NCBI RefSeq assembly: GCF_003790525.1 | Contig: NZ_CP033635.1 | Direction: 5' to 3' (one strand) | Source of the DNA: Escherichia coli | GTDB lineage: Bacteria > Pseudomonadota > Gammaproteobacteria > Enterobacterales > Enterobacteriaceae | DNA length: 64,000 bases | Shown: positions 1-64,000 of the stretch, piece after piece | How positions within the stretch are numbered: the first letter of the stretch is position 1 | Layout: each line of letters begins with the position of its first letter | Notes under the pieces: model-generated | Told to the model about the DNA's origin: nothing | Seen by the model: the letters and a program-made list of their open reading frames with translations, nothing else | Databases searched by the model: none | Position numbers and translations under genes: made by a program

Positions 1-3000
1 TGCGGAAAGCGTTCCAGGACATGGAAGCGGCGCTGCGCGAAAACCGCATGACGCTGGAAGCGATTCGTGTCACCCAGTCGGACCGCGACCTGTTTAAGCA
101 TCTGATTAGCGAAGCCACCAACTACGTGGCGGCGGACTACATGCGTCACGCCAACGAGCGCCGTGTCCATCTCGACAAAGCCCTGGAGTTTCGTCGCGAG
201 CTACACACTTCGCGTCAGCAACTGGCGGCTGAGCAGTACAAACACGTCGATATGGCGCGTGAGCTGGCAGAGCACAACGGTGCCGAAGGCGATCTGGAAG
301 CAGATTATCAGGCGGCCAGCGATCACCTGAACCTGGTGCAAACCGCACTGCGTCAGCAGGAGAAGATCGAACGCTACGAAGCGGATCTCGATGAGCTGCA
401 GATCCGTCTGGAAGAGCAAAACGAAGTGGTGGCAGAAGCCATCGAACGCCAGGAAGAGAACGAGGCTCGTGCGGAAGCTGCCGAACTGGAAGTGGACGAG
501 CTGAAAAGCCAGCTTGCTGACTACCAGCAGGCGCTGGACGTCCAGCAAACGCGCGCGATCCAGTATAACCAGGCGATTGCTGCGCTTAATCGTGCCAAAG
601 AACTGTGCCATCTGCCGGACTTAACCGCCGACAGCGCCGCCGAATGGCTGGAAACCTTCCAGGCGAAAGAGCTGGAAGCGACCGAAAAAATGCTCTCTCT
701 TGAGCAGAAAATGAGCATGGCGCAAACCGCGCACAGCCAGTTTGAGCAGGCTTATCAGCTGGTGGTGGCAATCAACGGCCCGCTGGCGCGTAACGAGGCG
801 TGGGATGTCGCTCGCGAACTATTGCGCGAAGGGGTCGATCAGCGTCACCTGGCAGAGCAGGTTCAGCCGTTGCGGATGCGCTTAAGCGAACTGGAACAGC
901 GTCTGCGTGAGCAGCAAGAAGCTGAGCGTCTGCTGGCAGATTTCTGCAAACGTCAGGGCAAGAATTTTGACATTGACGAGCTGGAAGCTCTGCATCAGGA
1001 GCTGGAAGCACGCATTGCCTCTCTTTCCGATAGCGTGTCTAACGCCCGTGAAGAGCGGATGACACTGCGCCAGGAGCAGGAACAGCTGCAGTCTCGCATT
1101 CAGAGTTTGATGCGGCGTGCGCCGGTTTGGCTGGCTGCGCAAAACAGTCTCAACCAGTTGAGCGAACAGTGCGGCGAAGAGTTCTCCTCCAGCCAGGATG
1201 TCACCGAATATCTGCAACAGTTGCTGGAGCGTGAGCGCGAAGCCATTGTTGAACGCGATGAAGTAGGCGCGCGCAAAAACGCCGTCGATGAAGAGATCGA
1301 ACGTTTAAGCCAGCCAGGTGGTTCTGAAGACCAGCGTCTGAATGCGCTGGCGGAGCGTTTTGGCGGCGTGCTGCTGTCAGAAATTTATGACGACGTTAGC
1401 CTGGAAGATGCGCCGTACTTCTCAGCGCTGTATGGCCCGTCACGCCACGCCATCGTGGTGCCAGATCTGTCACAGGTAACCGAACACCTGGAAGGCTTGA
1501 CCGATTGCCCGGAAGATCTCTATCTGATCGAAGGGGATCCGCAGTCATTCGATGACAGCGTGTTCAGCGTTGATGAGCTGGAAAAAGCGGTGGTGGTGAA
1601 AATCGCCGATCGTCAGTGGCGTTATTCACGTTTCCCGGAAGTGCCGCTGTTTGGTCGTGCTGCGCGTGAAAGCCGTATTGAAAGCCTCCATGCCGAGCGT
1701 GAAGTGCTTTCCGAACGCTTCGCCACGCTCTCCTTTGATGTACAGAAAACCCAGCGTCTGCATCAGGCGTTCAGCCGCTTTATCGGCAGCCACCTGGCGG
1801 TGGCGTTTGAGTCTGATCCGGAAGCCGAAATCCGTCAACTGAACAGCCGTCGCGTCGAACTGGAGCGGGCGTTGAGTAATCATGAAAATGATAACCAGCA
1901 GCAGCGTATTCAGTTTGAGCAGGCGAAAGAGGGTGTTACGGCGCTGAACCGCATTCTGCCGCGTCTCAACTTGTTGGCTGATGACAGCCTGGCGGATCGC
2001 GTCGATGAAATCCGCGAACGTCTGGATGAAGCCCAGGAAGCCGCGCGTTTTGTTCAGCAGTTCGGTAATCAACTGGCGAAACTGGAACCGATCGTTTCGG
2101 TATTGCAGAGTGACCCGGAACAGTTCGAACAATTAAAAGAAGATTACGCGTACTCTCAGCAGATGCAGCGCGATGCCCGTCAGCAGGCGTTTGCCCTGAC
2201 GGAAGTGGTGCAGCGTCGTGCGCACTTTAGCTACTCTGACTCGGCAGAAATGCTTAGCGGTAACAGCGATCTCAACGAAAAACTGCGTGAACGTCTGGAA
2301 CAGGCGGAAGCGGAGCGTACCCGCGCGCGTGAAGCGTTGCGCGGACACGCAGCGCAGTTGAGTCAGTACAACCAGGTGCTGGCTTCGCTGAAAAGTTCTT
2401 ACGACACCAAAAAAGAGCTACTCAACGATCTGCAACGTGAATTGCAGGATATCGGCGTGCGTGCTGATAGCGGGGCAGAAGAGCGGGCGCGTATTCGCCG
2501 TGACGAGTTGCACGCGCAACTGAGCAATAACCGTTCACGCCGCAATCAACTGGAAAAAGCGCTTACCTTCTGCGAAGCAGAGATGGACAACCTGACCCGC
2601 AAACTGCGCAAGCTGGAGCGGGATTACTTTGAGATGCGCGAGCAGGTAGTGACCGCGAAAGCGGGCTGGTGTGCAGTCATGCGCATGGTGAAAGATAACG
2701 GTGTTGAGCGCCGCTTACACCGTCGTGAGCTGGCTTATCTCTCCGCTGATGATTTGCGTTCCATGTCGGATAAGGCGTTAGGTGCGCTGCGTCTGGCGGT
2801 GGCGGATAACGAACATCTGCGCGACGTGCTGCGGATGTCGGAAGATCCGAAACGTCCGGAGCGTAAAATTCAGTTCTTCGTGGCGGTTTATCAGCATCTG
2901 CGCGAGCGTATTCGTCAGGATATTATTCGTACCGATGATCCGGTTGAAGCTATCGAGCAGATGGAGATCGAACTTAGTCGTCTGACTGAAGAGTTAACGT

Positions 3001-3779
3001 CCCGCGAACAGAAACTGGCGATCAGTTCCCGCAGCGTGGCGAACATCATCCGTAAAACCATTCAGCGCGAGCAGAACCGTATCCGTATGCTCAACCAGGG
3101 CTTGCAGAACGTATCGTTCGGTCAGGTGAACAGCGTGCGCCTCAACGTGAACGTGCGTGAAACGCATGCCATGCTGCTGGATGTGCTCTCTGAACAGCAC
3201 GAGCAACATCAGGATCTGTTTAACAGCAACCGTCTGACCTTCTCGGAAGCGCTGGCGAAACTGTATCAACGTCTTAACCCGCAGATTGATATGGGGCAGC
3301 GCACGCCGCAGACCATCGGTGAAGAACTGCTGGATTACCGCAACTATCTGGAAATGGAAGTTGAGGTTAACCGTGGTTCCGATGGCTGGCTGCGCGCAGA
3401 ATCTGGCGCTCTGTCGACCGGTGAGGCGATTGGTACCGGTATGTCGATTCTGGTGATGGTGGTACAAAGCTGGGAAGATGAATCTCGCCGCCTGCGCGGT
3501 AAAGATATCTCTCCTTGCCGCCTGCTGTTCCTCGATGAAGCAGCGCGACTGGATGCTCGTTCCATCGCCACGCTGTTTGAATTGTGTGAGCGTTTGCAAA
3601 TGCAGCTCATCATCGCAGCGCCGGAAAATATCAGCCCGGAAAAAGGCACCACCTATAAACTGGTGCGTAAAGTCTTCCAGAATACCGAACACGTTCACGT
3701 AGTCGGTCTGCGTGGTTTTGCACCGCAACTCCCTGAAACGCTTCCAGGAAGTGACGAAGCGCCTTCCCAGGCGAGCTAA
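1..3779 (+). CDS. mukB: Chromosome partition protein MukB (SMC-like condensin), 5'-truncated by window edge; C-terminal about 1250 aa present
   Basis: Long coiled-coil-rich ORF (heptad-like E/Q/R/L-rich sequence) ending in a C-terminal ATPase head segment ([11 protein letters not shown] Walker-B-like); reading frame is open to the window start; matches MukB from memory. Confidence 0.93.
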
Positions 3780-3784
3780 GATTG

Positions 3785-3816
3785 AGGCGGCAGCGATGCC
3801 GCCTTTTCTATTTCTG
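3785..3816 (+). terminator. Intrinsic terminator downstream of mukB
   Basis: GC stem ggcggca...tgccgcc followed by a T-run (ttttctatttct) immediately after the mukB stop. Confidence 0.6.
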
Positions 3817-4039
3817 AAAACTCCGTTTCTGCACTAAAAAAATGCCACATTCTGGCGCGCTTTTCTTTAAACTTCTTTACATTAGGTTATGTAAAAACGT
3901 ATCGGCGTTTATATACTGAAGATAAGCCTGATGAGTAACAGGCTTGCTCGTCATACTTTCGTGAGTATTGGCGTTGTACAGGCAAGTCGTAAAATAACAG
4001 CCTGGCTATTCAGAGTATGATAAAAACAGGGGGCAAGGG

Positions 4040-5887
4040 ATGTTGCTTAATATGATGTGTGGTCGTCGGCTGTCGGCAATCAGTTTGTGCGTGGCCGTAA
4101 CATTCGCTCCACTGTTCAATGCGCAGGCCGATGAGCCTGAAGTAATCCCTGGCGACAGCCCGGTGGCTGTCAGTGAACAGGGCGAGGCACTGCCGCAGGC
4201 GCAAGCCACGGCAATTATGGCGGGGATCCAGCCATTGCCTGAAGGTGCGGCAGAAAAAGCCCGCACGCAAATCGAATCTCAATTACCCGCAGGTTATAAG
4301 CCGGTTTATCTTAACCAGCTTCAACTGTTGTATGCCGCACGCGATATGCAACCCATGTGGGAAAACCGTGATGCTGTTAAAGCCTTCCAGCAACAGCTGG
4401 CAGAGGTGGCGATTGCCGGTTTCCAGCCGCAGTTTAATAAATGGGTAGAGTTACTGACCGATCCTGGTGTTAACGGGATGGCACGCGACGTCGTGCTCTC
4501 TGATGCGATGATGGGCTATCTCCATTTCATTGCAAATATTCCGGTCAAAGGCACTCGCTGGCTATATAGCAGTAAACCTTATGCGCTTTCAACGCCGCCG
4601 CTTTCGGTGATTAACCAATGGCAGCTGGCGCTGGATAAAGGTCAATTGCCGACGTTTGTTGCAGGTCTGGCACCGCAGCATCCGCAATATGCAGCGATGC
4701 ATGAATCGTTACTGGCCTTACTCAGTGACACCAAACCGTGGCCCCAACTGACCGGCAAAGCAACGTTGCGCCCAGGGCAGTGGAGTAACGACGTACCGGC
4801 GTTGCGCGAAATATTGCAACGCACAGGCATGCTGGACGGGGGGCCGAAAATTACTCTACCTGGCGATGACACGCCAACTGACGCGGTAGTCAGCCCATCC
4901 GCTGTTACTGTTGAAACAGCAGAAACTAAGCCGATGGACAAGCAAACGACGTCTCGTAGTAAACCTGCGCCTGCCGTTCGTGCCGCCTACGATAATGAAC
5001 TGGTGGAAGCCGTTAAACGTTTTCAGGCATGGCAAGGATTGGGAGCAGATGGCGCTATTGGCCCGGCAACGCGTGACTGGTTAAACGTAACGCCCGCCCA
5101 GCGTGCTGGCGTGTTGGCACTCAACATCCAGCGATTGCGCTTGCTGCCAACAGAGCTTTCTACCGGGATCATGGTTAACATTCCGGCCTATTCGCTGGTC
5201 TACTATCAGAACGGCAATCAGGTGCTGGATTCGCGAGTCATTGTCGGTCGCCCCGATCGCAAAACGCCGATGATGAGCAGTGCACTTAACAACGTAGTGG
5301 TAAACCCGCCGTGGAACGTACCACCAACTCTGGCACGCAAAGATATTCTGCCGAAAGTGCGCAACGATCCGGGATATCTCGAAAGCCATGGCTATACGGT
5401 GATGCGCGGCTGGAACAGCAGAGAAGCGATTGACCCATGGCAGGTTGACTGGTCTACAATCACGGCCTCGAATTTACCGTTCCGCTTCCAGCAGGCTCCA
5501 GGCCCACGGAACTCGCTGGGGCGCTATAAATTCAATATGCCGAGTTCAGAGGCCATTTATTTGCATGACACGCCGAACCACAATCTGTTCAAACGTGATA
5601 CACGCGCATTGAGCTCAGGCTGTGTGCGAGTGAATAAAGCTTCCGATCTGGCGAATATGCTGTTGCAGGATGCAGGATGGAATGACAAACGTATTTCTGA
5701 TGCGCTGAAGCAGGGCGATACGCGTTACGTCAATATTCGGCAGTCGATTCCGGTGAATCTCTACTACCTGACGGCCTTTGTTGGTGCAGATGGTCGTACC
5801 CAGTATCGTACAGATATTTACAATTATGATCTGCCTGCGCGATCCAGCTCGCAAATCGTATCGAAAGCGGAACAATTAATCAGGTAA
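4040..5887 (+). CDS. ldtD: L,D-transpeptidase LdtD (YcbB), 615 aa
   Basis: N-terminal signal peptide; C-terminal YkuD-type L,D-transpeptidase domain with the catalytic cysteine in the SSGCVRV context; length and sequence match YcbB. Confidence 0.92.
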
Positions 5888-6067
5888 ATGAAGTAGTTCG
5901 GGGAAATCAGTTGTCGTAATAATTAGCATGATCGGGGGCGATTCTCTGCAGCCCCCGTCACTGCTGGGGTTGAGTCATCTTGACGTCAGCTTTACTGACG
6001 GTTAAGGTGCCTCTTGTGCGCCAGAAGTGCATATAAACGATAACATTGACCTGTAGACTTGATTATC

Positions 6068-6616
6068 ATGGACAAATTCGACGCTAATCGCCGCAAACTG
6101 CTGGCGCTTGGTGGCGTTGCACTCGGTGCCGCCATCCTGCCGACCCCGGCGTTTGCAACACTCTCTACCCCACGCCCGCGCATTTTGACACTCAATAATC
6201 TTCATACCGGAGAGTCAATCAAAGCGGAGTTTTTCGATGGCAGAGGCTATATTCAGGAAGAATTGGCAAAACTTAACCATTTTTTCCGCGATTACCGCGC
6301 GAACAAAATAAAGTCCATCGACCCAGGATTGTTCGATCAGTTGTATCGCCTGCAAGGGTTATTAGGTACCCGCAAACCGGTGCAACTCATTTCCGGTTAT
6401 CGTTCCATTGATACCAACAATGAACTACGCGCCCGCAGCCGTGGAGTAGCGAAGAAAAGCTATCACACGAAAGGGCAGGCGATGGATTTCCATATTGAAG
6501 GTATCGCGTTAAGCAATATTCGCAAAGCCGCGTTATCTATGCGCGCAGGTGGTGTAGGATATTACCCACGTAGTAACTTTGTGCATATTGATACCGGGCC
6601 AGCACGGCACTGGTAG
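6068..6616 (+). CDS. mepK: Peptidoglycan L,D-endopeptidase MepK (YcbK), 182 aa, Tat-type signal
   Basis: N-terminus MDKFDANRRKLLALGG...AFA carries a twin-arginine-like motif; start chosen at the second in-frame ATG to match the known 182-aa product. Confidence 0.85.
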   Translation: MDKFDANRRKLLALGGVALGAAILPTPAFATLSTPRPRILTLNNLHTGESIKAEFFDGRGYIQEELAKLNHFFRDYRANKIKSIDPGLFDQLYRLQGLLGTRKPVQLISGYRSIDTNNELRARSRGVAKKSYHTKGQAMDFHIEGIALSNIRKAALSMRAGGVGYYPRSNFVHIDTGPARHW

Positions 6617-6642
6617 TAATCGCTTAACGAAACAGGGGCAGT

Positions 6643-7290
6643 ATGAACTATCGTATTATTCCGGTCACCGCATTCTCCCAGAACTGTTCATTGATCTGGT
6701 GTGAACAAACCCGACTGGCCGCACTGGTCGATCCTGGCGGCGATGCGGAAAAAATCAAACAGGAAGTTGATGCCAGCGGCCTGACACTGATGCAGATCCT
6801 GCTGACTCATGGTCATCTGGACCACGTTGGCGCAGCGGCGGAACTGGCGCAACATTACGGCGTGCCGGTTTTTGGCCCGGAAAAAGAAGATGAGTTCTGG
6901 CTGCAAGGCTTGCCTGCGCAAAGTCGTATGTTTGGTCTGGAAGAGTGCCAGCCGCTGACGCCAGATCGTTGGCTGAACGAAGGCGATACCATCAGCATAG
7001 GGAATGTGACTTTACAGGTGTTACATTGCCCTGGGCATACGCCGGGTCATGTCGTGTTTTTTGATGAGCGGGCAAGGCTGCTGATTTCTGGCGACGTTAT
7101 TTTCAAAGGCGGAGTAGGGCGCAGTGACTTTCCGCGTGGCGATCATAATCAACTGATTTCTTCAATCAAAGATAAATTGCTGCCCCTGGGGGATGACGTG
7201 ACATTTATTCCGGGTCACGGACCATTATCAACTCTTGGTTACGAACGCCTGCATAATCCCTTCCTGCAAGACGAAATGCCCGTCTGGTAA
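6643..7290 (+). CDS. gloC: Metallo-beta-lactamase-fold hydrolase GloC (YcbL), glyoxalase II-type, 215 aa
   Basis: THGHLDHVG metal-binding motif (HxHxDH) typical of the MBL fold; length matches YcbL. Confidence 0.88.
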
Positions 7291-7295
7291 AGACG

Positions 7296-7330
7296 TATAA
7301 AAAAGCCCGCTTTCACAGCGGGCTTCGTTT
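7296..7330. terminator. Bidirectional intrinsic terminator between convergent gloC and aspC
   Basis: Stem gcccgc...gcgggc flanked by an A-run on one side and a T-run on the other. Confidence 0.65.
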
Positions 7331-7339
7331 AACTAGCCT

Positions 7340-8530
7340 TTACAGCACGGCCACAATCGCTTCGCACAGCGGAGCCATGTTATCTGGCGTCATCCCGGCC
7401 ACGTTCACACGACCAGAAGCCACTGCATACACGCCAAACTCTTCACGCAGACGCAGTACCTGTTCTTTCGTCAGGCCACTGAAGGAGAACATACCGTTCT
7501 GTTTGATGATAAAGCTGAAGTCGCGGTTTGCCCCTTTTTCCTGCAGCGTATTGACGAACAACTGACGCATACGCTGAATACGCTGGCGCATATCAGTCAG
7601 CTCTTGTTCCCAAATCGCACGTAACGCATCGTTGCTCAGGATGGTGGCAACAACAGAAGCGCCGTGTGCTGGTGGGTTAGAGTAGTTAGCGCGAATCGCC
7701 GCTTTCATTTGGCTGAATGCGCGATCAACGGTCTCACTGTCAGCAGCAACCAGAGTACAAGCGCCAACACGCTCGTTGTACAGGCCAAAGTTTTTAGAGT
7801 AGGAACTGGCAACAATCAGCTCTTTATGCATAGCAGCGAAAGCGCGCAGTCCTTCAGCATCTTCTTCCAGACCACGGGCAAAACCCTGGTAAGCGAAGTC
7901 AAACAGCGGTAACCAGCCTTTCTCAACGGAAAGTTGTGCCAGTGTCTGCCATTGTTCCAGCGTAGGGTCGATACCGGTTGGGTTATGGCAGCAGCCATGG
8001 AACAGCACTACGTCGCCAGCCTGAGCTTCGTTCAGGCTGTTAATCAGTGCATCGAAGTCAAGGGTGTGATTTTCCGCATCATAATAAGCGTATTCACGAA
8101 CTTCCAGACCTGCAGAGTTAAAGACGCTCTTATGGTTCGGCCAGCTTGGGTTGCTCACCCACACACGCTTAACGCTGGTATTTTTTGCCAGGAAATCGGC
8201 AGCCACGCGTAGTGCGCCAGTGCCACCCGGAGTCTGTGCCGTGCGAGCACGTTTGTCATTGATCAGGGCGCTACCTTTACCAAACAGCAGTTCCTGAGTG
8301 CAGCGACCAAATTCAGGGATGCCGTCAATGCCGAGGTAATTTTTGGTGGTTTCATTTTCGAGCAAATACTGTTCAGCCTTTTTCACGCTGGTCAGTACCG
8401 GGGTTTTGCCCGTCTCATCTTTATAGACACCAATCCCGAGGTTAATTTTGCCGGGACGTTCATCGGCACGAAACAGATCGGCCAGGCCCAGAATCGGGTC
8501 GGCAGGAGCGGCGGTAATGTTCTCAAACAT
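7340..8530 (-). CDS. aspC: Aspartate aminotransferase, 396 aa
   Basis: Full-length match to AspC ([23 protein letters not shown]...), PLP-dependent aminotransferase class I. Confidence 0.96.
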
Positions 8531-8660
8531 GACGAGGTTCCATTATGGTTACAGAAGGGAAGTCCGCTATCAGGGTAACGGGAGATTTACAAAATTCCAA
8601 CTATTACTGATGAAAACGCAGGCTGTTTTTGCAAGACGTGAGATTGCTCTGGAAGGCATA

Positions 8661-8690
8661 AAAAAAACAGGACCAACGTCCTGTTTTTTC
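8661..8690 (-). terminator. Intrinsic terminator of ompF
   Basis: A-run, stem acaggac...gtcctgt, T-run immediately downstream of the ompF stop. Confidence 0.65.
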
Positions 8691-8714
8691 GGCATTTAAC
8701 AAAGAGGTGTGCTA

Positions 8715-9788
8715 TTAGAACTGGTAAACGATACCCACAGCAACGGTGTCGTCTGAACCTACGCCCAGTTTGTTGTCAGAATCGATCTGGTTGATGATGT
8801 AGTCAACATAGGTGGACATGTTTTTGTTGAAGTAGTAGGTTGCGCCCACTTCAAAGTAGTTCACCAGATCAACATCACCGATACCTTCTACGTCTTTCGC
8901 TTTAGATTTGGTGTAAGCGATGGACGGACGCAGACCGAAATCGAACTGGTATTGCGCAACTAACAGAACGTCTTGCGTTTTGTTGGCGAAGCCGCCTTCA
9001 ATTGGCGTAGCGTTACGGGTTTCACCGTAGTTCGCTGCCAGGTAGATGTTGTTCGCGTCATACTTCAGACCAGTTGCCCACTGTTCAGCTTTTTTACCCT
9101 GACCGCGGAATTCGGCTTCCTGGGCGTCGGTACGGTCTGCTGCACCGTAAGCACCTACGATACCAAAGCCTTCGAATTCGTAGCTGATAGAGCCACCGAC
9201 GCCGTCGCCGTTGGAACGCTCAGGAATACCAGCACGTTCGTTTTTGCCCAGGTACTGAACGGCAAAGTTCAGGCCGTCAACCAGACCGAAGAAGTTGGAG
9301 TTACGATAGGTAGCAACGCCGCCTACACGACCAACGAAGAAGTCATCGCTGTATGCCGTGTCACCGCCAAACTCAGGCAGCATATCGGTGTAACCCAGTG
9401 CGTCGTAAACCACACCGTAGTTACGACCGTAGTCGATAGAACCCGCATCAGCGAATTTCAGACCTGCGAATGCCAGACGAGTTTTGTTACCTTTCTGGGC
9501 ATCAGCGCCTTCAGAGTTGTTACCCTGGAAGTTATATTCCCACTGACCGTAGCCGGTCAGATCGGAATTGATTTGTGTTTCCCCTTTAAAACCAAGACGG
9601 GCATAAGTTTTGTCGCCGTTTCCGCCGTAACTGTTTACACCATTGTCTTTAGAAAAATAATGCAGACCGACAGCTTTACCGTACAGATCTACTTTGTTGC
9701 CATCTTTGTTATAGATTTCTGCAGCGTTTGCAGTACCTGCTACTAACAGAGCAGGGACGATCACTGCCAGAATATTGCGCTTCATCAT
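8715..9788 (-). CDS. ompF: Outer membrane porin OmpF, 357 aa, non-K-12 allele
   Basis: Signal peptide [22 protein letters not shown], porin beta-barrel sequence ending in the C-terminal F; several loop segments differ from the 362-aa K-12 protein as I recall it. Confidence 0.95.
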
Positions 9789-9929
9789 TATTTATTACCC
9801 TCATGGTTTTTTTATGACACCTGCCACTGCCGTCAATAAGTTCTGTCAATAAAAATTTACGGAACTATTGATGAGAGTTTGGTGTCTTTATGTGTCTGCA
9901 GGCATCTTTCCATTCAAACTAACGTTTCG

Positions 9930-10000
9930 CTACCGTGAAAGTGCTACAAAGATAAAGATTTGGTTTCAAAAAGAAAAAATATGTAACCAAAAGTAAAATT
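9930..10000 (-). promoter_or_regulatory. ompF promoter-proximal OmpR binding region (F1-F3 sites)
   Basis: Minus-strand sequence TTTACTTTTGGTTACATATTTT (around + coordinates 9978-9998) matches the classic OmpR F1 site; position upstream of the ompF start fits the known promoter architecture. Confidence 0.6.
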
Positions 10001-10348
10001 TAAGGAACTTTGTGAACACCGTCATATTTCCATAGAAGCGTGATGATATTTACAGCAATTTTTATCTATTTATATGATTTCCTTATATTTAAATTAACTA
10101 AAAGGAAATTTTGTTTCTGATGGAAACTTTATCGACCTGGCACTAAATCCTCGTTCAGACATCCAGAACGCCAAAAAATAGTATGAAAATTGTGCTATCA
10201 GCTAAGAAAAAACTAATCCGCAATAAGAATGCGGATTATTTTTTGTGCGCAAATGTTGCAGTGTAATATTTCGTAACAGGATGATCGTTATGGCGGGGTT
10301 GCAAATAGATTGCTTGACTTAACAAACAGATAACTTGACAGAAAGGAT

Positions 10349-10378
10349 AAAAAAAGAGCCAGCGGGCGCTGGCTCTTG
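10349..10378 (-). terminator. Intrinsic terminator of asnS
   Basis: Stem agagccagcg...cgctggctct with a T-run on the minus strand just past the asnS stop. Confidence 0.65.
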
Positions 10379-10389
10379 AAGACGCTAAA

Positions 10390-11790
10390 TTAGAAGCTGG
10401 CGTTACGCGGAGTACGTGGGAACGGAATCACATCACGCACGTTTTGCACACCAGTTACGTAAGCAATCAGGCGTTCAAAACCAAGACCGAAACCTGAATG
10501 CGGAACAGTACCGTAGCGACGCAGATCGCGATACCACCAGTAATCTTCTTTATTCAGGCCCATTTCCAGCATACGCTCGTCCAGCACGTCCAGACGTTCT
10601 TCACGCTGGGAGCCACCAATGATCTCACCGATGCCCGGAGCCAGAACGTCCATAGCCGCAACGGTTTTACCGTCTTCGTTAAGGCGCATATAGAACGCTT
10701 TAATATCTTTCGGATAGTTTTTAACCACTACCGGTGCTTTAAAGTGTTCTTCCGCCAGATAACGCTCATGCTCAGAAGAGAGATCAACGCCCCAGTAAAC
10801 CGGGTTTTCAAACTTCCTGCCGCAGTTTTCGAGAATGGTCACTGCGTCGGTGTAATCCACCTGCGCAAAATCGGCTTCAATGAAGCGTTCCAGACGTGAA
10901 ACGGCATCTTTATCTACGCGTTCAGCGAAGAATTTCATGTCGTCAGCGCGTTCTTCGAGAACCGCTTTGAAGACATATTTCAGCATGGCTTCAGCCAGAC
11001 CCGCGATATCGTTCAGGTTAGCAAACGCCACTTCCGGCTCCAGCATCCAGAATTCCGCCAGGTGACGGCTGGTGTTGGAGTTTTCAGCACGGAAAGTCGG
11101 GCCGAAGGTATAAATTTTGGATAATGCGCAAGCGTAGGTTTCGCCGTTCAACTGGCCAGATACGGTCAGGAAAGACTCTTTACCAAAGAAGTCTTTGTCG
11201 AAATCCACTTTGCCCTGATCGTTACGCGGCAGGTTTTCCAGATCCAGCGTAGAAACGCGGAACATTTCGCCAGCCCCTTCGGTATCAGACGCAGTAATCA
11301 GTGGCGTTGAAACCCAGAAGAATCCCTGCTCGTTAAAGAAGCGATGCAGCGCCTGCGCCAGCGTATGGCGAACGCGCGCGACGGCACCAATCAGGTTTGT
11401 GCGCGGACGCAGGTGAGCGACTTCACGCAGATACTCAATGCTGTGGCGTTTTGCCGCCATCGGGTAAGTGTCTGGATCTTCAACCCAACCAGCAACTTCA
11501 ACCTTGCTGGCCTGAATTTCAAATTGTTGCCCCTGGCCCGGCGACGCCACGACTTTACCCGTCACAATGACCGAGCAGCCGGTGGTCAGACGCAGGACGT
11601 CTTCATTGTAGTTGGGCAGAGAATTATTGATGACAGCCTGTACAGGATCAAAGCAGGAACCGTCATAAACGGCGAGGAAGGAGATGCCAGCTTTTGAATC
11701 TCGGCGGGTACGTACCCATCCGCGCACGGTGACTTCGCTGTCAACGGCTACGCGGCCCTGGAGTACGTCGGCTACAGGCACAACGCTCAT
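10390..11790 (-). CDS. asnS: Asparagine--tRNA ligase, 466 aa
   Basis: Class II aminoacyl-tRNA synthetase; start placed at [13 protein letters not shown], 15 codons inside the ORF-track start. Confidence 0.94.
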
Positions 11791-11924
11791 AATATTCTCT
11801 CTGTTAATAGTCGGAAAAAATAAACACTTGTCCACCCGTAAATGGGGGGATACCTATGTTACCTGGCATCTGCAATCAGACAAGCAGAATTCGCAAATGC
11901 AGCGAAAGATTTCGGAATTAAAGG

Positions 11925-11951
11925 TAAAAAAGGGAGCCGATTAGCTCCCTG
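11925..11951 (-). terminator. Intrinsic terminator of pncB
   Basis: Stem gggagc...gctccc with a T-run on the minus strand directly after the pncB stop. Confidence 0.6.
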
Positions 11952-11957
11952 ATGATA

Positions 11958-13160
11958 TTAACTGGCTTTTTTAATATGCGGAAGGTCGAATGCTTTGCGC
12001 AGTGCCCGAACAAACGCTTTATCGTGGCAGATAGTTTTGCCAGGGCTGTCAGAAAGTTTCGCCACCGGTTTACCGTTACACTCAACCAACTTAATGACAA
12101 TATTCAGGGGTTTTACCTGGGGGATATCGCAGGTCAGGCGAGTCCCAATACCAAAACTTAATTGCACGCGGGAAGAGAAATGGCGGTATAGCTCAACCGC
12201 TTTGCGTAAATCCAGATTGTCAGAGAAAACCAGCGTTTTACTCTGTGGATCAATTCCCAGCTTCTCATAATGTGCAATGGCTTTTTCACCCCATTCAACC
12301 GGGTCGCCAGAGTCATGACGCAGGCCCTGATAGCGACTGGCGAACTCGACACCGAAATCACGCAGGAAAGCATCCATAGTGATGCAGTCGGTTAATGCAA
12401 TGCCAAGTTGGTCGGGATACTCTTCCAGCCAGGCAGCAAGTGCAGCTCGCTGGCTGTTGGCTAGATCCGGGCTGATTTGCTGATGCGCCTGGAACCATTC
12501 GTGTGCCTGTGTTCCCATCGGCGTGAGGGAAAGCCGGCGCGCCAGATCATAGTTGCTGGTGCCCACGAACCAGGATTCCTGTTGCAGACGCTTAACGATG
12601 GTTTCTTGTACTTCGCGAGAAAAACGGCGGCGGGTGCCAAAATCCATCAGATGGAAGCGCGACATATCAAGACCGGCGGTTAATGCCGAGAAGTCGACTA
12701 ATTTGCTTTCCAGCGTGTCGAGGGCTTGCGCAACGTCGGTCTGCGGTGAGCGATAGCGATGTACCATTTCACTGATAACCGCCAGCAAAGGAACTTCCCA
12801 GAGGATGACTTCACGCCACGGGCCGCTTAAACGAATATCCAGCTTGCCATTATCGTTGGATACGGTGACTTGTTCCGGGTTAAAGCGGAACTCGCGTAAC
12901 CAGTTAAGATAGTCGGCCTGAAAGAAAGGCAGGGCAGAGAGCCACTGATATTCATCATCCTGCAGGCGCAGGTGCTGCATCGCCTGAACCTGTTCACGAA
13001 TAGCATCGGCATAAATACCCAGCAGATCGTCACCTCGGCAACGAAACTCCGCCGCGACATGCACATCGTAATAGTGATGAAACACGGCTTGCTGCATATG
13101 CAACTTATAAGCATCTGTATCCAGCAACGAGTGCAGAACAGGAGAAGCGAATTGTGTCAT
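11958..13160 (-). CDS. pncB: Nicotinate phosphoribosyltransferase, 400 aa
   Basis: Matches PncB from [22 protein letters not shown]; start placed 16 codons inside the ORF-track start. Confidence 0.93.
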
Positions 13161-13189
13161 AGGTGCGCAGTAGCGTCCTCGTACAGGAG

Positions 13190-13207
13190 CGTTTAGTACA
13201 ATAAACA
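13190..13207 (-). promoter_or_regulatory. Candidate NadR operator in the pncB promoter
   Basis: Near-palindrome cgTTTAgtacaaTAAACa 30-50 bp upstream of the pncB ATG, resembling the TGTTTA...TAAACA NadR box; pncB is a known NadR target. Confidence 0.45.
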
Positions 13208-13425
13208 TCTTCAGGAACTGCTGGAGTATACCTTGTTTCGCAATTTATTGAACCCCGATCACACCATATGCCACCTTTCTGGTCGATGGCATTACGCGGT
13301 GTATGTTATAAAAATGTAGCAATAAAGGCGTTTGTACCTGAAAAGATGAAGATTCTGCATAGCGCGATTTACGCAACAGGAATAGACTGAACACCAGACT
13401 CTATAAAAGATGCTAAAGGTTATTT

Positions 13426-16038
13426 ATGACTCAACAGCCACAAGCCAAATACCGTCACGATTATCGTGCGCCGGATTACCAGATTACTGATATTGACTTG
13501 ACCTTTGACCTGGACGCGCAAAAGACGGTCGTTACCGCGGTCAGCCAGGCTGTCCGTCATGGTGCATCAGATGCTCCGCTTCGTCTTGATGGCGAAGATC
13601 TTAAACTGGTTTCTGTTCATATTAATGATGAGCCGTGGACCGCCTGGAAAGAAGAAGAGGGCGCACTGGTCATCAGTAATTTGCCGGAGCGTTTTACGCT
13701 TAAGATCGTTAATGAAATTAGCCCGGCGACGAATACCGCGCTGGAAGGGCTTTATCAGTCAGGCGATGCGCTTTGCACCCAGTGTGAAGCCGAAGGTTTC
13801 CGCCATATTACGTATTATCTCGACCGCCCGGACGTGCTGGCGCGTTTTACCACCAAAATTATTGCCGATAAAACCCAATATCCCTTCCTGCTTTCCAACG
13901 GTAACCGCGTTGCGCAAGGCGAACTGGAAAACGGACGTCACTGGGTACAGTGGCAGGACCCGTTCCCTAAACCGTGCTACCTGTTTGCGCTGGTGGCAGG
14001 CGACTTCGACGTGCTGCGCGACACCTTCACCACGCGTTCTGGTCGCGAAGTTGCGCTGGAGCTGTACGTCGATCGCGGCAACCTTGATCGTGCGCCGTGG
14101 GCGATGACCTCGCTGAAAAACTCCATGAAATGGGATGAAGAGCGCTTCGGCCTGGAGTATGACCTCGACATCTATATGATCGTCGCGGTGGATTTCTTCA
14201 ATATGGGCGCAATGGAGAATAAGGGTCTGAATATCTTTAACTCCAAATATGTGCTGGCCCGCACCGATACCGCCACCGACAAAGATTACCTCGATATTGA
14301 ACGCGTTATCGGCCATGAATATTTCCATAACTGGACCGGTAACCGAGTGACCTGCCGCGACTGGTTCCAGCTCAGCCTGAAAGAAGGTTTAACCGTCTTC
14401 CGCGATCAGGAGTTCAGCTCTGACCTTGGTTCTCGCGCGGTAAACCGTATCAACAACGTGCGCACCATGCGCGGATTGCAGTTTGCGGAAGACGCCAGCC
14501 CGATGGCGCACCCGATCCGCCCGGATATGGTCATTGAGATGAACAACTTCTACACCCTGACCGTTTACGAGAAGGGCGCGGAAGTCATTCGCATGATCCA
14601 CACCCTGCTGGGCGAAGAAAACTTCCAGAAAGGGATGCAGCTCTATTTCGAGCGCCATGATGGCAGCGCGGCAACCTGCGACGACTTTGTTCAGGCGATG
14701 GAAGATGCGTCGAATGTCGATCTCTCTCATTTCCGCCGTTGGTACAGCCAGTCCGGTACGCCGGTTGTGACCGTCAAAGACGACTATAATCCGGAAACCG
14801 AGCAGTACACCCTGACCATCAGCCAGCGTACGCCTGCTACGCCGGATCAGGCAGAAAAACAGCCGCTGCATATTCCGTTTGCCATCGAACTGTATGACAA
14901 CGAAGGCAAAGTGATCCCGTTGCAAAAAGGCGGTCATCCGGTGAATTCGGTGCTGAACGTCACCCAGGCGGAACAGACCTTTGTCTTTGATAATGTCTAC
15001 TTTCAGCCGGTGCCTGCGCTGCTGTGCGAATTCTCTGCGCCAGTGAAACTGGAATATAAGTGGAGCGATCAGCAACTGACCTTCCTGATGCGCCATGCGC
15101 GTAATGATTTCTCCCGCTGGGATGCGGCGCAAAGCCTGCTGGCAACCTACATCAAGCTAAACGTCGCCCGTCATCAGCAAGGGCAGCCGCTGTCTCTGCC
15201 GGTGCATGTGGCTGACGCTTTCCGCGCGGTGCTGCTCGATGAGAAGATTGATCCGGCGCTGGCGGCAGAAATCCTGACGCTGCCTTCTGTCAATGAAATG
15301 GCTGAACTGTTCGATATCATCGACCCGATTGCTATTGCCGAAGTACGCGAAGCACTCACTCGTACTCTGGCGACTGAACTGGCGGATGAGCTGCTGGCTA
15401 TTTACAACGCGAATTACCAGAGCGAGTACCGTGTTGAGCATGAAGATATTGCGAAACGCACTCTGCGTAATGCCTGCCTGCGCTTCCTTGCTTTTGGTGA
15501 AACGCATCTGGCTGACGTGCTGGTGAGCAAGCAGTTCCACGAAGCGAACAATATGACCGATGCGCTGGCGGCGCTTTCTGCGGCGGTTGCCGCACAACTG
15601 CCATGCCGTGATGCGCTGATGCAGGAATACGACGATAAGTGGCATCTGGACGGTCTGGTGATGGATAAATGGTTTATCCTGCAAGCCACCAGCCCGGCGG
15701 CGAATGTGCTGGAGACGGTGCGCGGTCTGTTGCAGCATCGCTCATTTACCATGAGCAACCCGAACCGCATTCGTTCGTTGATTGGCGCGTTTGCGGGCAG
15801 CAACCCGGCAGCGTTCCATGCCGAAGATGGCAGCGGTTATCAGTTCCTTGTGGAAATGCTTACCGACCTCAACAGCCGTAACCCGCAGGTGGCATCGCGC
15901 CTGATTGAGCCGCTGATTCGCCTGAAACGTTACGATGCCAAACGTCAGGAGAAAATGCGCGCGGCGCTGGAGCAGTTGAAAGGGCTGGAAAATCTCTCTG
16001 GCGATCTGTACGAGAAGATCACCAAAGCACTGGCTTGA
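13426..16038 (+). CDS. pepN: Aminopeptidase N (M1 zinc metallopeptidase), 870 aa
   Basis: HEYFHNW (HExxH) zinc-binding motif plus downstream glutamate; length and sequence match PepN. Confidence 0.96.
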   Translation: MTQQPQAKYRHDYRAPDYQITDIDLTFDLDAQKTVVTAVSQAVRHGASDAPLRLDGEDLKLVSVHINDEPWTAWKEEEGALVISNLPERFTLKIVNEISPATNTALEGLYQSGDALCTQCEAEGFRHITYYLDRPDVLARFTTKIIADKTQYPFLLSNGNRVAQGELENGRHWVQWQDPFPKPCYLFALVAGDFDVLRDTFTTRSGREVALELYVDRGNLDRAPWAMTSLKNSMKWDEERFGLEYDLDIYMIVAVDFFNMGAMENKGLNIFNSKYVLARTDTATDKDYLDIERVIGHEYFHNWTGNRVTCRDWFQLSLKEGLTVFRDQEFSSDLGSRAVNRINNVRTMRGLQFAEDASPMAHPIRPDMVIEMNNFYTLTVYEKGAEVIRMIHTLLGEENFQKGMQLYFERHDGSAATCDDFVQAMEDASNVDLSHFRRWYSQSGTPVVTVKDDYNPETEQYTLTISQRTPATPDQAEKQPLHIPFAIELYDNEGKVIPLQKGGHPVNSVLNVTQAEQTFVFDNVYFQPVPALLCEFSAPVKLEYKWSDQQLTFLMRHARNDFSRWDAAQSLLATYIKLNVARHQQGQPLSLPVHVADAFRAVLLDEKIDPALAAEILTLPSVNEMAELFDIIDPIAIAEVREALTRTLATELADELLAIYNANYQSEYRVEHEDIAKRTLRNACLRFLAFGETHLADVLVSKQFHEANNMTDALAALSAAVAAQLPCRDALMQEYDDKWHLDGLVMDKWFILQATSPAANVLETVRGLLQHRSFTMSNPNRIRSLIGAFAGSNPAAFHAEDGSGYQFLVEMLTDLNSRNPQVASRLIEPLIRLKRYDAKRQEKMRAALEQLKGLENLSGDLYEKITKALA

Positions 16039-16045
16039 TAAATAA

Positions 16046-16075
16046 CCGAATGGCGGCAATAGCGCCGCCATTCGG
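16046..16075. terminator. Bidirectional terminator hairpin between convergent pepN and ssuB
   Basis: Perfect 12-bp inverted repeat ccgaatggcggc / gccgccattcgg around a 6-nt loop, in the 42-bp gap between the two stop codons. Confidence 0.65.
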
Positions 16076-16080
16076 GGAAT

Positions 16081-16848
16081 TTACCCCTGTTTTCTCAGGC
16101 GAATTTCAGATTCACCACGCTGCATCACCCTTTGCAACACTTCCGATTCCAGCTCCGCTAATCGCACCGACCCTAATCGACGCGGACGGGGGATATCCAC
16201 TGTCAAATCCAGACCAATTTTTCCCTCTTCAATTAATAACACCCGGTCAGCCATTGCTACCGCTTCGCTCACATCATGCGTCACCAGCAAAACGGTAAAA
16301 CCGTGCTTCTGCCAAAGCGACACAATCAAATCCTGCATCTCGAGTCGCGTTAAAGCGTCCAGCGCACCGAGTGGTTCATCAAGTAACAATAAACCCGGTC
16401 GATGAATCAGCGCCCTTGCCAGCGCCACACGTTGTTTCTGCCCGCCAGAAAGTGCGGCAGGCCATTCCCCGGCGCGATTCTCCAGTCCTACCGCAGCCAG
16501 AGCCTGACGCGCCGCATCGCGCCACTGGCCTTTAAGGCCTAACCCAACGTTATCAATCACCGATTTCCACGGCAGCAGACGCGCGTCCTGAAACATCATT
16601 CGCGTATCATCCTGAATCTCAGCCAGCGGTGTGGTGCCCGCTAACACGTCGCCTGCGGTTGGCGTTTCCAGACCTGCCAGCAGGCGCAGCAGGGTACTTT
16701 TGCCACCACCGCTGCGGCCCACCACCGCCACAAACTGACCTGCCGGAATATGTAAATCCAGTTGGTTCAGGACGATATTTTCCGCGTAATGTTTGCTTAC
16801 TGCATTGAGCAACAATGGTGTGCCCTGGTTCAGACGAGCAGTATTCAT
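16081..16848 (-). CDS. ssuB: Aliphatic sulfonate ABC transporter ATP-binding protein, 255 aa
   Basis: Walker [13 protein letters not shown] signature LSGGQKQR; last gene of the ssuEADCB operon. Confidence 0.93.
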
Positions 16849-17636
16849 ACCGTGGCCTCCTTCAAATGATAAGCCGGGTTCCAGCGCAACCAGAGACGCT
16901 CTAACAGCTGCGCGCTGACGTCAGCAAGTTTGCCGAGCAGGGCGTAAAGAATAATAGCGACTACCACCACGTCCGTTTGCAGAAACTCCCGCGCATTCAT
17001 CGCCAGATAACCAATGCCGGAATTGGCAGAAATAGTTTCGGCAACGATCAGCGTCAGCCACATCAGGCCCAAAGCAAAACGCACACCGACCATAATTGAG
17101 GGCAGGGCACCAGGCAGGATCACATGGATAAACAGCGGTATGCCGGATAATCCATAGCTACGTGCCATCTCCACCAGCCCACGGTCGATATTACGGATGC
17201 CATGCCAGGTGTTGATATAAATGGGGAATAGCGTACCGAGCGCCACCAGAAAGATTTTTGCGGATTCATCAATGCCAAACCACAAAATCACCAGCGGGAT
17301 CAGCGCCAGATGCGGCACGTTGCGCAACATCTGAATGGAGGTATCCAGCAGCCGTTCTCCCCAGCGCGACAGCCCGCTAATCAGTCCCAGAATCAACCCC
17401 AGCGATCCGCCAATTGAAAAGCCAATCAACGCCCGCCAGGAGCTGATCGCCAGATGCTGCCACAATTCGCCGCTGGCAGAGAGCGTCCAGAACGCCATCA
17501 CCACTCCTTCCGGTGAGGGCAAAATACGCGTCGATAGCCAGCCAACCGAGGAGGCCAGTTGCCACACCGCCACGATGCCCACCGGTAAAAACCAGGGGGC
17601 AACGCGCAATAACCACTTCTTCACTGGCGTTGCCAT
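16845..17636 (-). CDS. ssuC: Aliphatic sulfonate ABC transporter permease
   Basis: Multi-pass membrane protein; stop overlaps the ssuB start by 4 nt; start could be either of two adjacent Met codons (17636 or 17639). Confidence 0.9.
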
Positions 17637-17647
17637 CATCGTGTTCC

Positions 17648-18793
17648 TTAGCTTTGCGCGACGTTACGGGGGATAAAATCATTCGCCACCGCTTCGCCTT
17701 GCGGATTCAGCGGTTGTGGCTGGGGAATTTCCGGGATGGCGACATCCAGATGTGGGAACAGTAACTCGCCGACCCGATACGCTTCTTCCAGATGCGGGTA
17801 GCCCGAAAGCACAAAACTGTCGATGCCAAGTGCAGCGTATTCGTTGATTCGCGCGGCGACCGTAGGACCATCGCCCACCAGCGCCGTCCCGGCACCGCCG
17901 CGCACTAAGCCAACACCCGCCCATAAATTGGGGCTAATCTCCAGATTGTCGCGCTTGCCGTTATGTAGCGCCGCCATTCGCTGTTGTCCTACGGAATCCG
18001 TTCGGGCGAATGCGGCCTGTGCTTTGGCGATAGTTTCATCATCAAGATGCGAGATTAACCGCTCGGCGGCCTGCCACGCTTCGCCGTTGGTTTCACGAAC
18101 AATCACATGCAGACGAATACCGAAACGAATTTTGCGTCCATGCGCGGCAGCTTTCGCCCGCACTTGTTCGATTTTCTCTTTTACCAGTTCCGGTGGTTCG
18201 CCCCAGGTGAGGTAGAGATCAACTTGTTCTGCCGCCAGCTCCTGGGCGACATCTGACGATCCGCCAAAGTAAAGCGGAGGATACGGCTGTTGAATCGGCG
18301 GGAAGAGCAGTTTGGCTCCGCGTACATGAATATGTTTGCCGTTGAAATCCACTGTCTCGCCAAGCAACAACCGCCGCCAGACTTGGGTAAATTCTGCCGA
18401 GGCTTCGTAACGCTCGCTATGATCAAGGAACACGCCGTCGCCTGCCAGTTCTTGGGGATCGCTGCCTGTGACCAGGTTAAACAACGCACGTCCGTTAGAG
18501 AGACGGTCAAGCGTGGCGGCCTGGCGGGCGGCAACGGTAGGCGATGTCACACTGGGGCGCAGGGCGACAAGAAACTTCAGCCGTTGTGTCACCGGGATCA
18601 TCGACGCCGCCACCAGCCACGCATCTTCACACGATCGCCCCGTCGGGATCAGCACACCGGTATAGCCCAGACGATCCGCCGCTTGCGCAATTTGTTGCAG
18701 ATAACCGTGATCAACCGGACGTGAACCTTCTTCCGTTCCCAGATAATGCCCGTCACCGTGGGTCGGTAAAAACCAGAACATATTCAGACTCAT
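17648..18793 (-). CDS. ssuD: FMNH2-dependent alkanesulfonate monooxygenase, 381 aa
   Basis: Luciferase-like monooxygenase sequence matching SsuD. Confidence 0.93.
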
Positions 18794-19749
18794 AATTGTT
18801 TTCCTTCCAGTTGAGTGGGTTGCCAGATGCGCTGGCGAATATCGACTTTTTTCGGCACCAGACGGTTTTCATAAAACAGATCTGCCGTTTGCTGCTGTAA
18901 GGCGGCAACTTCAGCGCTCAACGGTTTGATGGTGGTGGGAGGACGATGATCCAGATACGAGGCAATAACCGGTGCCGGTAAGCCCATCGTTTTTGCCAGT
19001 AAAGCGATGCTTTGTTCGCGCTGGCTGCGGGTTAACGCATCGGCCTCACTAAAGGTTGCCAGTACGCCCTGAATAAAAGCGCCGTTTTTTTCTGCATACG
19101 GACGGGCTGCCAGATAAAACGATCCGGTTTGATTGAGATCGGTGCCGTCTTTCAACACCCGCACGCCGCCCTGTAATAATGCAGCGGAGTAGTAGGGATC
19201 CCAGATAGCCCAGGCGTCAACGTTACCTTGCTGGAACGCGGCGCGGGCATCGGCAGGCGTCAGGTAAGTGGGCTGGATATCCGTGAATTTAAGCCCGGCC
19301 TGGCGTAGTGCGCGTAGTAAAAGATTGTGCGAGCTGGAACCTTTCTGAAAGGCAACTTTATGACCTTTAAGATCGGCTACGGTTTTGATTGGGCTGTTAT
19401 CTGCCACCAGAATCACTTCGGCTTTGGGCTTCGGCGGCTCGACGCCCACGTACACCAAATCAGCCCCGGCAGCCTGGGCAAAGATTGGCGGAATATCCCC
19501 GGTACTGCCGAGATCAATACTGCCAACGTTTAACGCCTCCAGCATCTGTGGGCCAGCCGGGAACTCCACCCAGGAGATTTTTGTTTGCGGATAGCGTTTT
19601 TCCAGTAATTGGTGGCTTTTTGCCAGCACCATACCAATACTGCCTTTCTGATAGCCAATTCGTAACGCCTCTGGCGAAGACTCCGCGGCAACAGCAAGTG
19701 TAGAGACGCTAAGTAAACCCGCCAGCACCAGTTTAATGAGCTTACGCAT
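18790..19749 (-). CDS. ssuA: Aliphatic sulfonate periplasmic binding protein, 319 aa
   Basis: Signal peptide [21 protein letters not shown]; start placed at the internal Met matching the known N-terminus. Confidence 0.9.
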
Positions 19750-20317
19750 GGGCATTACCTCGCAGAGACAGTAGGTCAGGAACCTGAACATCGCGGCGGT
19801 GCAACGCCTGACAGAAAGTTTCTAGCGCGGTATCAAGACGGGTTTGCAGATTTGGCGTGAATAGCGGCTTGTGCTGGTAATCAATCACCTGCGAGTCATC
19901 GGCAAACACGCCGTGCAGGATCTCCTGGGCTTTCAACGCACTTAAAACTGGATTTAGGGCATAATCGACCGCCAGTAGATGAGCCACGGTGCCGCCCGTC
20001 GCCAGCGGCAACACGACTTTGCCTTGCAGCGCGCGTTCTGGCAGCAGGTCGAGGAGCGTTTTCAGTGCACCGGAATAGGCTGCTTTATACACAGGCGTGG
20101 CGACAATCAGCCCATCAGCCTGTTGCAGCTGTTCGGTGAAGGTCTTGAGTGCCGGACTATCGAAACGGGCATAAAGCAGATCTTCCGGGGCGAAGTTTTG
20201 CAGATTCCAGTGATAAATCTCTACATCCAGGCCATTTAGTTTTTCCCGCGCATATTCCAGCAAGGAGCTGGAGCGAGAAGGAAAGCGAGGACTTCCTGCC
20301 AGGGTGATGACACGCAT
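19742..20317 (-). CDS. ssuE: NADPH-dependent FMN reductase, 191 aa
   Basis: Flavin reductase fold; first gene of the ssu operon; 8-nt overlap with the ssuA start. Confidence 0.92.
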   Translation of the reverse strand: MRVITLAGSPRFPSRSSSLLEYAREKLNGLDVEIYHWNLQNFAPEDLLYARFDSPALKTFTEQLQQADGLIVATPVYKAAYSGALKTLLDLLPERALQGKVVLPLATGGTVAHLLAVDYALNPVLSALKAQEILHGVFADDSQVIDYQHKPLFTPNLQTRLDTALETFCQALHRRDVQVPDLLSLRGNAHA

Positions 20318-20671
20318 ACTCTCTCCTTATAACCAATTGTTCTTGTTTTGTTAACATTGATAACAATTCGGTCAGTCTGTCGGAGAGACAAGAGAATGCC
20401 AAATATAAATTTTGTGTATCTTTTTCTGAAAATGAACTAAGGATTGAGGGATATATATCACGTGTATTTATTTATTGGATATTCAATAGATGTTGAATCA
20501 ATGAATTACTCGTTCAGGTAATAAAGAAAGATTCATGGAATCTATAAATAAAAGATTTGTCACGTATTGAGTAAACACTACTGGTTTAAATGGCGGTCAT
20601 TTGTTGTTATTATTAAGTCCAATGTCATTTGCAGGCATTATCATATTTACGAAAAAATCAGGATGATAACG
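20318..20671. promoter_or_regulatory. AT-rich divergent control region between ssuE and elfA
   Basis: About 350 bp of strongly AT-rich sequence separating the divergent operons; compatible with the Cbl/CysB-dependent ssu promoter and H-NS-silenced elf promoter. Confidence 0.5.
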
Positions 20672-21211
20672 ATGAAAAAAAATGTATTGGCGGCGTTTAT
20701 AACTGTGATATGTACAACTTCAAGTGTTATGGCGGCTGATGATAATGCCATCACGGATGGCTCGGTTACGTTTAATGGTAAAGTCATTGCTCCTGCCTGT
20801 ACGCTGGTTGCTGCGACGAAAGATTCCGTGGTGACTTTACCAGATGTTAGTGCAACGAAGTTGCAAAGTAATGGTCAGGTTTCTGGGGTGCAAACTGATG
20901 TGCCAATTGCATTAGAAGATTGTGATATTACCGTAACAAAAAATGCAACGTTCACTTTTAATGGCACAGCGGATACTACGCAGATTACAGCGTTTGCTAA
21001 CCAGGCCTCATCTGAGGCTGCTACAAACGTGGCCCTGCAAATGTATATGAATGATGGTACAACGGTCATTACGCCAGACACAGAAACCGGGAATATTTTG
21101 TTGCAGAGTGGAAATCAAACGCTAACTTTTAAAGTAGATTATATCGCTACGGGTAAAGCGACGTCAGGTAATGTCAATGCGGTAACAAATTTCCATATTA
21201 ATTATTATTAA
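20672..21211 (+). CDS. elfA: Fimbrial major subunit ElfA (YcbQ), 179 aa
   Basis: Signal peptide MKKNVLAAFITVICTTSSVMA, conserved pilin cysteine pair, C-terminal aromatic donor strand; RBS (agga) 6-9 nt upstream of this ATG; the ORF-track upstream extension is rejected. Confidence 0.9.
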   Translation: MKKNVLAAFITVICTTSSVMAADDNAITDGSVTFNGKVIAPACTLVAATKDSVVTLPDVSATKLQSNGQVSGVQTDVPIALEDCDITVTKNATFTFNGTADTTQITAFANQASSEAATNVALQMYMNDGTTVITPDTETGNILLQSGNQTLTFKVDYIATGKATSGNVNAVTNFHINYY

Positions 21212-21241
21212 TATCAGCCATTAATTTTTAATTAATTAATA

Positions 21242-21277
21242 CCCTTCCAGTGTCCTGGAGGGGATATTCATTTTTTT
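21242..21277 (+). terminator. Intra-operon attenuator/terminator hairpin after elfA
   Basis: 9-bp stem cccuuccag / cuggagggg (one G-U pair) with a 5-nt loop followed by auauucauuuuuuu; such partial terminators after major pilin genes set the subunit:assembly-protein ratio. Confidence 0.6.
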
Positions 21278-21291
21278 AAGAGTGACTATTT

Positions 21292-21993
21292 ATGAAAACT
21301 TGCATAACAAAGGGAATTGTGACCGTAAGTTTAACGGCAATATTACTCAGCTGTTCGTTCACATGGGCGGCAGGTAAAGGTGGGGTCGGACTTGCAGCAA
21401 CACGTCTTGTTTATTCGGAAGGTGAAGAGCAAATTTCACTGGGTGTACGTAACACCAGTCCGGATGTTCCTTATCTGATTCAGTCATGGGTGATGACACC
21501 AGATAATAAAAAGTCAGCGGACTTTATTATTACACCACCGCTATTTGTGCTGAATCCGGCAAACGAGAACCTGCTACGCATTATGTACATTGGCGCGCCG
21601 TTGGCGAAAGACAGAGAAACTCTTTTCTTCACCAGCGTACGGGCAGTCCCTTCAACAACGAAGCGGGAAGAAGGCAATACCCTGAAGATTGCCACACAAA
21701 GCGTCATCAAACTTTTCTGGCGACCAAAAGGTTTAGCGTATCCCTTAGCCGAGGCTCCGGCGAAACTACGTTGCACTTCGTCAGCTGACATGGTTACGGT
21801 CAGTAACCCAACACCTTATTTCATTACCCTGACAGACCTGAAAATAGGTGGAAAAGTAGTTAAAAATCAAATGATTTCCCCCTTTGATAAATACCAATTC
21901 TCTCTGCCAATGGGTGCCAAAAACAGCAGCGTAACGTACCGAACTATCAATGACTACGGGGCGGAAACGCCGCAACTCAACTGTAAATCGTAA
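21292..21993 (+). CDS. elfD: Periplasmic pilus chaperone ElfD (YcbR), 233 aa
   Basis: PapD-like chaperone fold with signal peptide. Confidence 0.9.
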   Translation: MKTCITKGIVTVSLTAILLSCSFTWAAGKGGVGLAATRLVYSEGEEQISLGVRNTSPDVPYLIQSWVMTPDNKKSADFIITPPLFVLNPANENLLRIMYIGAPLAKDRETLFFTSVRAVPSTTKREEGNTLKIATQSVIKLFWRPKGLAYPLAEAPAKLRCTSSADMVTVSNPTPYFITLTDLKIGGKVVKNQMISPFDKYQFSLPMGAKNSSVTYRTINDYGAETPQLNCKS

Positions 21994-22017
21994 TTCGTCT
22001 TCATTTAAGAGAGCGAG

Positions 22018-24600
22018 ATGTATAGAACTCAACGACAACACAGCCTGTTAAGCTCTGGTGGAGTGCCATCGTTTATTGGTGGGCTGGTGGTGTTTGTGTC
22101 GGCAGCGTTCAATGAACAAGCTGAAACCTGGTTCGATCCAGCCTTTTTCAAAGATGATCCCTCAATGGTGGCTGATTTGTCTCGTTTCGAAAAAGGGCAA
22201 AAAATAACGCCAGGGGTTTATCGAGTCGATATTGTTCTGAATCAGACAATTGTAGATACGCGCAACGTCAATTTTGTTGAGATAACGCCAGAGAAGGGGA
22301 TTGCCGCCTGTTTGACGACTGAAAGCCTGGATGCAATGGGCGTGAATACTGATGCGTTTCCGGCTTTTAAACAACTGGATAAACAAGCGTGTGCGCCATT
22401 GGCGGAAATTATTCCGGATGCCAGCGTAACTTTTAATGTGAATAAACTCCGTCTGGAAATTTCAGTACCGCAAATCGCCATCAAAAGTAACGCTCGTGGT
22501 TATGTCCCCCCTGAACGTTGGGATGAAGGGATCAACGCGCTATTACTGGGATATTCTATTCATAGCAGCGCAGGTAGTGATTCTGGCGACAGCTATTTTC
22601 TGAATTTAAACAGTGGCGTTAATTTAGGCCCATGGAGATTGCGCAACAATTCAACATGGAGTCGCAGTAGTGGCCAAACCGCAGAATGGAAGAATCTCAG
22701 CAGCTATTTGCAGCGGGCGGTGATTCCATTAAAAGGCGAACTGACCGTCGGTGATGATTATACGGCAGGCGATTTTTTTGATAGCGTCAGCTTTCGTGGC
22801 GTGCAGCTGGCGTCAGATGACAACATGCTGCCAGACAGCTTGAAAGGGTTTGCGCCAGTGGTGCGTGGTATCGCCAAAAGCAATGCACAGGTAACGATTA
22901 AGCAAAATGGTTACACCATCTATCAAACTTATGTTTCGCCTGGCGCTTTTGAGATTAGTGATCTCTACTCTACGTCGTCGAGTGGTGATTTGTTGGTTGA
23001 AATCAAAGAAGCTGACGGTAGTGTCAATAGTTACAGTGTGCCCTTTTCCAGCGTGCCATTACTCCAGCGTCAGGGACGCATCAAATATGCGGTGACGCTG
23101 GCGAAATACAGAACCAATAGTAATGACCAGCAAGAAAGTAAATTTGCTCAGGCCACGCTGCAATGGGGTGGGCCGAGGGGAACGACCTGGTATGGCGGAG
23201 GGCAATATGCTGAATATTACCGTGCCGCTATGTTTGGTCTGGGTTTTAACCTCGGCGATTTCGGAGCAATTTCGTTCGACGCGACCCAGGCTAAAAGTAC
23301 GCTGGCAGACCAAAGTGAACATAAAGGGCAGTCATATCGTTTTCTGTATGCCAAAACGCTCAACCAATTGGGCACCAACTTTCAATTGATGGGCTACCGC
23401 TATTCGACGTCGGGTTTCTACACCCTTTCCGACACTATGTATAAACACATGGATGGCTACGAATTTAATGACGGTGATGATGAAGATACGCCAATGTGGT
23501 CGCGTTATTACAATTTGTTTTACACAAAACGTGGCAAACTGCAGGTCAACATCTCCCAGCAATTAGGCGAGTACGGTTCGTTTTATTTAAGCGGTAGCCA
23601 GCAAACTTACTGGCATACCGATCAACAGGATCGGCTATTACAGTTTGGCTACAACACGCAAATTAAAGATCTCTCGCTGGGGGTTTCCTGGAACTACAGT
23701 AAGTCCCGTGGTCAACCTGACGCTGACCAGGTGTTTGCACTTAATTTTTCCCTGCCGCTCAATCTGTTGCTCCCCAAAAGTAATGATAGCTATACCAGGA
23801 AAAAAAATTACGCCTGGATGACCTCTAATACCAGTATCGATAACGAAGGGCACACTACACAAAACCTGGGTTTAACGGAGACACTACTCGATGACGGTAA
23901 TCTGAGCTACAGCGTGCAACAGGGATATAACAGCGAGGGGAAAACGGCTAATGGTAGCGCCAGCATGGACTACAAAGGGGCGTTTGCAGATGCTCGAGTG
24001 GGCTACAACTACAGCGATAACGGCAGTCAACAACAACTGAACTACGCTCTTTCAGGCAGTTTAGTTGCCCATTCGCAGGGTATTACGTTGGGTCAATCAT
24101 TGGGTGAAACTAATGTCCTGATTGCCGCGCCAGGCGCCGAAAATACTCGTGTGGCGAACAGCACCGGGCTGAAAACTGACTGGCGTGGATATACCGTTGT
24201 GCCTTATGCCACTTCTTATCGGGAAAATCGAATTGCACTTGATGCGGCGTCGTTAAAACGTAACGTGGATCTTGAAAATGCCGTAGTAAACGTGGTTCCC
24301 ACCAAAGGGGCATTGGTTCTGGCGGAGTTCAATGCCCATGCGGGGGCTAGGGTATTAATGAAAACATCAAAGCAGGGTATGCCGCTGAGATTTGGTGCAA
24401 TGGCAACACTGGATGGCGCACAAACAATTAGCGGTATCATTGATGATGATGGTTCGCTCTATATGTCTGGTTTGCCGGCGAAGGGAACGATAACTGTACG
24501 CTGGGGCGACGCTCCCGATCAAATTTGTCATATCAGTTACGAGCTTACCGAACAACAAATTAACGCTGCGATTACGCGGATGGATTCAGTATGCGAATAA
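22018..24600 (+). CDS. elfC: Outer-membrane fimbrial usher ElfC (YcbS), 860 aa here
   Basis: Large usher-family beta-barrel protein with conserved C-terminal cysteine pair; an in-frame stop 4 codons upstream fixes the start. Confidence 0.9.
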
Positions 24601-25661
24601 TTTCAGGGGATAGTAGTGTGTTAAGACTCCGGCTTCTTTTGACTGCTGTTTTAATGCTGTGGGGATTTCATGCCGCCGCTTATACCGGGCAGTGTCATAC
24701 CACTCAGGGGAATCCGTATATTGGCGTCAATTTTGGCGTTAAAACCCTGGAGGAGGAAGAGAATACGGCTGGAAAAGTCAAAGATGAATTTTATCAGTGG
24801 AGTGAATCGAATGATTATTATGTTTCCTGCGATTGCGATAAAGACAATGTCAGAAGTGGTCTATGGGCATTCGCTGCGGATTCTCCGTTAGTTTATTTGG
24901 GCGACAACTGGTACAAAATTAACGATTATCTTGCCGCAAAGGTGCTATTAGGAGTGAAAGGTAACACACCTTCGGCCGTACCTTTTGAAAATCTCGGTAC
25001 AGGAAGTGATACCCGATGGCATATTTGCGATCCCGGTGGTCAACGTTTGGGCGGCAAGGGGGCAAGCGGCAATAGCGGAAGTTTTTCACTGAAAATATTG
25101 CAGCCGTTTGTCGGTTCGGTCGTCATTCCTCCTATGGCGCTGGCGCGACTATATGAGTGTTACAACATACCCGCAAGTGATTCCTGCACGACTACAGGTA
25201 CACCGGTTTTAGTGTATTACCTGTCTGGTACGATTAATTCACTTGGCTCATGTTCTGTCAATTCTGGAGAGACAATAGAGGTTGATTTGGGGGATGTATT
25301 TGCTGCCAATTTCCGTGTTGTAGGGCATAAACCGCTTGGATCCAGAACGGCAGAACTCTCAATTCCAGTCAGGTGTAATACCGGAAACGCAGAGCTGGTT
25401 AATGTTAATTTGAGTCTGACGGCAACCAGTGATCCCGATTATCCTCAGGCAATCAAGACATCACGACCAGGTGTCGGTGTTGTGGTCACCGACAGCCAAA
25501 ACAACATTATTTCGCCTGCCGGTGGCACACTGCCGCTATCCATCCCTGACGACGCGGACAGCTTCGCTCGAATGAATGTTTATCCGGTCAGCACGACAGG
25601 TGTACCACCGGAAACCGGGAGCTTTGAAGCCACAGCAACGGTGAGAATAAACTTTGACTGA
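24591..25661 (+). CDS. elfG: Fimbrial tip adhesin-like protein ElfG (YcbT), 356 aa
   Basis: Two-domain fimbrial protein (lectin-like N-terminal part plus pilin domain); 10-nt overlap with elfC. Confidence 0.88.
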
Positions 25662-25672
25662 TATGTGAACGT

Positions 25673-26215
25673 ATGAAAAAGAACACAATATTTCAAGTCG
25701 TTATCTTATCATTCACTTTGCTTTATATGCATGTCGGGATAGCTGGACCTGAACAAGTCAGTATGCATATTTATGGTAATGTGGTCGATCAGGGCTGTGA
25801 TGTTGCCACCAAAAGTGCATTACAAAATATTCATATTGGTGATTTTAATATCAGTGATTTTCAGACCGCGAATACCGTAAGCACTGCTGCTGATTTGAAT
25901 ATCGATATCACCGGTTGTGCCGCTGGTATTACTGGCGCGGACGTCCTTTTTAGCGGCGAGGCTGACACCCTTGTGCCGACACTGCTCAAATTAACTGACA
26001 CAGGCGGAAGCGGTGGTATGGCAACGGGGATTGCTGTGCAAATTCTTGATGCGCAAAGTCAGCAAGAAATCCCGCTCAATCAGGTCCTACCTCTTACGCC
26101 CTTAAAAGCCGGGGATAACACACTCAAATATCAACTTCGTTATAAGTCCACAAAGGCGGGAGCAACGGGCGGTAATGCGACGGCGGTTCTCTATTTTGAT
26201 CTGGTTTACCAGTGA
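25673..26215 (+). CDS. ycbU: Fimbrial-like minor subunit YcbU, 180 aa
   Basis: Pilin-like with signal peptide and C-terminal Y-rich strand (LYFDLVYQ). Confidence 0.88.
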   Translation: MKKNTIFQVVILSFTLLYMHVGIAGPEQVSMHIYGNVVDQGCDVATKSALQNIHIGDFNISDFQTANTVSTAADLNIDITGCAAGITGADVLFSGEADTLVPTLLKLTDTGGSGGMATGIAVQILDAQSQQEIPLNQVLPLTPLKAGDNTLKYQLRYKSTKAGATGGNATAVLYFDLVYQ

Positions 26216-26222
26216 AGGAGTG

Positions 26223-26738
26223 ATGTTGAAACAGATAATCTGGATTCTGTTCTTACTGGGATTAACGGGGGGCTGTGAGCTATTTGCCCATGATGGCACG
26301 GTCAACATTAGCGGATCGTTTCGCCGTAATACATGCGTGCTGGCACAGGATAGCAAGCAAATCAATGTGCAGTTAGGCGACGTCTCGCTGACACGTTTTT
26401 CTCATGGGAATTATGGCCCGGAGAAATCGTTCATCATTAATTTGCAGGATTGCGGAACAGATGTCAGCACGGTTGACGTCACCTTTTCAGGAACCCCCGA
26501 CGGAGTACAGAGCGAAATGCTGTCCATTGAAAGTGGTACGGATGCAGCCAGTGGGCTGGCAATTGCAATTCTGGATGATGCGAAGATATTGATTCCGCTT
26601 AACCAGGCGAGTAAAGACTACAGCCTACATAGCGGTAAGGTGCCATTAACTTTTTACGCGCAATTGCGACCTGTCAATAGCGATGTGCAGTCGGGTAAAG
26701 TGAATGCCAGCGCGACATTTGTACTTCATTATGACTAA
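26223..26738 (+). CDS. ycbV: Fimbrial-like minor subunit YcbV, 171 aa
   Basis: Pilin-like; RBS aggag precedes the ATG at 26223; the ORF-track extension is rejected. Confidence 0.87.
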   Translation: MLKQIIWILFLLGLTGGCELFAHDGTVNISGSFRRNTCVLAQDSKQINVQLGDVSLTRFSHGNYGPEKSFIINLQDCGTDVSTVDVTFSGTPDGVQSEMLSIESGTDAASGLAIAILDDAKILIPLNQASKDYSLHSGKVPLTFYAQLRPVNSDVQSGKVNASATFVLHYD

Positions 26739-27441
26739 TACGTGGAACAGATTGGCGCTCTTGATTTTCGCCGTTTTATCGCTGCTGGTGGCGAGTGAAT
26801 TGCAGGCAGGAGTGGTGGTCGGCGGAACGCGATTTATCTTTCCGGCAGACAGAGATTCGATATCTATTTTATTGACTAATACCAGTCAGGAATCCTGGCT
26901 TATTAACAGTAAAATCAATCGCCCAACGCGTTGGGCTGGGGGTGAAGCGTCGACAGTACCAGCACCATTACTGGCCGCTCCGCCACTTATTCTCCTGAAG
27001 CCCGGTACTACAGGCACATTGCGCTTGCTGAGAACGGAAAGCGACATCTTGCCCGTGGATCGCGAAACGCTATTTGAGTTAAGCATTGCCAGCGTGCCAT
27101 CCGGCAAAGTTGAAAATCAGAGCGTAAAAGTGGCGATGCGCTCGGTATTTAAACTGTTCTGGCGACCCGAAGGTTTGCCGGGCGACCCGCTGGAAGCTTA
27201 TCAACAATTACGCTGGACACGGAATTCGCAGGGTGTACAACTCACTAACCCAACGCCTTACTACATTAACCTGATTCAGGTGAGCGTAAATGGTAAAGCG
27301 TTAAGTAATGCGGGAGTTGTGCCACCTAAAAGCCAGCGTCAGACAAGCTGGTGTCAGGCTATAACACCGTGTCATGTCTCCTGGCGGACGATAAATGATT
27401 ACGGCGGGTTGAGTGCAAAGAAGGAGCAAAATCTGCCCTGA
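26731..27441 (+). CDS. ycbF: Second periplasmic pilus chaperone YcbF, 236 aa
   Basis: PapD-like chaperone; start overlaps the ycbV stop. Confidence 0.87.
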   Translation: MTNTWNRLALLIFAVLSLLVASELQAGVVVGGTRFIFPADRDSISILLTNTSQESWLINSKINRPTRWAGGEASTVPAPLLAAPPLILLKPGTTGTLRLLRTESDILPVDRETLFELSIASVPSGKVENQSVKVAMRSVFKLFWRPEGLPGDPLEAYQQLRWTRNSQGVQLTNPTPYYINLIQVSVNGKALSNAGVVPPKSQRQTSWCQAITPCHVSWRTINDYGGLSAKKEQNLP

Positions 27442-27451
27442 AACAGGCTCG

Positions 27452-27465
27452 GAAAACGTTTGCGC
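27452..27465 (+). promoter_or_regulatory. Candidate PurR operator upstream of pyrD
   Basis: gaaaacgtttgcgc matches the palindromic PurR box core (GCAAACGTTTTC); pyrD is a known PurR regulon member. Confidence 0.5.
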
Positions 27466-27551
27466 TTTTTTTGCCACAGGTCAATTCCCTTTTGGTCCGA
27501 ACTCGCACATAATACGCCCCCGGTTTGCACACCGGGAATCCAGGAGAGTTC

Positions 27552-28562
27552 ATGTACTACCCCTTCGTTCGTAAAGCCCTTTTCCAGCTCGATCCAGAGC
27601 GCGCTCATGAGTTTACTTTTCAGCAATTACGCCGTATTACCGGAACGCCGTTTGAAGCACTGGTGCGGCAGAAAGTGCCTGCGAAACCTGTTAACTGCAT
27701 GGGCCTGACGTTTAAAAATCCGCTTGGTCTGGCAGCCGGTCTTGATAAAGACGGGGAGTGCATTGACGCGTTAGGCGCGATGGGTTTTGGATCTATCGAG
27801 ATCGGTACCGTCACGCCACGTCCACAGCCAGGTAATGACAAGCCGCGTCTCTTTCGTCTGGTAGATGCCGAAGGTTTGATCAACCGTATGGGCTTTAATA
27901 ATCTTGGCGTTGATAACCTCGTAGAGAACGTAAAAAAAGCCCATTATGATGGCGTCCTGGGTATTAACATCGGCAAAAATAAAGATACGCCGGTGGAGCA
28001 GGGTAAAGATGACTATCTGATTTGTATGGAAAAAATCTATGCTTATGCGGGATATATCGCCATCAATATTTCATCGCCGAATACCCCAGGACTACGCACA
28101 CTGCAATATGGCGAAGCGCTGGATGATCTCTTAACCGCGATTAAAAATAAGCAAAATGATTTGCAAGCGATGCACCATAAATATGTGCCGATCGCAGTGA
28201 AGATCGCGCCGGATCTTTCTGAAGAAGAATTGATCCAGGTTGCCGATAGTTTAGTTCGCCATAATATTGATGGCGTTATTGCAACCAATACCACGCTCGA
28301 TCGTTCTCTGGTTCAGGGAATGAAAAATTGTGATCAAACCGGTGGCTTAAGTGGTCGTCCGCTTCAGTTAAAAAGCACAGAAATTATTCGCCGCTTGTCA
28401 CAGGAATTAAACGGTCGCTTACCGATCATCGGTGTTGGCGGCATTGACTCGGTTATCGCTGCGCGTGAAAAGATTGCTGCGGGGGCCTCACTGGTGCAAA
28501 TTTATTCTGGTTTTATTTTTAAAGGTCCGCCGCTGATTAAAGAAATCGTTACCCATATCTAA
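27552..28562 (+). CDS. pyrD: Dihydroorotate dehydrogenase (quinone), 336 aa
   Basis: Matches PyrD from [21 protein letters not shown]; class 2 DHODH. Confidence 0.95.
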
Positions 28563-28594
28563 TTATTTCTTCGAATTCCTCTTTATAAGATAAT

Positions 28595-28628
28595 CAGGGC
28601 TTTATTTTAAGCCCTGGTTGTTTTATAT
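28595..28628 (+). terminator. Intrinsic terminator of pyrD
   Basis: Stem cagggct...agccctg followed by gttgtttt. Confidence 0.6.
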
Positions 28629-28735
28629 TCATCACTGTTGCTTATTTAGACATTTTGTACTTTTATTGTTGAGGTTATTAAGCGAAGCGACAATGGATTG
28701 TGTTGCTGCGGTTTTATAGGGTAGGGGAGAGGCAA

Positions 28736-29278
28736 ATGCGAATTAAACCAGACGATAACTGGCGTTGGTATTACGATGAAGAGCACGATCGAATGATGCT
28801 CGATTTAGCCAATGGTATGCTATTTCGCTCACGTTTTGCGCGCAAAATGTTGACTCCAGATGCCTTTTCTCCCGCAGGCTTTTGCGTTGACGACGCCGCG
28901 CTCTATTTCTCATTTGAAGAAAAATGCCGCGATTTTAATTTATCTAAAGAACAAAAAGCCGAACTGGTGCTTAATGCGCTGGTAGCAATTCGTTATCTCA
29001 AACCGCAAATGCCGAAAAGCTGGCATTTTGTTTCCCATGGTGAAATGTGGGTGCCCATGCCGGGCGATGCGGCCTGCGTTTGGTTGAGCGACACTCACGA
29101 GCAAGTCAATTTGCTGGTCGTTGAATCTGGCGAAAATGCCGCACTATGCCTGCTGGCACAACCCTGCGTTGTTATAGCGGGTCGCGCGATGCAGCTGGGC
29201 GACGCCATCAAAATCATGAACGACAGGCTGAAACCGCAGGTTAATGTTGACAGCTTCAGCCTCGAACAGGCAGTTTAA
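28736..29278 (+). CDS. zapC: Cell division protein ZapC (YcbW), 180 aa
   Basis: Matches ZapC from [24 protein letters not shown]. Confidence 0.9.
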
Positions 29279-30384
29279 CGCGTCAGCTTAAGTGCAGTCT
29301 TCGGTACACAACTACAGCAAAGAATAGTGCCATCATCACCCATTGCTGATTTTTTCAGCGGCGTGACTTCGCCTTCTAAAAGCTGAACACGGCAACTTCC
29401 ACAAATGCCCGCGCGGCAAGAATAAGGGATACGAATTCCCTGATTTTCTAATTGCTCCAGCAGCACCTGTTGGTTATTTCCACGAAATGCCTGTCCCTGC
29501 CAGTCAATATCTACGTTTGCGTCCGGTTGTTGCGTGATGTTGGCAGTATCATCGGCGGCACCTGCGCCGTAAATTTTAGCTGGAGCCGTTGCCAGAATTT
29601 CCACCTCATCGCCAACGCGAATCACGCCGCTATTACGGGCAATTAAATTCTGACCAAAATCGACATCGCCGTTATCCTGGGCAGTACGGAAAGATTGCAG
29701 CGTTTTTAATGGTTCGCCTGCCGGATGTTTTTGCCCTTTTTCTGGGCTGACGGTGGTGAAAATACAGCGGCTACAAGGCTTAACCACATCAAACACGACA
29801 TCACCAATGCGAATCACTTTCCAGCTATCTTCTTCCCAGGCCGATGCACCGGAAACCACCAGATTGGGGCGGAATTGCTCCATTTTTACACTGGCCGGAC
29901 AACGTTGTTGGAGATCACGTAACGAGGCCTCGTTAGCAAGAAGGTAAGGATAACCATCAGCAAATGACAGGGGTACAGTGTTGTGGCGTTTCACGCGCCG
30001 GGTCATTTGTGGCCCCACCCAGCGTAATTGCACTTCGCGGGAGAAAAATCCACTTAGCCATTTGTTGATCGCGTCTGGCGCAATTCGCGCGGTAAAATGT
30101 GTGCCCCAAACTTCGGTTGGTGCGTCTTGTGTGGCGAAATCAGCAAAACGAACATATGCACTACTGCCATCTGGTGCGGTGAGATGCAAGCCATCATGCA
30201 CGGGTGAAGGAGTAAACCGTACCATTAGCGGAAACTGGCGAGCGGTAATAAACGTACCGTCAGGTTCCGTGATCATAAAGATGCGATCGAAGGCCAGACC
30301 ACTGACATCTGCCAGGGTATGTGTAAGACCAATGCCGCGCATCGATTTAACAGGATGAATAAAAAGCCGGGTTAATGTCGCCAC
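29275..30384 (-). CDS. ycbX: MOSC-domain protein with C-terminal 2Fe-2S ferredoxin domain, YcbX, 369 aa
   Basis: C-terminal plant-type ferredoxin cysteine pattern (CRAGICGSC...C); N-terminal MOSC beta-barrel; stop overlaps the zapC stop. Confidence 0.9.
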
Positions 30385-30481
30385 GGTGCGGTCCTCAAAT
30401 GAAAATAAGCCCTCAACTTTATGACATGACGCGCTTATTAGCTATAATGCGCAACAATTTTCTTAGAGTAAAAGTGACGAT

Positions 30482-32590
30482 ATGAATTCTCTGTTTGCCA
30501 GTACGGCCCGTGGGCTGGAAGAGCTGTTAAAAACTGAACTGGAAAACCTGGGGGCCGTTGAATGCCAGGTGGTTCAGGGTGGGGTCCATTTCAAGGGCGA
30601 CACACGGCTTGTTTACCAGAGCCTGATGTGGAGCCGCCTGGCCTCGCGTATTATGTTGCCGCTGGGCGAGTGTAAGGTTTACAGCGATTTAGACCTCTAT
30701 CTCGGTGTTCAGGCGATCAACTGGACAGAGATGTTTAATCCTGGCGCGACCTTCGCTGTCCACTTCAGTGGTTTGAATGACACCATACGCAACAGTCAGT
30801 ACGGTGCGATGAAAGTGAAAGACGCGATCGTCGATGCTTTCACGCGGAAAAATCTGCCGCGTCCAAATGTTGATCGCGATGCGCCGGATATCCGCGTTAA
30901 CGTCTGGCTGCATAAAGAAACTGCCAGTATCGCCCTTGATCTCAGTGGTGATGGTTTACATCTGCGTGGCTATCGCGATCGTGCTGGTATTGCGCCGATC
31001 AAAGAAACCCTGGCAGCCGCGATTGTTATGCGATCCGGCTGGCAGCCAGGAACACCGCTGCTCGATCCGATGTGTGGTTCCGGTACGTTGCTGATTGAAG
31101 CGGCGATGCTGGCGACCGATCGCGCACCAGGCTTGCACCGTGGACGTTGGGGCTTTAGCGGCTGGGCACAGCATGATGAAGCCATCTGGCAGGAAGTGAA
31201 AGCAGAAGCGCAAACTCGCGCCCGTAAAGGCCTGGCGGAGTACAGCTCCCATTTCTACGGTTCGGACAGCGACGCACGGGTGATTCAACGTGCGCGCACT
31301 AACGCCCGTCTTGCGGGGATTGGTGAACTGATCACCTTTGAGGTGAAAGATGTCGCGCAACTGGCCAATCCGCTGCCGAAAGGGCCGTACGGTACAGTGT
31401 TGAGCAACCCGCCATACGGTGAACGTCTGGACAGCGAACCGGCGCTGATTGCGCTGCATAGTCTGCTGGGCCGAATCATGAAAAACCAGTTCGGTGGCTG
31501 GAATCTCTCTTTGTTTAGTGCCTCGCCGGATCTGCTCAGCTGCCTGCAGCTGCGTGCAGACAAACAGTACAAGGCGAAAAACGGCCCGCTGGACTGCGTA
31601 CAGAAAAACTACCATGTTGCCGAAAGCACACCAGACAGCAAACCGGCGATGGCAGCGGAGGACTACGCCAACCGTCTGCGTAAGAACCTCAAAAAATTCG
31701 AGAAGTGGGCTCGTCAGGAAGGAATTGAATGTTACCGCCTGTATGACGCCGATCTGCCGGAATATAACGTTGCCGTTGACCGTTATGCCGACTGGGTGGT
31801 GGTGCAGGAGTATGCGCCGCCAAAAACTATTGATGCGCACAAAGCGCGTCAGCGTCTGTTCGATATTATCGCTGCAACCATTTCGGTACTGGGGATTGCG
31901 CCAAACAAACTGGTACTGAAAACCCGTGAACGCCAGAAGGGCAAAAATCAGTACCAGAAACTGGGCGAGAAGGGCGAGTTTCTCGAAGTCACCGAATATA
32001 ACGCTCACTTGTGGGTGAACCTGACGGATTACCTCGATACCGGTCTGTTCCTCGATCACCGTATCGCCCGTCGTATGCTCGGTCAGATGAGCAAAGGCAA
32101 AGATTTCCTCAACCTGTTCTCTTATACCGGCAGCGCCACCGTGCACGCGGGATTAGGCGGTGCACGCAGCACCACCACCGTGGATATGTCGCGTACTTAT
32201 CTGGAGTGGGCAGAACGCAACCTGCGTCTGAATGGCTTAACCGGGCGTGCGCATCGCCTGATTCAGGCCGATTGCCTGGCGTGGTTGCGTGAGGCAAATG
32301 AACAGTTCGATCTGATCTTTATCGATCCGCCAACCTTTTCTAACTCAAAACGAATGGAAGATGCGTTTGATGTTCAGCGCGATCATCTGGTGCTGATGAA
32401 AGATTTGAAACGTCTGCTGCGTGCAGGTGGGACGATCATGTTCTCGAACAACAAACGCGGCTTCCGTATGGATCTCGACGGCCTGGCGAAACTGGGACTG
32501 AAAGCACAAGAAATTACGCAAAAAACGCTCTCCCAGGATTTCGCCCGTAACCGCCAGATCCACAACTGCTGGCTGATTACCGCAGCCTGA
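30482..32590 (+). CDS. rlmL: Bifunctional 23S rRNA methyltransferase RlmKL (m2G2445 / m7G2069), 702 aa
   Basis: Two fused methyltransferase modules: N-terminal THUMP plus SAM-binding DPMCGSGT with NPPYGERL motif, and a C-terminal second Rossmann module with DPPTF. Confidence 0.93.
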
Positions 32591-32601
32591 AAGGAATAGT
32601 A

Positions 32602-34509
32602 ATGTCATTAATCAGTATGCATGGCGCATGGCTGTCGTTCAGCGACGCGCCGCTTCTCGATAACGCAGAACTGCATATCGAAGATAACGAACGTGTTTGT
32701 CTGGTAGGTCGTAACGGCGCAGGCAAATCGACGTTAATGAAGATCCTCAACCGTGAACAGGGGCTGGATGACGGTCGCATTATTTATGAGCAAGATTTGA
32801 TTGTAGCTCGTCTGCAACAGGATCCGCCGCGTAACGTTGAGGGTAGCGTTTATGATTTCGTTGCCGAAGGCATTGAAGAACAAGCGGAATATCTGAAACG
32901 CTATCACGATCTTTCGCGCCTGGTGATGAACGACCCGAGCGAGAAAAATCTCAACGAACTGGCGAAGGTTCAGGAACAGCTGGATCACCACAACCTGTGG
33001 CAGCTGGAAAACCGCATCAACGAAGTGCTGGCGCAACTGGGATTAGATCCTAATGTTGCGCTGTCGTCGCTTTCCGGCGGCTGGTTGCGTAAAGCGGCAT
33101 TAGGACGCGCGCTGGTGAGCAATCCGCGTGTATTGCTGCTCGACGAACCGACTAACCACCTGGATATTGAAACCATCGACTGGCTGGAAGGGTTCCTCAA
33201 AACCTTCAATGGGACAATTATTTTCATTTCCCACGACCGTTCGTTTATCCGCAATATGGCGACGCGCATTGTTGATCTCGATCGCGGCAAGCTGGTGACC
33301 TATCCAGGGAATTACGACCAGTACCTGCTGGAAAAAGAAGAAGCCCTGCGCGTGGAAGAATTACAAAATGCCGAGTTCGATCGCAAACTGGCGCAGGAAG
33401 AGGTGTGGATCCGCCAGGGGATCAAAGCGCGCCGTACCCGTAATGAAGGCCGCGTACGCGCCCTGAAAGCAATGCGCCGTGAACGTAGCCAGCGCCGTGA
33501 GGTCATGGGGACGGCAAAGATGCAGGTGGAAGAAGCCAGCCGCTCCGGAAAGATCGTTTTCGAAATGGAAGACGTTTGCTACCAGGTTGACGGTAAGCAA
33601 CTGGTGAAAGATTTTTCTGCCCAGGTTCTACGTGGCGACAAAATTGCCCTGATTGGCCCGAATGGGTGCGGCAAAACCACGCTGCTGAAACTGATGCTCG
33701 GTCAGCTTCAGGCGGACAGCGGGCGTATTCACGTTGGCACCAAACTGGAAGTGGCTTATTTCGATCAGCACCGTGCGGAACTGGATCCCGATAAAACGGT
33801 GATGGATAACCTTGCCGAAGGTAAGCAAGAGGTGATGGTTAACGGCAAGCCACGCCACGTATTGGGCTATTTGCAGGACTTCCTGTTCCATCCGAAACGG
33901 GCGATGACGCCGGTACGTGCGCTTTCTGGCGGTGAGCGGAACCGCTTGCTGCTGGCGCGTTTGTTCCTCAAACCAAGCAACTTATTGATTCTTGACGAAC
34001 CGACCAACGATCTTGATGTCGAAACGCTGGAACTGCTGGAAGAACTGATCGACAGCTACCAGGGCACGGTATTGCTGGTAAGCCACGATCGTCAGTTTGT
34101 CGATAACACCGTTACAGAATGCTGGATCTTCGAAGGCGGCGGTAAAATTGGTCGTTATGTCGGCGGTTATCATGATGCCCGTGGTCAGCAAGAGCAGTAT
34201 GTGGCGCTCAAACAGCCTGCGGTGAAAAAAACCGAAGAAGCCGCCGCGGCAAAAGCAGAAACTGTAAAACGCAGCAGTAGCAAACTAAGCTATAAATTGC
34301 AGCGCGAACTGGAGCAGCTACCGCAATTGCTTGAAGATCTGGAGGCGAAGCTGGAAGCCCTACAGACGCAGGTGGCGGATGCTTCCTTCTTCAGTCAGCC
34401 CCATGAGCAGACACAAAAAGTGCTCGCTGATATGGCTGCTGCAGAGCAGGAGCTGGAGCAAGCCTTTGAACGCTGGGAGTATCTTGAAGCGTTAAAAAAT
34501 GGTGGCTGA
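32602..34509 (+). CDS. uup: ABC-F family ATPase Uup, 635 aa
   Basis: Two ABC cassettes (Walker A GRNGAGKST and GPNGCGKTT) with a C-terminal coiled-coil/DNA-binding tail; 11 bp after rlmL. Confidence 0.94.
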   Translation: MSLISMHGAWLSFSDAPLLDNAELHIEDNERVCLVGRNGAGKSTLMKILNREQGLDDGRIIYEQDLIVARLQQDPPRNVEGSVYDFVAEGIEEQAEYLKRYHDLSRLVMNDPSEKNLNELAKVQEQLDHHNLWQLENRINEVLAQLGLDPNVALSSLSGGWLRKAALGRALVSNPRVLLLDEPTNHLDIETIDWLEGFLKTFNGTIIFISHDRSFIRNMATRIVDLDRGKLVTYPGNYDQYLLEKEEALRVEELQNAEFDRKLAQEEVWIRQGIKARRTRNEGRVRALKAMRRERSQRREVMGTAKMQVEEASRSGKIVFEMEDVCYQVDGKQLVKDFSAQVLRGDKIALIGPNGCGKTTLLKLMLGQLQADSGRIHVGTKLEVAYFDQHRAELDPDKTVMDNLAEGKQEVMVNGKPRHVLGYLQDFLFHPKRAMTPVRALSGGERNRLLLARLFLKPSNLLILDEPTNDLDVETLELLEELIDSYQGTVLLVSHDRQFVDNTVTECWIFEGGGKIGRYVGGYHDARGQQEQYVALKQPAVKKTEEAAAAKAETVKRSSSKLSYKLQRELEQLPQLLEDLEAKLEALQTQVADASFFSQPHEQTQKVLADMAAAEQELEQAFERWEYLEALKNGG

Positions 34510-34638
34510 TCGCAAAATAGTCGATTTAAACAGAGACAGCTGACAACGGTAAAATTGCCTGATGAACTGGGTTTATCAGGCATGAAAACCAACACTTTGT
34601 TCGTCATCTGTAAAATAGCGCATCATTAAGGAGTACCA

Positions 34639-35892
34639 ATGTGCGAACATCATCATGCCGCGAAGCACATCCTGTGCTCGCAGTGTGACATGCTGGTGGC
34701 GTTACCGCGCCTTGAGCATGGTCAGAAAGCGGCATGTCCCCGGTGTGGCACAACGTTAACCGTGGCGTGGGATGCCCCTCGGCAGCGTCCCACCGCCTAT
34801 GCGTTGGCTGCACTGTTCATGCTGTTGCTGTCCAACTTGTTTCCTTTTGTGAATATGAACGTTGCGGGAGTCACCAGTGAAATTACATTACTGGAAATTC
34901 CCGGCGTGCTTTTTTCTGAGGACTACGCCAGCCTCGGCACCTTTTTCCTGTTGTTTGTGCAACTGGTTCCCGCGTTTTGTCTGATAACCATTCTGTTACT
35001 GGTGAATCGCGCGGAATTACCGGTCCGTTTAAAAGAGCAACTGGCACGGGTGCTTTTTCAACTCAAAACCTGGGGAATGGCGGAAATTTTCCTCGCGGGA
35101 GTGCTGGTCAGTTTCGTTAAACTGATGGCCTACGGCAGCATTGGTGTCGGCAGTAGCTTTCTCCCCTGGTGTTTATTTTGTGTCCTGCAACTGCGCGCCT
35201 TTCAGTGCGTTGATCGTCGCTGGTTATGGGACGATATCGCCCCGATGCCAGAACTGCGCCAGCCGCTAAAACCTGGCGTCACGGGGATACGTCAGGGGCT
35301 GCGTTCTTGCTCCTGTTGTACGGCAATCCTTCCTGCTGATGAACCCGTATGCCCGCGCTGTGGTACTAAAGGGTACGTTCGGCGTAGAAACAGCCTGCAG
35401 TGGACACTCGCGCTGCTTGTAACGTCCATCATGCTGTACCTTCCGGCTAATATTTTGCCCATCATGGTGACGGATTTATTAGGCTCGAAGATGCCATCGA
35501 CGATTCTCGCTGGGGTCATCCTGTTATGGAGCGAAGGATCTTATCCCGTCGCTGCGGTTATCTTTCTGGCCAGTATTATGGTGCCAACGTTAAAGATGAT
35601 CGCCATAGCGTGGTTGTGTTGGGATGCCAAAGGGCATGGCAAGCGCGACAGTGAAAGAATGCATTTGATTTATGAAGTTGTTGAGTTTGTAGGCCGCTGG
35701 TCGATGATTGACGTTTTCGTTATCGCGGTGCTCTCGGCGCTGGTGCGTATGGGAGGTTTAATGAGTATTTATCCGGCAATGGGTGCATTAATGTTTGCTT
35801 TAGTCGTCATAATGACAATGTTTTCTGCTATGACGTTTGACCCGCGTTTGTCGTGGGATCGTCAACCTGAATCAGAGCATGAGGAGTCCTGA
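34639..35892 (+). CDS. pqiA: Paraquat-inducible inner membrane protein PqiA, 417 aa
   Basis: Duplicated PqiA module, each with a CxxC...CxxC zinc-ribbon-like motif followed by transmembrane helices. Confidence 0.92.
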   Translation: MCEHHHAAKHILCSQCDMLVALPRLEHGQKAACPRCGTTLTVAWDAPRQRPTAYALAALFMLLLSNLFPFVNMNVAGVTSEITLLEIPGVLFSEDYASLGTFFLLFVQLVPAFCLITILLLVNRAELPVRLKEQLARVLFQLKTWGMAEIFLAGVLVSFVKLMAYGSIGVGSSFLPWCLFCVLQLRAFQCVDRRWLWDDIAPMPELRQPLKPGVTGIRQGLRSCSCCTAILPADEPVCPRCGTKGYVRRRNSLQWTLALLVTSIMLYLPANILPIMVTDLLGSKMPSTILAGVILLWSEGSYPVAAVIFLASIMVPTLKMIAIAWLCWDAKGHGKRDSERMHLIYEVVEFVGRWSMIDVFVIAVLSALVRMGGLMSIYPAMGALMFALVVIMTMFSAMTFDPRLSWDRQPESEHEES

Positions 35893-35896
35893 CAGT

Positions 35897-37537
35897 ATGG
35901 AATCTAATAATGGGGAAGCCAAAATCCAGAAAGTGAAGAACTGGTCTCCCGTGTGGATATTTCCTATCGTCACGGCGCTCATTGGGGCCTGGGTTCTTTT
36001 TTATCATTACAGCCATCAGGGGCCGGAAGTGACCCTGATCACCGCGAATGCGGAAGGAATAGAAGGTGGTAAAACCACCATTAAAAGCCGTAGCGTTGAC
36101 GTCGGCGTGGTTGAAAGCGCCACACTGGCTGATGATTTGACGCACGTTGAAATCAAAGCGCGGCTGAATTCCGGTATGGAAAAATTGCTGCATAAAGATA
36201 CCGTCTTTTGGGTGGTGAAACCGCAGATTGGTCGAGAAGGGATTAGCGGCCTGGGAACGCTGCTGTCTGGGGTTTATATCGAACTGCAGCCAGGCGCAAA
36301 AGGCAGCAAAATGGATAAATACGATTTGCTGGACTCGCCACCGTTGGCCCCGCCTGATGCGAAAGGTATCCGTGTGATTCTCGATAGCAAAAAAGCCGGG
36401 CAGCTCTCGCCAGGAGATCCCGTGCTGTTCCGTGGCTATCGGGTAGGTTCGGTTGAAACCAGCACCTTCGATACGCAAAAACGCAATATCAGCTATCAAC
36501 TGTTCATCAATGCACCTTATGACCGACTGGTGACCAGCAATGTTCGCTTCTGGAAAGATAGTGGCATTGCGGTTGATTTGACGTCAGCGGGAATGCGTGT
36601 GGAGATGGGCTCATTGACAACGCTGCTTAGTGGCGGTGTCAGCTTTGATGTGCCGGAAGGTCTGGATTTAGGGCAGCCAGTGGCACCGAAAACAGCTTTC
36701 GTTTTGTATGATGATCAGAAGAGCATTCAGGATTCGTTGTACACCGATCACATTGATTATCTGATGTTCTTTAAAGATTCGGTACGCGGTCTGCAACCGG
36801 GAGCTCCGGTAGAATTCCGGGGTATTCGCCTGGGTACCGTAAGCAAAGTGCCATTCTTTGCGCCGAATATGCGTCAGACATTTAACGATGATTACCGTAT
36901 TCCGGTACTGATTCGTATCGAGCCAGAGCGGCTGAAAATGCAGCTTGGAGAAAATGCGGATGTTGTTGAGCACCTTGGCGAATTGTTGAAACGTGGTTTA
37001 CGCGGATCGCTGAAAACCGGAAACCTGGTCACTGGCGCACTGTATGTTGATCTCGATTTCTATCCAAATACGCCTGCAATAACCGGTATTCGTGAATTTA
37101 ATGGTTATCAGATTATCCCGACCGTTAGCGGCGGTCTGGCGCAAATCCAGCAACGACTGATGGAAGCGTTGGATAAGATCAACAAACTGCCATTGAATCC
37201 GATGATTGAACAGGCAACCAGTACGCTTTCTGAAAGTCAGCGCACAATGAAAAACCTGCAAACGACGCTGGATAGCATGAACAAGATCCTCGCCAGCCAG
37301 TCGATGCAGCAGTTACCGACGGATATGCAGTCAACGTTGCGTGAATTGAATCGCAGTATGCAGGGCTTCCAGCCTGGCTCCGCAGCCTACAACAAGATGG
37401 TGGCGGATATGCAGCGACTTGATCAGGTGTTGCGAGAACTGCAACCGGTGCTGAAAACGCTCAACGAGAAGAGTAACGCGCTGGTATTTGAAGCGAAGGA
37501 CAAAAAAGATCCAGAGCCGAAGAGGGCGAAACAATGA
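35897..37537 (+). CDS. pqiB: MCE-domain intermembrane transport protein PqiB, 546 aa
   Basis: N-terminal TM anchor, tandem MCE domains, long C-terminal coiled-coil; start placed at MESNNGEAKIQK. Confidence 0.92.
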   Translation: MESNNGEAKIQKVKNWSPVWIFPIVTALIGAWVLFYHYSHQGPEVTLITANAEGIEGGKTTIKSRSVDVGVVESATLADDLTHVEIKARLNSGMEKLLHKDTVFWVVKPQIGREGISGLGTLLSGVYIELQPGAKGSKMDKYDLLDSPPLAPPDAKGIRVILDSKKAGQLSPGDPVLFRGYRVGSVETSTFDTQKRNISYQLFINAPYDRLVTSNVRFWKDSGIAVDLTSAGMRVEMGSLTTLLSGGVSFDVPEGLDLGQPVAPKTAFVLYDDQKSIQDSLYTDHIDYLMFFKDSVRGLQPGAPVEFRGIRLGTVSKVPFFAPNMRQTFNDDYRIPVLIRIEPERLKMQLGENADVVEHLGELLKRGLRGSLKTGNLVTGALYVDLDFYPNTPAITGIREFNGYQIIPTVSGGLAQIQQRLMEALDKINKLPLNPMIEQATSTLSESQRTMKNLQTTLDSMNKILASQSMQQLPTDMQSTLRELNRSMQGFQPGSAAYNKMVADMQRLDQVLRELQPVLKTLNEKSNALVFEAKDKKDPEPKRAKQ

Positions 37538-38097
37538 AAAAGTGGCTAGTGACGATTGCAGCACTGTGGCTGGCCGGATGCAGCTCCGGCGAAATTAATA
37601 AAAACTATTACCAGTTACCTGTGGTGCAGGGCGGTACACAAAGTACCGCCAGCCAGGGTAATCGCCTGTTATGGGTAGAGCAGGTCGCTGTTCCTGACTA
37701 TCTGGCGGGAAATGGTGTGGTTTATCAAACCAGTGATGTGAAGTATGTGATTGCCAACAACAACTTGTGGGCCAGCCCGTTGGATCAACAGTTGCGCAAC
37801 ACTCTGGTTGCCAACCTGAGCACGCAACTGCCCGGCTGGGTGGTTGCCTCCCAGCCTCTGGGAAGCGCCCAGGATACGCTCAATGTTACCGTAACGGAGT
37901 TTAACGGGCGATATGATGGCAAGGTCATTGTCAGTGGTGAATGGCTGTTGAACCACCAGGGACAACTGATCAAACGTCCGTTCCGTCTGGAAGGGGTGCA
38001 AACTCAGGATGGTTACGATGAGATGGTTAAAGTACTGGCCAGTGTCTGGAGTCAGGAAGCCGCTTCTATTGCGCAAGAGATAAAGCGTCTACCTTAA
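37534..38097 (+). CDS. pqiC: Outer-membrane lipoprotein PqiC (YmbA), 187 aa
   Basis: Lipobox LAGC at the end of the signal peptide (MKKWLVTIAALWLAGCSS); overlaps the pqiB stop. Confidence 0.9.
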   Translation: MKKWLVTIAALWLAGCSSGEINKNYYQLPVVQGGTQSTASQGNRLLWVEQVAVPDYLAGNGVVYQTSDVKYVIANNNLWASPLDQQLRNTLVANLSTQLPGWVVASQPLGSAQDTLNVTVTEFNGRYDGKVIVSGEWLLNHQGQLIKRPFRLEGVQTQDGYDEMVKVLASVWSQEAASIAQEIKRLP

Positions 38098-38352
38098 TTA
38101 TAAAGATTTGTAAATATAACCGCCTCCGGTATGTTGCCTGAGGCGGTTTTTTTGTCTCTAACGTGCGGAAAAAGTTGTTCCTCTTCACATTTTTTGTACA
38201 ACTGACATGCCCGTGTAGCTCACAAATATGACAGTGGCGTGAATTTTGCGCATTGACGGCAGTTATGATTCGCGGTATTGCTTAACTGTGATTGCACATT
38301 TAGTAATCACTGTTTTCTTTTCCACCAGAAACCAGTATGAGGGAAACGAGGC

Positions 38353-38520
38353 ATGAAGAGACAAAAACGAGATCGCCTGGAACGGGCACATCAACGTGGT
38401 TATCAGGCCGGCATCGCCGGACGCTCAAAAGAAATGTGTCCCTATCAGACGCTGAATCAAAGGTCACAATGGCTGGGAGGCTGGCGAGAAGCCATGGCGG
38501 ACAGGGTAGTAATGGCCTGA
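38353..38520 (+). CDS. rmf: Ribosome modulation factor, 55 aa
   Basis: Translation MKRQKRDRLERAHQRGYQAGIAGRSKEMCPYQTLNQRSQWLGGWREAMADRVVMA matches Rmf; the overlapping 65-aa ORF in the track is in another frame and is rejected. Confidence 0.93.
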   Translation: MKRQKRDRLERAHQRGYQAGIAGRSKEMCPYQTLNQRSQWLGGWREAMADRVVMA

Positions 38521-38537
38521 TTCTGTCTCTTTAAAAA

Positions 38538-38570
38538 GAAACCTCCGCATTGCGGAGGTTTCGCCTTTTT
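38538..38570. terminator. Bidirectional terminator between convergent rmf and fabA
   Basis: Stem cctccgca...tgcggagg flanked by A-run and T-run. Confidence 0.7.
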
Positions 38571-38589
38571 ATACTCTGTCTGATTATTA

Positions 38590-39108
38590 TCAGAAGGCAG
38601 ACGTATCCTGGAACAGACCGACTTTCAGGTCGCTGGCGGTATAGATCAGACGACCATCAACCAGCACTTCGCCATCTGCCAGACCCATAATCAGACGACG
38701 ATTAACAATGCGTTTAAAGTGAATACGGTAGGTTACTTTTTTCGCTGTCGGCAGTACCTGACCAGTGAATTTCACTTCGCCAACGCCCAGCGCGCGGCCT
38801 TTACCTTCGCCGCCCAGCCAGCCGAGGTAGAACCCTACCAGCTGCCACATTGCGTCCAGGCCCAGGCATCCCGGCATAACCGGATCGCCAATGAAGTGGC
38901 ATCCGAAGAACCACAGATCCGGATTGATATCCAGCTCTGCTTCAACATACCCTTTGTCGAAGTTACCACCCGTTTCGGTCATTTTGACCACACGGTCCAT
39001 CATCAGCATGTTCGGTGCTGGCAATTGCGGGCCTTTAGCGCCAAACAGTTCACCGCGACCAGAGGCAAGAAGGTCTTCTTTTGTATAGGATTCGCGTTTA
39101 TCTACCAT
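38590..39108 (-). CDS. fabA: 3-hydroxydecanoyl-ACP dehydratase/isomerase, 172 aa
   Basis: Matches FabA from [30 protein letters not shown]; the ORF-track 238-aa extension runs through the promoter and is rejected. Confidence 0.95.
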
Positions 39109-39146
39109 GTTCTCTGTAAGCCTTATTTTATTGAAGCACGCAGGAT

Positions 39147-39164
39147 AGCTAACACGTGTACGCT
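39147..39164 (-). promoter_or_regulatory. FabR operator in the fabA promoter
   Basis: 18-bp palindrome agctaacacgtgtacgct (reverse complement AGCGTACACGTGTTAGCT) matching the FabR box. Confidence 0.75.
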
Positions 39165-39165
39165 G

Positions 39166-39182
39166 AACAAGTCCGATCAGTT
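39166..39182 (-). promoter_or_regulatory. FadR activator site in the fabA promoter
   Basis: Minus-strand AACTGATCGGACTTGTT matches the FadR consensus (AACTGGTCNGACCTGTT) at the expected -40 position; it overlaps the ycbZ stop codon. Confidence 0.7.
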
Positions 39183-40937
39183 CGGAATAAACCAGTTCAG
39201 CCAACGTAATGGCCATGGAAAACGGTGACGTCCTTCCTGTTGCGATGCTTGTGCGATACGTTCCTGGATGGTTTGCATCAGCGTCGTTTGGCCTTCGCCA
39301 TCCCACACCAGATTTAATAATAACGGCAGTGCGTCAGTCACATCGTCTACTGCCCAGATGGTGAATTTGCCTTCTTCTACCGCTTTCACCAGTTCACTGT
39401 GAAGACTTAAATGGCGAACGTTAGCAGTGGGGATAATGACACCTTGTTTCCCCGTTAACTCACGTTGCTGGCAAATAGCAAAGAAGCCTTCGATTTTCTC
39501 ATTTAAACCACCGACTGGCTGGGCGCGACCGAACTGATCGACTGAACCTGTGATAGCGATACTCTGATTCACCGGCACATCGGCGAGGGCGCTGATCAGG
39601 GCGCAGAGTTCAGCCATCGAGGCACTATCGCCATCCACTTCACTGTATGACTGCTCAAATGTCAGCGATGCTGAGAAGGGGATCTGTTGCTCAAGCTGTA
39701 GTTCCGACATCAGGAACGCTTGCATGATCATCATCCCTTTCGCATGGATATTGCCGCCAAGCTCCGCTTTGCGTTCGATGTCGGTGAATTCACCATCGCC
39801 AATATGCACAACGCAGCTAATGCGAGAAGGTTCGCCAAAAGCGCGTGGATGACCCGGAAATTCAATGACCGAAAGGGCGTTAATTTGCCCGATGCGTTCG
39901 CCTTCGGTTTCAATCAGGATTTGCTCCTGAAGGATCTCATCCTGCATGCGTTCAGCGAGGAAACCTTCACGCCATTCACGCTGCTGCAGCATTAAGTTTA
40001 GCTGCTCGCCGGAGAAGGTGTCGCCATCGCACAGGGAGGCGACCTCTTTACACTGGCGGAGGATCCACTGCGGGCTAAGCGGAAGTGTTTCTTGTTCACC
40101 GGTGTAGCGGGCTGCTTCGCGGATAAGTACTGGCCAGGCATCCGCTCCCGGTGCAGGTAAGTGATTATGTCTTGCGGTCAATGTTACCCAGCGACACCAC
40201 TGGCTTACTGACTCCGCATCGACAATCTGCAGAGTATCTTCAAATTCGCTATAAATAGCCTGCTCTGAAAGCTCTGGTTCCATCTCCTGGAAATCAGCCA
40301 ATGATTCACGTTCGCCTACCAGAATGACTTTCAGCTTCAATGGCATCGAAGGCACAGAGACGGGGAGAGGGCGCGACTCATCAAACGCAACCCAGTCAAA
40401 ACGCTCGCGGTTAACGATATTTTTCAGCCGCATCCACAGCAGAGGTTGCGCCAGCAGTGTACGCAAAGAGATGATGAGAATACCGCCATTTGCCTGATGC
40501 ACCAGACCAGGCTGCAGGGTAATGTCGCCATTAAACTGGCGCAGGCAGCCAAAGAGTTGTTCCGCTTCTACCCAGTCGGCAGCGACAACTTGCGTTAAAG
40601 TCGCAAAATTATCATCTGCACTCACTGCGTTACGTAAGCGGATGGTGTGCCCGGAAACCTCATAGTGACAGCCCACCAGTTGGCCTGCATCGCTTTGTAG
40701 CGCACGCGCGGCATCGGCAATAAGATTCAGATACTCAGACTCTTCCGGGGCCTTCGCCAGCATAAAAGAGGAGGATGCTCGCGTATGCAGCAACTGCTCC
40801 AGCGCAAATTGCAGTCGCGGTTGAGTATCACTGAATAAAGGATCGTTTTCGTCAATCAAATGTGGCTGAGCAAATATTTCCTGATAGCTATCGGTATCAG
40901 GAACCAGGTCACGCCATGCAAGTTTCGTAATGGTCAA
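39177..40937 (-). CDS. ycbZ: Lon-like protease homolog YcbZ, 586 aa
   Basis: C-terminal Lon S16 proteolytic domain with the catalytic serine in DGDSAS and the partner lysine in GGLNEKIEG; no canonical Walker A (GxxxxGK[ST]) visible in the N-terminal part. Confidence 0.9.
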
Positions 40938-41122
40938 AGTTGATGTTTTTTAGTCTGTTGTCAAAGCCGCGATTATACCGTAACCGGCACTGCAGCACAC
41001 GTAGAAAGCACCGACAATACTCCTGGCATGGGCGTTAAAGCTCACAGGATGGAGATTCTTTTCTTCACTGGCCCAAAAAGCTGATATTCTGTAAAGAGTT
41101 ACACGGTAACATTGAGATCGCT

Positions 41123-41575
41123 ATGAAATATCAACAACTTGAAAATCTTGAAAGCGGTTGGAAATGGAAGTATCTGGTGAAGAAGCATCGCGAAGGGGAG
41201 TTAATCACCCGTTACATAGAAGCCAGTGCCGCCCAGGAAGCCGTCGATGTGTTGCTCTCGCTGGAAAATGAACCCGTGCTGGTAAATAACTGGATTGATA
41301 AGCATATGAATCCGGAACTGGTCAATCGCATGAAGCAGACCATTCGGGCCAGACGGAAGCGCCATTTTAATGCGGAACACCAGCATACGCGCAAAAAATC
41401 GATCGATCTGGAATTTATTGTCTGGCAACGTCTGGCTGGTCTTGCGCAGCGTCGCGGTAAAACGCTTTCTGAAACGATTGTTCAGCTGATTGAAGATGCG
41501 GAAAACAAAGAGAAATACGCGAATAAAATGTCTTCTCTGAAGCAGGATCTGCAGGCATTGCTGGGTAAGGAATAA
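41123..41575 (+). CDS. matP: Macrodomain Ter protein MatP, 150 aa
   Basis: Matches MatP ([26 protein letters not shown]...), with C-terminal coiled-coil. Confidence 0.93.
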
Positions 41576-41607
41576 CTGTCAAAAGTCACTTCAATTTACT
41601 AAAGGCG

Positions 41608-41638
41608 AAAAAAAACCCCGCAGCTGCGGGGTTTTTTA
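41608..41638. terminator. Bidirectional terminator between convergent matP and ompA
   Basis: A-run, stem accccgcag / ctgcggggt, T-run. Confidence 0.75.
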
Positions 41639-41650
41639 CCAGACGAGAAC

Positions 41651-42703
41651 TTAAGCCTGCGGCTGAGTTACAACGTCTTTGATACCTTTAACTTCGATCT
41701 CTACGCGACGATCCGGAGCCAGGCAGTCGATCAGTGCAGCACGCTGTTTCACGTTGTCACAGGTGTTGCCAGTAACCGGGTTGGATTCGCCCATACCACG
41801 TGCGGAGATTTTGTCTGCCGGGATACCTTTAGAGATCAGGTAATCAACAACGGACTGAGCACGACGCTCGGACAGAGCCTGGTTGTAAGCGTCAGAACCG
41901 ATGCGGTCGGTGTAACCCAGAACAACTACGGAACCGTCTTTCGGATCCAGGTTGCTCAGCTGGCTGTACAGCTGATCCAGAGCAGCCTGACCTTCCGGTT
42001 TCAGGGTTGCTTTGTTGAAGTTGAACAGAACGTCAGACTTCAGAGTGAAGTGCTTGGTCTGTACTTCCGGTGCCGGAGCTGGAGCCGGAGCAACTACTGG
42101 AGCTGCTTCGCCCTGACCGAAACGGTAGGAAACACCCAGGCTCAGCATGCCGTTGTCCGGACGAGTACCGATGGTGTGTGCGTCACCGATGTTGTTGGTC
42201 CACTGGTATTCCAGACGGGTAGCGATTTCAGGAGTGATCGCGTACTCAACACCGCCAGCGAAGACCGGAGAAACGCCGGTGTCGTGGTCTTTAGTGGATG
42301 CGCCACCAGGTACGTTAGACTTGGTGTCTGCACGCCATACCATACCACCCAGACGAGTGTAAACGTCCAGATCGTCAGTGATTGGGTAACCCAGTTTAGC
42401 GGTCAGCTGAACGCCCTGAGCTTTGTATGCGCCGTTGATGTTGTCGCCTTTGTACGGCATACGACCTAACCAGTCGTAACCCATTTCAAAGCCAACATAC
42501 GGGTTAACCTGGTAACCACCAAAAGCACCTGCACCCAGTTGGTTTTCGTGGGTCGGACCATTGTTAGGAATAAAACCAGTGTCATGGTACTGGGACCAGC
42601 CCAGTTTAGCACCAGTGTACCAGGTGTTATCTTTCGGAGCGGCCTGCGCTACGGTAGCGAAACCAGCCAGTGCCACTGCAATCGCGATAGCTGTCTTTTT
42701 CAT
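41651..42703 (-). CDS. ompA: Outer membrane protein A, about 350 aa, non-K-12 loop allele
   Basis: Signal peptide [21 protein letters not shown], 8-strand barrel, APAPAPAP hinge, OmpA-like peptidoglycan-binding C-domain; loop regions ([22 protein letters not shown]) differ from K-12 as I recall it. Confidence 0.95.
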
Positions 42704-43058
42704 TTTTTGCGCCTCGTTATCATCCAAAATACGCCATGAATATCTCCAACGAGATAACACGGTTAAATCCTTCACCGGGGATCTGCTCAATATTAACTCT
42801 ACCGATATCTTCGGCTTATGCCGAGCACCCCTGGCGATGTAAAGTCTACAACGTAGTTGAAAACTTACAAGTGTGAACTCCGTCAGGCATATGAAAAAAA
42901 AGTCTTGTATAAGGTACGTTTAATCTTTTTTGTCAGCGACAATTTACAGAAGAAAATCGCGGAAACCGCTTCAGACAAGCCTCTGCAAGGAAAATTAGTC
43001 ACGACTGAAAGCATTGGCTGGGCGACAAAAAAAGTTCCAGGATTAATCCTAAATTTAC

Positions 43059-43568
43059 TTAATGATACAAATTAGAGTGAATTTTTAGCCCGGAAAGTTG
43101 TCTCGTTGCGTGAGAGGAAGCGCTTACCGGACGCATAATAAACCCCATAGCGTTACCTTCATTTGCCGCATCAACAAGTTCAGCATGCTCTTCTTCAGTC
43201 AAATCATCTGCCAACCAACCGATCACCACACTGTAATTGCCCGTGCGTAAAGCGCGAACCATTGACTCCACGGTGTGGCAAGGGGAGAGCTGGCTAATCT
43301 GCATTACTTTCGTTAAGGGTAGCCCAGATGCCTGAACCCATTCGCGACTCAGTTTTTGTTGCGGTGTTAACCAGAGTTGCCAGCGCGATTGCTGACCGAG
43401 TTGCTGTAACAATGGCAACAGTAGAAGTTGCGTCATCATGGGCTGATCTTCGCGATAGACAACTTCACTGATAAGCCCGGCTGTAGTGTTTTCCGTAGAG
43501 ACACGCGCAATTTTACTTGCTGCGGATGAGAACGACGAAGAACGATGTGCATAGCCTGAAGTGTACAT
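43059..43568 (-). CDS. sulA: SOS cell division inhibitor SulA, 169 aa
   Basis: Matches SulA from [41 protein letters not shown]. Confidence 0.94.
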
Positions 43569-43590
43569 AATCAATCCAGCCCCTGTGAGT

Positions 43591-43610
43591 TACTGTATGA
43601 ATGTACAGTA
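43591..43610 (-). promoter_or_regulatory. LexA (SOS) box in the sulA promoter
   Basis: tactgtatgaatgtacagta: a perfect CTGT-N8-ACAG palindrome with TA-rich spacer, 23-42 bp upstream of the sulA ATG. Confidence 0.85.
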
Positions 43611-43786
43611 CATCCAGTGACAACAAAGATCAACCCTATTTTCGGAAAGAGCCTCGCAAATTTTGTCGTTGGTGACGGGAAAACATAAATTAATCTTGCC
43701 CCTTAAGAATAAGTTGCCTATTTTCGTAGTTAACGGATCCGTTAATGTGAATCATTCTTTTATGTTATGATTTTAAAAGGAATTTT

Positions 43787-44416
43787 ATGAAAAGCCTCTC
43801 CTATAAGCGGATCTATAAATCACAAGAATACCTGGCAACGTTGGGCACAATTGAATACCGATCATTGTTTGGTAGTTACAGCCTGACTGTTGACGACACG
43901 GTGTTTGCGATGGTTTCTGATGGTGAGTTGTATCTTCGGGCTTGTGAGCAAAGTGCACAGTACTGTGTAAAACATCCGCCTGTCTGGCTGACATATAAAA
44001 AGTGTGGCCGATCCGTTACCCTCAATTACTATCGAGTTGATGAAAGTCTATGGCGAAATCAACTGAAGCTGGTGCGTCTGTCGAAATATTCTCTCGATGC
44101 AGCGCTGAAAGAGAAAAGCACGCGCAATACCCGGGAAAGACTGAAAGATTTGCCCAATATGTCTTTTCATCTGGAAGCGATTCTCGGGGAGGTGGGGATT
44201 AAGGATGTACGGGCGTTACGTATACTTGGGGCAAAAATGTGTTGGTTGCGACTGCGGCAGCAAAACAGTCTGGTGACAGAAAAGATTCTGTTTATGCTTG
44301 AAGGGGCCATTATCGGCATTCATGAAGCTGCGCTCCCGGTGGCTCGCCGCCAGGAGCTTGCAGAATGGGCTGACTCTCTTACGCCGAAACAGGAGTTTCC
44401 TGCGGAACTTGAGTAA
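43787..44416 (+). CDS. sxy: Competence regulator Sxy (TfoX), 209 aa
   Basis: Matches Sxy/TfoX in length and sequence. Confidence 0.92.
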   Translation: MKSLSYKRIYKSQEYLATLGTIEYRSLFGSYSLTVDDTVFAMVSDGELYLRACEQSAQYCVKHPPVWLTYKKCGRSVTLNYYRVDESLWRNQLKLVRLSKYSLDAALKEKSTRNTRERLKDLPNMSFHLEAILGEVGIKDVRALRILGAKMCWLRLRQQNSLVTEKILFMLEGAIIGIHEAALPVARRQELAEWADSLTPKQEFPAELE

Positions 44417-46532
44417 TCTGGCGTTGCAGACGACCAATCTCTGGCAGTAATGCAATCAATAACCCAACTTGTTGTACGACCAGAGGTTCTTTGCTGTCTG
44501 CCCGTGGTTCAAGTTGCTGCATCCGCTGTTTCAGGCCAGCTAATGCCTGATTGACGCGTTCTTCATCAGCAGGTTGATGATGTAACGCGTCATCAACATA
44601 GCAAACTGCGTCATCAAGAAACGCCAGAATTTCAGGATTAGTTAACTGCTCCCGGTGAGCACCGAGGGCTGAGATATAGCTGGTAAACGTATGGTTAAGG
44701 CACAGCAACCGAAACGCGGCCTCGCGAATTTGCGGGGTAACGTTCGGCTCGCTGGACATATTTGATACCACCGACGCCAGTTCAGCATCACGGTTGTGTG
44801 CATCGCGGCGGGCAATACGATACGCCAGACGGTTATCACGCCCCTGATGGTATTGCTCCAGTATGGCATCGAGATAGCGACAGTTGGCCTCGGTGGCACG
44901 TTCGAGCATGCGCGGCAGATTGCGAAACTTCCAGTCAGGCCAGATGTAGCTCACCGCCGCCCACGCAATGGCACAACCAATCAGCGTATCGATTACGCGA
45001 GGTAACGCCACTTCAAAACCTTCACCCAGCAAGTTAAAACAAAGTAGCACCAAAAGTGTGATGAACATCGTTGCATGGGCATATTGCACGTTACGGAAGG
45101 CAAAAAAGAGCACGCCGGTAATAACCAGCAGCACCAGCTGCCCTTCCAGTGACGGCACAAACCACAGCACAGGAATGCCAATCGCGATACCTACCAGCGT
45201 ACCAATAATCCTTAATTTCAGGCGGTGGCGCGTGGCGTTATAGTTTGGCTGGCAGACAAACAAACTTGTCAGCAAGATCCAATACCCGTGATGCAGTCCG
45301 GTTATCTGAATGATGGCGTAGCCGAAGCACAACACCAGCGACATTCTTACCGCATGACGGAAGAGGGCGGATTCCGGCGTGAAGTGACGGCTAAGACGCA
45401 GCCAGATATCACTCAATCCGTGCGGGCTGTCATCAGCGAGCTCATTTTCGTCATCATTATGGGGCAGTGCCTGGGCCTGTTCTGATTCAATTGTTGCCAG
45501 TTGGGCATCAATGGCACGTAAATTGTTCAGTAAAAATCCCAGTGTTTTGAGTAAATCAGCAGGCGCGCCGTTATCGCGCATCCGCTCCAGCGCAGCATCA
45601 ATATGCGTAAAAGCGCGCTCAAAATGCGGATCATGTTGATAAGGCTGACGCAGCAAAATACAGCGTGACAGTTGCTGGCACGCCTGGCCCTGCATCGACA
45701 TCAGCCGCTGAAAACGGAACAGCACGTCGCTGTGGCGAAAATGTTCACGCAATGTTTGATACTGAATATGAGAAGAGCTGGCACGCTCGTGAATATCCTG
45801 CGCGACAAAGTAATAATGCAGTGTGCGACGCGTTCCCCGTTGACCACGATCGCCACGTAAGCGGGTCAGCAGCGAGAGTTTCGTCTGATTCAATGTCGCC
45901 ATCAGCTGACCGTTGGCGAGAGCCAAATCGTACAGCGGTGCCTGGCTTTCATCTTCAATATCAGGATCAAACATGCGCGACTTGAGCTCAAGATAACGCG
46001 CCAGTTGTTCATAGCAACGCGCCAGGTTGTCCTGCAGCGGGCGGACCGGGAACAGTAGATGACCAATAAGTGTCAGGACGTTGTACCAGACGGCACCGGC
46101 CAGCAGATACATCGGCTGCTGATACCAGTGCTCATACAGTGACGTCCCCAACATAGTGTAAATGGCGATCAGTAACGCACCGAAGGCAATTGTTGCATAG
46201 CGTTGACCCAGACCGCCGAGCAAAATGAAGCCGCTGGTTGAGAGCGTTAAGCCAATCGCAAATAGCCAGGGCCAGGGAAACAGCAGTTCTACTGAGGCCG
46301 AGGCGATAAAAAAGCAGAACAGCGTAATGATGAGGTTACGCAAACGTCCCGCCAGTCGGTCATCGAGATCGGTCAGCGCCGCTGCCACCATCCCCAGCGT
46401 CAGCGGAATCGTCAGTTTTACATCACCCAGCCACCACGGAAACGCTGTGGTTCCACAAAGCGCAATAAAAATACGCGCGTAATACAGCCAGGCGCTGTTC
46501 CAGGTATAGCGTTTGAGCAAAGGACTTAGCAT
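44379..46532 (-). CDS. yccS: Inner membrane protein YccS (FUSC/ArAE-like duplicated transporter-type protein), about 717 aa
   Basis: Two membrane-spanning modules separated by a soluble region; 3' end overlaps the convergent sxy by 38 nt; start taken at MLSPLLKRYTWNSAW. Confidence 0.88.
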   Translation of the reverse strand: MLSPLLKRYTWNSAWLYYARIFIALCGTTAFPWWLGDVKLTIPLTLGMVAAALTDLDDRLAGRLRNLIITLFCFFIASASVELLFPWPWLFAIGLTLSTSGFILLGGLGQRYATIAFGALLIAIYTMLGTSLYEHWYQQPMYLLAGAVWYNVLTLIGHLLFPVRPLQDNLARCYEQLARYLELKSRMFDPDIEDESQAPLYDLALANGQLMATLNQTKLSLLTRLRGDRGQRGTRRTLHYYFVAQDIHERASSSHIQYQTLREHFRHSDVLFRFQRLMSMQGQACQQLSRCILLRQPYQHDPHFERAFTHIDAALERMRDNGAPADLLKTLGFLLNNLRAIDAQLATIESEQAQALPHNDDENELADDSPHGLSDIWLRLSRHFTPESALFRHAVRMSLVLCFGYAIIQITGLHHGYWILLTSLFVCQPNYNATRHRLKLRIIGTLVGIAIGIPVLWFVPSLEGQLVLLVITGVLFFAFRNVQYAHATMFITLLVLLCFNLLGEGFEVALPRVIDTLIGCAIAWAAVSYIWPDWKFRNLPRMLERATEANCRYLDAILEQYHQGRDNRLAYRIARRDAHNRDAELASVVSNMSSEPNVTPQIREAAFRLLCLNHTFTSYISALGAHREQLTNPEILAFLDDAVCYVDDALHHQPADEERVNQALAGLKQRMQQLEPRADSKEPLVVQQVGLLIALLPEIGRLQRQITQVPQETPVSA

Positions 46533-46550
46533 AAAGGCCATATTAGTGGA

Positions 46551-46997
46551 TTATTCAAAACGACGACGTGCATTGGCTTCACGCGCAGCTTGCGCTGTTT
46601 CTACCGATACCACGCGACGACCGACCGGCCATAGTGCAATAGCGGCAATTTTAAAGTTCGCAATGCCGACAGGAATGCCAATGATGGAAATACATTGTGC
46701 GATGCCCGTTGCAATGTGCATCAGGCATAACCACCAGCCAAAGAAAATCAGCCAGAAAATATTCAATACCGTACCGCCAGTATTTAGCAGCACATTTTTG
46801 CCAGCCGGGTTCAGTTCATCGACATGAATAGCTTCATTGCCATAAGGCACCAGAGACAGTTTAGTGATCTCCCAGCAGGATCGTGTCAGCGGTAAGGTAA
46901 AAATCAGCACAATACTGACCAGAGTCGCCAACAGCCAGCCCAGAGTGGTGGCAAATCCGCCAAGCACAAAGTTCAGAATGTTCAAAACGGTACGCAT
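46551..46997 (-). CDS. yccF: Small inner membrane protein YccF, 148 aa
   Basis: Hydrophobic 148-aa protein; stop lies 19 bp upstream of the yccS start, so probably co-transcribed. Confidence 0.88.
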   Translation of the reverse strand: MRTVLNILNFVLGGFATTLGWLLATLVSIVLIFTLPLTRSCWEITKLSLVPYGNEAIHVDELNPAGKNVLLNTGGTVLNIFWLIFFGWWLCLMHIATGIAQCISIIGIPVGIANFKIAAIALWPVGRRVVSVETAQAAREANARRRFE

Positions 46998-47119
46998 AAA
47001 ACCTCGCTTTACTGTGGTTTTCAGTAATGGGCGGCAATTGTAACGTTTTTTTGGGCTGGAGCACGTTTTCTCTGACGGTTACACTGATAAGAAATCATTT
47101 CGTGTGGATCTACAGAGTC

Positions 47120-49174
47120 ATGGAACTGAAAGCGACAACGCTTGGAAAACGTCTGGCACAGCACCCTTACGATCGGGCGGTGATCCTCAATGCCGGGATT
47201 AAAGTCTCCGGCGATCGCCACGAATACCTTATTCCTTTTAATCAATTACTGGCGATTCACTGTAAGCGCGGTCTGGTATGGGGCGAGCTGGAATTTGTAC
47301 TGCCGGACGAAAAAGTGGTGCGTCTGCACGGCACCGAATGGGGCGAGACGCAGCGTTTTTACCATCATCTTGATACTCACTGGCGGCGGTGGAGTGGGGA
47401 GATGAGCGAAATTGCGTCTGGCGTTTTACGTCAGCAACTGGATTTGATTGCCACGCGCACCGGAGAAAATAAATGGCTGACGCGTGAGCAAACCTCTGGT
47501 GTGCAGCAACAAATCCGCCAGGCTTTGTCGGCGTTGCCGTTGCCGGTTAACCGACTGGAAGAATTCGATAACTGCCGTGAGGCGTGGCGTAAATGTCAGG
47601 CCTGGTTGAAGGACATTGAAGGCGCTCGGTTGCAGCATAATCAGGCGTATACCGAAGCCATGCTTACCGAGTATGCGGATTTTTTCCGCCAGGTCGAGTC
47701 TTCACCGCTGAATCCGGCGCAGGCCCGGGCAGTCGTTAATGGCGAGCATTCTTTGTTAGTGCTGGCTGGTGCAGGAAGCGGAAAAACGTCGGTGCTGGTG
47801 GCCCGTGCAGGCTGGTTGCTGGCACGTGGTGAAGCGTCCCCTGAGCAAATTTTATTGCTGGCGTTTGGTCGCAAAGCCGCTGAAGAGATGGACGAGCGTA
47901 TTCGCGAACGGCTACATACCGAAGACATTACCGCACGCACATTTCATGCGCTGGCGCTGCATATTATTCAGCAGGGCAGCAAAAAAGTTCCGATAGTCAG
48001 CAAACTGGAAAATGATACCGCTGCCCGTCATGAACTTTTTATTGCTGAGTGGCGCAAGCAATGCAGCGAAAAGAAAGCGCAGGCGAAGGGCTGGCGGCAA
48101 TGGCTGACGGAAGAAATGCAGTGGTCAGTGCCAGAAGGTAACTTCTGGGATGATGAAAAATTACAGCGTCGTCTTGCCTCACGCCTCGATCGTTGGGTAA
48201 GTCTGATGCGGATGCACGGTGGTGCACAGGCAGAAATGATTGCCAGTGCACCCGAAGAGATTCGCGATCTGTTCAGTAAACGTATCAAGTTGATGGCTCC
48301 GTTATTAAAAGCCTGGAAAGGTGCGCTGAAGGCAGAAAACGCTGTCGATTTTTCGGGCCTTATTCACCAGGCGATTGTGATTCTGGAGAAAGGTCGCTTT
48401 ATCAGCCCGTGGAAGCATATTCTGGTTGATGAATTTCAGGATATCTCGCCGCAGCGCGCAGCGTTGTTAGCGGCATTACGCAAGCAAAACAGTCAGACGA
48501 CGTTGTTCGCCGTTGGTGATGACTGGCAGGCGATTTATCGCTTCAGCGGTGCGCAAATGTCGCTCACCACCGCTTTCCATGAAAACTTTGGTGAAGGTGA
48601 TCGCTGCGATTTAGACACGACTTACCGTTTTAACAGTCGTATCGGTGAGGTGGCAAACCGGTTTATTCAGCAGAACCCAGGCCAGCTGAAAAAGCCGCTA
48701 AACAGCTTAACCAATGGAGACAAAAAAGCCGTCACGTTATTGGATGAGAGTCAACTTGACGCTTTGCTGGATAAGCTCTCTGGTTATGCCAAACCGGAAG
48801 AGCGCATTCTGATCCTGGCGCGTTACCATCACATGAGGCCTGCCAGCCTGGAAAAAGCGGCAACACGCTGGCCGAAGTTGCAAATCGACTTTATGACCAT
48901 TCATGCCAGCAAAGGGCAACAGGCGGATTACGTCATCATCGTTGGCTTGCAGGAGGGGAGTGATGGTTTTCCGGCTGCGGCGCGGGAGTCGATTATGGAA
49001 GAGGCGCTACTGCCACCGGTTGAGGATTTCCCGGACGCTGAAGAACGGCGGTTAATGTACGTGGCGCTGACCCGGGCACGCCATCGGGTATGGGCACTGT
49101 TTAACAAAGAGAATCCCTCTCCCTTTGTGGAAATACTGAAAAATCTGGATGTGCCGGTGGCGAGAAAACCGTAA
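47120..49174 (+). CDS. helD: DNA helicase IV, 684 aa
   Basis: UvrD-like SF1 helicase with Walker A GAGSGKTSVL; start placed at MELKATTLGKRLAQHPYDRAVILNAG. Confidence 0.93.
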   Translation: MELKATTLGKRLAQHPYDRAVILNAGIKVSGDRHEYLIPFNQLLAIHCKRGLVWGELEFVLPDEKVVRLHGTEWGETQRFYHHLDTHWRRWSGEMSEIASGVLRQQLDLIATRTGENKWLTREQTSGVQQQIRQALSALPLPVNRLEEFDNCREAWRKCQAWLKDIEGARLQHNQAYTEAMLTEYADFFRQVESSPLNPAQARAVVNGEHSLLVLAGAGSGKTSVLVARAGWLLARGEASPEQILLLAFGRKAAEEMDERIRERLHTEDITARTFHALALHIIQQGSKKVPIVSKLENDTAARHELFIAEWRKQCSEKKAQAKGWRQWLTEEMQWSVPEGNFWDDEKLQRRLASRLDRWVSLMRMHGGAQAEMIASAPEEIRDLFSKRIKLMAPLLKAWKGALKAENAVDFSGLIHQAIVILEKGRFISPWKHILVDEFQDISPQRAALLAALRKQNSQTTLFAVGDDWQAIYRFSGAQMSLTTAFHENFGEGDRCDLDTTYRFNSRIGEVANRFIQQNPGQLKKPLNSLTNGDKKAVTLLDESQLDALLDKLSGYAKPEERILILARYHHMRPASLEKAATRWPKLQIDFMTIHASKGQQADYVIIVGLQEGSDGFPAAARESIMEEALLPPVEDFPDAEERRLMYVALTRARHRVWALFNKENPSPFVEILKNLDVPVARKP

Positions 49175-49205
49175 GAAACAGGTGGCGTTTGCCACCTGTG
49201 CAATA

Positions 49206-49664
49206 TTACTTCAGACGGTCCGCGAGATAACGCTGATAATCGGGGATCAGAATATCGACCGCGTCGTTGAAATGCGGCGACTGGATAATGAAGTCTGCCG
49301 TTGCCACGTTGGTGGCAACCGGAATGTTCCATACCGTCGCCAGACGCAGCAAGGCTTTCACGTCAGGATCGTGCGGAACGGCATTTAGTGGGTCCCAGAA
49401 GAAAATCAATACATCAATTTTCCCTTCTGAGATCAATGCGCCAACCTGCTGGTCACCCCCCATTGGGCCACTCAACATCGCGTTGACGTTCATGCCGGTT
49501 GCACGGGAAATCAAGTTACCGGTAGTGCCTGTTGCATACAGTACGTGTTGTTCCAGTAACGGTTGATGTCGTTCCACCCAGCTCATCAGCATTTGTTTGC
49601 AGTGATCGTGTGCCACCAGCGCAATATGTTTCCGCGCAGGTAAAGTGCGTGTCGTCAGTTCCAT
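49206..49664 (-). CDS. mgsA: Methylglyoxal synthase, 152 aa
   Basis: Matches MgsA from [23 protein letters not shown]. Confidence 0.94.
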
Positions 49665-49760
49665 AATGTTACATCCGTAGTTAACTTTCCTACAGATTAC
49701 TGTAAGCACTTATCGCTGCAAGATAAAGACCGAAAAAGCCTGCGCACAGGCACAAAAATC

Positions 49761-50423
49761 TCAGGAAGATGGTTGTTTTTCCGCCCATTGCAGGAAAGTA
49801 TTTCGCGTTTGTGGGTCAGCCAGTTTAAACCAATACTTCAGCCGTTGTTCTGTGAGCACCTGAGACTGCGGTGGAATAGCATCCAGCTCGGAAACACCCG
49901 AAAGCAGCGTACTGTCATCTGCCATCATCGTGGCAAATTGCGGTAGTGAAGCGCGTTTCGCGGATTTGTTATAGCGTTCAACCTCGACCTCATAATCAAT
50001 CGTTTTTGCCGTTGAGGTAATGGCGAGAATATCCAGCTTTACCGGAATCGGCGTCGCATCGCCATCCAACAATTCAAGGCGCGGCGCGGCATCAAAATGG
50101 TTAGCTTCCCGCTCATTCTCCAGACGAGGCAGGCGAAAATTGACCTGGTTGATGAGCTGGGTATTAAAACTGACCACCAGCGGTGGGGAGATATACAGCC
50201 GTTCTTCACTATTGGAAAGATGAATCGTCTTCTCAACGCGAAACACTAACTGATGCGGTCCGTTATCCAGTTCAATGCTGTCCGCACCGCGCAGCAGAGA
50301 GCTGGAAACCTTTTTACCGTCGAGTACCAGAAGATCGACATCGGTTGAAAGCCGCAGCGTGGTGGCAAAAACGGATACCGGCAAACATAATGCAATCAAG
50401 GTGGTCACGATGCCGGTTTTCAT
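49761..50423 (-). CDS. yccT: Secreted protein of unknown function YccT (DUF2057), 220 aa
   Basis: N-terminal signal peptide [20 protein letters not shown]; length matches YccT. Confidence 0.88.
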
Positions 50424-50595
50424 AGGTAGCTCCTGTCAAAAGACCGCCCGAATAATAATGTGTCAAAATTTTTCTTTAATCATACTTACTAACATATAGA
50501 CATATTTCCCGCTTTTGCTCTCATTCATTCGTATTAGCTGCATGGTTGGCATGTCGGCTTTGTCGTACACTTTGTTAAACAGTCTGGAGGAAATA

Positions 50596-51009
50596 ATGAA
50601 AGAAACCGATATTGCAGGCATTTTAACGTCCACTCACACCATTGCGCTGGTGGGGGCAAGCGACAAACCCGATCGTCCCAGCTATCGCGTGATGAAATAT
50701 CTACTCGACCAGGGGTATCACGTCATTCCGGTTTCGCCAAAAGTTGCCGGCAAAACACTGCTGGGCCAGCAGGGGTATGGCACGCTGGCAGAAGTTCCTG
50801 AAAAAGTCGATATGGTCGATGTTTTCCGGAATTCAGAAGCGGCGTGGGGCGTAGCGCAGGAAGCTATTGCCATTGGCGCGAAAACCCTCTGGATGCAACT
50901 GGGGGTGATTAATGAGCAAGCGGCAGTACTGGCACGGGATGCCGGGTTAAATGTAGTGATGGATCGCTGCCCGGCTATTGAGATCCCTCGCCTGGGCCTG
51001 GCCAAATAA
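50596..51009 (+). CDS. yccU: CoA-binding domain protein YccU, 137 aa
   Basis: Rossmann-like CoA-binding sequence ([15 protein letters not shown]); start placed at [10 protein letters not shown]. Confidence 0.88.
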
Positions 51010-51046
51010 AAAATCCCCGGAAGGCAAAAACCTTCCGGGGATTTGT
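51009..51046. terminator. Bidirectional terminator between convergent yccU and hspQ
   Basis: 12-bp stem atccccggaagg / ccttccggggat with A-run and T-run flanks. Confidence 0.75.
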
Positions 51047-51053
51047 TCAGGGA

Positions 51054-51428
<375 letters not shown>

Positions 51429-52619
51429 TTACATGACGCGACAGGCAAACCCTTTCAGATATAGCCCTTCCGGATAGGTAGCGATCACCGGATGATCGGC
51501 TGCCTGACGGAACTGCTCTATAAATTGTACATCACGACCGGCATCAATTGCGGCATCTGCGATGATTTTCTGAAATAAATCGCTGGTCATCAGGCCAGAA
51601 CAGGAGAAAGTCAGGAGAACTCCGCCTTCATTCAGCAACTGAATCGCCAGCATGTTGATGTCTTTATAGCCACGACACGCGCCCATCAACTGGCTTTTAT
51701 TCTCAACAAACTTCGGCGGGTCCATCACGATAACGTCAAATTTTTCACCGCGATCGCGATAGGTACGCAGCAATTTAAAGACATCATCACGGACAAACTC
51801 AGCCTTGCTCAGATCCAGTTTGTTCAGCTCAACGTTCTGCCGTGCAATATCCAGGGCTTCCTGGGAGGTATCAACGCTGACAACCTGGCTGCAACCGCCC
51901 ATCAGTGCCGATACGGCGAAACCACCGGTATAGGAGAAACAGTTCAGTACGCGTTTATTTTCAACGTAGCGGCGGGTAGCCAGGCGGCTATCACGCTGAT
52001 CCAGGTAGTAGCCCGTTTTGTGTCCGTGCTGTATGTCCACCAGCAGCTTCATGCCGTGTTCTTCAATCGGCAGCAGGGCAGGCGGCAACTCGCCGGTGAC
52101 GGGGCCCTGGGTCAGCTCCATCCCTTCTTTTTTACGTACCGCAACATCGCTGCGATCGTAAATCGCACATTCCGGGTACAGCGTTTGCAGGGCACTAATT
52201 AATGCCGCGCGCTGATACTCTGCGCCAGCACTCAGCAGTTGCAGCACCAGAAAATTACCGAAACGATCGATAGTAATACCCGGCAGGCCATCAGATTCTC
52301 CGGCGATTAAACGATAGCTGTTGAGGCCATCTTTTTGCGCCAGCCAGTCACGCCATTTTTGTGCTTGTTGTAAACGTCGGGTAAAAAAAGCAATGTCGAT
52401 AGACTCAGACGGGTCAAACGTCCAGACGCGCGCCCGGATTTGCGAAGCTGGCGAATAAGCGCCGCGTGCTAACCATTTTCCCTGATGATCAACAATATCG
52501 ATGGTTTCACCGAGGCTGGCTTTACCTTCCATGCGGGCAACGGCCCCGGAAAAGATCCACGGATGGCGACGAAGTAATGATTTTTCGCGCCCTTTGGCTA
52601 ACACTAAACGTACACTCAT
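51429..52619 (-). CDS. rlmI: 23S rRNA m5C1962 methyltransferase RlmI (YccW), 396 aa
   Basis: PUA plus SAM-dependent methyltransferase domains; matches RlmI. Confidence 0.92.
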
Positions 52620-52713
52620 AATTTACTTTTCTGTCGATGCAAAGAAATGGGCGTCATTGTCCGGAGTTTTCCATGGATTTGCAACGCGTCCATTAAGGAT
52701 AAGGAGAGCAGCA

Positions 52714-52992
52714 ATGTCGAAAGTCTGCATAATTGCCTGGGTTTACGGGCGAGTTCAGGGCGTAGGATTCCGCTACACCACGCAGTACGAAGCGAAAAAA
52801 CTGGGACTAACCGGGTACGCCAAAAATCTTGACGATGGCAGCGTGGAAGTGGTTGCCTGCGGTGAAGAAGGGCAGGTAGAAAAATTAATGCAGTGGTTAA
52901 AAAGTGGCGGCCCGCGTTCTGCGCGTGTAGAACGGGTGCTCAGCGAGCCGCATCATCCCTCGGGGGAATTAACCGATTTTCGTATCCATTAA
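52714..52992 (+). CDS. acyP: Acylphosphatase (YccX), 92 aa
   Basis: Acylphosphatase signature (VQGVGFRY...GYAKN); start placed at [16 protein letters not shown]. Confidence 0.9.
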
Positions 52993-53318
52993 ATACATTT
53001 TACCGGTTTTGGCAGGCCAGCAATTTTGGTGGCTTGCTTAGCCGGACCTTTCGGAAACAGTCGGTATAAATAGCGGCTGTTACCTTTTTCTTCGCCAAAT
53101 TTATTCGCCATCGCTTTTACCAGCATACGAATCGCCGGAGAAGTATTGAATTCCAGATAGAAATCACGCACAAAACGCACCACTTCCCAGTGTTCTGGCG
53201 ACAGCGCAATCCCTTCGTTCTCTGCAATCACCACCGCCAGTGGCTCACTCCACTGGCTGCTTTCTTTGAGATAGCCTTCGGTATCCGTTTCTATCTCTTT
53301 ACCTTCGAAGATCAGCAT
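52989..53318 (-). CDS. tusE: Sulfurtransferase TusE (YccK), DsrC-like, 109 aa
   Basis: DsrC-family sequence with conserved C-terminal cysteine; stop overlaps the acyP stop. Confidence 0.9.
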
Positions 53319-53409
53319 AATTCTTTACTACCTTAATCAGACTGGCGGCAGTGTAACAAAAAACAAAGCCCCGCATAAAGCGAGGCTATGAAAGTGTTAG
53401 CGGGTGAGA

Positions 53410-54069
53410 TTAATCGCGGCTGGCGAAGCCCAGAATGCTCAGCAGGCTGACGAAGATGTTGTACAGCGAAACATACAGGCTAACCGTGGCACGAATATAG
53501 TTCGTTTCACCGCCATGAATGATGTTGCTGGTTTCAAACAAAATAGCGCCAGAGGAGATCAGAATGAAGACCGCGCTGATCGCCAGATGCAGGGCAGGCA
53601 GCTGCAGGAAGATATTAGCAACCATACCAATCAGCACCACCACAATACCCGCCATCAGCATACCGCCAAGGAACGACATATCTTTGCGGGTGGTCAGCAC
53701 ATACGCAGAGCAGCAGAAGAACACTAACGCCGTTCCGCCCAGTGCCATAGCGATTACGTCACCCATTCCGGCAGACAGGTAGGTGTTCAGAATTGGTCCG
53801 AGGATATATCCCAGAAAACCGGTAAAGGCGAATGCGGAGATAATCCCGGTCGGCTTATTCGCCGTTTTATAGGTCAGGAACATCAAACCATACATACCCA
53901 CCAGCGTCAGAATCAGACCCGGAGATGGCAGCATCAGCACCGTACTGGCAGTTGCGGTAATCGCCGAAAAGGCCAGCGTCAGGCTCAGCAGAAAATAGGT
54001 ATTACGCAGCACCTTATGGGTGCTAAGCAGTGATGTACGGTCATGTGAAGAACTAACAATACGATCCAT
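53410..54069 (-). CDS. yccA: Bax-inhibitor-1 family inner membrane protein YccA (FtsH modulator), 219 aa
   Basis: Seven-helix BI-1-like membrane protein; matches YccA. Confidence 0.92.
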
Positions 54070-54240
54070 TGAGTCACTCTCTATGACAGATGTAATTAAT
54101 TAAGCAGCATAATGATAATGCGTAAGGGCACCCAGAAGTTTTACCCATCTTTACGCATTTGATCTGGAACAGGTTTAACAGCGGATTATCAGGTCATTAA
54201 GCAAATATAACGCCCTGAGAATTTCGACAGGCAAAAGAAA

Positions 54241-54275
54241 AAGGGGTTAGCATTTAGCTAACCCCTTATCTTATT
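54241..54275 (-). terminator. Intrinsic terminator of serT
   Basis: Hairpin aaggggttagc...gctaacccctt immediately 3' of the tRNA on the minus strand, followed by a T-rich run. Confidence 0.65.
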
Positions 54276-54363
54276 TGGCGGAAGCGCAGAGATTCGAACT
54301 CTGGAACCCTTTCGGGTCGCCGGTTTTCAAGACCGGTGCCTTCAACCGCTCGGCCACACTTCC
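54276..54363 (-). tRNA. serT: tRNA-Ser (UGA anticodon), 88 nt, class II tRNA with long variable arm
   Basis: Minus-strand sequence GGAAGTGTGGCCGAGCGGTTGAAGGCACCGGTCTTGAAAACCGGCGACCCGAAAGGGTTCCAGAGTTCGAATCTCTGCGCTTCCGCCA: acceptor stem pairs, anticodon loop CT-TGA-AA, encoded CCA end. Confidence 0.93.
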
Positions 54364-54375
54364 GGAATGACGCGC

Positions 54376-54404
54376 ACTATAAACATCCCGATGCGGCGTG
54401 TAAA
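54376..54404 (-). promoter_or_regulatory. serT sigma-70 promoter
   Basis: Minus-strand TTTACA (-35), 17-bp spacer, TATAGT (-10), then a GC-rich discriminator (gcgcg) about 12 nt before the mature tRNA 5' end. Confidence 0.7.
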
Positions 54405-54789
54405 CCCCTAATTTGTTTGTTTGCCTGAAAAACAGCCAAAAGTGCATTGATAGCGTGAAATAACAGCAGATTGATCATTTCATCACCATGAATTCCTTCT
54501 CTTTTACTCGTTTGGCAACCGGCTAAACATCCCCACTGCCCGGCAAAAAGAAAAATAGGTCCATTTTTATCGCTAAAAGATAAATCCACACAGTTTGTAT
54601 TGTTTCGTGCAAAAGTTTCACTACGCTTTATTAACAATACTTTCTGGCGACGTGCGCCAGTGCAGAAGGATGAGCTTTCGTTTTCAGCATCTCACGTGAA
54701 GCGATGGTTTGCCTTGCTACAGGGACGTCGCTTGCCGACCATAAGCGCCCGGTGTCCTGCCGGTGTCGCAAGGAGAAGAGACGTGCGAT

Positions 54790-55908
54790 ATGAATAACGA
54801 GGAAACATTTTACCAGGCCATGCGGCGTCAGGGCGTTACCCGGCGCAGCTTTCTCAAATATTGCAGTCTGGCTGCCACGTCGCTGGGATTAGGCGCGGGA
54901 ATGGCACCAAAGATTGCCTGGGCGCTGGAGAACAAACCGCGCATTCCGGTGGTATGGATCCACGGTCTGGAATGCACCTGCTGTACCGAATCTTTTATCC
55001 GCTCCGCTCACCCGCTGGCAAAGGACGTCATCCTTTCCCTGATTTCCCTCGATTACGACGATACTTTGATGGCTGCCGCCGGAACCCAGGCGGAAGAAGT
55101 CTTTGAAGACATCATCACGCAATACAATGGCAAATATATCCTCGCAGTAGAAGGTAATCCGCCGCTGGGCGAGCAGGGGATGTTCTGTATCAGCAGCGGA
55201 CGACCGTTTATTGAGAAACTCAAACGTGCCGCTGCCGGAGCCAGTGCGATTATCGCCTGGGGAACCTGCGCGTCCTGGGGCTGCGTGCAGGCCGCGCGAC
55301 CCAATCCGACGCAGGCAACGCCTATCGACAAAGTCATCACCGACAAACCTATTATCAAAGTACCTGGCTGCCCGCCGATCCCGGATGTGATGAGCGCCAT
55401 CATTACTTACATGGTGACCTTTGATCGCTTGCCAGATGTCGACAGAATGGGCCGTCCGTTGATGTTCTATGGTCAGCGAATCCACGATAAATGCTATCGC
55501 CGCGCCCACTTCGACGCCGGAGAGTTCGTCCAGAGTTGGGACGATGACGCTGCCCGCAAAGGTTACTGCCTGTACAAAATGGGCTGCAAAGGGCCTACCA
55601 CCTATAACGCCTGTTCCTCCACACGCTGGAATGATGGCGTTTCTTTCCCAATCCAGTCTGGTCACGGCTGCCTGGGCTGTGCGGAAAATGGTTTCTGGGA
55701 TCGCGGTTCGTTCTACAGCCGCGTGGTCGATATTCCGCAAATGGGTACTCATTCCACCGCCGATACCGTCGGCTTAACCGCGCTTGGCGTGGTGGCAGCG
55801 GCTGTTGGTGTGCACGCAGTCGCCAGCGCCGTTGACCAGCGCAGACGTCATAACCAGCAACCTACAGAAACCGAACATCAGCCAGGCAATGAGGATAAAC
55901 AGGCATGA
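54790..55908 (+). CDS. hyaA: Hydrogenase-1 small subunit, 372 aa, Tat signal
   Basis: Twin-arginine motif [12 protein letters not shown]; Fe-S cluster cysteines; C-terminal membrane anchor; start placed at [15 protein letters not shown]. Confidence 0.95.
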
Positions 55909-57698
55909 GCACTCAGTACGAAACTCAGGGATACACCATCAATAATGCCGGACGCCGCCTGGTGGTCGACCCGATTACGCGCATTGAAGGCCACATGCGC
56001 TGCGAAGTGAATATTAACGATCAGAATGTGATCACCAATGCCGTCTCCTGCGGCACCATGTTTCGCGGGCTGGAGATCATCCTGCAAGGGCGTGACCCGC
56101 GCGATGCGTGGGCGTTCGTTGAACGTATCTGCGGCGTCTGTACTGGCGTACACGCCCTGGCTTCGGTTTACGCCATCGAAGATGCCATCGGTATTAAAGT
56201 GCCGGACAACGCCAATATCATCCGCAACATTATGCTGGCAACGCTCTGGTGCCACGATCATCTGGTGCACTTCTATCAGCTTGCCGGGATGGATTGGATC
56301 GATGTGTTAGATGCGCTGAAAGCCGACCCGCGGAAAACCTCCGAACTGGCGCAAAGCCTCTCCTCATGGCCGAAATCATCCCCTGGCTATTTCTTCGACG
56401 TACAAAACCGCCTGAAGAAATTCGTTGAAGGCGGGCAGTTGGGGATCTTCCGCAATGGCTACTGGGGGCACCCGCAGTACAAACTGCCGCCAGAAGCCAA
56501 CCTGATGGGCTTTGCCCACTATCTCGAAGCTCTCGATTTCCAGCGTGAAATTGTCAAAATCCACGCGGTCTTTGGCGGTAAAAACCCACATCCAAACTGG
56601 ATTGTCGGCGGGATGCCTTGTGCCATTAACATTGACGAAAGCGGCGCGGTCGGGGCGGTCAATATGGAACGCCTGAACCTGGTGCAGTCAATCATTACCC
56701 GTACGGCGGATTTCATTAACAACGTGATGATCCCCGACGCCTTAGCCATCGGTCAGTTCAACAAGCCGTGGAGCGAAATCGGCACTGGCCTTTCGGATAA
56801 ATGCGTTCTCAGTTACGGCGCGTTCCCGGATATCGCCAACGACTTTGGCGAGAAAAGTCTGCTGATGCCTGGCGGCGCGGTGATTAACGGCGACTTCAAC
56901 AATGTGCTGCCAGTGGATTTGGTTGATCCGCAGCAGGTGCAGGAGTTTGTCGATCACGCCTGGTATCGTTATCCCAACGATCAGGTCGGGCGTCATCCGT
57001 TCGATGGTATTACCGACCCGTGGTACAACCCCGGCGATGTCAAAGGCAGCGATACCAACATTCAGCAGCTGAATGAACAGGAACGCTACTCGTGGATCAA
57101 AGCGCCACGCTGGCGCGGTAACGCGATGGAAGTGGGGCCGCTGGCACGCACGTTAATCGCTTATCACAAAGGCGATGCGGCGACCGTTGAGTCGGTCGAT
57201 CGCATGATGTCGGCGTTGAACCTACCGCTTTCCGGCATCCAGTCAACGTTAGGCCGCATTTTGTGTCGCGCGCACGAAGCGCAGTGGGCCGCAGGCAAGT
57301 TGCAATATTTCTTCGACAAGCTGATGACCAATCTCAAAAACGGCAATCTCGCCACCGCCTCCACTGAGAAGTGGGAACCAGCAACCTGGCCGACAGAGTG
57401 CCGTGGTGTCGGCTTTACCGAAGCGCCGCGCGGAGCGTTAGGCCACTGGGCCGCCATTCGCGATGGCAAGATTGATCTCTACCAGTGCGTGGTGCCGACC
57501 ACCTGGAACGCCAGCCCGCGCGATCCTAAAGGGCAAATTGGCGCTTATGAAGCGGCGCTGATGAACACCAAAATGGCGATCCCCGAGCAACCGCTGGAGA
57601 TCCTGCGTACTCTGCACAGCTTTGATCCGTGCCTCGCCTGTTCAACACACGTGCTGGGCGACGACGGTAGCGAGCTGATCTCCGTGCAGGTGCGTTAA
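55905..57698 (+). CDS. hyaB: Hydrogenase-1 large subunit ([NiFe]), 597 aa
   Basis: N-terminal RIEGH region with CxxC and C-terminal DPCLACSTH nickel-ligand motif; overlaps the hyaA stop. Confidence 0.96.
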
Positions 57699-57716
57699 CA
57701 GCGAAGGAGAATCATC

Positions 57717-58424
57717 ATGCAACAGAAAAGCGACAACGTTGTCAGCCACTATGTCTTTGAAGCGCCAGTGCGTATCTGGCACTGGCTGACGGTGTTATGC
57801 ATGGCGGTGTTGATGGTCACCGGTTACTTCATCGGCAAACCGCTGCCTTCGGTCAGCGGTGAGGCGACGTATCTGTTTTACATGGGCTATATCAGGTTGA
57901 TTCACTTCAGCGCCGGGATGATTTTTACCGTGGTCTTGCTGATGCGGATCTACTGGGCTTTTGTCGGCAATCGCTACTCACGCGAGCTTTTCATCGTGCC
58001 AGTATGGCGTAAAAGCTGGTGGCAGGGCGTGTGGTATGAAATCCGCTGGTATCTGTTTCTGGCAAAACGTCCAAGTGCCGATATAGGCCATAACCCCATC
58101 GCCCAGGCGGCGATGTTCGGCTATTTCCTGATGTCAGTTTTTATGATCATCACCGGCTTTGCGCTGTACAGCGAACACAGCCAGTACGCTATTTTTGCGC
58201 CGTTCCGTTATGTGGTGGAATTTTTCTACTGGACGGGTGGCAACTCAATGGACATTCACAGCTGGCATCGGCTGGGGATGTGGCTGATTGGCGCGTTTGT
58301 GATCGGTCATGTCTACATGGCGCTGCGTGAAGACATCATGTCCGACGACACGGTGATCTCCACTATGGTCAACGGCTACCGTAGCCACAAATTTGGCAAA
58401 ATAAGTAACAAGGAGCGTTCATGA
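57717..58424 (+). CDS. hyaC: Hydrogenase-1 cytochrome b subunit, 235 aa
   Basis: Four-helix membrane cytochrome b; matches HyaC. Confidence 0.93.
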
Positions 58425-59008
58425 GCGAGCAACGCGTGGTGGTAATGGGGCTGGGCAACCTGCTGTGGGCCGATGAAGGTTTCGGCGTGCGGGTGGCGGA
58501 ACGGTTGTATGCCCATTACCACTGGCCCGAGTATGTGGAGATTGTCGATGGCGGTATTCAGGGACTGAACTTGCTGGGGTATGTCGAAAGCGCCAGCCAT
58601 CTGTTGATTCTCGATGCCATTGACTACGGGCTGGAACCTGGAACGCTGCGAACCTATGCCGGAGAACGTATTCCGGCTTATCTCAGCGCGAAGAAAATGA
58701 GCCTGCACCAGAACAGTTTCTCCGAAGTGCTGGCGCTGGCAGATATCCGCGGACATCTGCCAGCACATATTGCCCTCGTCGGTCTGCAACCCGCAATGCT
58801 CGACGACTACGGCGGCAGCCTGAGCGAACTGGCACGGGAGCAACTGCCCGCAGCGGAACAGGCGGCGCTGGCGCAGTTGGCTGCGTGGGGAATTGTGCCG
58901 CAACCGGCTAATGAATCGCGCTGTCTCAATTATGACTGTCTGTCGATGGAAAATTACGAAGGCGTTCGCTTGCGCCAGTACAGGATGACGCTGGAGGAGC
59001 AGGAATGA
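58421..59008 (+). CDS. hyaD: Hydrogenase-1 maturation endopeptidase, 195 aa
   Basis: HybD/HyaD-family protease; overlaps the hyaC stop. Confidence 0.93.
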
Positions 59009-59403
59009 GCAACGACACGCCATTTGATGCGTTGTGGCAACGTATGCTGGCGCGCGGCTGGACGCCGATCAGTGAATCCCGTCTTGACGACTGGCTTACG
59101 CAAGCGCCAGACGGCGTGGTGTTATTAAGTAGTGACCCGAAACGCACGCCAGAAGTCAGCGATAACCCGGTCATGATTGGCGAATTACTGCGCGAGTTTC
59201 CCGACTATACATGGCAGGTAGCGATTGCTGATCTTGAGCAGAGCGAAGCCATCGGCGATCGCTTTGGCGTCTTTCGCTTTCCCGCCACATTAGTGTTTAC
59301 CGGCGGAAACTATCGCGGCGTGCTGAATGGTATTCACCCGTGGGCGGAACTGATAAACCTGATGCGTGGGCTTGTCGAACCACAACAGGAGCGTGCCTCA
59401 TGA
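59005..59403 (+). CDS. hyaE: Hydrogenase-1 operon protein HyaE (thioredoxin-like chaperone), 132 aa
   Basis: Matches HyaE; overlaps the hyaD stop. Confidence 0.92.
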
Positions 59404-60257
59404 GCGAAACTTTTTTCCATCTGCTGGGGCCAGGAACGCAACCGAACGATGACAGTTTCAGCATGAATCCACTGCCGATCACCTGTCAGGTGAATGATGA
59501 ACCGAGTATGGCGGCCCTGGAGCAATGTGCTCACAGCCCGCAGGTGATTGCGCTGTTAAACGAGTTACAACATCAACTAAGCGAACGCCAGCCGCCGTTG
59601 GGCGAGGTGCTGGCAGTCGATCTGTTAAATCTCAACGCCGACGATCGTCACTTTATCAATACGCTTCTCGGGGAAGGGGAAGTGTCAGTGCGCATACAGC
59701 AGGCTGACGACAGTGAAAGTGAAATACAGGAGGCGATCTTCTGCGGATTATGGCGGGTGCGCAGACGTCGCGGCGACAAGTTGCTGGAGGACAAACTGGA
59801 GGCTGGCTGCGCGCCGCTGGCATTGTGGCAGGCGGCAACGCAAAACGTCTTGCCGACAGATTCGCTGTTACCGCCGCCCATTGATGGCCTGATGAATGGC
59901 CTACCGTTGGCGCATGAGTTACTGGCGCATGTACGTAACCCCGACGCGCAGCCGCACAGCATTAATCTGACGCAATTACCCATCAGCGAGGCTGATCGGC
60001 TTTTTCTCTCACGTCTCTGTGGGCCGGGAAATATTCAGATTCGTACCATTGGCTATGGCGAGAGCTATATCAACGCCACGGGGTTACGCCATGTCTGGCA
60101 TTTACGCTGTACGGACACCTTAAAAGGCCCGTTACTGGAAAGTTATGAAATCTGCCCAATACCGGAAGTGGTGCTGGCAGCGCCAGAAGATTTGGTCGAC
60201 TCTGCGCAGCGGCTTAGCGAGGTATGTCAGTGGCTGGCGGAAGGTGCACCGACATAA
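59400..60257 (+). CDS. hyaF: Hydrogenase-1 operon protein HyaF, 285 aa
   Basis: Matches HyaF from [20 protein letters not shown]; start overlaps the hyaE stop (ATGA). Confidence 0.92.
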
Positions 60258-60390
60258 AAAGACGGTAAGTATCGCTTTCAGTCTTATGAATATCGCAATC
60301 GGCGAATACCTCTGGTCGTAGAGTTTCAGGATAAAGAGGGAGATCTACCATTATCGGGTTATTTTTCTCTCTTCGCCTACAGGAGTGCGC

Positions 60391-61935
60391 ATGTGGGATG
60401 TCATTGATTTATCGCGCTGGCAGTTTGCACTGACCGCGCTGTATCACTTTTTATTTGTACCCCTTACCCTGGGGCTGATTTTTTTGCTGGCTATCATGGA
60501 AACCATTTACGTGGTCACCGGCAAAACAATCTACCGCGATATGACGCGCTTCTGGGGTAAGCTCTTCGGTATCAACTTTGCTCTTGGCGTGGCTACCGGC
60601 CTGACCATGGAGTTTCAGTTTGGTACTAACTGGTCATTCTATTCCAACTATGTGGGCGATATTTTTGGCGCACCGCTGGCAATGGAAGCATTAATGGCCT
60701 TCTTCCTCGAATCCACCTTTGTCGGGCTGTTCTTCTTCGGCTGGCAGCGGCTGAATAAATACCAGCACCTGCTGGTGACGTGGCTGGTGGCGTTCGGTTC
60801 AAATCTCTCTGCATTGTGGATATTGAATGCCAACGGTTGGATGCAATACCCGACCGGTGCGCATTTTGATATCGACACCCTGCGTATGGAGATGACCAGT
60901 TTCAGCGAGTTGGTCTTTAACCCGGTCAGCCAGGTGAAATTTGTGCACACCGTAATGGCGGGATACGTGACCGGGGCCATGTTTATTATGGCGATCAGCG
61001 CCTGGTATTTACTGCGCGGACGGGAGCGCGATGTCGCATTACGCTCGTTTGCCATCGGTTCCGTCTTCGGTACTCTGGCGATTATCGGTACGCTGCAACT
61101 CGGAGACAGTTCTGCGTATGAAGTCGCGCAAGTACAACCGGTAAAACTGGCGGCGATGGAAGGGGAGTGGCAAACAGAACCTGCACCTGCACCGTTCCAT
61201 GTGGTTGCCTGGCCGGAACAGGATCAAGAGCGTAACGCCTTTGCCATCAAAATTCCCGCGCTGCTAGGGATCCTCGCCACTCACTCATTAGATAAACCCG
61301 TGCCGGGTCTGAAGAATTTGATGGCTGAAACCTACCCACGCTTGCAACGCGGACGTATGGCCTGGCTGTTAATGCAGGAAATATCGCAAGGCAATCGTGA
61401 GCCGCATGTGTTGCAGGCATTCCGGGAGCTGGAAGGCGACCTGGGTTACGGCATGTTGCTCTCCCGCTATGCGCCGGATATGAATCATGTCACAGCCACA
61501 CAGTACCAGGCGGCGATGCGTGGCGCGATACCTCAGGTTGCGCCGGTATTCTGGAGTTTCCGCATCATGGTAGGCTGTGGTTCCCTGCTGTTACTGGTGA
61601 TGCTGATTGCGCTTGTCCAGACGCTGCGTGGCAAAATCGACCAGCATCGCTGGGTGCTGAAAATGGCGCTCTGGAGTTTGCCGCTTCCGTGGATTGCGAT
61701 TGAAGCCGGATGGTTTATGACCGAGTTTGGTCGTCAGCCGTGGGCGATACAGGACATCTTACCGACATACTCCGCGCACTCCGCCTTAACCACAGGACAA
61801 CTGGCTTTCTCACTGATCATGATCGTAGGGCTTTACACCCTGTTCTTAATCGCCGAAGTCTACCTGATGCAGAAATATGCCCGTCTGGGGCCGAGCGCGA
61901 TGCAGAGTGAACAACCGACGCAGCAACAGGGGTAA
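60391..61935 (+). CDS. appC: Cytochrome bd-II ubiquinol oxidase subunit I, 514 aa
   Basis: CydA-family with Q-loop; RBS aggag precedes the ATG at 60391 (ORF-track start is a GTG 6 nt upstream). Confidence 0.94.
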
Positions 61936-61946
61936 AGGAGAAAATC

Positions 61947-63083
61947 ATGTTTGATTATGAAACATTGCGCTTCATCTGGTGGCTGCTGATTGGCGTGATC
62001 CTGGTGGTCTTTATGATCTCCGACGGATTTGACATGGGGATTGGCTGTTTGCTGCCGCTGGTGGCGCGTAATGATGATGAACGCCGGATAGTGATAAACA
62101 GCGTTGGCGCGCACTGGGAAGGCAATCAGGTCTGGTTGATCCTCGCAGGTGGGGCATTATTTGCCGCCTGGCCCAGAGTGTATGCAGCGGCGTTTTCCGG
62201 CTTTTATGTGGCGATGATTCTGGTGCTGTGCTCGCTGTTCTTCCGCCCGCTGGCCTTTGATTATCGCGGAAAAATTGCCGATGCACGCTGGCGTAAAATG
62301 TGGGATGCCGGTCTGGTCATCGGCAGTCTGGTGCCGCCGGTAGTCTTCGGTATCGCCTTCGGCAACTTGTTGCTCGGCGTGCCGTTTGCCTTTACACCGC
62401 AATTACGCGTGGAGTATCTCGGCAGCTTCTGGCAACTGCTGACGCCATTCCCTTTATTGTGCGGATTGCTCAGCCTTGGGATGGTGATTTTGCAAGGTGG
62501 CGTCTGGTTACAACTGAAAACTGTTGGTGTGATTCATCTGCGTTCACAGCTGGCGACCAAACGCGCCGCACTACTGGTGATGCTGTGCTTTTTGCTGGCG
62601 GGTTACTGGCTGTGGGTCGGTATTGATGGCTTTGTACTGCTCGCCCAGGATGCTAACGGTCCTTCCAATCCGTTAATGAAACTGGTGGCAGTGCTACCTG
62701 GTGCCTGGATGAATAATTTCGTCGAATCGCCCGTTTTGTGGATCTTCCCGCTGCTGGGGTTCTTCTGCCCATTGCTGACGGTGATGGCGATTTATCGTGG
62801 TCGCCCGGGTTGGGGATTTTTGATGGCATCATTGATGCAATTTGGCGTGATTTTCACGGCAGGCATCACGCTGTTCCCCTTTGTCATGCCGTCAAGCGTG
62901 AGTCCAATCTCCAGCCTGACGTTGTGGGACAGCACTTCCAGCCAGTTGACGCTGAGTATTATGTTGGTAATCGTGCTGATATTTTTGCCCATTGTGTTGC
63001 TCTACACTCTCTGGAGCTACTACAAAATGTGGGGGCGCATCACGACAGAAACTCTCCGCCGTAACAAAAACGAGCTGTACTAA
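61947..63083 (+). CDS. appB: Cytochrome bd-II ubiquinol oxidase subunit II, 378 aa
   Basis: CydB-family membrane protein; matches AppB. Confidence 0.94.
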
Positions 63084-63095
63084 GGAGCAGGAACA

Positions 63096-63188
63096 ATGTG
63101 GTATTTACTTTGGTTCGTTGGCATTTTGTTGATGTGTTCGCTCTCCACCCTTGTGTTGGTATGGCTGGACCCGCGATTGAAAAGTTAA
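63096..63188 (+). CDS. appX: Cytochrome bd-II small subunit AppX (YccB), 30 aa single-helix membrane protein
   Basis: Not in the ORF track (too short); translation MWYLLWFVGILLMCSLSTLVLVWLDPRLKS is a CydX-like hydrophobic helix; RBS aggag lies upstream. Confidence 0.85.
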   Translation: MWYLLWFVGILLMCSLSTLVLVWLDPRLKS

Positions 63189-63267
63189 CGAACGTAAGTC
63201 TGATGCGGCGCATTAGCGTCGTATCAGGCAATCAATAATGTCGGATATGAAAAGCGGAAACATATCG

Positions 63268-64000
63268 ATGAAAGCGATCTTGATCCCATTTTTATCTCTT
63301 CTGATTCCGTTAACCCCGCAATCTGCATTCGCTAAGAGTGAGCCGGAGCTGAAGCTGGAAAGTGTGGTGATTGTCAGTCGTCATGGTGTGCGTGCCCCAA
63401 CCAAGGCCACGCAACTGATGCAGGATGTCACCCCAGACGCATGGCCAACATGGCCGGTAAAACTGGGGTGGCTGACACCGCGCGGTGGTGAGCTAATCGC
63501 TTATCTCGGACATTACCAACGCCAGCGTCTGGTGGCTGACGGATTGCTGGCGAAAAAGGGCTGCCCGCAGCCTGGTCAGGTCGCGATTATTGCTGATGTC
63601 GACGAGCGTACCCGTAAAACAGGCGAAGCCTTCGCCGCCGGGCTGGCACCTGACTGTGCAATAACCGTACATACCCAGGCAGATACGTCCAGTCCCGATC
63701 CGTTATTTAATCCTCTAAAAACTGGCGTTTGCCAACTGGATAACGCGAATGTGACTGACGCGATCCTCAGCAGGGCAGGAGGGTCAATTGCTGACTTTAC
63801 CGGGCATCGGCAAACGGCGTTTCGCGAACTGGAACAGGTACTTAATTTCCCACAATCAAACTTGTGCCTTAACCGTGAGAAACAGGACAAAAGTTGTTCA
63901 TTAACGCAGGCATTACCATCGGAACTCAAGGTGAGCGCCGACAATGTCTCATTAACCGGTGCGGTAAGCCTCGCATCAATGCTGACGGAGATATTTCTCC
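63268..64000 (+). CDS. appA: Periplasmic phytase / pH 2.5 acid phosphatase AppA, 3'-truncated by window edge
   Basis: Signal peptide MKAILIPFLSLLIPLTPQSAFA and histidine acid phosphatase motif RHGVRAP; frame open to window end; an in-frame ATG at 63247 is an alternative start. Confidence 0.92.
   Translation, partial: MKAILIPFLSLLIPLTPQSAFAKSEPELKLESVVIVSRHGVRAPTKATQLMQDVTPDAWPTWPVKLGWLTPRGGELIAYLGHYQRQRLVADGLLAKKGCPQPGQVAIIADVDERTRKTGEAFAAGLAPDCAITVHTQADTSSPDPLFNPLKTGVCQLDNANVTDAILSRAGGSIADFTGHRQTAFRELEQVLNFPQSNLCLNREKQDKSCSLTQALPSELKVSADNVSLTGAVSLASMLTEIFL

Follow-up and report, generated by a model that had tools for sequence, protein, structure and literature searches.

pqiABC, a chromosomal MCE-family operon upstream of rmf in Escherichia coli

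Gene layout of the locus

The window analyzed here, a stretch of 64,000 nucleotides of Escherichia coli DNA, carries pqiA, pqiB and pqiC in that order on a single strand, followed by rmf (Table 1). Across 4201 bp (positions 34400-38600) the sequence is 100% identical to that of E. coli SMS-3-5 (NC_010498.1), and the RefSeq annotation of this identical DNA names the same four genes, with boundaries exactly where the earlier note had drawn them; every feature named there was found in the sequence at the coordinates it had given. The same segment is carried by 5425 of 5426 complete E. coli genomes. Our computations on this sequence itself covered its identity, the limits of the genes, their domains and motifs, and the fold of the terminator discussed below. 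The DNA being identical to that of an annotated reference genome, and there being no evidence against the identification, the pqiABC locus is correctly identified; it is already known, and nothing in it is new. We place at roughly 0.97 the probability of the full explanation proposed here, in which the locus is pqiABC, an operon of the E. coli chromosome. Nakayama and Zhang-Akiyama defined this operon in 2017 (cited through PMC10897342).

Table 1. Positions of the genes and sequence features of the pqiABC-rmf region within the window
Feature	Position	Strand	Details
uup-pqiA intergenic region	34510..34638	+	129 bp; sigma70-like pair 34527-34555, Shine-Dalgarno AAGGAG 34628-34633
pqiA	34639-35892	+	417 aa; RefSeq, PF04403 x2, NCBIfam PqiA equivalog
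PqiA N-terminal zinc-ribbon motif CSQC-X16-CPRC	34675..34746	+	residues 13-36
PqiA C-terminal zinc-ribbon motif CSCC-X10-CPRC	35308..35361	+	residues 224-241
pqiB	35897-37537	+	546 aa; NCBIfam PqiB equivalog, PDB 5UVN
PqiB MCE domain 1	36020..36295	+	residues 42-133; MlaD PF02470 51.0 bits, isolated segment
PqiB MCE domain 2	36365..36610	+	residues ~157-238; MlaD 41.7 bits, isolated segment
PqiB MCE domain 3	36764..37060	+	residues ~290-388; MlaD 44.1 bits, isolated segment
PqiB C-terminal helical (coiled-coil needle) region	37193..37486	+	residues 433-530; prolines at 474, 493, 517
pqiC	37534-38097	+	187 aa; PF03886, NCBIfam pqiC, PDB 8Q2C/8Q2D/6OSX
Intrinsic-terminator-like hairpin and T7 run	38118..38153	+	21 nt past pqiC stop codon
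rmf promoter and 5' UTR region	38154..38352	+	published sigma70 start ~38295
rmf	38353-38520	+	55 aa; Pfam RMF, NCBIfam equivalog

The three pqi genes had been described as overlapping or abutting, which proves accurate for pqiB and pqiC, joined by a 4-nt overlap (ATGA), and not for pqiA and pqiB, where the four nucleotides CAGT separate the TGA stop codon from the ATG. The A-B-C order on one strand, with junctions tightly set for translation, fits an operon, and the three genes would be co-transcribed. The longest open reading frame for pqiB begins at a TTG at 35837; both RefSeq and the NCBIfam profile favor the ATG at 35897, which has GAGGAG ahead of it.

Upstream, the uup-pqiA intergenic region is identical to that of K-12 at 128 of 129 positions. 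A promoter scan returned one sigma70-like site here by consensus match, as compared with 4.7 expected in shuffled sequences, and because the shuffles yield more such sites than the region itself, the match does not amount to functional evidence of a promoter. An Rfam E-value scan of positions 34300-38800 gave only sub-threshold matches, GlmZ_SraJ, for example, reaching 22.6 bits where the gathering score is 60; the matches to rnk and Leu leader fall on terminator hairpins, and all of the Rfam hits were set aside as chance matches driven by terminators. Mobility of the operon was considered in light of database matches filed as plasmids and was rejected. The records concerned come from E. coli, measure 0.26-4.9 Mb and are without exception non-mobilizable, and no sign of operon mobility was found; the multi-megabase ones, given their chromosome-like size, are probably misfiled chromosomal sequence.

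Domain architecture of PqiA, PqiB and PqiC

The pqiA product is an inner-membrane subunit of the LetA/PqiA family, built of two modules that each comprise a zinc ribbon and a transmembrane domain. It matches the NCBIfam PqiA equivalog NF011683 over residues 1-417 (843.5 bits; cut-off 562) and TIGR00155 (661.2 bits; cut-off 260.35), while Pfam PF04403 (E = 1.3e-92) matches it twice, at residues 49-200 and 253-408. The duplicated CxxC pairs claimed for this protein are indeed present, with one set of two opening each half (C13-C16 and C33-C36; C224-C227 and C238-C241), and the two halves align to one another with a local score of 119, as against 32.6 +/- 5.3 (maximum 60) for shuffles. Their description as zinc-ribbon-like agrees with the solved zinc-ribbon domains of LetA, for which the PqiA zinc ribbons can functionally substitute (PMC13017536). 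Zinc content was determined by ICP-MS for LetA only (PMC13017536), and the conserved cysteines, taken together with the functional swap of zinc ribbons, suggest that the cysteine tetrads of PqiA would likewise bind zinc. The C-terminal ribbon has a spacer of 10 residues, slightly under the 11-18 range quoted for the family (PMC13017536), and Pfam double-zinc-ribbon matches at residues 219-244 are weak and sub-threshold. A fifth CxxC (CLFC, residues 178-181) is embedded in hydrophobic sequence and belongs to no zinc ribbon. At residues 352-360, GRWSMIDVF represents the GRWSM-psi-D-psi-F motif of the C-terminal transmembrane domain in the LetA/PqiA family (PMC13017536). Comparison with the solved LetA/YebS structure (9N8W) gives E = 1.4e-43, and a single residue, S242G, separates this PqiA from that of K-12.

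For PqiB, the search for MCE domains that the earlier note had itself named as the test of its reading was run and found exactly three. The whole protein matches Pfam MlaD (PF02470) in three stretches (E = 3.7e-37), and when each segment is scanned alone, all three exceed the Pfam cut-off of 25.1 bits. The identity of the protein is equally clear from the NCBIfam PqiB equivalog NF008070 (862.7 bits; cut-off 525) and from PDB entry 5UVN, 'Paraquat-inducible protein B' (E = 2.7e-263). Ahead of the MCE domains lies the predicted N-terminal anchor, a single hydrophobic segment at residues 16-37 defined by a cluster of hydrophobic 19-mers. The long coiled-coil also proposed corresponds to a Leu/Gln/Ser-rich C-terminal helical region with a hydrophobic period of ~3.4 residues, a periodicity reached by 0 of 1000 shuffles; coiled-coil families match it only below threshold, and the region is the needle of the published cryo-EM structure, in which PqiB forms a hexameric three-ring barrel with a hollow six-helix coiled-coil needle, barrel and needle together measuring ~230 A (10.1101/064360). 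Because only one residue (N214S) differs from K-12 PqiB, the same hexameric barrel-and-needle, with its continuous hydrophobic lumen, would be expected to carry over to the protein encoded here.

The pqiC product is an outer-membrane lipoprotein. Its N-terminus reads MKKWLVTIAALWLAGC and then SS, that is, a signal peptide MKKWLVTIAALW leading into LAGC-SS. The lipobox LAGC noted earlier thus occupies residues 13-16 (positions 37570-37581), with Cys16 as the residue that the lipobox marks for acylation and Ser, not Asp, at position +2. Lipoproteins are sorted to the outer membrane by the +2 rule. An outer-membrane location for PqiC is also reported in the literature. The protein covers all 161 of 161 positions of the Pfam profile ABC_trans_aux (PF03886; E = 2.9e-40), scores 285.1 bits (cut-off 200) against NF033620, the 'exception'-type NCBIfam model for pqiC, and matches PDB 8Q2C with E = 2.7e-121, the further structures being 8Q2D and 6OSX. 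K-12 PqiC assembles into an octameric ring and binds the C-terminus of PqiB (PMC10897342; 10.64898/2026.05.09.724024), with a groove that takes the C-terminal peptide (10.64898/2026.05.09.724024); the present protein differs from it at three residues (S33G, T52A, G170S).

The boundary between pqiC and rmf

The distance to rmf, put at 255 bp on the same strand, is exact. The rmf gene encodes ribosome modulation factor (Pfam RMF, E = 1.7e-22; NCBIfam equivalog, 92.1 bits, cut-off 40), identical in sequence to K-12 Rmf, and the spacer matches that of K-12 at 252 of 255 positions. It is a neighbor gene outside the Pqi system, to which its link is positional only. The GC-rich hairpin that follows pqiC (9+4 pairs), part of which was detected by a terminator scan, folds with a minimum free energy of -21.1 kcal/mol (z = -3.96), a value matched by 0 of 200 shuffles. 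In K-12 a C38123->T substitution turns one of its G-C pairs into G-U, and the pair is kept. The spacer serves in the literature as an rmf promoter probe bound by many regulators, and a sigma70 start has been mapped 58 nt upstream of the rmf ATG (PMC6134199). Our promoter scan did not pick up this published promoter and is uninformative on promoters in this region. On the basis of the RNA fold and the published rmf promoter, the hairpin is probably the 3' end of the pqiABC transcript. A strong hairpin and T-run behind pqiC, and a mapped promoter belonging to rmf, make it probable that rmf is transcribed separately.

Might pqiABC and rmf nonetheless function as one transcription unit, with read-through contributing meaningful rmf mRNA and so coupling envelope maintenance to ribosome hibernation? 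The two genes do lie on the same strand with only 255 bp between them, and intrinsic terminators are rarely 100% efficient. The literature searched gave transcript data for neither side: no paper there names a pqiC-rmf operon, and pqiC appears in none of its Term-seq papers. A hairpin and seven T's only 21 nt past the pqiC stop codon, retained in K-12, together with a sigma70 promoter belonging to rmf itself inside the spacer (PMC6134199), render such a joint unit improbable. A narrower version, in which the pqiC terminator is conditionally leaky such that stress-induced pqiABC also raises rmf, strikes us as a shade more doubtful yet. Its sole support is the same-strand adjacency of the genes; if true, one transcript would tie outer-membrane lipid homeostasis to ribosome hibernation.

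Working model and comparison with known systems

The reading of these genes as a single MCE-family lipid-transport system is borne out, with NCBIfam, RefSeq and Pfam in agreement, lipid transport being the working model of the field. Because the Pqi proteins differ from those of K-12 by only 1, 1 and 3 residues, the published structures and genetics apply directly; the literature on these near-identical proteins documents the PqiB hexamer, the PqiC octamer, the contact between the two and the sensitivity of mutants to detergent, all of which would be expected to hold here. In the working model, PqiA, with each of its cytoplasmic four-cysteine zinc ribbons preceding a transmembrane domain in the inner membrane, would load phospholipids or similar hydrophobic molecules into the PqiB tunnel. 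A lone N-terminal helix would hold PqiB in the inner membrane, with the MCE domains stacked as three hexameric rings and the long C-terminal helices assembled into the hollow six-helix needle, such that rings and needle together would form a hydrophobic tunnel of ~230 A spanning the periplasm. PqiC would encircle the needle tip as an octameric ring, bind the PqiB C-terminal peptide and tether the tunnel to the outer membrane, toward which substrate would pass.

Loss of pqiAB sensitizes cells to lauryl sulfobetaine, an effect that adds to those of mlaD and yebST mutations; pqiAB single mutants display neither an outer-membrane lipid-asymmetry defect nor SDS-EDTA sensitivity (PMC5561183). The missing asymmetry defect would fit a system that does more than hand phospholipid to the inner leaflet of the outer membrane, either carrying a hydrophobic substrate through that membrane with an outer-membrane partner or running retrograde, from the outer membrane to the inner. 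A 2026 preprint allows both options and raises possible further outer-membrane partners (10.64898/2026.05.09.724024), and the LetAB literature commits to neither direction. Against this, the LetA structural model favors export from the inner membrane, and no candidate partner gene is found in the operon, which most likely stops at the post-pqiC terminator. We regard these alternatives as unlikely, and transport from the inner membrane toward the outer stays the working model.

The historical name 'paraquat-inducible' raises a different possibility, namely that PqiABC serves mainly in paraquat or oxidative-stress defense, for example by paraquat efflux, rather than as an envelope lipid transporter. 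In the original work of Koh and Roe, the name reportedly referred to induction of a promoter fusion and not to a resistance function. Some genomic surveys do place pqiABC among paraquat-related genes (PMC13210998), but MCE rings that form a hydrophobic tunnel across the periplasm are a fold tied to lipid transport, and the phenotypes that turned up, sensitivity to detergent and defects of the envelope, add to those of mlaD and letAB. A primary role in paraquat defense is accordingly very improbable, and envelope lipid transport remains the preferred function.

With respect to energy, PqiA has been suggested to use 'an as yet unidentified ATPase' (PMC10897342). One could imagine the product of uup, which lies directly upstream of pqiA on the same strand, 129 bp away, powering PqiABC much as MlaF does the Mla system. 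Uup, however, has the architecture of a soluble ABC-F protein, with two ABC_tran domains, an ABC_tran_Xtn linker and an ABC_tran_CTD in one 635-aa chain. ABC-F proteins have ribosomes or nucleic acids as their targets and are not known to dock on membrane permeases. Furthermore, an MlaE-like permease is absent from the operon, the uup-pqiA intergenic region carries its own Shine-Dalgarno sequence and promoter-like site, and the structural work on the paralogue LetA considers transport that is either passive or driven by protons, with no appeal to ATP. Uup was rejected as the partner ATPase on its ABC-F architecture, and we find the idea scarcely credible. An Mla-like ABC-type MCE transporter has an ATPase and an MlaE permease encoded alongside the MCE protein, a combination not found here; since the operon comprises pqiA, pqiB and pqiC only, and Uup is soluble, the Pqi system should not be filed as an ABC transporter. 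The Pfam name of PqiC, 'ABC-type transport auxiliary lipoprotein', is borne despite the non-ABC nature of the system.

The locus belongs to the core E. coli chromosome and matters here only as a correct annotation, its proteins being nearly identical to ones already solved and genetically studied. The system itself is of real interest for the phospholipid route to the outer membrane, the direction of MCE tunnels and the energy source of LetA/PqiA proteins, and the present sequence gives no new handle on its mechanism.

Among known systems, the closest is K-12 PqiABC (b0950-b0952; 5UVN, 8Q2C/8Q2D), with the same genes, order, protein lengths (417/546/187 aa), junctions and 255-bp rmf spacer, differing only by strain-level polymorphisms, i.e., the substitutions listed above plus three spacer substitutions. 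The LetAB system of E. coli (YebST; 9N8W, 6V0C) is paralogous: LetA has a two-module plan of zinc ribbons and transmembrane domains like that of PqiA and shares with it the GRWSM-x-D-x-F motif, and LetB, also a tunnel-forming MCE protein, is a homologue of PqiB (E = 1.2e-81). LetB, however, consists of seven MCE rings without a needle, and LetAB lacks a PqiC-like lipoprotein, whereas PqiB has three rings and a coiled-coil needle and needs PqiC. MlaD, of the E. coli MlaFEDB-MlaC-MlaA system, is the single-domain MCE prototype, forming hexameric rings, with mutant phenotypes additive to those of pqiAB. Mla relies on the ABC ATPase MlaF, the permease MlaE and the soluble periplasmic carrier MlaC, with no continuous tunnel; the Pqi operon instead has PqiA and no ABC components. 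In Pseudomonas aeruginosa, the modules of LetA can be split across two genes (PMC13017536). The PA3211-PA3214 system of that species, likened to Pqi by published description, has a four-gene arrangement in which an MCE needle protein (PA3213) is joined, through its C-terminal peptide, by an octameric ring of a PqiC-like lipoprotein (PA3214).

Identity and layout of the locus

The genes between uup and rmf form a known, conserved and structurally characterized E. coli operon, pqiABC, which the earlier note had identified correctly. Of all complete E. coli genomes, 5425 of 5426 gave a match in a megablast search with window positions 34400-38600; in SMS-3-5 (NC_010498.1) and several further E. 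coli strains the identity was 100% (4201/4201 bases). The RefSeq annotation of this identical DNA can be converted to window positions, and the gene coordinates, gene names and 255-bp distance to rmf put forward from the sequence are therefore exact. The ORF list for 33000-40000 has three successive + strand ORFs and then one of 55 aa, and RefSeq places fabA and ycbZ, convergent, downstream of rmf. In PLSDB, pqiABC occurs at 98-99% identity in nine E. coli entries labeled "plasmid" (0.26-4.9 Mb; CP088669.1 and NZ_CP141089.1 among them); typing classes every one as non-mobilizable, and they look like whole or partial chromosomes deposited as plasmids.

Features of the region and of the wider window (nucleotide positions in the window; PqiB domains by residue)
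Feature	Position	Strand	Details
uup	32602-34509	+	directly upstream; RefSeq label "ABC transporter ATP-binding protein"
pqiA	34639-35892	+	417 aa; ORF list 33000-40000 and RefSeq annotation of identical DNA
pqiB	35897-37537	+	546 aa; RefSeq annotation of identical DNA
pqiC	37534-38097	+	187 aa; ORF list and RefSeq
rmf	38353-38520	+	55 aa; ORF list and RefSeq
Antisense ORF	35828-36499	-	223 aa
Hairpin after pqiC	38118-38153
Hairpin near rmf start site	38288-38310
Stem between rmf and fabA	38538-38562
PqiB MlaD/MCE 1	residues 42-133		51.0 bits, segment scanned alone
PqiB MlaD/MCE 2	residues about 157-238		41.7 bits, segment scanned alone
PqiB MlaD/MCE 3	residues about 290-388		44.1 bits, segment scanned alone
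PyrD leader	27484-27557	+	97.9 bits; whole-window Rfam scan; outside pqiABC locus
tRNA gene	54279-54363	-	whole-window Rfam scan, one gene; outside pqiABC locus

The description of the three genes as overlapping or abutting is nearly right: pqiB and pqiC overlap by ATGA, but 4 nt (CAGT) separate the pqiA TGA from the pqiB ATG. The mechanical pqiB ORF runs 20 codons further upstream, to a TTG at 35837, overlapping the end of pqiA; we favor the ATG at 35897 because of RefSeq, the GAGGAG Shine-Dalgarno sequence preceding it, and an NCBIfam profile match that starts at residue 8 if the protein is 546 aa long. The antisense ORF, which is wholly within pqiB and lacks RefSeq annotation, most likely just shadows the coding strand. 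The proposal that uup supplies the missing ATPase of PqiABC is rejected, since the 635-aa Uup has the soluble ABC-F architecture (two ABC_tran domains, an ABC_tran_Xtn linker and ABC_tran_CTD) and an MlaE-like permease is absent from the operon.

Transcription of rmf

Functional co-transcription of pqiABC and rmf is unlikely, given a terminator-like hairpin (AACCGCCUC-CGGUAUGUUGCCU-GAGGCGGUU, followed by seven T's) 21 nt 3' of the pqiC stop codon. Its fold (-21.1 kcal/mol, z -3.96) was equaled by none of 200 shuffles, and stem position 38123, a C here (G-C) and a T in K-12 (G-U), keeps its pairing in both. Also against co-transcription, rmf has a single sigma70 start site of its own, mapped 58 nt upstream of the ATG, at about 38295 (PMC6134199); the entire pqiC-rmf spacer is treated as rmf promoter region and binds many regulators (PMC6134199). 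With a hairpin after pqiC and a mapped promoter for rmf, the most likely reading is that rmf is transcribed as an independent unit. The papers searched gave no transcript evidence for or against this, and some read-through from pqiC may occur.

Between the convergent rmf (+) and fabA (-) lies a perfect 11-bp stem, GAAACCTCCGC-atT-GCGGAGGTTTC, flanked 5' by a run of A's and 3' by a run of T's (-19.4 kcal/mol, z -4.94). The scan called it as a terminator on both strands, and it would probably serve rmf and fabA alike, acting bidirectionally. At roughly the published start of rmf transcription there is an 8-bp hairpin, GTGATTGC...GTAATCAC, which could be a stem-loop at the mRNA 5' end; the stability of the whole rmf 5' UTR fold was not significantly greater than that of shuffles (z -1.75).

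Rfam scans of the locus gave nothing credible. A GlmZ_SraJ match at 37970-38152, spanning the pqiC end and terminator, was sub-threshold (22.6 bits; gathering score 60) and is judged to be chance, driven by the terminator hairpin. Rmf itself matches Pfam RMF and its NCBIfam equivalog (92.1 bits, cut-off 40).

PqiB, PqiC and the assembled system

Relative to K-12 MG1655, one residue differs in PqiA (S242G), one in PqiB (N214S), three in PqiC (S33G, T52A, G170S) and none in Rmf, while the uup-pqiA and pqiC-rmf spacers are identical at 128/129 and 252/255 positions. With so few differences, K-12 experimental results carry over directly, and the account of mechanism given here is that of the literature on near-identical proteins.

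PqiB has one hydrophobic segment (residues 16-37), the N-terminal anchor that had been claimed for it. The tandem MCE domains, also proposed from sequence, were found by Pfam as three MlaD/MCE stretches, each above the gathering score (25.1 bits) when scanned separately. As to the long coiled-coil of the earlier note, residues 433-530 show a hydrophobic period of ~3.4 residues, reached by 0/1000 shuffles; the last ~125 residues match coiled-coil-type families only below threshold, and prolines 474, 493 and 517 break the helix. The protein far exceeds its NCBIfam cut-off (equivalog model, 862.7 bits against 525), as PqiA, PqiC and Rmf do theirs, and matches 5UVN, "Paraquat-inducible protein B" (E 2.7e-263). 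Cryo-EM shows a PqiB hexamer with a stack of three rings, made up of MCE1, MCE2 and MCE3, and a needle in which the C-terminal helices assemble as a hollow coiled coil of six helices. A channel runs uninterrupted through the center, and the length of about 230 A matches periplasm width (10.1101/064360).

PqiC begins with a textbook lipoprotein signal peptide (MKKWLVTIAALWLAGCSS) whose LAGC lipobox, as had been noted, is present, with Ser at +2. It matches Pfam ABC_trans_aux, an NCBIfam "exception"-type model (285.1 bits, cut-off 200) and the structures 8Q2C, 8Q2D and 6OSX. It crystallized as an octameric toroid, embeds in the lipid head-group region and tethers PqiAB to an outer-membrane mimic, and complementation assays with lauryl sulfobetaine show that function requires it (PMC10897342). 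The C-terminal peptide of PqiB docks in a hydrophobic groove on PqiC's outer-membrane face (2026 preprint, 10.64898/2026.05.09.724024).

The pqi name implies a role in paraquat defense, which is not supported by this architecture or by the phenotypes: mutation of pqiAB sensitizes cells to lauryl sulfobetaine, with an effect that adds to those of mlaD and yebST mutations, and pqiAB mutants alone lack lipid-asymmetry and SDS-EDTA phenotypes (PMC5561183). Transport by PqiABC in the retrograde direction or across the outer membrane is a variant still in contention under the model that the field itself uses.

PqiA and its paralog LetA

PqiA scores 843.5 bits against its NCBIfam equivalog (cut-off 562), carries two copies of the Pfam PqiA domain, and matches the solved paralog YebS/LetA (9N8W, E 1.4e-43). 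Its halves are clearly homologous, aligning locally with a score of 119 where 200 shuffles gave 32.6 +/- 5.3 and never exceeded 60, and the duplicated CxxC pairs reported earlier are both there, one starting each half: CSQC (13-16) with CPRC (33-36), and CSCC (224-227) with CPRC (238-241). A fifth CxxC, CLFC (178-181), lies inside a hydrophobic stretch and is incidental. GRWSMIDVF at residue 352 is the family motif GRWSM-psi-D-psi-F.

On the basis of the LetAB structure, the PqiA/LetA family is defined by a pair of "LetA modules," each combining a transmembrane domain with a zinc ribbon (CxxC-Xn-CxxC) that is cytoplasmic; ICP-MS demonstrated that LetA binds zinc, and its zinc ribbons are functionally replaceable by those of PqiA (PMC13017536). 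The second zinc-ribbon motif of PqiA (residues 224-241; 35308-35361) has an extra Cys226, giving CSCC, and 10 residues between its CxxC pairs, just outside the family range of 11-18 quoted in the LetA structure paper.

Follow-up and report, generated by a model that had tools for sequence, protein, structure and literature searches.

The stretch of Escherichia coli DNA analysed here, 64,000 nucleotides of contig NZ_CP033635.1 (assembly GCF_003790525.1) and referred to below as the window, carries fabA on its minus strand (coding sequence 38590-39108, ATG at 39108..39106, leader 39134..39109), with rmf on the plus strand on one side and, on the other, ycbZ, which encodes a Lon-like AAA ATPase and is also read from the minus strand (39177..40937). 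The fabA coding sequence and leader were assigned from the open-reading-frame list with its translation together with the RefSeq annotation of identical DNA, ycbZ from the open-reading-frame list together with that annotation, and rmf from the annotation. Bases 38300-39700 are 100% identical to those of E. coli IAI39, SMS-3-5 and CE10, and the 1.4 kb surrounding fabA is 95-99% identical to most other E. coli. The rmf-fabA-ycbZ arrangement is general in the species, with 5425 of the 5426 complete genomes matching a 1401-bp query over at least 80% of its length. Between the convergent rmf and fabA genes we observed an 11-bp GC-rich hairpin, GAAACCTCCGCATTGCGGAGGTTTC (38538-38562), with T-runs on both strands, which looks like a bidirectional intrinsic terminator. 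Rfam families matched the whole window in only two places, a PyrD leader at 27484-27557 (plus strand, 97.9 bits) and one tRNA at 54279-54363 (minus strand).

The element of interest occupies the 68-bp junction between ycbZ, the upstream neighbour of the operators, and fabA, the downstream gene. Written on the fabA coding strand, this junction reads ...TTTATTCCG AACTGATCGGACTTGTT C AGCGTACACGTGTTAGCT ATCCTGCGTGCT TCAATAAAATAAGGCTTACAGAGAAC ATG. A preliminary description of the locus had proposed an 18-bp palindrome with a perfect core beside a 17-bp FadR-like site, the pair being placed for dual control of unsaturated fatty acid synthesis. Both motifs are present on the minus strand, 39-75 nt 5' of the ATG of fabA (39108): the FadR-like site at 39182..39166 and the palindrome at 39164..39147, separated by the single base C at 39165. 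The same DNA has been used in published work. Positions 39136-39191 (minus strand) match exactly, over 56 bp, the oligonucleotide fabA_ec-BD-F (PMC4537474 Table 2), which was used for FadR gel shifts and on which the FadR site and the FabR palindrome are both marked. FadR proteins of three species shifted an E. coli fabA probe (PMC4537474), and the FadR site of the window is expected, from the literature on identical probe DNA, to be bound by FadR. The proposed placement for dual control is borne out by this identity with the published probe and by the position of the two sites in the promoter, which is described below.

The FadR operator, AACTGATCGGACTTGTT (39166..39182, minus strand), agrees with the published 17-bp consensus aaCTGGTCnGACC(T/A)Gtt (PMC9329746) at 14 of the 16 specified positions. 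It is the sole match to this consensus in the window at two mismatches or fewer; the chance expectation for such a match is 0.025 per window, and it was seen in 4 of 200 first-order Markov simulations. We also scored the window with a weight matrix made from five fad-gene operators (fadL sites 1 and 2, fadD sites 1 and 2, and fadBA), none of them from fab genes, whose sequences were taken from the primer table of PMC4259882. The motif scoring that the preliminary description had suggested as a check supported the FadR site: the symmetrised fad-operator matrix placed it first of 127,968 window positions, with a score of 17.6, where the training sites themselves scored 9.4-18.0. It came only fourth when the matrix of five sites was left unsymmetrised. 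The top match of the unsymmetrised matrix (GTCTGGTACGATTAATT, 25223-25239, plus strand) and the runner-up of the symmetrised one (ATCAGGTCCTACCTCTT, 26079-26095) each lie within a long open reading frame. We dismissed both as operators and regard them as most likely chance matches, because of this location and because a matrix of five sites is overfitted.

The FabR operator, AGCGTACACGTGTTAGCT (39147..39164, minus strand), was fairly characterized as a perfect-core palindrome. It has a perfect 8-bp core, ACACGTGT (39152-39159), and outer arms AGC/GCT, so that seven of its nine pairs are symmetric. It includes the published FabR core ACAnnTGTnnnnT (PMC4804515) and shares 14 of its 18 bases with the fabB operator GGCGTACAAGTGTACGCT; no other site in the window comes within three mismatches of it. 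The site thus has what is expected of a FabR operator, namely an 18-bp palindrome with the core ACAnnTGT, GC arms and likeness to fabB. In Salmonella, ChIP-qPCR has shown FabR bound in vivo to the promoter of fabA (PMC4804515). Palindrome symmetry by itself was not significant: the window contains 35 such 18-mers, and first-order Markov simulations gave 30.6 +/- 5.4. Sequences that differ from the fabB FabR operator at no more than four positions are expected about 0.5 times in a window, so that this score alone is weak evidence. The individual signals are moderate only, that of FadR being the stronger. What makes the element significant is not symmetry but the identity of its parts to known operators, their juxtaposition, their position and their conservation across species.

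The position of the two sites was established from a mapped transcription start. The fabA entry of the genome-wide table of Kim et al. 2012 (PMC3415461 supplementary file 2) places the MG1655 start site at 1015720 and the coding sequence at 1015175-1015693, giving a leader of 27 nt. The promoter string of the same entry, CCGAACTGATCGGACTTGTTCAGCGTACACGTGTTAGCTATCCTGCGTGCT (PMC3415461 supplementary file 2), is an exact match to window positions 39185..39135. The major fabA start site (+1) therefore maps to 39135 on the minus strand, 27 nt before the ATG. Measured from this position, the FadR operator spans -47..-31, with its centre at -39, and the FabR operator spans -29..-12. Both operators hence lie within the promoter and not in the leader, which, on the evidence of that table entry, settles in favour of the preliminary description the start-site comparison that it had named as a check.

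A core promoter can be read at the corresponding distances. The -10 hexamer TATCCT (39142..39147, minus strand; -12..-7) takes as its first T the last base of the FabR palindrome, so that the FabR site overlaps the core promoter. The -35 hexamer TTGTTC (39165..39170, minus strand; -35..-30), which we infer from the 17-bp spacing to the -10 hexamer and the mapped start site, overlaps the FadR site at its 3' end and takes in the single C of the gap. The arrangement is that of a sigma-70 promoter with a spacing in the range of 16-18 bp: TTGTTC, 17 bp, TATCCT, 6 bp and +1 at 39135. A strict sigma-70 consensus scan of 38300-39500 reported no promoter. This result follows from the -35 hexamer matching TTGACA at only three of six positions and is not evidence against a promoter; a weak -35 fits one that depends on an activator. 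The layout agrees with an earlier description of FabR over the -10 and FadR over the -40 region (PMC3462791), the latter being the placement expected for activation and the one found here. At fabA, two overlapping start sites have been reported, S1, which FadR activates, and the weaker S2, which FabR represses, together with a third, acid-induced start site 203 nt 5' of the ATG that is served by a CpxR box (PMC7083825). This third start would map near 39311 in the window. The CpxR box, GTAGAagaagGCAAA (39366..39380, minus strand), whose position and function are those given in PMC7083825, is intact and lies inside ycbZ, at -272..-258 from the fabA ATG.

The element is almost certainly the main sigma-70 promoter of E. 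coli fabA, on which the two known operators lie next to each other. It is an element that is already known and well characterized, with a sequence identical to that of K-12 on which the published work was done, and nothing that we found contradicts this reading. According to the literature, FadR (GntR family), sitting in the -40 region, here over a poor -35 hexamer, activates fabA. Long-chain acyl-CoA frees FadR from the DNA, so that fabA is expressed less when fatty acids are supplied exogenously. Wild-type FadR binds fabA DNA and the W60G mutant does not, and acyl-CoA releases FadR. FabR (TetR family) acts as the repressor, with unsaturated acyl thioesters strengthening its binding. Repression of fabA and fabB by FabR has been described (PMC4537474, PMC7083825), as has enhancement of FabR binding by unsaturated thioesters (PMC4804515). 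In the observed geometry the FabR site takes up the 17-bp spacer and reaches the first base of the -10 hexamer, and FabR would probably repress by denying RNA polymerase the DNA that it requires between -35 and -10. The two inputs together would set the ratio of unsaturated to saturated fatty acids, and fabB is driven by the same FadR-FabR module. The module pairs an activator released by acyl-CoA with a repressor that senses acyl thioesters, on adjacent operators, and the dual control of fabA and fabB is the classic case of the balance that E. coli keeps between unsaturated and saturated fatty acids.

Since the FadR site at -47..-31 overlaps the -35 hexamer, it could in principle serve as a repressor operator, as FadR sites do in the fad genes, where they lie over promoter elements or over the start site and transcription is repressed (PMC9329746). 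In a fadR mutant, however, fabA-lacZ expression is 2- to 2.5-fold lower, which contradicts a repressor role, and FadR is called an activator of fabA in each of the sources consulted (PMC4537474, PMC4804515, PMC7083825, PMC3462791). The poor -35 hexamer (three of six) and the empty consensus scan likewise suit a promoter that needs an activator rather than one that FadR represses. We consider repression by FadR at fabA very improbable.

Still less is to be said for the palindrome acting as an RNA hairpin, either an attenuator or a processing site, in transcripts that read through from ycbZ into fabA. A ycbZ-fabA operon with upstream promoters has been reported, so that some mRNAs include the palindrome. 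The predicted fold of 39200..39100, however, was no better than that of shuffled sequences, with an energy of -21.6 kcal/mol against -20.1 +/- 3.0 kcal/mol (z = -0.49). The palindrome moreover has no loop spacer and could form few pairs, no Rfam family matched at it, and the major start site lies 3' of it. The probability that the palindrome works in RNA instead of as a protein operator is close to nil.

Of 5425 E. coli genomes, 5384 carry an identical operator block. This constancy does not discriminate, because the adjacent 56 bp of ycbZ, used as a control block, is nearly as constant (identical in 5331 of the 5425), while the ycbZ block beyond it is identical in only 630. When the 56-bp fabA probe was searched against these genomes it was found in two places in essentially every one, the second being the fabB promoter, where the module reads CTGATCGGACTTGTT-C-GGCGTACAAGTGTACGCT, followed by ATTGT.

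We also looked across species, using a degenerate composite of the two operators, CTGRTCNGANNTGTTNNNNNNACANNTGT, with one genome per species. The scan returned at least 120 loci; as they were chosen by a pattern with fixed spacing, they are silent on species that are without the module or that space its sites differently. The loci listed come from Enterobacterales, Vibrionales and Shewanella/Parashewanella, together with two contigs of one unclassified Proteobacteria metagenome-assembled genome. Among the 120 matches listed, 119 lie directly 5' of fabA or fabB (68 and 51, respectively) and one lies elsewhere. The listed fabA orthologues share 66-100% protein identity with E. coli FabA, and the distance from the start of the match to the start codon is 67-103 nt across the fabA and fabB loci listed. 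The exceptional locus, in Acerihabitans arboris (NZ_WUBS01000007.1, 4801-4829, minus strand), has the composite module CTGATCGGACTTGTTCAGCGTACACTTGTACGCTAAAGT with neither fabA nor fabB downstream. It is followed instead by an open reading frame resembling a winged-helix regulator (about 190 aa, HxlR-like by eye) and then by a fabF-like ketoacyl synthase that is 35% identical to FabB, and this module may be a lineage-specific extension of the regulon.

Positions that the search pattern left free are informative in these alignments. Among the matches listed there are 59 distinct fabA sequences, in which the free R of the pattern is always A. The outer arms of the FabR palindrome, which the pattern did not require, show G-C in 59 of 59 and a second G-C in 52 and 58 of 59. 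Most free positions are invariant also in the 43 distinct fabB sequences among the matches listed. The -10 element T-A-n-n-n-T, which lies outside the pattern, has its T1, A2 and T6 invariant in all 102 distinct sequences among the matches listed (59 fabA and 43 fabB). TTGTTN at the -35 position occurs in all 120 listed loci, but its TTGTT is fixed by the search pattern. Palindromes as good as that of FabR are common in the window and a fabB-like match has an appreciable chance expectation, yet the possibility that the two motifs are functionless chance matches in this strain is vanishingly small: the window DNA is identical to DNA that carries published sites, the FadR match alone is rare by chance, the juxtaposition is repeated at fabB, and it is conserved across three orders with invariant free positions. 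It is this conservation, together with the published binding data, that excludes the chance reading.

The upstream gene extends into the promoter. The ycbZ stop codon TGA (39179..39177, minus strand) lies inside the FadR half-site CTGATC. We asked how often this is so among the matches listed, counting open frames with a minimum of 150 codons (complete ones have about 590) or frames running to the end of the locus. A frame ends at exactly that TGA in 50 of the 68 listed fabA loci, from three orders; these come from Enterobacterales, Photobacterium, Grimontia, Salinivibrio, some Vibrio and some Shewanella. By comparison, only one of the 52 fabB-classed loci among the matches listed has such a frame. 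The C-terminal residues of the ycbZ-length frames differ despite their common TGA. The overlap is most likely a compact gene junction kept by selection on the operator. That it is instead an ancient overlap with a function of its own, beyond a compact junction so maintained, seems to us unlikely; if this were true, termination of ycbZ translation or read-through transcription from the ycbZ promoters might, for example, be coupled to FadR-dependent initiation at fabA. The overlap is the only addition, and a minor one, to the known picture of the fabA promoter. Otherwise the analysis adds no new biology, and illustrates that real operators are recognizable from raw sequence.

The closest comparison is with the fabA promoter of E. 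coli K-12, which is identical over the 56-bp probe and the 51-bp promoter string and has the same flanking genes, spacing and start site, so that there is no difference from the window in the element itself. The second comparison is with fabB. The E. coli fabB module has the same order of sites and the same 1-bp gap as that of fabA, and its FadR core, CTGATCGGACTTGTTC, is identical. The FabR sites differ, the core being ACAAGTGT at fabB compared with ACACGTGT at fabA, and the fabB arms being GGC/GCT. As in fabA, the -10 hexamer, here TATTGT, starts at the last T of the palindrome. The fabB leader is 37 nt long (PMC7083825), and the start site 37 nt before the ATG (PMC7083825) puts the fabB -10 in a position equivalent to that of fabA. 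FabR has been reported to be dominant at fabB and FadR at fabA. The two leaders also have in common a 9-mer, CTTACAGAG, just before the ATG (39112-39120, minus strand, in E. coli fabA; positions 1566-1574 of locus L001 in fabB). Beyond close relatives this 9-mer is not conserved, being present in 5 of 58 fabA and 14 of 51 fabB leaders among the matches listed, and in view of its poor conservation we set it aside as probably a coincidence.

The FadR site may also be compared with the repressor operators of the fad genes (fadBA, fadL and fadD), with which it shares a 17-bp dyad family. The best fad operator and the fabA site score about equally on the symmetrised matrix, and the sequences differ in that the fabA site has CTGATC/GACTTG where the fad-gene operators have CTGGTC/GACC. 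They differ also in placement and effect: the fabA site lies 5' of the core site for polymerase and activates, whereas the fad operators overlap the start site and repress. For the FabR site there is a parallel in Pseudomonas aeruginosa, where DesT, a FabR homologue, has a site 5' of fabAB, so that a palindrome for a TetR-family repressor is found in the upstream region of fabA, as here (PMC3462791). In Pseudomonas, however, the putative activator site is a separate element of 30 bp that lies 3' of the DesT site, and no homologue of FadR was found (PMC3462791); the order of the sites is the reverse of that in E. coli.

Follow-up and report, generated by a model that had tools for sequence, protein, structure and literature searches.

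Proteases of the LonC type do not hydrolyse ATP and need none to break down unfolded substrates (PMC3391209; PMC13069640; PMC9569914). In MtaLonC of Meiothermus taiwanensis, which is grouped with TTC1975 of Thermus thermophilus as MEROPS S16.007, the catalytic residues are numbered S582 and K625 (PMC3391209; PDB titles), and one ATP-gamma-S molecule is bound per subunit in the presence of a Walker-A-like sequence, GPPSLGKHE (PMC3391209). The Asp-Ser active-site signature of LonB and LonC has been described (PMC9569914). Liao et al. (2012) gave consensuses for two insertions specific to LonC within the protease domain, the first being CX3GLX(G/E) in the alpha3-beta9 loop and the second hydrophobic-X2-A-hydrophobic in helix alpha5 (PMC3391209). 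An extension of about 150 amino acids in MtaLonC's AAA alpha/beta domain forms a helical hairpin, which serves substrate recognition and chaperone activity (PMC13069640) and which belonged to the structural definition of LonC between 2013 and 2024. In the Lon tree of 2012, E. coli was placed among the species with more than one Lon subfamily (PMC3391209). The archaeal LonB of Thermococcus onnurineus (TonLonB, PDB 3K1J) possesses intact Walker A and B motifs and depends on ATP, and an insertion in its AAA domain anchors it in the membrane. In LonA of E. coli (protease La), the S16 protease fold and the Ser-Lys dyad go together with a Pro-Ser active-site signature, AAA+ motifs of the canonical kind and a large domain at the N-terminus that binds substrates.

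The window analysed here is a stretch of Escherichia coli DNA of 64,000 nucleotides. The ycbZ coding sequence occupies positions 39177-40937 on the minus strand and encodes 586 amino acids from a TTG start to a TGA stop, in agreement with RefSeq ycbZ in both coordinates and length. Its product is named 'AAA family ATPase' in RefSeq and 'putative ATP-dependent protease' in K-12. The gene order in RefSeq is rmf (+), fabA (-), ycbZ (-), matP (+), ompA (-). The fabA gene (38590-39108, minus strand) lies on the same strand 68 bp 3' of the ycbZ stop codon, and matP (41123-41575, plus strand) starts 185 bp upstream of ycbZ on the other strand, so that the coordinates confirm the divergent orientation of the two genes. 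Over 3.2 kb around ycbZ, the DNA matches that of E. coli SMS-3-5 with 100% identity, and 5425 of 5426 complete E. coli genomes contain the region. Disruption of ycbZ by an IS4 element in the four top BLAST matches was considered and ruled out, the element being situated between matP and ompA. An Rfam scan of positions 38000-43200 found no known RNA family. Compared with K-12, ycbZ contains 28 nucleotide differences, 20 of them silent; 8 of the 586 residues are not those of K-12 b0955, with no catalytic residue and no residue of the ribosome-arrest motif among them, and the DNA between the ycbZ stop codon and the fabA ATG is identical. With so few substitutions, none at key positions, and this identical stretch, the K-12 literature is valid for the gene of the window.

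The Lon S16 protease domain of YcbZ comprises residues 345-547 (39297-39905, minus strand), as delimited by Pfam Lon_C, the PDB alignments and the invariant columns; the Lon_C match itself covers residues 435-539 (E=4e-10). The catalytic serine, Ser438 (codon 39624-39626, minus strand), is found in DGDSAS (residues 435-440), where it is preceded by Asp437 as in the LonB/LonC type. The partner lysine, Lys481 (codon 39495-39497, minus strand), is found within GGLNEKIEG (residues 476-484). Both align with the catalytic Ser and Lys of MtaLonC and form the dyad that characterizes the Lon domain of peptidase family S16. An alignment of 58 relatives shows no variation in the Gly-Asp-Ser and Lys columns or at many neighbouring positions of the active site, and GDS and the Lys are kept in all homologues checked, including those of Vibrio and Haemophilus. 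This invariance and the match to solved LonC structures (E=2e-57) speak against a chance occurrence of the motifs. Both LonC-specific insertions are present. Insertion 1 (residues 489-496, CQQRELTG; 39450-39473, minus strand) deviates from the consensus once in E. coli, having E for G, and its counterpart in relatives reads CxxxGLTG. Insertion 2 (residues 516-520, LVKAV; 39378-39392, minus strand) aligns to VLEAV of MtaLonC. The C-terminal tail (residues 557-586; 39180-39269, minus strand) is the part of the structural model with the lowest confidence (pLDDT 51-55); it holds the published ribosome-arrest residues W579, L580, P585 and N586 (PMC8848927), all identical in the YcbZ of the window.

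The N-terminal part of the protein has lost both nucleotide-binding motifs. A pattern search of the whole protein found neither G.{4}GK[ST] nor [AG].{4}GK[ST], nor even the dipeptide K[ST]. The hhhhDE strings of YcbZ occur only at residues 182-187 and 527-532, neither of which aligns with the Walker B position. Structure prediction with AF2, based on an alignment of 58 relatives (pLDDT 90.5, pTM 0.86), gave a degenerate AAA+ alpha/beta subdomain with high confidence at residues 1-238 (40224-40937, minus strand), in which the P-loop is absent. It is followed by the helical lid (alpha) subdomain at residues 239-336 (39930-40223, minus strand), delimited by the model helices at 241-336 and the alignment with MtaLonC. 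Thus, YcbZ is predicted to keep the AAA+ fold while its nucleotide-binding loop is gone. Pfam AAA_32 matches the protein partially, at residues 140-225. A confident AAA+ match with intact Walker A and B, which the first-pass annotation had named as the evidence that would speak against its reading, was looked for and not found. That annotation had recognized the catalytic serine and lysine, had seen no Walker A motif and had suggested an ATP-independent or degenerate Lon-like protease; its first two observations stand, and the third is supported by the missing Walker motifs and by the ATPase-dead LonC relatives.

The position of the lost P-loop could be assigned to residues 58-69 (40731-40766, minus strand) from the MAFFT register and the predicted fold. 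The model has a strand at 58-62, a four-residue loop and a helix at 67-80, which corresponds to the strand/P-loop/helix position of AAA+ proteins. The MAFFT alignment sets this stretch against GxxGxGK[HTS] (YNLYVMGxxGxGKH) of long LonC forms, and YcbZ reads AKAPEESEY there, with no Gly or Lys aligned to the motif. When the N-terminal 100-110 residues of both lineages, short and long, were compared by hhalign, the same register was returned without reaching significance (P=0.018, probability 2.6%), and a PDB sequence search with the N-terminal 148 residues alone found nothing at E<=10. Judging from the predicted fold and the alignment register, the P-loop of YcbZ is replaced by an acidic loop (KAPEESEY). 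At the Walker B position (residues 151-158; 40464-40487, minus strand), GGILIISL aligns to GGYLILDA of MtaLonC, and both Asp and Glu are lost. Between these two sites, the alignment with long forms shows a gap of about 150 columns in YcbZ. A short beta-rich segment of about 60 residues (82-142; 40512-40694, minus strand; model strands at 87-142) stands in place of the helical-hairpin extension of LonC, and Pfam LonC_helical (PF20437), which long relatives do carry, has no match in YcbZ.

Both sequence and fold place YcbZ nearest to LonC rather than to LonA or LonB. In the PDB sequence search, its best solved relatives were MtaLonC/TTC1975 (E=2e-57 over residues 140-547), followed at a distance by TonLonB (E=3e-15) and LonA proteins (near 1e-4). 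The NCBIfam LonB model TIGR00764 scored 85.7 bits against a cut-off of 516.6, and the LonA models TIGR00763 and NF008053 matched the protease tail only, with 29-31 bits against cut-offs of 608-891. In Foldseek comparisons the YcbZ model reached TM 0.82-0.84 to MtaLonC crystal chains, normalised either way, 0.72 to TonLonB and less than 0.4 to LonA. YcbZ shares with MtaLonC/TTC1975 the Asp-Ser/Lys catalytic site and both insertions, and like them it is without an N-terminal LonA domain, a transmembrane segment and functional Walker A/B. Unlike TonLonB, it has neither intact Walker motifs nor a membrane-anchoring insertion; with LonA it has in common the S16 protease fold and the Ser-Lys dyad, whereas the N-terminal LonA domain, the canonical AAA+ module and the Pro-Ser signature are absent. 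YcbZ fits the 2012 sequence definition of LonC by its two insertions and by having no canonical Walker A or Walker B Glu, whereas the later structural definition, based on the helical-hairpin extension, does not cover it. The Walker-A-like remnant of MtaLonC has no recognizable counterpart in its sequence. YcbZ is also shorter (586 against 719 amino acids). The most fitting description is that of a reduced form within the LonC lineage, more degenerate than MtaLonC in three respects: the P-loop position reads AKAPEESEY instead of GPPSLGKHE, the hairpin insertion is missing, and the Walker B Asp kept in MtaLonC is replaced by Ser.

Taken together, these data make it likely that YcbZ belongs to the LonC lineage as a soluble serine protease of the Lon type, with a working Ser438-Lys481 site and an AAA+ module acting only as a structural scaffold. 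The protein would be ATP-independent, judging from the missing motifs and from characterised LonC relatives that are about 25% identical to it overall. By homology with MtaLonC and TTC1975, YcbZ would assemble into a ring with an internal chamber and would cut unfolded or loosely structured polypeptides without ATP hydrolysis. The acidic replacement of the P-loop suggests that, unlike MtaLonC, it probably binds no nucleotide at all. Selection of substrates may also differ from that of MtaLonC, since the helical-hairpin extension is absent.

A HMMER scan of 1.84 billion cluster representatives yielded 3102 relatives of YcbZ, among which short and long groups could be distinguished. The YcbZ-type group comprises proteins of about 540-680 amino acids, none of which has a Walker-A-like motif. 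Its members of about 545-610 amino acids match YcbZ end to end; forms of about 650-680 amino acids (e.g., in Aeromonas and Pseudidiomarina) match only from about residue 100-140 onward. The position of the Walker B Asp is mostly occupied by S, A, G or P in this group, and a few members keep Asp. The long group, of about 700-850 amino acids, matches YcbZ only from residue ~140; it usually has GGYLxLDA, and many of its proteins have GxxGxGK[HTS] near residue 60. Neither group shows any variation at the catalytic Gly-Asp-Ser and Lys. Long gammaproteobacterial LonC paralogues (786-806 amino acids, GQNGLGKR type), such as those of Vibrio hepatarius (L060) and Shewanella xiamenensis (L061), are about 38% identical to YcbZ over the region from Walker B to the protease domain and have the same catalytic motifs. 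Unlike the YcbZ type, they have retained the long insertion, a motif resembling Walker A and the Asp of Walker B. AsrA of Pseudomonas aeruginosa (PA0779), a Lon-type protease induced by tobramycin, may be another member of the long group. Six Vibrionaceae genomes contain one YcbZ-type gene plus one long LonC gene each, which shows the YcbZ type to be a paralogous lineage in its own right rather than a product of local decay.

The P-loop-less lineage is almost invariably linked to fabA. With one genome taken per species, 41 P-loop-less genes came from Enterobacterales, Vibrionales, Pasteurellales, Aeromonas, Pseudidiomarina and Oceanisphaera, and in 40 of them fabA followed immediately downstream after a gap of 63-204 bp; it did so for none of 39 long LonC genes (Fisher p=8e-22). 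On metagenomic contigs, fabA was the next gene on the same strand after all nine P-loop-less relatives and after none of three long LonC genes. Since matP was upstream in 33 and rmf downstream in 27 of the 41 loci, compared with 40 for fabA, the protease-fabA pair outlasts its flanks.

At the junction of the two genes, coding sequence and control elements overlap. The FadR operator of fabA, AACTGATCGGACTTGTT (39166-39182, minus strand), takes in the codon for Asn586 together with the stop codon of ycbZ, whose TGA (39177-39179) makes up nucleotides 4-6 of the operator. The FadR site of fabA was defined in the early 1990s. The FabR palindrome of the fabA promoter, AGCGTACACGTGTTAGCT, lies next to it (39147-39164, minus strand). 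A 56-nt E. coli fabA probe that is shifted by FadR in EMSA (2015; Table 2, PMC4537474) corresponds base for base to positions 39136-39191 of the window (minus strand), and it spans the four final sense codons of ycbZ, its stop codon and then the FabR palindrome. In Escherichia, Citrobacter, Superficieibacter, Enterobacter, Yersinia, Rahnella, Grimontia, Salinivibrio and Aliivibrio, the three nucleotides of the TGA stop fall at identical positions of a FadR-like operator, and in Photorhabdus, Providencia, some Vibrio and Aeromonas a FadR-like operator begins 3-40 nt past the stop. The arrangement with the stop inside the operator thus recurs in Enterobacterales and Vibrionales.

The 68 bp from the ycbZ stop codon to the ATG of fabA contain no terminator-like site, and on the fabA strand a single terminator is convincing, a bidirectional hairpin past fabA (38538-38562). 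Another terminator-like hairpin, in the 5' end of ycbZ (40878-40903, minus strand), was judged a chance occurrence, having three G-C pairs and a poor T-tract; with 5 terminator-like sites in all, the region does not clearly exceed shuffled sequences (2.9 +/- 1.6). A promoter scan of positions 38450-41250 gave no sigma-70-like site and fewer hits than the shuffles, which is uninformative because the fabA promoter is activator-dependent; activation of this promoter by FadR is documented. As ycbZ has no terminator of its own, its transcripts continue into fabA, and RNA-seq described a ycbZ-fabA operon in 2014 (PMC4161252). It is therefore supported that ycbZ transcripts run through the FadR and FabR operators into fabA. 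The first-pass annotation had put the ycbZ stop inside the FadR site and had expected readthrough into the fabA control region; the operator sequence and the EMSA-shifting probe bear out the former, and the absence of a terminator together with the RNA-seq operon supports the latter.

A wider interpretation, which we consider doubtful at present, is that the YcbZ type is a distinct LonC lineage that lost its nucleotide site and hairpin, has stood in an operon with fabA since before the split of Enterobacterales, Vibrionales, Pasteurellales and Aeromonas, and is functionally linked to it. Either the protease would act on the unsaturated-fatty-acid and membrane-lipid system, or ycbZ expression, including ribosome arrest, would set fabA output. 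It can also be supposed that the main selected role of ycbZ is in cis, with its transcription, translation and arrest over the FadR operator tuning fabA and with the drug phenotypes of ycbZ disruptions being at least partly polar effects on fabA. This supposition could draw on the adjacency of the genes in 40 of 41 genomes of the P-loop-less lineage, the terminator-free operon junction (PMC4161252) and the stop codon within the operator in two orders. A strong ribosome arrest was also reported one codon before the ycbZ stop, Pro585 occupying the P site and Asn586 the A site (PMC8848927). Under erythromycin selection, loss-of-function mutations of ycbZ arose repeatedly in two independent evolution studies, and they include indels and structural variants. 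A reconstructed mutant with inactivated ycbZ showed cross-resistance against erythromycin, EDTA, norvaline, 5-fluoroorotate and an alkylamine, a breadth that includes EDTA and the alkylamine and fits the same supposition. However, purifying selection clearly acts on the YcbZ protein sequence, Pro585 and Asn586 show poor conservation from one genus to another, the stalled ribosome would be about 50 nt from the fabA ribosome-binding site, and fabA has a FadR-activated promoter of its own. A predominantly cis-acting role is hence unlikely.

The physiological substrate of YcbZ had been called poorly defined in the first-pass annotation, and its function is indeed described as uncharacterised in the literature (PMC8848927). 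Increased stop-codon readthrough was observed in a ycbZ mutant and was rescued by a plasmid copy, according to Gagarinova (2016) as quoted in PMC8848927. This phenotype and the erythromycin phenotypes suggest that YcbZ has targets in or near the translation apparatus. Turnover of DgcE was unchanged by deletion of ycbZ in a 2019 paper, which states in passing, without data, that YcbZ "lacks ATPase activity"; no biochemical or ATPase assay of YcbZ itself was found in the searchable literature. In a bacterial two-hybrid library, residues 565-586 of YcbZ (its last 22) were a hit for RNase E, and the full-length protein also interacted. These signals, the chaperone mode of MtaLonC (PMC13069640) and the fact that no YcbZ substrate was ever identified (PMC8848927) would be compatible with a protein working mainly as a chaperone, scaffold or regulator, for example as a partner of RNase E or the ribosome, in which the Lon domain is a binding module. 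However, the invariance of Gly-Asp-Ser, the Lys and many of their neighbours in 58 diverged relatives would be unexpected for a vestigial site, and the chaperone activity of MtaLonC is tied to the helical-hairpin extension that YcbZ does not have, so that a mainly non-proteolytic role is very unlikely. That YcbZ is a conventional ATP-dependent AAA+ Lon, whose nucleotide site would be unusual but still work, as its public names, the AAA_32 match at residues 140-225 and the AAA+ fold of the N-terminal domain might imply, is hardly tenable, given that no Gly-rich loop or Lys-Ser/Thr exists anywhere in the protein and the aligned P-loop position is acidic, that Walker B Asp and Glu are both replaced, with like losses in every representative of the lineage (a few keep Asp), that the nearest relatives are enzymatically ATPase-dead (PMC3391209), and that the LonA and LonB models score far under their cut-offs.

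The reading of YcbZ as a LonC-lineage protease with a retained dyad and a scaffold-like AAA+ module rests in part on published work: the ATP independence of LonC and the presence of E. coli in that analysis (2012), the ycbZ-fabA operon (2014), the FadR probe (2015) and the statement on YcbZ ATPase (2019) have all appeared before. What is added here is that YcbZ is more degenerate than MtaLonC and that the P-loop-less lineage is linked near-invariably to fabA, which is a modest lead and no discovery. Discussion of this linkage or of the recurrent stop within the operator was not found in the searchable literature. Thousands of enterobacterial entries bear the misleading names 'AAA family ATPase' or 'putative ATP-dependent protease', and the result is of value for their annotation. 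It would be useful to learn whether the cross-resistance brought about by loss of ycbZ arises via proteolysis of a translation factor or via fabA and the membrane. If ycbZ expression does set fabA output, part of the multidrug phenotype would come about through membrane lipid composition.

In 40 of 41 species-level genomes, which span several orders of gammaproteobacteria, the P-loop-less LonC-type gene is directly followed by a co-oriented fabA (window 38590-40937 (-); loci L002-L009, L012, L013, L017-L055 and L067). None of the 39 long LonC paralogues lies directly upstream of fabA (Fisher p = 8e-22 against the P-loop-less genes). The protease-fabA pair is also retained in the genomes that lack the matP or rmf flanks. 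The sole exception to the linkage is the P-loop-less gene of Aliidiomarina celeris (L058), whose product is of intermediate length (668 aa) and keeps the Walker B Asp; fabA was not found within 3 kb downstream of it. In one metagenomic contig (L007 2949-3451), fabA 3' of the protease gene is broken into two short ORFs, likely by a frameshift or an assembly error.

Six Vibrionaceae genomes carry both gene types, namely the short fabA-linked gene without a P-loop and a long paralogue of about 790 aa, which contains GQNGLGKR and GGVLLMDA and is located away from fabA. The short/long pairs are L036/L060, L040/L056, L054/L072, L046/L073, L043/L074 and L035/L069.

Across six genera of enterobacteria and three of Vibrionaceae, the TGA stop of the protease gene falls at an identical place within the FadR operator (NNNTGATC...), always covering the same three positions; this set comprises window 39166-39182 (-) and loci L017, L018, L020, L024, L026, L027, L035, L044 and L047. 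In other genera, the operator starts 3-40 nt past the protease stop. Operator positions 1-3 are the AAC codon of Asn586 (window 39180-39182 (-)), and the published ribosome arrest, with Pro585 in the P site and Asn586 in the A site (window 39180-39185 (-)), coincides exactly with the operator start. The Pro-Asn of the arrest site is not conserved in other genera; the overlap may therefore be incidental.

Slow accommodation of tRNA-Asn in the A site has been given as the cause of the arrest (PMC8848927); this tRNA carries the queuosine modification. YcbZ protein is about 2-fold higher in a tgt mutant devoid of queuosine (PMC9508795). A connection between the two observations is not drawn in the consulted passages of either paper. 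The RNase E interactor fragment from a two-hybrid library corresponds to YcbZ residues 565-586 (window 39180-39245 (-)), the same C-terminal tail as the arrest peptide. This tail has the lowest confidence in the predicted structure (pLDDT 51-55).

At the other end of the gene, the start codon is TTG (window 40935-40960 (-)), with no obvious Shine-Dalgarno sequence in the approximately 20 nt 5' of it. The annotated start is supported by the relatives, which share N-terminal residues with YcbZ from residue 1-5 onward. In E. coli LS45 (L011 3397-4740) and three other strains, the interval from matP to ompA contains a frameshifted copy of IS4; the window lacks this copy, which leaves ycbZ untouched where it occurs.

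The first terminator-like site 3' of ycbZ on its strand lies beyond fabA: a hairpin of 11 perfectly paired bp, flanked on either side by T-runs (window 38538-38562), which is situated between the convergent rmf and fabA and looks like a bidirectional terminator.

The gene at window 39177-40937 (-) is named 'AAA family ATPase' in RefSeq and 'putative ATP-dependent protease' in K-12. Both public names are in conflict with its sequence, which is devoid of ATPase motifs.

What the first reader, a model, noticed from the sequence alone, without database searches (positions are those of the whole stretch)
41651..42703. OmpA surface-loop allele differing from K-12
Two loop segments differ from the K-12 OmpA I recall ([11 protein letters not shown] here versus SVENGAYKAQ; [11 protein letters not shown] here versus NVYGKNH), lengthening the mature protein by a few residues. 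The rest, including the APAPAPAP hinge and C-terminal domain, is conserved. Together with the OmpF differences this marks the strain as outside the K-12 lineage and points to diversifying selection on exposed epitopes.
Basis: partly seen in the sequence, partly recalled or inferred. Interest (0 to 1): 0.3.

Follow-up and report, generated by a model that had tools for sequence, protein, structure and literature searches.

The report
Known long-loop OmpA allele
This is an intact ompA gene carrying a rare subtype of the well-known "long" surface-loop form of E. coli outer membrane protein A, found in about 40% of strains and already sequenced, crystallised as a class and tested, so it is ordinary.

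Summary
ompA lies at window 41651-42703 on the minus strand and encodes 350 aa, against 346 in K-12.

It differs from K-12 at N25P (loop 1), SVE→DNI (loop 2, no length change), I93V, Y111P plus a 4-residue insert plus N114D (loop 3), and G251A.

It is not new. The protein is RefSeq WP_024175778.1. The window is about 99.96% identical to E. coli SMS-3-5 (ST354, phylogroup F). The allele belongs to the published ompA2 / "OmpA-long" class (PDB 9FZD), carried by about 39% of complete E. coli genomes. This exact loop pattern was listed by Liao 2017. The same protein sequence, in a clinical isolate, was shown to bind the long-specific nanobody.

Nucleotide divergence from K-12 is confined to codons 44-139: 10.9%, against 0-0.9% in the rest of the gene. 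There the window allele groups with E. albertii, Citrobacter and Salmonella, and K-12 is the outlier.

Pairwise dN/dS in the loops is 0.17. Synonymous divergence there (0.69) is at least as high as the E. coli-Salmonella value (0.45). This points to old allele classes reshuffled by recombination within the gene (published as "mosaic evolution"), not to recent point-mutation diversification. Phages are the documented agent acting on these loops; that they maintain the polymorphism is inferred.

Interest is low.

The parts
41651..42703 (-). ompA coding sequence, 350 codons plus TAA. The product is identical to RefSeq WP_024175778.1 'porin OmpA'.
   Evidence: ORF and translation. (annotation in SMS-3-5 and strain 2D, protein identical). 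(NCBIfam NF008071 porin OmpA, 677 bits against a cutoff of 277).
42641..42703 (-). Signal peptide, codons 1-21 ([21 protein letters not shown]). Identical to K-12 in both protein and DNA.
   Evidence: 0 nt differences in codons 1-43 against K-12, Citrobacter amalonaticus and S. arizonae.
42116..42640 (-). N-terminal eight-stranded beta-barrel domain, mature residues 1-175.
   Evidence: PF01389, residues 23-199, 2.8e-80. (172/175 identical to the solved OmpA-long barrel 9FZD). (AF2 model with 8 strands).
42287..42574 (-). Divergent block, codons 44-139, spanning loops 1-3. It differs from K-12 at 10.9% of bases, against 0-0.9% in the rest of the gene and about 1-1.5% in the flanks.
42566..42568 (-). 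Loop 1 polymorphic codon 46: CCT (Pro25 of the mature protein) against AAC (Asn) in K-12.
   Evidence: The loop-1 tip (residues 22-26) is unstructured in the model.
42437..42445 (-). Loop 2 codons 87-89: GAC AAC ATC (Asp-Asn-Ile) against AGC GTT GAA (Ser-Val-Glu) in K-12. Eight of nine bases differ and the length is the same.
   Evidence: The model places loop 2 at residues 63-70.
42362..42364 (-). Codon 114: Val93 against Ile in K-12. A conservative change near the periplasmic end of strand beta5.
   Evidence: Position 93 is described as transmembrane in PMC9560509.
42287..42319 (-). Loop 3 codons 129-139, [11 protein letters not shown], against SNVYGKN in K-12. The 12-nt in-frame extra segment aligns to about 42293-42304.
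   Evidence: The exact loop string is listed in Liao 2017 Table 3A.
42068..42106 (-). Pro/Ala-rich hinge ([13 protein letters not shown], residues 200-212). Identical to K-12.
41741..42028 (-). C-terminal periplasmic OmpA-like peptidoglycan-binding domain, with one replacement (G251A, codon 276, window 41876-41878). That replacement sits in a small second patch of differences at codons 276-298.
   Evidence: PF00691, residues 226-321..
42704..42835 (-). 5' untranslated leader, with the Shine-Dalgarno GAGG at 42712-42715. Identical to K-12 except a C4 run (42777-42780) where K-12 has C5. The start point at 42835 is taken from my recollection of the published ompA leader, not measured here.
   Evidence: the alignment is nearly invariant across E. 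coli, E. albertii, Salmonella and Citrobacter.
41608..41637 (-). Intrinsic terminator hairpin with an A-run and a T-run (CCCCGCAGCTGCGGGG stem-loop), lying between ompA and the convergent matP.
   Evidence: -19.9 kcal/mol, z = -3.9, 0 of 200 shuffles fold as well. The consensus scan missed it.

Best explanation
This is a normal, functional ompA gene carrying a rare subtype of the long-known 'ompA2 / OmpA-long' allele class. It sits in an ST354-like (phylogroup F) E. coli.

The protein is built like every OmpA. It has a signal peptide, an eight-stranded outer-membrane barrel with four surface loops, a Pro/Ala hinge and a periplasmic peptidoglycan-binding domain. Promoter, leader and terminator are essentially unchanged from K-12.

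What differs from K-12 is the surface that the outside world sees. Loop 1 has Pro25, loop 2 has DNI, and loop 3 is 4 residues longer ([11 protein letters not shown]). This surface is the docking site for T-even-type phage adhesins, colicins and antibodies. The allele class therefore decides which of these can bind, without altering the barrel or the cell-wall anchor.

The two classes are old. In the loop-coding block they are as diverged as E. coli is from Salmonella, and the window's class is the one shared with E. albertii, Citrobacter and Salmonella. They persist at about 40:60 in E. coli, and recombination inside the gene shuffles the loop cassettes between backgrounds.

Shown here: gene integrity, family membership, position of the differences, divergence pattern, frequency, and relation to other species.
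Shown by others: the same protein sequence binds the long-specific nanobody Nb39 and not Nb01, and natural loop variants change phage host range and cell-surface properties.
Inferred: that balancing or frequency-dependent selection by phages, colicins or host immunity maintains the polymorphism, and what this particular subtype does to any given phage.
For: Identity and family:
- NF008071 porin OmpA, 677 bits; PF01389 plus PF00691.
- matP-ompA-sulA synteny.
- Protein equals WP_024175778.1.

Class membership:
- 172/175 barrel residues identical to the crystallised OmpA-long barrel 9FZD.
- Liao 2017 lists ([16 protein letters not shown]) in 1 of 78 isolates.
- Power 2006 found ompA2 in 43% of 524 isolates by PCR, as reported in PMC5413513.
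- Evenly spaced rows of two searches over 5,426 genomes give 38 long alleles in 98 rows, or 39%.
- Clinical strain CS#17 (urine, O153) of PMC12259851 has the same OmpA, allowing for OCR noise. Nb39 bound it (78%) and Nb01 did not (0%).

Location:
- Replacements lie at loop tips in an AF2 model and in the published loop stretches. Fisher p = 9e-4.

Age and mosaicism:
- Codons 44-139 differ from K-12 by 10.9%, from E. albertii by 3.8% and from Citrobacter/Salmonella by 5.9-8.0%. Codons 140-350 differ from K-12 by 0.9% and from those genera by 9-11%.
- Loop dS is 0.69 against K-12 and 0.45 against S. arizonae. Non-loop dS is 0.035-0.08.
- The K-12 block has no relative closer than about 92% among 80 enterobacterial loci.
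- The polymorphic-site table shows a K-12-type loop 1 joined to long loops 2/3 (L003), and a shared C-terminal patch.
- Published recombinant types exist, for example DNI with NVYG.

Function of the variation:
- Natural OmpA loop variants cloned into MG1655 decide infection by Gp38-bearing phages (PMC12032242).
- Alleles change surface charge, hydrophobicity, biofilm and elastase sensitivity (PMC9560509).
- The mosaic-evolution model names ompA (PMC12175518).
Against: - Pairwise dN/dS in the loops is 0.17, so there is no direct signal of positive selection at this resolution.
- The loop dS estimates rest on only about 25 synonymous sites.
- Allele patterns partly track phylogroup. Nielsen 2020 concluded that chromosomal history accounts for most differences, so some of the distribution may be plain descent.
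- No experiment exists on this strain, and none tests this subtype against phages or colicins.
- The frequency estimate comes from sampled rows of a biased genome collection, not a full count.
- My AF2 model is only moderately confident (mean pLDDT 64.6).
Confidence: 0.88

Rival explanations
1. Recent diversifying (positive) selection by point mutation on exposed epitopes in this lineage. On this view the loops changed recently under immune or phage pressure.
For: All but two replacements are in surface loops. Within the long class, the window differs from the common ST131-type allele in the loop regions only by nonsynonymous changes: A108S and F116T, with dS 0 and dN 0.027. Position 116 is T, F, Y or D in different species. 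That fits small-scale adaptive change at the loop-3 tip. PMC12175518 reports occasional positively selected sites inside variable regions.
Against: For the K-12 versus window difference: replaced codons differ at 2-3 bases, 11.5 synonymous changes sit in the same short stretches, and omega is 0.17. The window's loop sequences are shared with E. albertii, Citrobacter and Salmonella, so they were not created in this lineage. The within-class signal rests on three nucleotide changes.
Confidence: 0.15
2. Neutral lineage marker. On this view the allele reflects only the phylogroup F ancestry of the strain and has no functional or selective meaning.
For: OmpA patterns are associated with phylogroups, and Nielsen 2020 attributes most differences to chromosomal history. 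The exact allele is seen mainly in genomes that are also near-identical over the surrounding 24 kb.
Against: Neutral descent does not explain a 288-nt block that is about 10 times more diverged than the rest of the gene and the flanks. It also does not explain both classes occurring within phylogroups A, B1 and B2, or the mosaic alleles. Allele swaps in an isogenic background change phage susceptibility and surface properties.
Confidence: 0.1
3. Recent horizontal import of the loop block from another genus (Citrobacter or Salmonella) into this strain.
For: The loop-3 peptide [11 protein letters not shown] is identical in a Citrobacter MAG (L005), and P25 with DNI also occurs in S. arizonae. 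In codons 44-139 the window is closer to these genera (5.9-8%) than to K-12 (10.9%).
Against: At the DNA level the nearest blocks are from Escherichia: L003 99.3%, L002 97.2%, E. albertii 97.8% and the ST131-type allele. Citrobacter and Salmonella are 93-96%. The Citrobacter MAG with the identical peptide differs by 6.9% in the block. So the class is resident in Escherichia.
Confidence: 0.03
4. Sequencing or assembly artefact in the loop regions.
For: None found.
Against: The frame is intact and the indel is 12 nt. The gene is 100% identical in strain 2D and has 1 synonymous difference in SMS-3-5. The exact loop-3 75-mer is in 38 complete genomes. The same protein was reported independently from a Swiss clinical isolate.
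Confidence: 0.01

Closest known systems
E. coli 'OmpA-long' isoform / ompA2 allele class (Power et al. 2006; Liao patterns II/III; reference barrel structure PDB 9FZD, PMC12259851)
   Same: Pro25 in loop 1, DNI in loop 2, a loop 3 four residues longer with the NVPGGAS-x-KD motif, 350 aa. 172/175 barrel residues match 9FZD. Same locus and same regulatory region.
   Different: Four residues differ from the commonest long allele (WP_001346420.1): Val93 for Ile, Ser108 for Ala, Thr116 for Phe (both in loop 3), and Asn203 for Thr.
Liao 2017 unnamed rare outer-loop pattern ([16 protein letters not shown]), isolate 256; and clinical strain CS#17 (urine, O153) of PMC12259851
   Same: The outer-loop pattern is identical. 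The full OmpA sequence of CS#17 matches the window protein, allowing for OCR errors, including N203 and A251. O153 is the usual ST354 serogroup.
   Different: Isolate 256 is listed with C-terminal pattern delta (A, T, A). The window has (A175, N203, A251), a combination outside Liao's alpha-delta set.
K-12 OmpA (pattern I,alpha; 'OmpA-short'; PDB 1BXW, 1QJP, 9FZC, 3NB3)
   Same: Same gene, locus, signal peptide, barrel strands, loop 4, hinge and C-terminal domain. 338 of 346 aligned residues are identical. Leader and promoter are identical apart from one C in a C-run.
   Different: N25P, SVE->DNI, I93V, Y111P, a 4-residue insert, N114D and G251A. The codon 44-139 block is 10.9% diverged at the DNA level.
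OmpA of E. albertii, Citrobacter amalonaticus/sedlakii and Salmonella enterica subsp. arizonae
   Same: 350 aa, DNI in loop 2 and NVPGGAS[T/F/Y]KD in loop 3. S. arizonae also has P25.
   Different: Outside the loop block they are 3% (E. albertii) to 9-11% diverged, as expected for different species.
'Mosaic evolution' outer-membrane protein genes of E. coli (fhuA, lamB, ompC, ompF, ompA; PMC12175518 and Chen et al. 2022)
   Same: A conserved scaffold under purifying selection, a few surface-loop hypervariable regions with a limited number of sequence types, and local recombination.
   Different: Nothing of substance. This gene is one of the named examples.

Membership tests
OmpA (porin OmpA, NCBIfam NF008071 equivalog) | The whole protein scores above the curated equivalog cutoff. 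| tested here: met
   677 bits against a cutoff of 277, covering residues 1-350.
OmpA (porin OmpA, NCBIfam NF008071 equivalog) | N-terminal eight-stranded OmpA-like transmembrane barrel. | tested here: met
   PF01389 over residues 23-199, E = 2.8e-80. Eight strands in the AF2 model. 98% identical to solved barrels.
OmpA (porin OmpA, NCBIfam NF008071 equivalog) | C-terminal OmpA-like peptidoglycan-binding domain joined by a Pro/Ala hinge. | tested here: met
   PF00691 over residues 226-321. The hinge [13 protein letters not shown] is identical to K-12.
OmpA (porin OmpA, NCBIfam NF008071 equivalog) | Orthologous chromosomal position (matP - ompA - sulA). | tested here: met
OmpA-long / ompA2 allele class | Loop 3 four residues longer than K-12, with the NVPGGAS motif. 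| tested here: met
   [11 protein letters not shown] against SNVYGKN. The class is defined by loop 3 length in PMC12259851.
OmpA-long / ompA2 allele class | Co-occurring Pro25 (loop 1) and DNI (loop 2). | tested here: met
   The co-occurrence statistics are in Liao 2017.
OmpA-long / ompA2 allele class | Bound by long-specific nanobody Nb39 and not by short-specific Nb01. | not testable with these tools
   Reported for clinical strain CS#17, whose OmpA sequence matches the window's: Nb39 78.4%, Nb01 0.0%.
OmpA-long / ompA2 allele class | Positive in Power's ompA2 PCR, whose forward primer lies on the ANVPGGA coding stretch. | not tested
   The window has Ser108 (TCT) instead of Ala at the first primer codon, so the assay might or might not score it.
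Genes under 'mosaic evolution' (local recombination plus purifying selection) | Divergence concentrated in a few surface-loop regions on a conserved scaffold. | tested here: met
   30 of 36 nt differences lie in codons 44-139, p = 6e-13. Non-loop omega is 0.05-0.08.
Genes under 'mosaic evolution' (local recombination plus purifying selection) | Evidence of intragenic recombination between variable regions. | tested here: met
   Mosaic site patterns among 8 alleles. Segment-specific distance matrices disagree. Published recombinant types exist. No formal breakpoint test was run.
Sites under positive diversifying selection (omega > 1) | dN/dS above 1 in the variable loops. | tested here: not met
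   Loops L1-L3 against K-12: dN 0.117, dS 0.69, omega 0.17. Within the long class there are 3 nonsynonymous and 0 synonymous changes, too few to test.

The most novel reading that the evidence does not exclude
The short/long OmpA loop dimorphism may be a very old balanced polymorphism. It could predate the Escherichia-Citrobacter-Salmonella split, or descend from an unsampled enterobacterial donor. On this reading the window's long type is the ancestral state and K-12's short type is the divergent one.

In addition, the two loop-3 replacements that set this ST354-type allele apart from the common long allele (A108S, F116T) could be a recent escape change affecting phage or antibody binding.
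Probability: 0.35. Interest if true: 0.3.

Novelty: already known. Interest (0 to 1): 0.08.

Why it matters
It matters little as a discovery. The allele class, this loop pattern and this exact protein are already in the literature and in RefSeq.

It does matter practically:
- The OmpA class predicts which OmpA-dependent phages, nanobodies or vaccine antibodies will recognise a strain.
- K-12 is a poor reference for this protein. About 40% of E. coli, and the neighbouring genera, carry the long form.

The only mildly instructive result here is how deep the two classes are. Synonymous divergence in the loop block is at least as high as the E. coli-Salmonella value for the same block.

Tried and rejected
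- **Loop-3 75-mer count.** It found only 908 genomes, because megablast needs a 28-nt exact seed. It gives the exact-variant count (38) but not the class frequency. I estimated class frequency from evenly spaced rows instead.
- **Local recombination hot spot.** I compared the window with a 99.2%-identical relative, CS6L. Differences are spread evenly over 24 kb, so this is uninformative.
- **Donor for K-12's short block.** Among 80 enterobacterial species representatives the best match is about 92% over the block. Loop 3 alone reaches 87% in an Enterobacter and 84% in Cedecea, so no donor was identified. I therefore could not test whether the short type exists outside E. coli.
- **Consensus promoter/terminator scan.** It missed the real ompA terminator, which I located by eye and by folding. 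It gave no credible promoter.
- **AF2 model.** Mean pLDDT is only 64.6. I used it only for strand and loop boundaries, and relied on the 98%-identical solved barrel for the rest. No fold search was run.
- **Chen et al. 2022 (AEM, mosaic evolution of porin genes).** Not held in the library. I used the 2025 follow-up instead.
- **Rfam.** It found nothing at ompA.
- **Rejected readings.** An artefact, a pseudogene, the 379-aa TTG-started ORF as the real start, and interspecies import.
Full report
**1. What is there**

The region holds a single intact gene on the minus strand. It starts at ATG 42703 and ends at TAA 41653-41651, 350 codons in all. It lies between matP (41123-41575, +) and sulA (43059-43574, -), exactly as in K-12.

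The product scores 677 bits on the NCBIfam equivalog model for porin OmpA, whose cutoff is 277. It contains the OmpA transmembrane domain PF01389 and the OmpA peptidoglycan-binding domain PF00691.

The longer 379-aa ORF listed from a TTG at 42790 is a mechanical extension. The real start has a GAGG Shine-Dalgarno sequence at 42712-42715, and the leader is identical to K-12's. A strong terminator hairpin follows at 41608-41637: -19.9 kcal/mol, and none of 200 shuffles folds as well.

**2. Checking the observation**

The recalled K-12 strings are correct.

The full list of differences from MG1655 OmpA, in mature K-12 numbering, is:
- N25P
- S66D, V67N, E68I
- I93V
- Y111P, followed by a four-residue insertion
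- N114D
- G251A

Two corrections follow. The whole +4 aa (12 nt) is in loop 3.

An AlphaFold2 model built on 33 orthologues has a mean pLDDT of 64.6, with better confidence in the barrel. It places strands at residues 6-21, 27-44, 49-62, 71-86, 91-109, 115-134, 139-148 and 163-174. Residue 25, residues 66-68 and the VPGGA stretch therefore sit at the tips of loops 1, 2 and 3. Residue 93 lies near the periplasmic end of strand 5.

The loop stretches are those displayed in the nanobody paper's Supplementary Fig. 8; I assigned their residue numbers myself. On that definition, 6 of 8 substitutions fall in 63 loop residues (Fisher p = 9e-4). Thirty of 36 nucleotide differences fall in codons 44-139 (p = 6e-13).

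The allele is not an artefact. Strain 2D has the identical gene. SMS-3-5 differs by one synonymous base. The exact 75-nt loop-3 stretch is in 38 complete genomes.

**3. Whose genome**

Window 18018-64000 matches E. coli SMS-3-5 at 99.957%, with two mismatches and one 18-bp gap. About twenty other complete genomes from humans, chickens, dogs and river water are 100% identical over 24 kb.

SMS-3-5 is ST354 (PMC9174282). ST354 is phylogroup F and typically O153:H34 (PMC11183298). The strain is therefore outside the K-12 lineage, with flanks about 1-1.5% diverged. That conclusion comes from the whole window, not from ompA.

**4. Allele typing against known classes**

The polymorphism has a long record, summarised here from the papers cited below (chiefly PMC5413513):
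- Gophna 2004 and Power 2006 described two forms. Power's ompA2 was found in 43% of 524 isolates by PCR.
- Liao 2017 catalogued outer-loop patterns. That paper lists exactly ([16 protein letters not shown]) in one of 78 isolates (PMC5413513).
- Nielsen 2020 and Liao 2022 mapped patterns onto pathotypes and phylogroups.

The window's barrel is 172/175 identical to 9FZD. The nanobody paper's clinical strain CS#17 (urine, O153) has the window's OmpA sequence, allowing for OCR noise. Nb39 bound it (78%) and Nb01 did not (0%). The protein is RefSeq WP_024175778.1.

Against the commonest long allele (WP_001346420.1) it differs at Val93, Ser108, Thr116 and Asn203. Its C-terminal combination (A175, N203, A251) is not one of Liao's alpha-delta types.

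**5. Frequency**

ompA is present in 5,425 of 5,426 complete genomes. I counted evenly spaced rows of the ranked hit lists:
- With the window as query, 16 of 39 chromosomal rows are 1053-bp alleles.
- With K-12 as query, 22 of 59 rows are 1053 bp, 36 are 1041 bp and one is 1056 bp.

Together that is 38 of 98, or about 39% long, in line with Power's 43%. The window's own subtype is rare. Ninety-one records are at least 99% identical over the gene, and 38 have the exact loop-3 DNA.

**6. How the difference arose**

Nucleotide differences from K-12 are not spread along the gene. There are none in codons 1-43, 10.9% in codons 44-139 and 0.9% in codons 140-350. The flanking genes differ by about 1-1.5%.

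Replaced codons differ at two or three bases, for example CCT/AAC, AAC/GTT and ATC/GAA. Synonymous changes cluster right beside them.

Nei-Gojobori estimates against K-12 are as follows:

| Region | dS | dN | omega |
|---|---|---|---|
| Loops 1-3 | 0.69 | 0.117 | 0.17 |
| Non-loop barrel | 0.079 | 0.004 | 0.05 |
| Linker plus C-terminal domain | 0.035 | 0.003 | 0.08 |

In the loop segments, dS between the window and K-12 (0.69) is at least as large as between the window and S. arizonae (0.45) or Citrobacter (0.29-0.51). Elsewhere it is five to ten times smaller than the between-genus values.

In codons 44-139 the window is 2.4-3.8% from other Escherichia long alleles and E. albertii. It is 5.9-8% from Citrobacter and Salmonella, and 10.9% from K-12. 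K-12 is 8.7-12.7% from everything.

The protein alignment shows DNI and NVPGGAS[T/F/Y]KD in E. albertii, C. amalonaticus, C. sedlakii and S. arizonae. A BLAST of the K-12 block against 80 enterobacterial loci finds nothing closer than about 92%. The long form is therefore the shared, probably ancestral, state, and K-12's short form is the divergent one. 'Lengthening' is a reference-bias description.

Mosaic alleles are visible even in eight sequences. L003 joins a K-12-type loop 1 to long loops 2 and 3. L084 shares K-12's states in a codon 276-291 patch. Published types such as DNI with NVYG exist.

All of this matches the published 'mosaic evolution' description of ompA: purifying selection on the scaffold, a limited set of loop types, and local recombination (PMC12175518).

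Caveats apply. The loop dS estimates rest on about 25 synonymous sites, and I ran no formal recombination or site-model test.

**7. How it most likely works**

The barrel strands, loop 4, hinge, C-terminal domain, promoter and leader are unchanged or nearly so. Expression, assembly and cell-wall anchoring should therefore be as in K-12. That is an inference from sequence identity. What changes is the outward-facing surface formed by loops 1-3.

Others have shown the following:
- Natural OmpA loop variants cloned into MG1655 determine which Gp38-bearing T-even-type phages can infect. Narrow-host phages need particular loop 2 and loop 3 combinations (PMC12032242).
- Phage- and colicin-resistant ompA mutants map almost entirely to loops 2 and 3 (as cited in PMC9560509).
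- Alleles alter surface charge, hydrophobicity, biofilm formation and elastase sensitivity.
- Nanobodies are strictly class-specific.

The best-supported mechanism is therefore receptor-surface variation that changes susceptibility to phages, colicins and antibodies. The two classes would be held in the species by frequency-dependent or otherwise balancing selection, and moved between backgrounds by recombination. The selective agent, and the effect of this particular subtype, are inferred and not shown.

Within the long class, the window's two loop-3 replacements (A108S, F116T) come with no synonymous change. Position 116 varies as T, F, Y or D among species. This is a hint of fine-scale adaptation at the loop tip, but it is far too few changes to test.

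**8. Rivals**

- Recent point-mutation diversification of the K-12 versus window difference is contradicted by the multi-base codon changes, the high local dS and the sharing with other genera.
- A purely neutral lineage marker does not explain the tenfold local excess of divergence, or both classes occurring within single phylogroups.
- Recent import from Citrobacter or Salmonella is contradicted by closer Escherichia relatives at the DNA level.
- An artefact is excluded by independent genomes.

**9. Verdict**

The feature is a rare subtype of a common, well-characterised OmpA allele class. It is already known and of low interest.

The one point worth keeping is that K-12 is the atypical reference here. 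The two classes are, in the loop block, as old as the split between genera.

Noticed in passing
window 8715-9788 (minus strand): ompF encodes 357 aa, against 362 in K-12. Compared with K-12 OmpF (PDB 3HW9) there are clustered replacements, including SKDNGVNS against [18 protein letters not shown] against NERD-TARRS, and [11 protein letters not shown] against NLQEAQPLGNG. There is also a 6-residue deletion ([10 protein letters not shown] against TPITNKFTNTSGFANK). I did not map these stretches to named loops. This looks like another variable-loop porin allele, consistent with the mosaic-evolution literature.
   Followed up: partly
window 22018-24600 (plus strand): The elfC fimbrial usher is 860 aa here and 866 aa in SMS-3-5. 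This probably accounts for the single 18-bp gap in the 46-kb alignment with SMS-3-5 (99.957% identity).
   Followed up: partly
window 42575-42890 (minus strand): ompA promoter-proximal region, leader and codons 1-43: This stretch is very strongly conserved at the DNA level. There are zero differences in codons 1-43 between E. coli, Citrobacter amalonaticus and S. arizonae, and the leader is almost invariant, while the rest of the gene is 9-11% diverged. The only E. coli variation is a C-run of 4 (window 42777-42780, as in the ST131-type allele, E. albertii and Salmonella) against 5 in K-12. From general knowledge, this probably reflects mRNA-stability, small-RNA and translation signals.
   Followed up: partly
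window 42287-42319, compared with L083, L002, L004, L007 and L008: Within the long allele class, residue 116 at the loop-3 tip is T, F, Y or D in different strains and species. The window differs from the common E. coli long allele in the loop regions by nonsynonymous changes only.
   Followed up: partly
NZ_CP097216.1 (4,668-bp plasmid record of E. coli BE311), positions 635-978: A small plasmid carries a fragment 100% identical to K-12 ompA nt 199-542, annotated 'outer membrane beta-barrel protein'. This may be a cloning or display construct, or an assembly oddity.
   Followed up: no
relatives H41, H42, H61 and H62 of window 30000-54000: Four otherwise 100%-identical genomes match in two pieces spanning about 25.4 kb instead of 24.0 kb. 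They therefore carry an insertion of about 1.4 kb somewhere in this region that the window lacks. It could be an insertion sequence.
   Followed up: no
window 42704-42790 (minus strand): The mechanical ORF list extends ompA upstream to a TTG at 42790, giving 379 aa. This overlaps the untranslated leader and is not the real start.
   Followed up: yes
window 27484-27557 (+) and 54279-54363 (-): These were the only Rfam hits in the window: the PyrD leader upstream of pyrD, and a tRNA annotated tRNA-Ser in SMS-3-5. Both are ordinary core-genome features.
   Followed up: no

Follow-up and report, generated by a model that had tools for sequence, protein, structure and literature searches.

The question raised by this locus is whether the 20-bp inverted repeat lying just upstream of sulA is the LexA operator of that gene, as the original prediction proposed, or whether it has another origin or another target. 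The sulA operator has counted among the textbook SOS boxes since the 1980s and is in wide use as an SOS reporter. The window, by which we mean the whole stretch of 64,000 nucleotides that was analysed, is E. coli chromosome, and the gene order around the site is matP-ompA-sulA-sxy-yccS. A stretch of 851 bp around the site is shared at 100% identity with SMS-3-5 and other strains; it was found in approximately 5,424-5,425 of the 5,426 complete E. coli genomes. In addition, four plasmid-typed E. coli records carry the sulA-sxy region (e.g. NZ_OZ547091.1, 262 kb); these may be mislabelled chromosomal fragments or large chromids.

The product of the gene next to the repeat matched the SulA family of Pfam with 171 bits (E=6e-51), and the RefSeq annotation places its ATG at 43568 on the minus strand. 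The start in the program-made list of open reading frames differs from the annotated one, as that frame begins at an in-frame upstream TTG (43574). The divergent neighbour is sxy (tfoX), whose product matches TfoX_N and TfoX_C of Pfam; both genes share an intergenic region of 218 bp, in which the repeat lies 176 nt from the sxy ATG. The features of the sulA side are as follows:

43059..43568, minus strand: coding sequence of the regulated gene, sulA (169 aa; RefSeq annotation, 100% DNA identity; Pfam PF03846, SulA)
43569..43590, minus strand: 5' leader with the ribosome-binding region ACTCACAGGGGCTGGATTGATT, from the box to the ATG
43591..43610, minus strand: LexA (SOS) box of sulA; TACTGTATGAATGTACAGTA on the plus strand, TACTGTACATTCATACAGTA on the sulA strand
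43600, minus strand: single difference from K-12 MG1655, at box position 11 (T here, C in K-12)
43605..43610, minus strand: probable -10 hexamer TACTGT, inferred, coinciding with box positions 1-6
43628..43633, minus strand: probable -35 hexamer TTGATC, within the invariant block GTTGATCTTT (43634-43625)

Some other features of the window should be mentioned. The ompA gene is located at 41651-42700 (minus strand), and the OmpA encoded there differs from K-12 OmpA in surface-loop segments. The RefSeq protein accession of SMS-3-5 OmpA is not that of K-12 OmpA, and the differences look like known ompA allelic variation. Rfam recognised a PyrD leader at 27484-27557 (plus strand, 97.9 bits) and a tRNA at 54276-54363 (minus strand), the latter assigned by ARAGORN to tRNA-Ser with anticodon tga; neither feature is unusual for a chromosome.

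The 20-mer tactgtatgaatgtacagta was recovered letter for letter at the predicted position. The CTGT-N8-ACAG core attributed to it is present at 43593-43608 (CTGTATGAATGTACAG), and its 8-nt centre, ATGAATGT, is AT-rich as described, with 6/8 positions being A or T. Read on the sulA strand, the box consists of two perfect 7-bp inverted arms flanking a centre of 6 nt. The gap between the box and the ATG is 22 nt and the A of the ATG is the 23rd base, so that the proposed distance of 23 bp is right when that A is counted. When compared with the gammaproteobacterial consensus TACTG(TA)5CAGTA, 17/20 positions match: the box shares the palindrome with 7-bp arms, all 12 outer positions, A7 and T14, and its three mismatches are C8 (T in the consensus), T11 (A) and C12 (T). 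The description of the box as near-perfect is therefore adequate for the two arms, but not for the three central positions, nor for the strength of the motif, which is intermediate (see below).

How far such a motif exceeds chance depends on how much of it is considered. The pattern CTGT-N8-ACAG had one match in the 64 kb, the expectation being 0.77, and at least one match was present in 54 of 100 shuffled sequences; the 16-bp core alone is thus uninformative and not above chance. A 20-mer within three mismatches of TACTGTATATATATACAGTA occurred once in the window and in none of the 100 shuffles. The LexA matrix scan suggested in the original prediction was carried out by means of the heterology index (HI), with a Berg-von Hippel / Lewis-type matrix built from 17 K-12 LexA boxes (PMC3009722, Table 4), sulA being left out. 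This index measures divergence: a low value denotes a good match, and known sites reach about 12-13. The original prediction had named a low score as its refutation, which is backwards, since a low HI supports a site and values above approximately 13-15 speak against it. It should be noted that our absolute values differ from the published ones because the matrix was rebuilt and is not the Lewis 1994 matrix; the K-12 allele of the sulA box obtained 6.05 asymmetric and 7.30 symmetrised, whereas the two published values are 4.65 (PMC2994835) and 5.4 (PMC11228462).

On this scale, the window box obtained an HI of 5.72 asymmetric and 6.41 symmetrised and led all other sites of the window by about 6-8 units, the next-best 20-mer on either strand of the 64 kb having 11.85 and 14.37, respectively. 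It was also lower than the lowest values found across 30 first-order Markov simulations of 64 kb (7.53 and 10.22). The comparison with known SOS boxes placed it within the range of the 18 K-12 boxes, which span 0.3-8.9 asymmetric and 1.7-11.8 symmetrised, at approximately the 12th-13th rank. The box is thus a clear but mid-ranking match, and those of umuDC, sbmC and tisB are stronger on paper, as judged by HI (PMC11228462, Table 1). The second-best LexA-like 20-mer of the window, ATCGGCATAAATACCCAGCA at 13005-13024, is the one with the asymmetric HI of 11.85; it has no left half-site CTG, its HI falls within the range of simulated sequence, and it is not credible as an SOS box.

The conservation of the site was evaluated by a footprint search that was not circular, as the query pattern, ATGTAYACNTCNGGNTAYGC, was taken only from the coding sequence of the SulA N-terminus (MYTSGYA). 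The search covered bacterial contigs with one genome per species and returned 102 loci, of which 60 were evaluable sulA orthologues, one had too little upstream DNA and 41 were unrelated. The orthologues came from about ten genera (Escherichia, Citrobacter, Salmonella, Enterobacter, Kosakonia, Trabulsiella, Pseudescherichia, Yokenella and other Enterobacteriaceae); the unrelated chance matches, from Clostridia, Flavobacteria, archaea and others, served as controls. A LexA box with symmetrised HI of 7.3 or less was present 20-22 nt from the ATG in 60/60 orthologues, whereas none of the 41 control loci had a site better than HI 15.5 in the 120 nt upstream. In the alignment, box positions 1-7 (TACTGTA) and 13-20 (ATACAGTA) were invariant except for one A2 to G change in E. 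albertii, and the variation was confined to positions 8-12. By comparison, the ten spacer columns upstream of the box, after an invariant TTT, were only 39-59% conserved, and the leader element GGGCTGGA was mostly kept across genera.

The same layout, TTGATC, 17 bp, box, 20-22 nt and ATG, was thus shared with the sulA operators of other Enterobacteriaceae. For Salmonella sulA, one box located 21 bp from the ATG with an HI of 1.49 has been published (PMC8072944), and the gap of 21 nt observed in our two Salmonella loci agrees with that report. At box position 8, 49/61 sequences carry T, which is closer to the consensus and gives symmetrised HI values of 1.8-3.6. The C8 found in K-12 and in the window, which adds more to the HI of both boxes than any other position, looks derived because T8 is the majority state in the other genera; C8 is also present in the Citrobacter amalonaticus/sedlakii group.

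Regarding the promoter, TTGATC precedes TACTGT at a spacing of exactly 17 bp in 61/61 sequences, and the block containing TTGATC was invariant. The two hexamers are likely the -35 and -10 elements of the sulA promoter, an assignment that we base on conservation and fixed spacing and not on score: TTGATC-17-TACTGT scores 7/12 against the consensus and was one among several equally weak candidates in a relaxed scan, and the promoter and terminator scan detected neither a terminator nor, on the sulA strand, a sigma-70 site. This arrangement predicts that sulA transcription begins within the box, near 43598; a literature search for an explicit sulA transcription start or for an overlap of the -10 with the box gave nothing usable. 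The right arm has no promoter role in this arrangement, so its invariance would be explained by contact with LexA. Both arms, together with the -35 at fixed spacing, appear from the alignment to be under purifying selection.

Other explanations of the repeat have to be weighed against these data. That it is a chance inverted repeat of an AT-rich intergenic region, devoid of any regulatory role, would agree with the near-chance frequency of the core pattern, but it is contradicted by the absence of the full 20-mer from the shuffles, by an HI better than that of the rest of the window and of every simulation, and by arms that are invariant across 60 orthologous promoters next to a poorly conserved spacer; we consider it vanishingly improbable. 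Nearly as improbable is a role of the repeat as a hairpin of RNA or single-stranded DNA that would influence termination, translation or stability, whether in the sulA leader, in an antisense transcript or in one from the sxy side. The repeat can indeed fold into a stem of 7 bp closed by a loop of 6 nt, with -7.1 kcal/mol for the sulA strand and -9.0 kcal/mol for the plus strand; however, the sulA-strand fold resembled that of shuffled sequences (z = -1.3, with 23/200 folding equally well), and with the leader included the z value was -0.07. Nor was there a terminator-like site in the scan or an Rfam family at the site, and arms that are invariant across genera, without compensatory changes, are the signature of a site contacted by a protein. 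Moreover, if transcription begins inside the box as predicted, the mRNA would lack the full hairpin.

A further alternative, which we regard as very unlikely, is that the divergent sxy is the main target, or a further target, of the box. The argument in its favour is location, as the box lies within the shared intergenic region at the distance from the sxy ATG given above. Against it, the CRP-S site of sxy (43643-43658) is placed between the box and sxy, and its promoter-proximal half-site is on the sxy side (PMC6728893); because that half-site faces sxy, the sxy promoter would be further to the right and the box well upstream of it. In addition, sxy is absent from the LexA-dependent genes of PMC11228462 (Table 1), and the distances kept fixed by the box are those to the sulA -35 and ATG. 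Since gene identity (Pfam and RefSeq), motif score (best HI in the window), position and conservation across genera all agree, we conclude that the 20-mer at 43591-43610 is almost certainly the LexA operator of sulA, repressing the gene until DNA damage occurs. In this respect the original prediction was correct. The site is genuine and highly conserved, but it was already known and is nothing out of the ordinary.

The CRP-S block itself deserves a comment. It reads TGCGA-GGCTCT-TTCCG on the minus strand, within a 22-bp site at approximately 43640-43661, and it was as strongly conserved as the LexA box across the ten or so genera. In 60/61 sequences, 9 bp separate its end from the sulA -35 that follows, and its centre would precede the predicted sulA start by about 52 bp. 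A literature search for a link between sxy, CRP-S and sulA found nothing relevant.

We also compared the operator with that of K-12, whose sulA SOS box, TACTGTACATCCATACAGTA, is published (PMC3009722). Over 261 bp, which include the whole sulA-sxy intergenic region, the window and MG1655 differ in one base, the T at box position 11. The K-12 sulA (sfiA) box is at the same locus and gene, with the same neighbour genes and the same position with respect to the -35 and the ATG, and 19/20 of its bases match. The term textbook applied in the original prediction thus holds for the sulA operator as such, but the exact K-12 sequence is not reproduced because of T in place of C at 43600. The T11 box is slightly closer to the consensus than the C11 box of K-12 (HI 5.72 vs 6.05; symmetrised, 6.41 vs 7.30).

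The frequency of the alleles was determined in complete E. coli genomes with 41-bp queries, centred in such a way that the 28-base word of megablast must span the variable positions. The operator proved to be polymorphic at box positions 8 (43603) and 11 (43600), and all four combinations occur:

C8/C11 (K-12), TACTGTACATCCATACAGTA: 3,880 genomes, symmetrised HI 7.30
C8/T11 (window), TACTGTACATTCATACAGTA: 843 genomes, symmetrised HI 6.41
T8/C11 (GE3 type), TACTGTATATCCATACAGTA: 498 genomes, symmetrised HI 3.22
T8/T11, TACTGTATATTCATACAGTA: 42 genomes, symmetrised HI 2.34

About 160 of the E. coli genomes with the stretch were matched by none of the four 41-bp allele queries. Sampling of genomes without a match to the first two queries had brought to light the third common allele as well as a few minor ones; the latter were TGCTGT… in strains M217 and 167 and CACTGTAT… in strain Z1322HEC0003. 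In strain ZH142 (NZ_CM125651.1) there is a 5-bp deletion, aligned to 43608-43612, which truncates both the left arm and the putative -10 and raises the HI to 13-14.6, the sulA coding sequence being intact. This deletion may be a real lesion of the promoter and operator, or it may be an assembly error in a whole-genome-shotgun chromosome.

With regard to the mechanism, a LexA dimer would occupy both CTGT half-sites in TACTGTA-N6-TACAGTA, and the left arm would also serve as the -10 hexamer, 17 bp downstream of the -35. Because the likely -10 lies within the box, bound LexA would shut out RNA polymerase, and sulA would remain silent. Upon DNA damage, self-cleavage of LexA stimulated by RecA would free the operator, and the SulA then made would block the assembly of the FtsZ ring until repair is complete.

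The binding of LexA, the LexA-dependent induction by damage and the late timing are known from literature on the K-12 allele, which differs in one central base, and they are extended here by analogy. The tight repression by LexA that had been predicted is supported in this way by what is published on the near-identical K-12 operator: it has an HI of 4.65 and “binds LexA tightly” (PMC2994835), and in another study an HI of 5.4 was accompanied by a 20-fold induction by AZT and a 15-fold dependence on LexA cleavage (PMC11228462, Table 1). Furthermore, sulA is not induced in lexA3 (PMC9505508). The sulA and umuD promoters have been classified as “late”, requiring the highest UV dose; LexA dissociation has been measured with a sulA operator probe, and sulA+ is not viable when lexA is deleted (all in PMC5999292). 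Our search found no published measurement or experiment on the exact T11 allele, which we infer would behave like the C11 allele.

As a discovery, the sulA box carries little weight; its value is that of a positive control, in which a real regulatory site was recognised from the sequence alone. Mildly new is only the polymorphism of the operator within the species, across which the predicted HI runs from about 2.3 to 7.3. The catalogue of natural operator alleles could nevertheless serve users of PsulA reporters, as well as the comparison of SOS thresholds between E. coli lineages. It is conceivable, if rather doubtful, that the operator alleles alter the off-rates of LexA and in this way set a lineage-specific dose of DNA damage for division arrest. 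If this were true, consequences for filamentation, persistence and antibiotic tolerance could follow, the T11-carrying B2/F lineages being an example.

Follow-up and report, generated by a model that had tools for sequence, protein, structure and literature searches.

The yccF-yccS operon of Escherichia coli and its junction with sxy: a putative ALMT-like membrane protein, a lineage-specific neighbor, and a candidate 3'-end hairpin

The genes yccF and yccS of Escherichia coli lie side by side on one strand and run tail to tail into sxy, an arrangement that raises the questions of what the two products might do, whether they need each other, and whether the overlap with sxy has any role of its own. 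We examined this locus within a window of 64,000 nucleotides of E. coli DNA, and its features are collected in Table 1. The reading that we consider probable as a whole is that of a core operon encoding an ALMT-like YccS and a YccF that is not its obligate partner, with a drifting overlap and a conserved hairpin at the junction with sxy.

The gene calls themselves are secure. The open reading frame coordinates agree with the RefSeq annotations of the identical SMS-3-5 sequence (100% DNA match) and of K-12, whose own coordinates likewise give a yccS/sxy overlap of 38 nt and a yccF-yccS spacer of 18 nt. In the window, the neighbors of yccS are yccF, helD, and sxy, the last of which carries the RefSeq product name "CRP-S regulon transcriptional coactivator Sxy." The yccF-yccS-sxy locus was found in 5425 of 5426 complete E. 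coli genomes and is syntenic in 78 of 80 sampled Enterobacterales species, which argues that yccF, yccS, and sxy are real genes and not a pattern that arose by chance. The initial annotation had assigned 148 aa to yccF, about 717 aa to yccS, and an overlap of yccS with the last 38 nt of sxy; the open reading frames bear out all three values, YccS being 717 aa long if it starts at the ATG at 46532 and 720 aa long in the longest frame. It had also ended yccF 19 bp before yccS. The spacer is short, as claimed, and the figure itself is corrected to 18 nt, or to 9 nt if yccS starts at a second in-frame ATG at 46541 (the PGAP start), 9 nt past the yccF stop. The pair is an ordinary core operon of E. 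coli, tail to tail with sxy, and is already known as such.

Table 1. Features of the yccF-yccS-sxy locus, in positions of the 64,000-nt window.
Feature	Position	Strand	Description	Basis
yccF CDS	46551..46997	-	148 aa	ORF, NF008739, Pfam
yccS CDS	44379..46541	-	720 aa (PGAP, longest ORF); 717 aa from ATG at 46532	
sxy (tfoX family) CDS	43787..44416	+	209 aa; convergent neighbor	ORF and RefSeq annotation
yccF-yccS intercistronic spacer	46533..46550	-	18 nt to conserved ATG 46532	sequence
yccS/sxy coding overlap	44379..44416	.	38 nt	coordinates
YccS N module	45483-46499	-	residues ~15-353; six-helix membrane bundle and cytoplasmic helical domain	
YccS C module	44409-45371	-	residues ~391-711; six-helix membrane bundle and cytoplasmic helical domain	
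Candidate yccFS promoter -10 element	47037..47042	-	TACAAT within CGTTACAAT, ~40 nt upstream of yccF ATG	
Candidate yccFS 3'-end hairpin	44328..44363	-	GC-rich; starts 15 nt after yccS stop, within sxy codons ~181-192	

YccS is a full-length member of the YccS/YhfK family (TIGR01666/TIGR01667), matching TIGR01666 with 1259.5 bits against a curated cutoff of 470.75 bits (residues 11-709 on profile positions 1-705 of 705). The genes for the two E. coli paralogues of this family, yhfK and yccS, each lie directly 3' of a CRP-Sxy partner (crp-yhfK and sxy/yccS). Pfam searches with YccS returned PF12805 (FUSC-like; E 1.7e-114), PF13515 (FUSC_2; E 7.6e-29), and PF04632 (FUSC; E 1.2e-10), and its N half aligned with its C half in hhalign at a probability of 92-96% (E 8e-7 to 9e-10). 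The duplicated FUSC/ArAE-like module that had been proposed for YccS is thus upheld by hhalign, Pfam, and TIGR01666 together. The helix layout of the AF2 model (pLDDT 91.6, pTM 0.90) fits a duplicated membrane bundle and hydrophilic domain, and YccS shares with the FUSC/ArAE transporters (TC 2.A.85; AaeB, MdtO, and FusC) not only the FUSC-like, FUSC_2, and FUSC domains but also this duplicated plan, in which each membrane bundle is followed by a hydrophilic domain. Unlike the AaeAB and MdtNOP systems, with their partner genes aaeA and mdtN/mdtP, yccS has no adjoining membrane-fusion or outer-membrane gene, and no fusion-protein gene lies beside the distant YccS homologues examined. The match of YccS to MdtO is weak as well (23.8 bits against a cutoff of 821).

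Among solved structures, the likeness of YccS is to anion channels of plants. In a Foldseek search of the PDB, nine ALMT entries were the only hits at a probability of 1.0, with E values from 6.9e-5 to 8.7e-3 (two of the nine below 0.001), and target TM-scores against ALMT12, ALMT9, and ALMT1 were 0.46-0.60 over ~380 aligned columns. One YccS module aligns with one protomer of the plant channels ALMT1, ALMT9, and ALMT12/QUAC1, known from cryo-EM, and the two share a plan of six membrane helices and a cytosolic helical domain. The ALMT proteins, however, are homodimers of one module, whereas a single YccS chain carries two diverged modules; the sequences are 12-16% identical, and nothing known in YccS corresponds to the regulation of ALMT by Al3+, malate, and GABA. 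The Pfam ALMT profile (PF11744) gave no significant match (E 0.17, 11.2 bits), and a PDB sequence search with YccS found nothing significant, with ALMT12 at E 0.18; the ALMT signal in the sequence is a weak one. YccS is therefore best described as a structural relative of ALMT and not as a member of the ALMT family. A relationship between FUSC_2 and ALMT has been remarked upon previously (PMC10490231).

These models suggest that YccS may be a single-chain pseudo-dimer of two ALMT-like modules, which together would build a single pathway for anion conduction or export where the two modules meet, with the pore presumably at the pseudo-two-fold interface. Since its relatives are ALMT channels and exporters of fusaric acid and aromatic acids, the anion would most likely be organic (a carboxylate), and we give this reading about even chances. 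The fold likeness to ALMT leaves the substrate and the direction of transport unfixed, and an organic-anion channel or exporter is our best guess for YccS. A literature search found no report of transport or channel activity for YccS or any other member of the YccS/YhfK family; the only phenotype found comes from a yccS knockout, listed with those whose effect on uptake of diS-C3(5), a dye, was greatest (PMC6704527). Current annotation is generic ("putative transporter" for yccS and "YccF domain-containing protein" for yccF) and the search turned up no functional paper, in keeping with the earlier view that the function of the pair is not established.

Several features indicate how the operon is expressed. 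The genes share a strand, are separated by 18 (or 9) nt, and adjoin each other in 73 of 80 species, with a spacer of 7-34 nt in nearly all of the 73 that have yccF; strand-specific RNA-seq has described one yccFS operon, convergent on sxy (PMC4161252), as expected from the single transcript suggested at the outset. The ATG at +18 is conserved across Enterobacteriaceae, and that at +9 occurs in Escherichia and Citrobacter only. Inspection of the sequence before yccS revealed no visible Shine-Dalgarno sequence, and translation of yccS is therefore likely to be coupled to that of yccF, whose own ATG is preceded by GAGG at a distance of 5 nt. TACAAT is likely the -10 element of the yccFS promoter, as its position is conserved in most Enterobacteriaceae upstream regions. 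A promoter/terminator scan by consensus revealed neither a full sigma-70 match nor any promoter-like site; its six terminator-like sites do not outnumber those in shuffled sequences (4.5 +/- 1.7), and none is at the junction. An Rfam search at a permissive threshold gave two hits, both at chance level. A cloned fragment from upstream of yccF had weak, FNR-independent activity (PMC1802558). We also considered a LexA-box-like palindrome, TACTG-N7-CAGTA, upstream of yccF (47010-47026) and rejected it: its spacing is wrong for LexA, it is found in E. coli only and is missing even in E. albertii, and yccF shows no induction in an SOS data set in which it is listed.

At the other end of the operon, the 38-nt overlap encodes the non-conserved C-terminal tails of YccS and Sxy. 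The TIGR01666 match stops short of the YccS tail, where the last block of the AF2 model has a pLDDT of 58, and in Sxy the columns past W194 are poorly conserved. Across 77 species (the locus with a 2.3-kb insertion left out), the yccS-sxy junction ranged between a gap of 139 nt and an overlap of 120 nt. With that locus included, 50 of 78 species have an overlap, of 4 to 120 nt and most commonly of 4 nt, and 28 have a gap, which measures 0-139 nt in 27 of them and is the 2.3-kb insertion in the other (Superficieibacter). The specific length of 38 nt is not conserved across the species compared; what persists is a tail-to-tail junction that is overlapping or within ~60 nt in 76 of 78. This comparison mostly shows the overlap to be a by-product of a compacted junction in which non-conserved tails drift.

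As for what is conserved at this junction, we lean towards a hairpin that begins shortly past the yccS stop and would most likely define or protect the 3' end of the yccFS mRNA, as a terminator or a stabilizer. In Enterobacteriaceae, most of which have it, the hairpin is embedded in sxy codons 182-191, and in related families one palindromic hairpin occupies a short intergenic gap. It folds in E. coli with an energy of -22.5 kcal/mol per 40 nt, which ranks within the top 0.7% of 1278 segments on the minus strand of the window. The tail that follows, GCAGCUUCAUGAAUGCC, holds no U tract, so that the GC-rich hairpin lacks the second element of an intrinsic (Rho-independent) terminator, and the terminator scan missed it. 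For the same reason, it would come into play after Rho-dependent or collision-assisted termination and would not itself terminate transcription in the classical intrinsic way; a precedent for the mechanism exists in the stem-loops of convergent gene pairs (bioRxiv 10.1101/2022.10.23.513370). The Term-seq supplements of PMC7815308 hold no entries for yccS, yccF, or sxy. Another hairpin, on the plus strand at 44552-44591 and 136 nt past the sxy stop, reaches only the top 2% of window segments, and hairpins like it are common in the background of other loci.

Alternatively, the hairpin might owe nothing to yccFS and be a side effect of selection on the Sxy protein, or a structure acting in the sxy mRNA. 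Its arms encode the conserved Sxy residues A182-L183-P184 and Q189-E190-L191, and part of their conservation is accordingly at the protein level. It also folds on the plus strand (mean energy -17.0 there vs -18.2 kcal/mol), and, being anchored to the sxy codons, it lies anywhere from ~0 to 60 nt from the yccS stop, depending on the species. Protein-level selection, however, does not readily account for the choice of codons: uniformity in the arms is 0.78-1.0, compared with 0.49 +/- 0.16 for 73 further degenerate columns that are conserved, Leu and Glu are encoded in the arms by the non-preferred CTC and GAG, and other families keep the same amino acids without a hairpin. Pairing and covariation exceeded those of shuffled and slid controls, an excess that, the sequences being related, does not amount to a probability. 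The strand preference also speaks for yccFS, as 53 G-U against 18 A-C cells favor the yccS-sense strand and the hairpin is more stable in the yccS sense in 30 of 41 sequences. On the sxy mRNA, moreover, it would lie within the translated region, where ribosomes would unfold it, and in Superficieibacter, the one species in which yccS no longer adjoins sxy, it has decayed. We thus regard an origin outside yccFS as rather unlikely.

If the hairpin marks the yccFS 3' end, yccFS transcripts would run antisense to sxy over its final ~90 nt or more. Some overlap of the two transcripts must exist in any case, because the coding sequences overlap by 38 nt, and the antisense 3' ends deduced earlier from the sequence are matched by published transcript overlap (PMC4161252 and PMC12288877). 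The second of these studies lists sxy-yccS among 165 convergent E. coli excludons, its "excludome" comprising pairs whose transcripts overlap in at least half of 58 transcriptomes. It is conceivable that this excludon is functional, with yccFS transcription lowering Sxy in cis and sxy transcription lowering YccS, whether by antisense pairing, RNase III cleavage, or polymerase collision, which would couple induction of the competence regulon to membrane protein expression. The close junction in nearly all species and the reach of yccFS RNA into sxy are consistent with such control, as is the finding that stem-loops position polymerase collisions at convergent pairs (bioRxiv 10.1101/2022.10.23.513370). 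The locus shares convergence and overlapping transcripts with E. coli convergent excludons and bidirectional terminators, and it has a GC-rich stem-loop at the junction as programmed RNA polymerase collision sites do; it differs from them in that the Enterobacteriaceae hairpin lies inside the sxy coding sequence instead of between the genes and has no flanking U or A tracts. Against functional control, the excludome records overlapping coverage and not reciprocal regulation, the length of the overlap is not conserved, the yccF promoter was weak in the one reporter assay found, and we found no expression data showing anticorrelation. Superficieibacter also keeps both genes though they are split by the insertion. 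We consider mutual regulation unlikely, and any putative effect of yccFS antisense RNA on Sxy is probably small.

The remaining question is whether YccF and YccS depend on each other. YccF belongs to the inner-membrane family PF03733 (formerly DUF307), with two Pfam repeats (residues 4-53 and 77-127) and an equivalog-level match to NF008739 (298.3 bits; cutoff 213). Each repeat bears an N-x2-W ... G-G ... IIGIP ... P-x-G motif, and in our alignment the motifs are conserved across phyla. The AF2 model (pLDDT 89, pTM 0.80) had no fold match below E 4, and the PDB sequence search found nothing significant for YccF. It is presumably a small membrane protein of two PF03733 repeats that is co-expressed with YccS, and within its family only the genes of most Enterobacterales are linked to yccS. 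In Enterococcus gilvus and E. raffinosus, a YccF gene adjoins a TfoX/Sxy-family gene; this is one lineage, the arrangement is absent in E. faecium, and it may be a coincidence. An association of YccF with M23 peptidases, found in Vibrio sp. HDW18 and Parabacteroides, was dismissed as a general rule, being absent in two other Vibrio, Aeromonas, and Phocaeicola.

One could suppose that YccF and YccS form an obligate two-component transporter, with YccF as a subunit or chaperone of YccS. The same-strand adjacency in Enterobacterales with its tight spacer, the single published transcription unit (PMC4161252), and the missing yccS ribosome-binding site, which suggests coupled translation, all fit that idea. 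Its difficulty is the distribution of the two genes, which we followed with a genome scan based on a 13-sequence alignment, whose best 80 species were Enterobacterales only, and with single-locus look-ups and a plasmid collection for more distant contexts; the YccS-type hits in that collection came from Escherichia, Klebsiella, and Vibrio only. In 7 of the 80 Enterobacterales loci (Superficieibacter, four Photorhabdus, and two Xenorhabdus), yccS is kept without an adjacent yccF, and yccF is also missing beside yccS at the locus of a 62%-identical homologue. None of five more distant YccS homologues (30-49% identity) has a PF03733 or TfoX neighbor, and the E. coli paralogue yhfK has no yccF-like neighbor. 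Conversely, YccF occurs in Bacillota, Bacteroidota, Actinomycetota, and Alphaproteobacteria without YccS nearby; 0 of 12 YccF loci (in Rhizobium, Vibrio, Aeromonas, Enterococcus, Parabacteroides, Phocaeicola, Nonomuraea, and Eubacterium) had YccS within 4 kb, and in Vibrio sp. HDW18 both genes are on one replicon but 130 kb apart. Given a pairing limited to Enterobacterales, and YccF in several phyla with no YccS close by, we judge an obligate partnership unlikely, indeed quite improbable. The functional pair implied by the initial annotation does not withstand this co-occurrence check, as yccF and yccS are independently distributed and placed outside Enterobacterales. We infer that YccF is a lineage-specific neighbor of YccS and no obligate subunit, while their tight-spacer adjacency in 73 of 80 species would also fit a genuine functional connection inside Enterobacterales.

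Least probable of all, and in our view very improbable, is that the hairpin is a programmed site of collision or bidirectional termination through which yccFS transcription would brake Sxy production in cis in Enterobacteriaceae. More speculatively still, the placement of crp-yhfK and sxy/yccS could reflect a tie of these ALMT-like channels to cAMP-CRP-Sxy signaling, such as the export of cAMP or of some other nucleotide or organic anion.

Standard annotation and published transcriptome papers already cover the genes, the operon, and the convergent overlap of transcripts, which as such matter little. New here are four points: among solved structures, the modeled YccS halves match only plant ALMT anion channels; in the loci compared, yccF and yccS are paired in Enterobacterales only, with Photorhabdus and Xenorhabdus lacking the pairing and Vibrio carrying the two genes unlinked; the length of the yccS-sxy overlap drifts between species; and a conserved GC-rich hairpin in sxy probably marks the yccFS mRNA 3' end. 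For work on this locus, this means that YccF should not be assumed to be a YccS subunit, that synonymous changes at the hairpin made in recoding sxy or yccS may alter the yccFS mRNA, and that yccS deletions take away the 3' end of sxy. Finally, a fused, ALMT-like pseudo-dimer is a testable structural hypothesis for YccS, and it points to organic-anion conductance.

The coding regions of yccS and sxy, placed from the ORF list and the sequence, share 38 nt (44379-44416), exactly the overlap that the initial annotation had given. Its one numerical slip was the spacer between yccF and yccS, put at 19 nt, which is 18 nt to the K-12 start of yccS and 9 nt to the PGAP start. Across 73 Enterobacterales species, a conserved yccS ATG lies ~17 to 21 nt past the yccF stop codon, while the +9 ATG is restricted to Escherichia and Citrobacter, making the 717-aa form of YccS the better start. 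The region 43600-47100 is 100% identical to that of E. coli SMS-3-5; 5425 of the 5426 complete E. coli genomes carry it at a coverage of at least 80%. RefSeq names the products YccF domain-containing protein, YccS family putative transporter, and CRP-S regulon transcriptional coactivator Sxy.

Features of the yccF-yccS/sxy region, in window coordinates
Feature	Coordinates	Strand	Remarks
yccF	46551-46997	minus	148 aa; six-frame ORF list and raw sequence
yccS	44379-46541	minus	720 aa from first ATG, 717 aa from ATG at 46532; ORF list and sequence
sxy	43787-44416	plus	209 aa; ORF list and sequence
GC-rich hairpin	44363 to 44328	minus (yccS sense)	15 nt past yccS stop; without U tract
CGTTACAAT motif	47037-47045	minus	~40 nt upstream of yccF start; strongly conserved across Enterobacteriaceae

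The checks proposed initially for cotranscription of yccFS and for its antisense overlap with sxy had already been carried out by others. The sxy/yccFS region is a figure example in Conway et al. (PMC4161252), whose strand-specific RNA-seq places a yccFS operon in convergence with sxy, and ExcludonFinder lists sxy-yccS among 165 convergent pairs for which half or more of 58 E. coli transcriptomes show transcript overlap (PMC12288877). At the other end of the operon, the CGTTACAAT motif is likely the -10 element of a yccFS promoter; a consensus promoter scan returned no full promoter at this position. A near-perfect palindrome, TACTGTGGTTTTCAGTA (47010-47026), sits between this likely -10 and the yccF ribosome-binding site. 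It was rejected as a LexA box, as its half-sites are similar but its spacer is 3 nt too short, and it is confined to E. coli, being absent even from E. albertii, and so is probably due to chance. Grainger et al. reported an FNR ChIP peak at yccF/helD, with a cloned yccF promoter fragment that was weak and FNR independent (PMC1802558). The published site, AGTAATTGATTGAAAGGAATAAGG (PMC1802558), corresponds to 47226-47250, which is within the helD coding sequence and not between yccF and helD.

We surveyed the yccS-sxy junction in 78 species having both genes. The coding ends overlap in 50 of these, by 4 to 120 nt and most commonly by 4 nt (16 species); among the remaining 28, the genes are separated by 0 to 139 nt in 27 and by a 2.3-kb insertion in Superficieibacter. 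The 38-nt overlap is exclusive to E. coli; E. albertii has 41 nt, most Citrobacter have 23 nt, and several species of the Enterobacter group have 44 nt. What the overlapping codons encode in both proteins is a nonconserved tail: the match to TIGR01666 stops at YccS residue 709, the last block of the AlphaFold model has a pLDDT of 58, and Sxy conservation stops at W194. From these comparisons, the conserved trait is a very tight tail-to-tail junction rather than the overlap itself, and the variation in overlap fits neutral drift of stop codons in a compacted junction. In Pectobacterium betavasculorum (L046, yccS stop at 7262), the yccS frame extends ~120 nt into sxy, compared with a gap of 15 to 16 nt in two other Pectobacterium species, which points either to a usual stop codon that has been lost or to an error in sequencing. 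The Superficieibacter electus insertion (L032, 7136-9423) carries a 425-aa polytopic membrane ORF resembling a PTS EIIC and a 200-aa ORF, and yccS has no yccF upstream of it at this locus either.

Within sxy, the GC-rich hairpin lies inside codons ~181 to 192 (at codons 182 to 191, A-L-P-V-A-R-R-Q-E-L). Its folding energy of -22.5 kcal/mol per 40 nt ranks in the top 0.7% of minus-strand segments (1278 in the whole window), and the same hairpin, GCTCC[C/T]GGCG-loop-CGCCGGGAGC, is found in most Enterobacteriaceae. When 41 species are aligned by codon, arm codons are highly uniform (GCG, 0.81; CTC, 0.81; CCG, 0.78; CGC, 0.87; CAG, 1.0; GAG, 0.83). Elsewhere in sxy, 73 conserved degenerate columns are well below them (mean, 0.49 ± 0.16), and the arms include nonpreferred Leu and Glu codons. 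Part of this conservation is at the protein level. Of the cells in the 11-pair stem, 83.8% are paired, versus 77.8 ± 0.9 in shuffles (0 of 500 reach 83.8%) and 38 to 50% with a slid partner, and there are 28 double-sided changes versus 12.2 ± 2.6 in shuffles; as the sequences are related, these shuffle values are counts rather than probabilities. There are 53 G-U pairs against 18 A-C mismatches, and 30 of 41 sequences fold more stably as yccS-sense RNA, which points to a function in yccFS RNA. Codon uniformity, pairing with covariation, and strand asymmetry are thus evidence, from alignment, that the hairpin is selected as an RNA structure. Other families have the same Sxy residues without the embedded hairpin and carry instead one strong palindromic hairpin in a short intergenic gap. 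In Superficieibacter, where yccS and sxy are split by 2.3 kb, the embedded hairpin is degenerate (-10 kcal/mol), and yccS and sxy are each followed by a 3' hairpin of their own.

The hairpin is therefore best described as a candidate 3'-end element of the yccFS mRNA. It could act as an mRNA stabilizer following Rho-dependent termination. Alternatively, it could be a positioning stem-loop for polymerase collision, like those of other convergent pairs. On the plus strand, a hairpin inside yccS (44552-44591; 136 nt 3' of the sxy stop; -18.9 to -20.6 kcal/mol; without U tract) may correspond to the 3' end of sxy. Its rank among window segments is no better than the top 2%; in the loci of E. coli, of E. 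albertii, and of most Citrobacter, the best hairpin downstream of sxy has a similar offset (136 to 167 nt).

YccS matches TIGR01666 over its full length (1259.5 bits; cutoff, 470.75) and contains the Pfam domains FUSC-like, FUSC_2, and FUSC. The internal duplication proposed initially is real: profile-profile comparison of the N and C halves gave a probability of 92 to 96% (E, 8e-7 to 9e-10; ~311 to 333 columns). In the confident AlphaFold model, built on 41 diverse homologues (pLDDT, 91.6; pTM, 0.90), a bundle of membrane helices leads into a long helical domain in the cytoplasm, and this unit occurs twice. In a Foldseek search of the PDB, only nine plant ALMT entries (ALMT12/QUAC1, ALMT9, and ALMT1) had a probability of 1.0, with E values of 6.9e-5 to 8.7e-3 (two below 0.001) and target TM-scores of 0.46 to 0.60, each aligning ~380 columns, or one YccS half. 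Because ALMT channels are homodimers, whereas YccS has two modules in a single chain, the modeled protein looks like a fused pseudodimer of the ALMT fold. The Pfam ALMT model gives only an E of 0.17, which places YccS outside the ALMT family. Its most likely activity, judging from the model, would be that of an organic-anion channel or exporter, a proposal that we consider about equally apt to prove right or wrong. With 496 clusters (50% identity) scoring an E of at most 1e-30, the family is moderately large. A literature search found no paper giving YccS, YhfK, or YccF a function, and the initial description of function as not established stands; the sole phenotype found is the listing of the yccS knockout among those most affecting diS-C3(5) dye uptake (PMC6704527).

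Of the two YccS/YhfK-family paralogues in E. coli, each is placed directly 3' of a CRP-Sxy activator partner (K-12 crp-yhfK locus L002, 3121-5894, versus window 43787-46541). K-12 yhfK follows crp after 38 nt on the same strand, and yccS is convergent with sxy; YccS and YhfK are just ~24 to 33% identical. YccF has two PF03733 repeats, with motifs conserved in alignment across Proteobacteria, Bacillota, Bacteroidota, and Actinomycetota. Its model is confident (pLDDT, 89), and PDB sequence and fold searches found no solved structural relative.

The initial annotation had implied that yccF and yccS are a functional pair, to be judged by whether the two genes travel together. In the best 80 Enterobacterales loci of a species-representative genome scan, the order helD <> yccF-yccS >< sxy-sulA is kept in almost all; yccS lacks an adjacent yccF in Superficieibacter, four Photorhabdus, and two Xenorhabdus. 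The yccF gene is also missing beside yccS at the locus of a 62%-identical homologue, and neither a PF03733 nor a TfoX gene was near any of five more distant YccS homologues (30 to 49% identity). Conversely, YccS was within 4 kb of YccF homologues in 0 of 12 loci (Rhizobium, three Vibrio, Aeromonas, three Enterococcus, Parabacteroides, Phocaeicola, Nonomuraea, and Eubacterium eligens). By that measure the genes are distributed independently, and a strict YccF-YccS partnership is unlikely.

Vibrio sp. HDW18 has both genes on one replicon, 130 kb apart, with yccS divergent from helD as in E. coli and no yccF between them. Divergent helD <> yccS with mgsA nearby and without yccF is seen there (L104, 2165-6635) and, at loci L087 and L103, for homologues of 39% and 62% identity. 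The old conserved adjacency is thus helD <> yccS, predating the yccF-yccS pairing, with yccF having entered between them within Enterobacterales.

Elsewhere, yccF has other neighbors. An M23-family peptidoglycan endopeptidase gene adjoins it in Vibrio sp. HDW18 (L089, 4621-5873), followed by a bactofilin-like gene, and, with a 3-nt spacer, in Parabacteroides distasonis (L091, 2699-3997); no such gene adjoins yccF in two other Vibrio, Aeromonas, or Phocaeicola. A DUF2057 (csgI/yccT-like) gene is also near the HDW18 yccF. On Enterococcus gilvus and E. raffinosus megaplasmids (L090, 4001-4923; L093, 4001-4947), a gene for a YccF-domain protein is convergent with an 84-aa TfoX/Sxy-family gene; a single small ORF separates the two and YccS is absent, echoing the E. 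coli yccF/sxy neighborhood. The E. faecium locus (L092) lacks this convergence, so it represents one lineage and is possibly a coincidence.

Overall, this is a known, annotated, and transcriptomically documented E. coli feature, for which the original observation is confirmed and its interpretation largely right. The comparative data weaken the idea of a functional YccF-YccS pair, although the two may have a link specific to the lineage. What the analysis adds, an ALMT-like architecture for YccS and a hairpin embedded in sxy, is modest rather than surprising.
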